Source: a virus
Lineage: Duplodnaviria; Heunggongvirae; Uroviricota; Caudoviricetes
Strand: one strand, 5' to 3'
Length of the DNA: 4,782 bases
Virus record (IMG/VR): IMGVR_UViG_2681813320_000019
Span: 1-4,782 of that record
The position numbers and the translations under genes are program-made. Under the pieces are notes generated by a model, which was given only the letters and a program-made list of their open reading frames with translations, was not told the DNA's origin and did not search any database. Positions 1 through 4,782 of the stretch are shown here, one piece after another (the stretch's first letter is position 1; the number at the start of each line of letters is the position of its first letter).

Positions 1-75
1 CAGTTATCCATGCTTCTTGAAGGTATCAACTGGAAGCACCCGAAACGAACGGAACGCGCTGGAATCCGCATATAA
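1..75 (+). CDS. tnpB: IS66-family accessory protein TnpB (orf2), 3' partial; last 24 codons only
   Basis: Frame 1 is open from the window edge to TAA at 73-75 and translates to QLSMLLEGINWKHPKRTERAGIRI*. It ends 19 nt before the IS66-type transposase start, which is the tnpB-tnpC arrangement of IS66-family elements. The identification rests mainly on this context and on recall of TnpB C-termini; the 5' end lies outside the window. Confidence 0.65.
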   Translation, partial: QLSMLLEGINWKHPKRTERAGIRI

Positions 76-94
76 CCCGTTGTAAAGTGAGGAT

Positions 95-1666
95 ATGGAC
101 ACCTCACTTGCTCATGAGAACGCCCGCCTGCGGGCACTGTTGCAGACGCAACAGGACACCATCCGCCAGATGGCTGAATACAACCGCCTGCTCTCACAGC
201 GGGTGGCGGCTTATGCTTCCGAAATCAACCGGCTGAAGGCGCTGGTTGCGAAACTGCAACGTATGCAGTTCGGTAAAAGCTCAGAAAAACTTCGTGCAAA
301 AACCGAACGGCAGATACAGGAAGCACAGGAGCGAATCAGCGCACTTCAGGAAGAAATGGCGGAAACGCTGGGTGAGCAATATGACCCGGTACTGCCATCC
401 GCCCTGCGCCAGTCTTCAGCCCGTAAACCGTTACCGGCCTCACTTCCCCGTGAAACCCGGGTTATCCGGCCGGAAGAGGAATGCTGTCCTGCCTGTGGTG
501 GTGAACTCAGTTCTCTGGGATGTGATGTGTCAGAGCAACTGGAGCTTATCAGCAGCGCCTTTAAGGTTATCGAAACACAACGTCCGAAACTGGCCTGTTG
601 CCGGTGCGACCATATCGTGCAGGCACCAGTACCTTCAAAACCCATTGCACGCAGTTATGCCGGAGCGGGGCTTCTGGCCCATGTTGTCACCGGGAAATAT
701 GCAGACCATCTGCCGTTATACCGCCAGTCAGAAATATACCGTCGTCAGGGAGTGGAGCTGAGCCGTGCCACACTGGGGCGCTGGACAGGTGCTGTTGCTG
801 AACTGCTGGAGCCGCTGTATGACGTCCTGCGCCAGTATGTGCTGATGCCCGGTAAAGTCCATGCTGATGATATCCCCGTCCCGGTCCAGGAGCCGGGCAG
901 CGGTAAAACCCGGACAGCCCGGCTGTGGGTCTACGTCCGTGATGACCGTAACGCCGGTTCACAGATGCCCCCGGCGGTCTGGTTCGCGTACAGTCCGGAC
1001 CGGAAAGGTATCCATCCACAAAATCACCTGGCCGGTTACAGCGGTGTGCTTCAGGCCGATGCTTACGGTGGTTACCGGGCGTTATACGAATCCGGCAGAA
1101 TAACGGAAGCCGCGTGTATGGCTCATGCCCGGAGAAAAATCCACGATGTGCATGCAAGAGCGCCCACCTACATCACCACGGAAGCCCTGCAGCGTATCGG
1201 TGAACTGTATGCCATCGAGGCAGAGGTCCGGGGCTGTTCAGCAGAACAGCGTCTGGCGGCAAGAAAAGCCAGAGCCGCGCCACTGATGCAGTCACTGTAT
1301 GACTGGATACAGCAACAGATGAAAACACTGTCGCGTCACTCAGATACGGCAAAAGCGTTCGCATACCTGCTGAAACAGTGGGATGCACTGAACGTGTACT
1401 GCAGTAATGGCTGGGTGGAAATCGACAACAACATCGCAGAGAACGCCTTACGGGGAGTGGCCGTAGGCCGGAAAAACTGGCTGTTCGCGGGTTCCGACAG
1501 CGGTGGTGAACATGCGGCGGTGTTGTACTCGCTGATCGGCACATGCCGTCTGAACAATGTGGAGCCAGAAAAGTGGCTGCGTTACGTCATTGAACATATC
1601 CAGGACTGGCCGGCAAACCGGGTACGCGATCTGTTGCCCTGGAAAGTTGATCTGAGCTCTCAGTAA
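95..1666 (+). CDS. tnpC: IS66-family transposase (TnpC/orf3 type), complete, 523 aa
   Basis: Uninterrupted 1572-nt ORF with ATG at 95 preceded by a purine-rich GTGAGGA at 87-93. The N-terminus is leucine-rich and coiled-coil-like ([47 protein letters not shown]). Paired CxxC motifs (ECCPACGG ... CCRCDH) form a zinc-finger-like segment, and an acidic-residue-rich catalytic core follows. Length and these motifs match IS66-family transposases (ISEc8-like) as I recall them. Confidence 0.93.
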
Positions 1667-1696
1667 ATATCAATACGGTTCTGACGAGTCGCTTAC
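1667..1696. repeat. Putative right terminal inverted repeat (IRR) of the IS66-family element
   Basis: Segment atatcaatacggttctgacgagtcgcttac ends in CGCTTAC, the reverse complement of the GTAAGCG terminus typical of IS66-family IRs. The matching IRL is outside the window, so the pairing cannot be confirmed. Confidence 0.35.
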
Positions 1697-1771
1697 GCAC
1701 ATCCTCCCTCTCTGAGTTAATGTTTTTGTCGTGACATAAGAATAATTCCTTACACTCAATCTTCGTAACGC

Positions 1772-1809
1772 TCCCGCAGTTCCTGTCCGTGAGCACTGCG
1801 GGATTTTTT
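1772..1809 (+). terminator. Intrinsic-terminator-like hairpin plus T-tract, plus-strand orientation
   Basis: A 9-bp GC-rich stem (tcccgcagt at 1772-1780 pairing with actgcggga at 1795-1803) encloses a 14-nt loop and is followed directly by TTTTTT at 1804-1809. On the minus strand the stem is preceded, not followed, by the A/T run, so it is unidirectional. Confidence 0.4.
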
Positions 1810-1814
1810 CGCTT

Positions 1815-2495
1815 TTATGCCTGCCGCCCGATAACCACCACCTTCCCGTCACCGCCTTCATCACGGGTACTGATGTCCTGGGATATACGGCGGGAGCCAA
1901 CCAGCATTTCCCCGTAAGGCACCGGCATCGGGTTCCCCTGGGCAATCATGTTATCCAGCGAGGAAAAGTACGTGTTCTGTCTGCCGTTATCCGTTGCGCG
2001 GTAATCCGGTGTTTTTGCCTTCGGGGCCAGCATCTGGGCCACACCGCCCAGAATCATGCTGGCTCCAAGTGAAAACAGCATCGTGGTGGCAGAAAAACCA
2101 CCGGCTGCCAGGGCTGAACCCCATAACGCCATTGATGCCCCGGCAGTGAAGAAAGAGCCCACGATGGCTGCCGCCCCCAGCACAATCTGCAGTCCACCCT
2201 TTCCGGCCCCGGCCAGTCGCGGCACAATGTGGATGACCGTTCCCTCACCCAGCTGTTCGTGAAGACGGGCGTACACCGCCTCCGGTGCCGTGTCCTCACC
2301 GCGAATACGTATCTGGTACCAGCCTTCGTTCATCTGACGGCGGAATCCCGGCATCTGCATCGACAGGGCACGAATGGCTTCCGCTGCCGTGTTCACATAC
2401 AGGCTGAGGCGGCGGCCAAATCGTTGTAAATCCCCGTGAAGGCAGATGCGTGCCAGTGGCGGTGACGCCAGACAGAATGCGTTCGTCGTTGCCAT
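1815..2495 (-). CDS. I: Lambda gpI-like tail tip assembly protein I, 226 aa
   Basis: ATG at 2495-2493, TAA at 1817-1815. Recognisable gpI segments include ARICLHGDLQRFGRR near the N-terminus, a central Gly/Ala-rich hydrophobic stretch, and the C-terminal NTYFSSLDNMIAQGN ... YGEM.VGSR ... VVVIGR. The start lies 103 nt inside the upstream K gene in another frame, as in lambda K/I. Confidence 0.9.
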   Translation of the reverse strand: MATTNAFCLASPPLARICLHGDLQRFGRRLSLYVNTAAEAIRALSMQMPGFRRQMNEGWYQIRIRGEDTAPEAVYARLHEQLGEGTVIHIVPRLAGAGKGGLQIVLGAAAIVGSFFTAGASMALWGSALAAGGFSATTMLFSLGASMILGGVAQMLAPKAKTPDYRATDNGRQNTYFSSLDNMIAQGNPMPVPYGEMLVGSRRISQDISTRDEGGDGKVVVIGRQA

Positions 2496-3136
2496 TTTTC
2501 GGAATACCTCTCCCGTTTACTCAGTTGTTCAGGCAGATGGTGAAGCAGCTCACCGTTGCCGCAGTATATGGCGGCATGATTGGCCACCGATGCGCCAAAG
2601 CAGCACAGCAGGATATCGCCCGCCTGTGCAGAGGACAGGGGCACCCGGTAAAAGCCGGTGACCGCCATATTGTCCAGGTACAGGTTCTGACCATTGCGCC
2701 ACCAGTCATCCTCACGCTCAAAATCCGGCATATCAATTCCCGCCAGATGGTATGCATCCCGGAACAGCGTGTAACAGTCCGTCACCCCGTGCTCAAAGAG
2801 CCGTCCTGTCAGATGTGGCACACAGCGGAATTTATGAATGTCCCCCCGGCAGACCAGCCACCAGGACAGTGCACTTTTTATCTGCAGCCGCCGGTCGGCC
2901 TCGCTCAGCCAGGGCAGACCACCGGGATGACTGTGGACCAGTGCCACAATCTCCCCCTGCATCTCTGCCCGCAGCCAGTCTTCCGGTGCAATACGAAAAT
3001 ACGCCTCCGGCTCTGCAGAGATATTCACACAAGGGATATACCGCTCCCCCTCCGGCGTTCTCACCACGAAGCCGCACGACTCCGCAGGCACACACCGCCG
3101 GGTGTGTGCCAGAATCACTGATTCTGTCTGTGTCAT
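2393..3136 (-). CDS. K: Lambda gpK-like tail tip assembly protein K (MPN/JAMM plus NlpC/P60 type), 247 aa
   Basis: ATG at 3136-3134, 5 nt after the L stop. Contains a JAMM-like motif (HSHPGGLPWLSEAD, i.e. HxH-x7-S-xx-D, with upstream Glu residues) and an NlpC/P60-like Cys/His set (GVTDCYTLF ... ANHAAIY ... LLHH). Position between L and I matches lambda gene order. Confidence 0.9.
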   Translation of the reverse strand: MTQTESVILAHTRRCVPAESCGFVVRTPEGERYIPCVNISAEPEAYFRIAPEDWLRAEMQGEIVALVHSHPGGLPWLSEADRRLQIKSALSWWLVCRGDIHKFRCVPHLTGRLFEHGVTDCYTLFRDAYHLAGIDMPDFEREDDWWRNGQNLYLDNMAVTGFYRVPLSSAQAGDILLCCFGASVANHAAIYCGNGELLHHLPEQLSKRERYSEKWQRRTHSVWRHRHWHASAFTGIYNDLAAASACM

Positions 3137-3141
3137 TGGAT

Positions 3142-3840
3142 TTACTGCGAAAGTTTGTTAATGGAAAGGAAACCGCCAAAATTAGCCACCATGCCGCGCA
3201 TCTCACACCCGCGCATGCACTTGCTGCATCTGTCCTTACGGATATCGGTGGTGGGTTTATCGAACTCATCCGCCACAGCCCCGCCCGTGTAACCACACTC
3301 ATCAGAGCGGTAGGTCCACATACAGGTGTTCGCCAGCATGATGCGACCGGGAAACAGCGCCCCGTCCGTCTCGGTCGGTGTGGCCAGCACAAACGAGGCC
3401 GTCATGGCCGTCAGCGATGACATCTGCTCCACCACCCACCGGTCAGTCAGCTCCTGCTCCGGGTCGGCCTCCGGATTGCCTGCCACAAAATTCACCGCAT
3501 CCAGAAAACGGGCATACACCCGGCGGCGGACCACCGTGGCCCCCACCAGGCTCTGCAGGTCCTCCGCCATTCCGGTGACAAGACCAAACAGATTGGACAC
3601 CGTCAGCGACGGTCTGGCACTGCTGCCCTTCCCGTTCATCTCAAAGCCGCTGCCGTCAATCGGGTACGCCTGATATTCACGCCCCTGCCAGGTGACCGGC
3701 TCCCCTTTTTCATTCAGTTCATTGCAGAAAAAATAGCGCTCACCGCCCTGCACCGTCAGGTCGATTTCCCAGAGTACCACACGCGGTGACTGCTCTGACT
3801 TAACCGACTCGTTCAGGCTTTCTTCGTGAATATCCTGCAT
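3142..3840 (-). CDS. L: Lambda gpL-like minor tail protein L, 232 aa
   Basis: Start chosen at the internal ATG (3840-3838) that gives MQDIHEESLNE..., the lambda-like N-terminus. It has an AGGTGGTGA Shine-Dalgarno about 6 nt upstream and overlaps the M stop by 1 nt (TGATG). The longer ORF from 3867 would overlap M by 28 nt and is less likely. Conserved gpL segments include VVLWEIDLT, GGERYFFCNE.NEKGEPVTWQGR.YQ, VRRRVYARFLDAVNF, FPGRIMLANTC.WTYR.DECGY, and the C-terminal Cys cluster ending NFGGFLSINKLSQ. Confidence 0.9.
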   Translation of the reverse strand: MQDIHEESLNESVKSEQSPRVVLWEIDLTVQGGERYFFCNELNEKGEPVTWQGREYQAYPIDGSGFEMNGKGSSARPSLTVSNLFGLVTGMAEDLQSLVGATVVRRRVYARFLDAVNFVAGNPEADPEQELTDRWVVEQMSSLTAMTASFVLATPTETDGALFPGRIMLANTCMWTYRSDECGYTGGAVADEFDKPTTDIRKDRCSKCMRGCEMRGMVANFGGFLSINKLSQ

Positions 3841-4181
3841 CAGTTCACCACCTGCTCTATCGTGCAACTGAAATCACTGTACCGGGCATTATCCGTGACA
3901 CTCCACTCACGGCACACAACCCTCACCGTCCGGTTATGTTTCGGCGGTCGCCACAAAAAGGCACGGTAACCACCATGCCACGATAAAAACTCTTCCAGCC
4001 AGCGCCGGGTTGACTCATCCGTCACCCGGAACACCGCCTGAAACGTCTTCAGTTGAGGATTCAGCCCTGTGGGGCGACGCTGTTCATAACCGTCACCAAA
4101 CCGCACCCTCGCCACCGACGGTTTCTCACTCACCTGCATCCCTTCACGCGGGACCAGATGCAGCGTTTTTATCTCAGCCAC
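3840..4181 (-). CDS. M: Lambda gpM-like minor tail protein M, 113 aa
   Basis: ORF with a GTG start at 4181-4179 and GGAGG about 8 nt upstream; the start overlaps the last 8 nt of H. Contains VRFGDGY, FLW.PP and the C-terminal EQVVN that I recall from lambda gpM. The exact start codon is less certain than the gene identity. Confidence 0.85.
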   Translation of the reverse strand: MAEIKTLHLVPREGMQVSEKPSVARVRFGDGYEQRRPTGLNPQLKTFQAVFRVTDESTRRWLEEFLSWHGGYRAFLWRPPKHNRTVRVVCREWSVTDNARYSDFSCTIEQVVN

Positions 4182-4782
4182 TCAGCATTCCTCCGTCACG
4201 TCGCATGGACAGCATCACCGCCTGCACCCGCTGGTCAATCAGCTGCACAAGACTGCCTGCCGCCTCCGGCCCTATCTGGCCATTAGTCCCGTCATTCTGA
4301 ATGGCGATATGGTAGACCGGGGAATACACCAGACCCGCACTGCCGTACATACTACCCACCGCGCGCACACCCAGCGAGCCATCCGCCGCCCGCGTCAGAG
4401 GCATAATGGCTTCAGGTCCGGCCTCCCCCATCAGTCCCGCCCCTTTTGCAAAGGCAAAGTACGTGGGCGTATCCACAATACTGTTGCTGTACGCACTCAG
4501 GTTTGCCGAGGTATACACGCCGCCTTTTGCATTGGCCACCGCCCCGCCCAGCCAGTCACCAATGCTGCCGAGAAATCCTCCCGCACCGGACATACCGTTT
4601 GCCGCCGTCTTAATTCCGTTGACAATCGCGGCATTCATAAGAACTTTTGATATTTCCTGCAGGATTGATGCAGCCCAGCTGCGCCATTCCACTTTGTTTC
4701 CGTTCAGCATCTCCGTGATGTTATTCACCATCCCTGAGATACCCTCCGTCGCAAGCTGTGCTGCCTGTGAGGCGTAATCGGA
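4174..4782 (-). CDS. H: Lambda gpH-like tail tape measure protein, C-terminal part (5' end outside window)
   Basis: The minus-strand frame is open from the window edge (4782) to TGA at 4176-4174; codons 4782-4732 read SDYASQAAQLATEGISG with no stop before the listed ORF. It sits immediately upstream of M with overlap, as H does in lambda. The Gly/Ala-rich C-terminal sequence is consistent with tape-measure C-termini. Identity rests mostly on synteny and general resemblance. Confidence 0.8.
   Translation of the reverse strand, partial: SDYASQAAQLATEGISGMVNNITEMLNGNKVEWRSWAASILQEISKVLMNAAIVNGIKTAANGMSGAGGFLGSIGDWLGGAVANAKGGVYTSANLSAYSNSIVDTPTYFAFAKGAGLMGEAGPEAIMPLTRAADGSLGVRAVGSMYGSAGLVYSPVYHIAIQNDGTNGQIGPEAAGSLVQLIDQRVQAVMLSMRRDGGMLSG

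Follow-up and report, generated by a model that had tools for sequence, protein, structure and literature searches.

A probable intergenic insertion of an ISCro1-type element next to tail gene I of a lambda-like prophage

Overview of the locus

The window analysed here, a stretch of 4,782 nucleotides that constitutes the whole of draft contig CYDS01000123.1 of assembly GCA_001283565.1, joins the right-hand portion of an IS66-family insertion sequence to the tail genes of a lambda-like prophage (Table 1). Comparison with uninterrupted relatives indicates that this arrangement very probably results from an intergenic insertion of an ISCro1-type element that did not interrupt the tail-tip gene J, since the element lies in non-coding DNA, in the spacer that separates tail gene I from a cassette carrying the superoxide dismutase gene sodC. 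The left edge of the contig falls inside the IS, so that the window's own left junction lies beyond its sequence. Both ends of the window, positions 1 and 4782, lie in sequence present in many copies among finished E. coli genomes, namely the IS66-family tnpB region on one side and the H tape-measure gene on the other, and for this reason the contig boundaries probably reflect assembly breaks rather than biology.

Table 1. Features of the window, with coordinates, strand and supporting observations
Feature	Position	Strand	Basis
ISCro1-type IS, right-hand 1,696 bp	1..1696	+	100% identical to L005, L007
tnpB 3′ end, last 24 codons and stop	1..75	+	QLSMLLEGINWKHPKRTERAGIRI = TnpB C-terminus in full copy L007
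tnpC, IS66-family DDE transposase, 523 aa	95..1666	+	PF03050, PF13817, PF13005, PF13007
Right terminal inverted repeat, ending …CGCTTAC (reverse complement GTAAGCG…)	1667..1696	+	Conserved at the ends of all copies
GCACATCC, right copy of the 8-bp target-site duplication	1697..1704	.	Empty site L001 6001-6008
Final 12 bp of the sodC cassette 3′ flank	1697..1708	+	Homology to sodC-less L017, L018 begins at 1709
Conserved non-coding spacer adjoining the I stop	1709..1814	.	Common to prophages with and without sodC
Terminator-like hairpin and T6	1773..1809	+	Folding and terminator scan
Tail assembly gene I, 226 aa, intact	1815..2495	-	Lambda_tail_I domain; 66% identity to lambda I
Gene K (JAB/MPN and NlpC/P60 peptidase), 247 aa, intact	2393..3136	-	Pfam PF14464, PF00877
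Minor tail gene L, 232 aa, intact	3142..3840	-	Pfam PF05100, E=2e-91
Minor tail gene M, 113 aa, intact	3840..4181	-	Pfam PF05939
Tape-measure gene H, C-terminal part, cut by contig end	4174..4782	-	Pfam PF09718

Identity and termini of the insertion sequence

Members of the IS66 family share a three-gene layout, tnpA-tnpB-tnpC. The initial annotation had attributed the element to this family, and the attribution is borne out by the reading frame at 95–1666 (+), which matches PF03050 (E=6e-104) together with the zf-IS66, LZ and C-terminal domains. All three genes are present in full copies of the element (L007 and L010–L012), which are 99–100% identical to the window over the shared part. The IS of the window is 99.9% identical to the ISCro1-annotated copies in L010 and L012, and its transposase is 2 amino acids away from a RefSeq-named ISCro1-family protein and 12 from the IS679 protein; the designation as ISCro1-type follows indirectly, from copies whose transposase is named 'ISCro1 family' by RefSeq. 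ISCro1, an element named in Citrobacter rodentium ICC168 (PMC3072379), is matched by the tnpB-tnpC layout, by the 2,699-bp length of complete ISCro1-type copies, by the GTAA… inverted repeats and by the 8-bp duplications. No substantive difference from ISCro1 is apparent, and the window element probably represents one more copy. A related element, IS679 (2,704 bp), displays approximately 97% identity to the ISCro1 type over the right 2 kb, whereas its left 0.6 kb is unrelated.

The right end of the element had been placed at about 1696, and the exact terminus is indeed at 1696/1697. When window positions 1600–1900 were compared by megablast with 5,426 finished E. coli genomes, alignments starting only at window position 1697 (query base 98) were obtained in thousands of genomes, with identities of up to 100%. 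The 30 bp that precede this break (…GGTTCTGACGAGTCGCTTAC, ending at 1696) correspond to the conserved right end of the 2,699-bp ISCro1-type copies. GTAA-type inverted repeats, which had also been anticipated, are present at both extremities: the right end reads …CGCTTAC at 1696 and the left end reads GTAACCGG… in L007, L014 and L010–L012, with 18 of the first 30 terminal positions matching between the two ends. Clean 8-bp duplications flank sister copies within single genomes: GAATAATT in L011, TACCACTC in L010 and TTTTAATT in L012.

The right junction of the window, with a 100% identical IS, is also found in a sister assembly (L005), in a metagenome scaffold (L007) and in a short metagenome contig (L013), which makes four independent assemblies together with the window. 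None of the 5,426 finished E. coli genomes searched contains an ISCro1 junction at the window site. Metagenome and species-representative genome contigs harboured no match to the predicted left junction, and scans for the right junction contributed a single contig, 1.2 kb in length.

Short draft contigs with repeats at their ends, of which the window is one, may be chimeric, an IS copy having been joined to an unrelated prophage fragment. This explanation is highly improbable here, as the same junction recurs in a second NCBI assembly, in two metagenome contigs and, with IS679 as the occupant, in one finished genome. Moreover, the position of the break coincides exactly with a genuine IS terminus, and the other half of the duplication is present in E. 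coli 3431.

The I–J gap and the sodC cassette

As the initial annotation had observed, the 118 bp between the IS end and the stop codon of I (1815–1817), that is positions 1697–1814, contain no J-like start. The origin of this segment becomes apparent on inspection of an uninterrupted relative, O103:H2 12009 (L001), in which gene I is followed by a 190-bp spacer, by sodC on the opposite strand and then by J, whose start lies 851 bp beyond the I stop. Window positions 1697–1814 are 100% identical to the I-proximal part of this sodC-I spacer. Position 1697 of the window corresponds to position 6001 of L001, and the insertion point is located in non-coding DNA between the two genes, at a distance of 72 bp from the sodC stop and of 110 bp from the I stop. 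The uninterrupted sodC-I spacer is present in 539 of the 5,426 finished E. coli genomes, many of which are O157:H7, and O157:H7 genomes match it at 100%. In the sodC-less relatives L017 and L018, I and J are separated by a 238-bp spacer, which shares with the window only the equivalent of positions 1709–1814, the I-proximal 106 bp.

These comparisons bear directly on the principal reading of the initial annotation, according to which the IS lies within J, or at its start, and splits the gene. Two observations appeared to favour it: the absence of a J start from 1697–1814 and the example of lambda, in which 60 bp separate the end of I (15444) from the start of J (15505). The lambda spacing had been stated correctly, but it does not extend to the present prophage lineage, in which the gap amounts to 851 bp with sodC and 238 bp without. 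The missing J start is to be expected because the uninterrupted relatives have no J start in this segment either: there, the identical sequence is a non-coding spacer that runs on to the 3′ flanking sequence of sodC, and the insertion point is not adjoined by any J sequence. The empty-site comparison puts the IS between the sodC stop and the I stop and thereby refutes the reading of a J gene split by the element, which is left with a very low probability. Alignment of 1697–1814 to the I–J regions of related prophages, which had been suggested as a check, upholds a natural intergenic site and speaks against a divided J, a result close to the one that the initial annotation had named as contrary to its reading.

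The sodC of the uninterrupted relatives resembles the known prophage sodC, whose AASC lipobox signal it shares; it occupies the gap between J and I and is read from the opposite strand. In the window, by contrast, the gene itself lies outside the sequence and only the final 12 bp of its 3′ flank are present (1697–1708). Comparison of the spacer with L018 2370–2607 places the right boundary of the sodC cassette at window position 1708/1709, and the IS target is situated 4 bp inside this mosaic boundary.

A further feature of the spacer is a hairpin with a stem of 8–9 bp, formed by the pairing of 1773–1780 with 1795–1802; the hairpin is followed by T6 and resembles a terminator for the strand opposite the tail genes. 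Its folding energy is −16.1 kcal/mol (z = −2.1), and it is also detected by a terminator scan. An Rfam search of window positions 1600–1900 returned no match. The hairpin is kept in the sodC-less L010 and L018 and is retained whether a prophage carries sodC, another cargo or no cargo at all. This predicted terminator may shield the tail genes from antisense transcription emanating from the cargo slot. Another hairpin is located directly after the sodC stop (L001 about 5936–5958), on the other side of the insertion point.

The uninterrupted spacer also accommodates a 15-codon open reading frame (MCRSFQGERIYRPEE) on the tail-gene strand, running from 6006 to 5959 (-) of L001. Its ATG lies inside the IS target, with GAGGGAGG upstream, and the IS takes the start away. 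The occurrence of this reading frame is probably due to chance.

Mode of insertion

The left side of the insertion is represented in E. coli 3431 (L014, from the viral-contig collection). On this contig an intact sodC is followed by …GAACG GCACATCC joined directly to GTAACCGGCTCATTT…, which is the predicted left junction. The IS portion of L014 is of the ISCro1 type, with 4–6 mismatches in 690 bp. The octamer GCACATCC that precedes the IS left end in E. coli 3431 is identical to the octamer found immediately after the right end of the IS in the window (1697–1704), and it is present once in the empty site, at L001 6001–6008. The 8-bp target duplication that had been expected is therefore represented by the right end of the window and the left end of L014, the evidence for the two junctions being drawn from different genomes. 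Judged from the sequences, GCACATCC on both sides, together with the duplications around sister copies, is the signature of ordinary IS66-family transposition.

The course of events that is proposed begins with an ISCro1-type element, which would have transposed into the non-coding spacer between the sodC cassette and tail gene I. Transposition would have duplicated the 8-bp target GCACATCC and disrupted no ORF. The IS genes run in the direction of sodC and converge on the tail genes. On the far side of the IS and of sodC, J would then be situated about 3.5 kb away from I, compared with 0.85 kb in the uninterrupted locus. Late transcription, which is antiterminated, could presumably still reach J through the IS.

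Fate of J in the genome of the window

The ISCro1-type left junction of L014, at which both sodC and a full-length, though frameshifted, J are present, suggests what may lie on the far side of the element. The chances that the window's genome likewise retains sodC and J beyond the IS, with a left side of the 3431 type, are judged slightly better than even.

A different outcome is exemplified by strain 12A (O111:H2), the only finished genome with an IS at the right-junction nucleotide of the window. In 12A the right junction is identical. The left end of the IS adjoins the tail-fibre C-terminal gene, and a deletion of 6,446 bp has taken away the fibre genes, lom, J and sodC. The 8-mers on the two sides are not alike (ACTGTATC versus GCACATCC), and there is no duplication. 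The metagenome scaffold L007, too, combines an IS identical over the shared 1,696 bp and the right junction of the window with an unrelated left flank, again with no duplication. By analogy, sodC and J may have been lost from the window's genome through a deletion or rearrangement associated with the IS, which would deprive the prophage of its tail-tip gene; the probability of this alternative is put somewhat below one half.

The 12A element is a canonical 2,704-bp IS679, 96.7% identical to the window IS, and not a hybrid, which marks the 12A arrangement as a separate event. An origin of the 12A element by recombination between ISCro1 and IS679 was considered and rejected, because mismatches are distributed evenly along the element and other IS679 copies match it at 100%. 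As for L007, this short metagenome scaffold extends just 50 bp into the right flank, and no finished genome contains its left junction. Its left flank (1–1079) comprises a multi-copy GTPase island gene and an IS2 fragment that are contiguous in no finished E. coli genome, and on this account the scaffold is unreliable as a proxy for the left side of the window. L007 may be a mis-join produced by assembly across a repeat, the other possibility being that IS copies have genuinely undergone rearrangement with one another. A deletion of sodC and J would in any case be compatible with an intergenic insertion, as it concerns later events only.

Tail genes and integrity of the prophage

The gene order H-M-L-K-I, recognized in the initial annotation, is supported by Pfam matches for all five genes and is that of lambda. 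The likeness to the lambda tail module extends to a 103-nt overlap between K and I and to gene I itself, which over residues 1–224 shares 66% identity with lambda I. Both the RefSeq relatives and the gene calls of the contig itself assign gene I a 193-aa product (start at 2396), which loses part of the Lambda_tail_I domain (residues 15–97). Starting instead with the ATG at 2495 gives a 226-aa reading frame whose alignment with lambda I begins at residue 1 and which restores the 103-nt overlap with K.

A defective prophage had been suggested on the strength of the IS position. That position does not imply a defect, and nothing in the window shows one, I, K, L and M being intact, but a defective state is plausible in view of the lesions that are observed in IS-bearing relatives. 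The J gene of E. coli 3431 (L014 3940–7429, -) has lost a single base at each of three places, as judged from an intact J with 95% identity: J nucleotides 1281, 1786 and 2728, in conserved contexts. The first stop is encountered at codon 431. The contig has intact sodC, lom and fibre genes, and as the coding sequences of lom, tail fibre and sodC on L014 are devoid of indels, sequencing error is not favoured as the cause of the J frameshifts. The truncated 430-aa J product, EFU96654.1, identifies E. coli 3431 as the strain from which L014 derives. It was also considered as a link between L014 and the assembly of the window; a homology search returned no exact representative, in a collection of 15 billion proteins the product was found only in E. 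coli 3431, and it was discarded for this purpose.

In the sister assembly L005 (GCA_001284365.1), I, K and M are intact and the L gene (L005 3495–4193, -) carries a nonsense mutation at codon 142, TCG to TAG. Strain 12A is without J altogether. The independent tail lesions of these IS-bearing relatives fit a decaying prophage lineage.

Recurrent insertion in the sodC-I spacer

Two different IS66-family elements occupy the identical nucleotide in the same orientation, one at window position 1696/1697 and the other at 8097/8098 of L002 (12A). The occupants are the ISCro1-type element in the window, L005, L007 and L013, and the canonical IS679 in 12A. A third insertion, of ISCro1 with the target-site duplication GAATAATT, is located 43 bp closer to I in Z1323HEC0010 and 24AR0142, where sodC, J, lom and the fibre genes are intact. 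All three insertions fall within the 190-bp spacer, near the boundary of the sodC cassette. The IS66 family is usually regarded as showing little target preference. That the sodC-I spacer constitutes a preferred target of IS66-family transposases is a tentative idea and is considered rather unlikely; if true, such a hot spot would imply a sequence- or structure-directed choice of target in this family.

Implications

Every component of the locus is already known: the ISCro1-type element, the lambda-like tail module and the prophage sodC cargo. The event itself is of an ordinary kind, an IS insertion between genes that happens to fall at the edge of a draft contig. Nevertheless, it illustrates that the rule 'J follows I' is an unsafe template for lambdoid prophages of E. 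coli, because cargo genes such as sodC occupy the I–J gap, and that nothing can be read from an IS at a contig end about the sequence beyond it. The independent tail-gene lesions in IS-bearing copies represent ordinary prophage decay, and the recurrent insertion of IS66-family elements at one nucleotide provides a small lead on target choice.

Follow-up and report, generated by a model that had tools for sequence, protein, structure and literature searches.

A terminator-like hairpin next to an IS66-family element probably ends a promoterless prophage allele of the PasB/EcOnc22-24 sRNA family

The stretch of DNA analyzed here (4,782 nt, hereafter the window) contains a hairpin followed by a T-run, located between an IS66-family transposase gene and the tail genes of a prophage. 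We suggest, with a probability of about 0.85, that this hairpin is the terminator of an allele of the small RNA (sRNA) family including PasB and EcOnc22-24, which is borne by the prophage, lacks its promoter and has been left stranded beside the insertion sequence (IS). By analogy with the published homologues, the hairpin and its T6 tract would probably also constitute the Hfq-binding 3' module of the sRNA. A preliminary description of the window, made from the sequence alone, identified the hairpin but missed two points: a discrete plus-strand sRNA gene of this family ends with it, and the immediate ancestor of the prophage had a sodC gene between tail genes J and I. This finding leaves current views of terminators and of phage sRNAs as they were; a known sRNA family explains the hairpin.

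The hairpin and the right end of the IS66-family element

The stem and the T-tract are exactly as reported in the preliminary description (Table 1), with 105 nt between the end of the tnpC stop codon and the start of the stem, and the hairpin sits, as was also proposed, in what remains of the I-J spacer. The claim that it is terminator-shaped only when read on the plus strand, the one antisense to the tail genes, is borne out as well: the G+C-rich stem is directly followed by a T-run on this strand alone, as expected of an intrinsic terminator, whereas in the minus-strand RNA an A6 tract precedes the stem and GAGCGUUACG follows it. A terminator scan of both strands yielded sites at the hairpin on the plus strand and none on the minus strand. 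Folding of the region, a check suggested in the preliminary description, gave a stable stem on both strands. The isolated 38-nt hairpin had a free energy of -15.9 kcal/mol (z = -4.06; one of 200 shuffles was equally stable) and, in a 51-nt context, values of -16.1 kcal/mol for the plus strand and -17.1 kcal/mol for the minus strand (z = -2.4 for the latter) were obtained. The loops of intrinsic terminators are typically 3-8 nt long, but the loop of this hairpin has 14 nt, which would shrink to 7 nt on formation of two weak inner pairs, and 10-16 nt separate the conserved half-stems in the other alleles.

Table 1. Coordinates of the features of the window
Feature	Position	Strand	Remarks
tnpC transposase gene	95..1666	+	523-aa ORF; IS66 family (ISCro1/IS679-like)
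IS right end	1667..1696	+	Ends in ...GTCGCTTAC, reverse complement of the GTAAGCG terminus
sodC-cassette remnant	1697..1708	+	12 nt, GCACATCCTCCC; same as the sequence 3' of sodC in EDL933, Sakai Sp10 and Stx2_EH2201
sRNA gene body (putative)	1709..1809	+	Predicted +1 equivalent, G1714; equivalent of the annotated PasB 5' end, ~1727; 3' end, T-tract
Predicted weak 5' stem-loop	1714-1757	+	MFE fold of 1714-1809; a U-run pairs with an A-rich run; low confidence
ATCTTC	1759-1764	+	Invariant in 15/15 alleles; in the single-stranded stretch 1758-1771, 5' of the terminator
Hairpin stem	1772-1780 (TCCCGCAGT) / 1795-1803 (ACTGCGGGA)	+	9 bp, 6 G-C; 14-nt loop, 1781-1794
T6 tract	1804-1809	+	U-tail of intrinsic-terminator type; expected Hfq-binding 3' end, by analogy
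Tail assembly protein I	1815..2495 (PGAP-style start: 1815..2396)	-	Stop codon 1815-1817, 5 nt from the T-tract
K	2393..3136	-	Annotation of homologous locus
L	3142..3840	-	Annotation of homologous locus
M	3840..4181	-	Annotation of homologous locus
Tape-measure gene H, 3' part	4174..>4782	-	Annotation of homologous locus

A custom scan of the window for terminator patterns (stem of at least 8 bp, loop of 3-16 nt and T-rich tail, with dinucleotide shuffles as the null) recovered the queried hairpin and one other site. However, the shuffles averaged 0.56 sites of this kind per window, with at least one in 36% of them, so the shape of the hairpin and its T-run is weak evidence by itself, and the case rests on conservation and comparison. 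Inside M (3960-3979, minus strand), GGCATGGTGGTTACCGTGCC and the TTTTTGTG that follows it form another site with the shape of a terminator, on the sense strand of the tail operon.

The preliminary description considered that the IS might end to the right of the hairpin, which would then be the tnpC terminator or a structure of the IS end, and it called for a comparison with other IS66-family copies. The queried hairpin is indeed the first terminator-like site 3' of tnpC. Nevertheless, in a blastn search with positions 1640-1960 against 5,426 complete E. coli genomes, matches to the IS only stopped at 1696/1697 and matches to the prophage only began at 1697, which corresponds to uninterrupted prophages holding this sequence without any IS. 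The matching copies carry the RefSeq label 'IS66-like element ISCro1/IS679 family transposase', and three ISCro1 copies in unrelated contexts had a common sequence through ...GTCGCTTAC (CGCTTAC) and diverged immediately beyond it. A few ISCro1 matches did run some bases past 1696, but the next bases in these cases are similar targets (GCACATCC, GGACATCC and AAACATGC). The boundary of the IS is therefore 1696 and, since the hairpin starts 76 nt further on, outside the terminal inverted repeats of the element, the hairpin is prophage DNA. An IS origin of the hairpin, with a boundary displaced to its right, is thus refuted for all practical purposes, and annotation should assign the hairpin to the prophage and keep the IS boundary at 1696.

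The 8 bp abutting the right end of independent ISCro1/IS679 copies (L027-L029) resemble each other and those of the window: GCACATCC (window 1697-1704), GGACATCC, AAACATGC and GCCCAACT. This similarity suggests a target-site preference of ISCro1/IS679, which would account for the BLAST matches running past the end of the IS.

The same junction was found in only one complete E. coli genome, that of the O111:H2 strain 12A, which is not identical to the window. The IS of strain 12A (L002 3340-3360 and 6050-6066) is not flanked by an 8-bp target duplication (ACTGTATC on the left vs GCACATCC on the right), and its left neighbour is a tail-fibre remnant. Because of these differing flanks and of the remnant on the left, the comparison points to an IS-associated deletion that took out sodC and J, and apparently also lom and most of the tail-fibre gene. 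The junctions of 12A and the window are identical, but three of the last 77 bases of the IS (window 1620-1696) differ between them, suggesting either independent insertions at one site or conversion between IS copies. H126 was also considered as a same-junction genome and was rejected, as it has a different IS insertion, inside K. In E. coli WP7-S17-ESBL-04 (L033), a separate ISCro1 insertion breaks the K gene of a related prophage; given this separate insertion, prophage tail regions of this kind would be recurrent targets of IS66-family elements.

The sRNA gene of the J-I spacer

The comparison with the I-J spacers of lambdoid phages, also proposed in the preliminary description, located the hairpin in uninterrupted phages and prophages, placed in the same way, 5 nt from the I stop codon and with no IS. 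The J-I spacer ends in the queried hairpin in the sodC-less prophages L003 and L004 and in phages JLK-2012, PhiR5_1, Stx2_14040, 1720a-02 and PhiR12_1, and has a length of ~240 nt in the intact phages and ~340 nt in L003 and L004. An alignment of ten such spacers revealed a conserved plus-strand promoter, a body of ~100 nt, a CCCGCAG/CTGCGGG stem and a run of 6-8 T. In the intact alleles, the promoter reads TTCACA-16-TATAAT (with a score of 11/12 in L004). Because the matches to diverged phages (71-79% identity) all cover exactly positions 1709-1809 of the window, this homology block is, as judged from sequence comparison, the transcription unit.

The intact J-I spacers contain another conserved hairpin, 5' of the sRNA promoter (CAGGCACC...GGTGCCTG; JLK-2012, L007 1412-1433; A2 columns ~50-75), which has a free energy of -17.4 kcal/mol, is followed by TTGTTTTT on the tail-operon strand and is also present in L006, L008-L010, L012 and L013. 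It looks like an I-J terminator on the late-mRNA strand; neither the sodC-linked lineage nor the window has it.

PasB, from prophage PP6 of EPEC E2348/69, is an 83-nt sRNA (NC_011601, minus strand, 1466343 to 1466261; Pearl Mizrahi et al. 2021, PMC8550237, Table S6) that gives a northern band of the predicted size and has Hfq-dependent stability (PMC8550237). The probe used for this northern blot, AATCCCGCAGTGATCGCGGAGCT (PMC8550237, Table S6), matches the hairpin of the L003 and E2348/69 (L006) spacers without mismatch once reverse-complemented. PasB occupies the I-J interval, antisense to the tail genes, and the T-run of E2348/69 is likewise 5 nt from the I stop codon. The 3' end of PasB deduced from RNA-seq coverage (PMC8550237), position 1466261 of NC_011601, coincides with the last T of the homologous T7 tract, and the PasB fragment in RIL-seq chimeras is the 3'-terminal 46 nt (PMC8550237).

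EcOnc22, EcOnc23 and EcOnc24 were reported as plus-strand Hfq-CRAC peaks in Sp15, Sp14 and Sp11, respectively, of EHEC O157:H7 Sakai (Tree et al. 2014, PMC4104026, Table S2), and EcOnc22 yields a northern band of ~85 nt and is destabilised in an hfq deletion (PMC4104026). The published coordinates refer to an older version of the Sakai sequence and were shifted by +128 to +146, a correction calibrated at a single locus, AgvB1 (1941783-1941835 in the paper vs an Rfam match at 1941920-1941981 in NC_002695.2). The three peaks fall within the J-I spacers of Sp15, Sp14 and Sp11 in NC_002695.2 (L013 1631-1729, L014 and L015), and with this shift the EcOnc22 peak covers the sRNA body (L013 ~1643-1712). 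From these positions, which depend on the coordinate correction, we infer that PasB and EcOnc22-24 appear to be alleles of one sRNA family, a link not drawn in the publications on either (PMC8550237; PMC4104026). The window allele (1709-1809) is 68% identical to PasB (61% in the body), 66% identical to EcOnc22 and 98-99% identical to the allele of JLK-2012, a type that has a promoter and is also found in many Stx1a/Stx2c phages. The experimental data on the family come from alleles only 66-68% identical to that of the window, and the size (~83-98 nt), 3' end, Hfq dependence and pairing with mRNAs expected for an RNA from the window are taken, by analogy, from the literature on these homologues.

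We built a covariance model (R1) from seven alleles, none of the window type: PasB, the near-identical L003, EcOnc22, Stx2_14040, 1720a-02, PhiR12_1 and L024. This model matched positions 1705-1813 of the window over its full length (69.2 bits, E about 3e-10), as against at most 29.5 bits for five unrelated terminators sharing the CCCGCAG/CTGCGGG stem, and it did not match phage lambda. Among 15 alleles, 56-99% identical overall, the seven core pairs of the stem are invariant (15/15) and the closing U-A pair is kept in 13/15, whereas the loop varies in length and sequence and the flanks vary too. All eight consensus pairs lack compensatory changes across the 15 alleles, and the comparison of alleles therefore neither proves nor disproves the stem structure. 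No Rfam family for the sRNA element emerged when the window and nine related loci were searched at E thresholds of up to 1 or 0.1.

The conserved ATCTTC is a candidate seed or Hfq contact. A seed region has been proposed for a conserved single-stranded motif 5' of the terminator (Zhu, Shabalina and Storz 2026, bioRxiv 10.64898/2026.05.13.724894). The U-run/A-run hairpin predicted further 5' also folds in PasB, but in the other two alleles folded the 5' hairpins are placed differently, and it was not recovered in the consensus fold of the alleles. The window thus has the position of the family (J-I spacer, antisense to the tail operon, with the 3' end abutting the I stop codon, the J side having been lost to the IS), homology over the whole transcribed unit, the CCCGCAG/CTGCGGG stem with a U-run of at least six residues (T6 in the window) and the conserved motif, unpaired in the fold, 5' of the terminator. 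The sigma-70 promoter that family members have ~100 nt 5' of the T-run is missing, which marks the window copy as truncated rather than as unrelated to the PasB/EcOnc22-24 family.

About a quarter of the complete E. coli genomes (1,376 of the 5,426) had a blastn match to window 1709-1812; the best match per record was at least 99% identical in 509 cases and 90-95% identical in 661. No sRNA gene was annotated in any of the 30 matches listed. An sRNA gene of ~100 bp, without annotation in any of the records examined, would lie in the J-I spacer of about a quarter of these genomes. In a pattern scan of one genome per species, true relatives were found only in E. albertii and in contaminant contigs, and five matches corresponded to unrelated terminators that share the stem by chance. 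Three short contigs filed as Parendozoicomonas haliclonae (L020), Streptomyces flavalbus (L024) and a Clostridiales MAG (L025) contain a J-I spacer of the E. coli type; L020 agrees with the Sakai Sp15 allele along most of the contig, L025 is of the sodC-linked type, and assembly contamination is the most likely source of all three. In the published PasB survey, blastn was run with a word size of 28 and a query coverage of >75%, settings that would be expected to miss the window allele. The family, with a conserved promoter, terminator and ATCTTC core and a variable body and loop, would thus be wider than a survey with this word size captures.

The sodC lineage, promoter loss and alternative readings

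O157:H7 EDL933, Sakai Sp10 and the Stx2a phage Stx2_EH2201 match the window from position 1697 onward and have a plus-strand sodC between J and I; this sodC-linked left boundary, with matches starting at 1697, was found in 537 of the 5,426 E. coli genomes. The 12 nt next to the IS in the window (L001 5001-5012 in EDL933) are unlike the TATAAT region of the promoter-bearing alleles, homology with which starts at 1709, 5 nt before the predicted +1, and the sodC-linked lineage has CCTCCC in place of TATAAT. The polypyrimidine stretch that replaces TATAAT in all sodC-linked copies (window 1703-1713, CCTCCCTCTCT) also holds an anti-Shine-Dalgarno-like CCUCC. No sigma-70-like promoter was detected in the window or in the EDL933 sodC locus by a crude scan, which did not find the promoter of sodC itself either.

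In EDL933, sodC is followed, 8 nt past its stop codon, by a proximal hairpin of its own (AGGTAAGGGGcgggCCCCTTACCT then TTATTCC, -17.9 kcal/mol; L001 4935-4958), and the queried hairpin comes second and starts 148 nt beyond that stop codon. The T-run of the proximal hairpin is interrupted (TTTATTCC), and partial read-through toward the sRNA body is conceivable. In Sakai Sp10, the spacer between sodC and I lies at 1963484-1963673 of NC_002695.2, on the minus strand. No Hfq peak is listed at the identical, sodC-linked copy of Sakai Sp10 in Table S2 of Tree et al. 2014 (PMC4104026), but this is weak evidence, because peaks within 100 nt of same-strand coding regions were discarded in that study (PMC4104026), and such a filter would drop a peak so close to sodC.

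These comparisons are consistent with a two-step history. Intact lambdoid phages would have an sRNA gene of ~100 bp, antisense to the tail operon and expressed from its own TTCACA-16-TATAAT promoter. A sodC cassette would have replaced the left part of the spacer and the promoter, up to ~5 nt before the predicted start, giving the state seen in EDL933 and Sakai Sp10; an IS66-family element would then have inserted 12 nt 5' of the homology block, with the loss of sodC and J. The only plausible input to the orphaned terminator would be read-through from tnpC, which the hairpin would stop, sparing I, K and L from antisense RNA, and the sRNA body would then form the 3' end of the tnpC transcript. 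The preliminary description had presented the hairpin as a possible barrier to read-through from the IS. This role is retained in part, as transcription running on from tnpC would come upon no terminator-like site before the hairpin, which would limit antisense RNA into I/K/L. However, such insulation would be only a by-product, and the hairpin did not originate at the IS/prophage junction, the same hairpin being present in uninterrupted phages and prophages.

As regards its present state, the sRNA of the window copy is probably silent, or the hairpin merely stops tnpC read-through; since this copy lacks the family promoter, it may be a dead relic. It is also possible, although unlikely, that the promoterless body has been re-wired as a 3'-UTR-derived Hfq-binding sRNA, produced by read-through from sodC in the sodC lineage or from tnpC in the window. 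If this were so, the transposase transcript would end in a PasB-like regulator, which it could release by processing, and the expression of the transposase or of the superoxide dismutase would be coupled to the targets of the sRNA. The copies linked to sodC and to the IS amount to natural promoter deletions and could be used for tests of expression by read-through.

Other explanations have to be weighed against a terminator of the PasB/EcOnc22-24 type. The hairpin could have served the ancestral sodC as a distal, backup terminator, or have formed the end of its 3'-UTR, and be related to that gene rather than to an sRNA. Its location on the sodC strand, 148 nt past the stop codon, in EDL933, Sakai Sp10, Stx2_EH2201 and an E. 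albertii contig would fit this explanation, as would the interrupted proximal T-run, which makes some read-through plausible. We nevertheless consider it decidedly unlikely, given that sodC has a strong hairpin of its own, that many sodC-less phages carry the queried hairpin and the upstream body behind a dedicated promoter, and that homology between sodC-linked and sodC-less sequences begins at the sRNA start and not at the hairpin. Termination of sodC transcripts would be a secondary role at most, in the sodC lineage, and the window has no sodC. A primary identity as the sodC terminator was rejected on two grounds: the proximal hairpin of sodC is a distinct one, and the element persists in phages that lack sodC.

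An activity on the minus strand, as a stability, processing or pause element of the tail mRNA, with an incidental T-run, would agree with the equally good folding of the minus-strand RNA, with the position of the hairpin 5 nt past the I stop codon and with the presence of a hairpin in the I-J spacer of lambda. However, the minus strand lacks a U-run, intact phages have a conserved plus-strand promoter ~100 nt upstream, experiments on homologues have revealed plus-strand RNAs with the expected size and 3' end, and the hairpin of lambda, which model R1 does not match, has an unrelated sequence; this explanation is accordingly very improbable. As for a chance hairpin without function, sites of this shape are common enough in shuffled windows (36%), but a stem and T-run invariant over 15 alleles with variable flanks and loops, blastn matches to 1709-1812, with the hairpin included, in 1,376 of the 5,426 genomes and homologues with published experimental support leave next to no room for it.

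Comparison with known systems

PasB and the window allele have in common the J-I spacer location, antisense to the tail genes and with 5 nt between the T-run and the stop codon of I, the CCCGCAG/CTGCGGG stem, the U-run and ATCTTC, and they can be aligned over the whole transcribed unit. They differ in the loop (14 nt in the window and 11 nt in PasB) and in the TTCACA-16-TATAAT promoter, which the window lacks. The stem, T-run and ATCTTC of the window allele are also shared with EcOnc22-24. AgvB and AsxR are likewise short, Hfq-associated prophage sRNAs with a conserved 3' terminator region and a variable 5' part but, unlike the sRNA gene described here, their genes lie in the late-gene moron site, 3' of PR', and not between I and J. 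Considered as candidates for being sRNAs of EHEC prophages, they were rejected: in addition to the different location, models RF02702/RF02703 found AgvB in Sakai but matched neither the window (E up to 1) nor any J-I spacer.

The sRNA gene also resembles a moron, a unit of promoter, gene and terminator, in being an autonomous unit placed amid late genes and ended by an intrinsic terminator. The sodC moron occupies the same J-I gap, in the orientation of the sRNA unit, but the unit of the hairpin would encode an sRNA rather than a protein. Phage lambda has the same K-I-J order and the same 103-nt overlap between K and I, whereas its I-J spacer has only 60 nt and no sRNA gene. The hairpin in this lambda spacer (AAACCGCCtgcgGGCGGTTTTGTCATTT; L032 ~762-785) is terminator-shaped on the tail-operon strand, and its sequence is unrelated to that of the PasB-type element.
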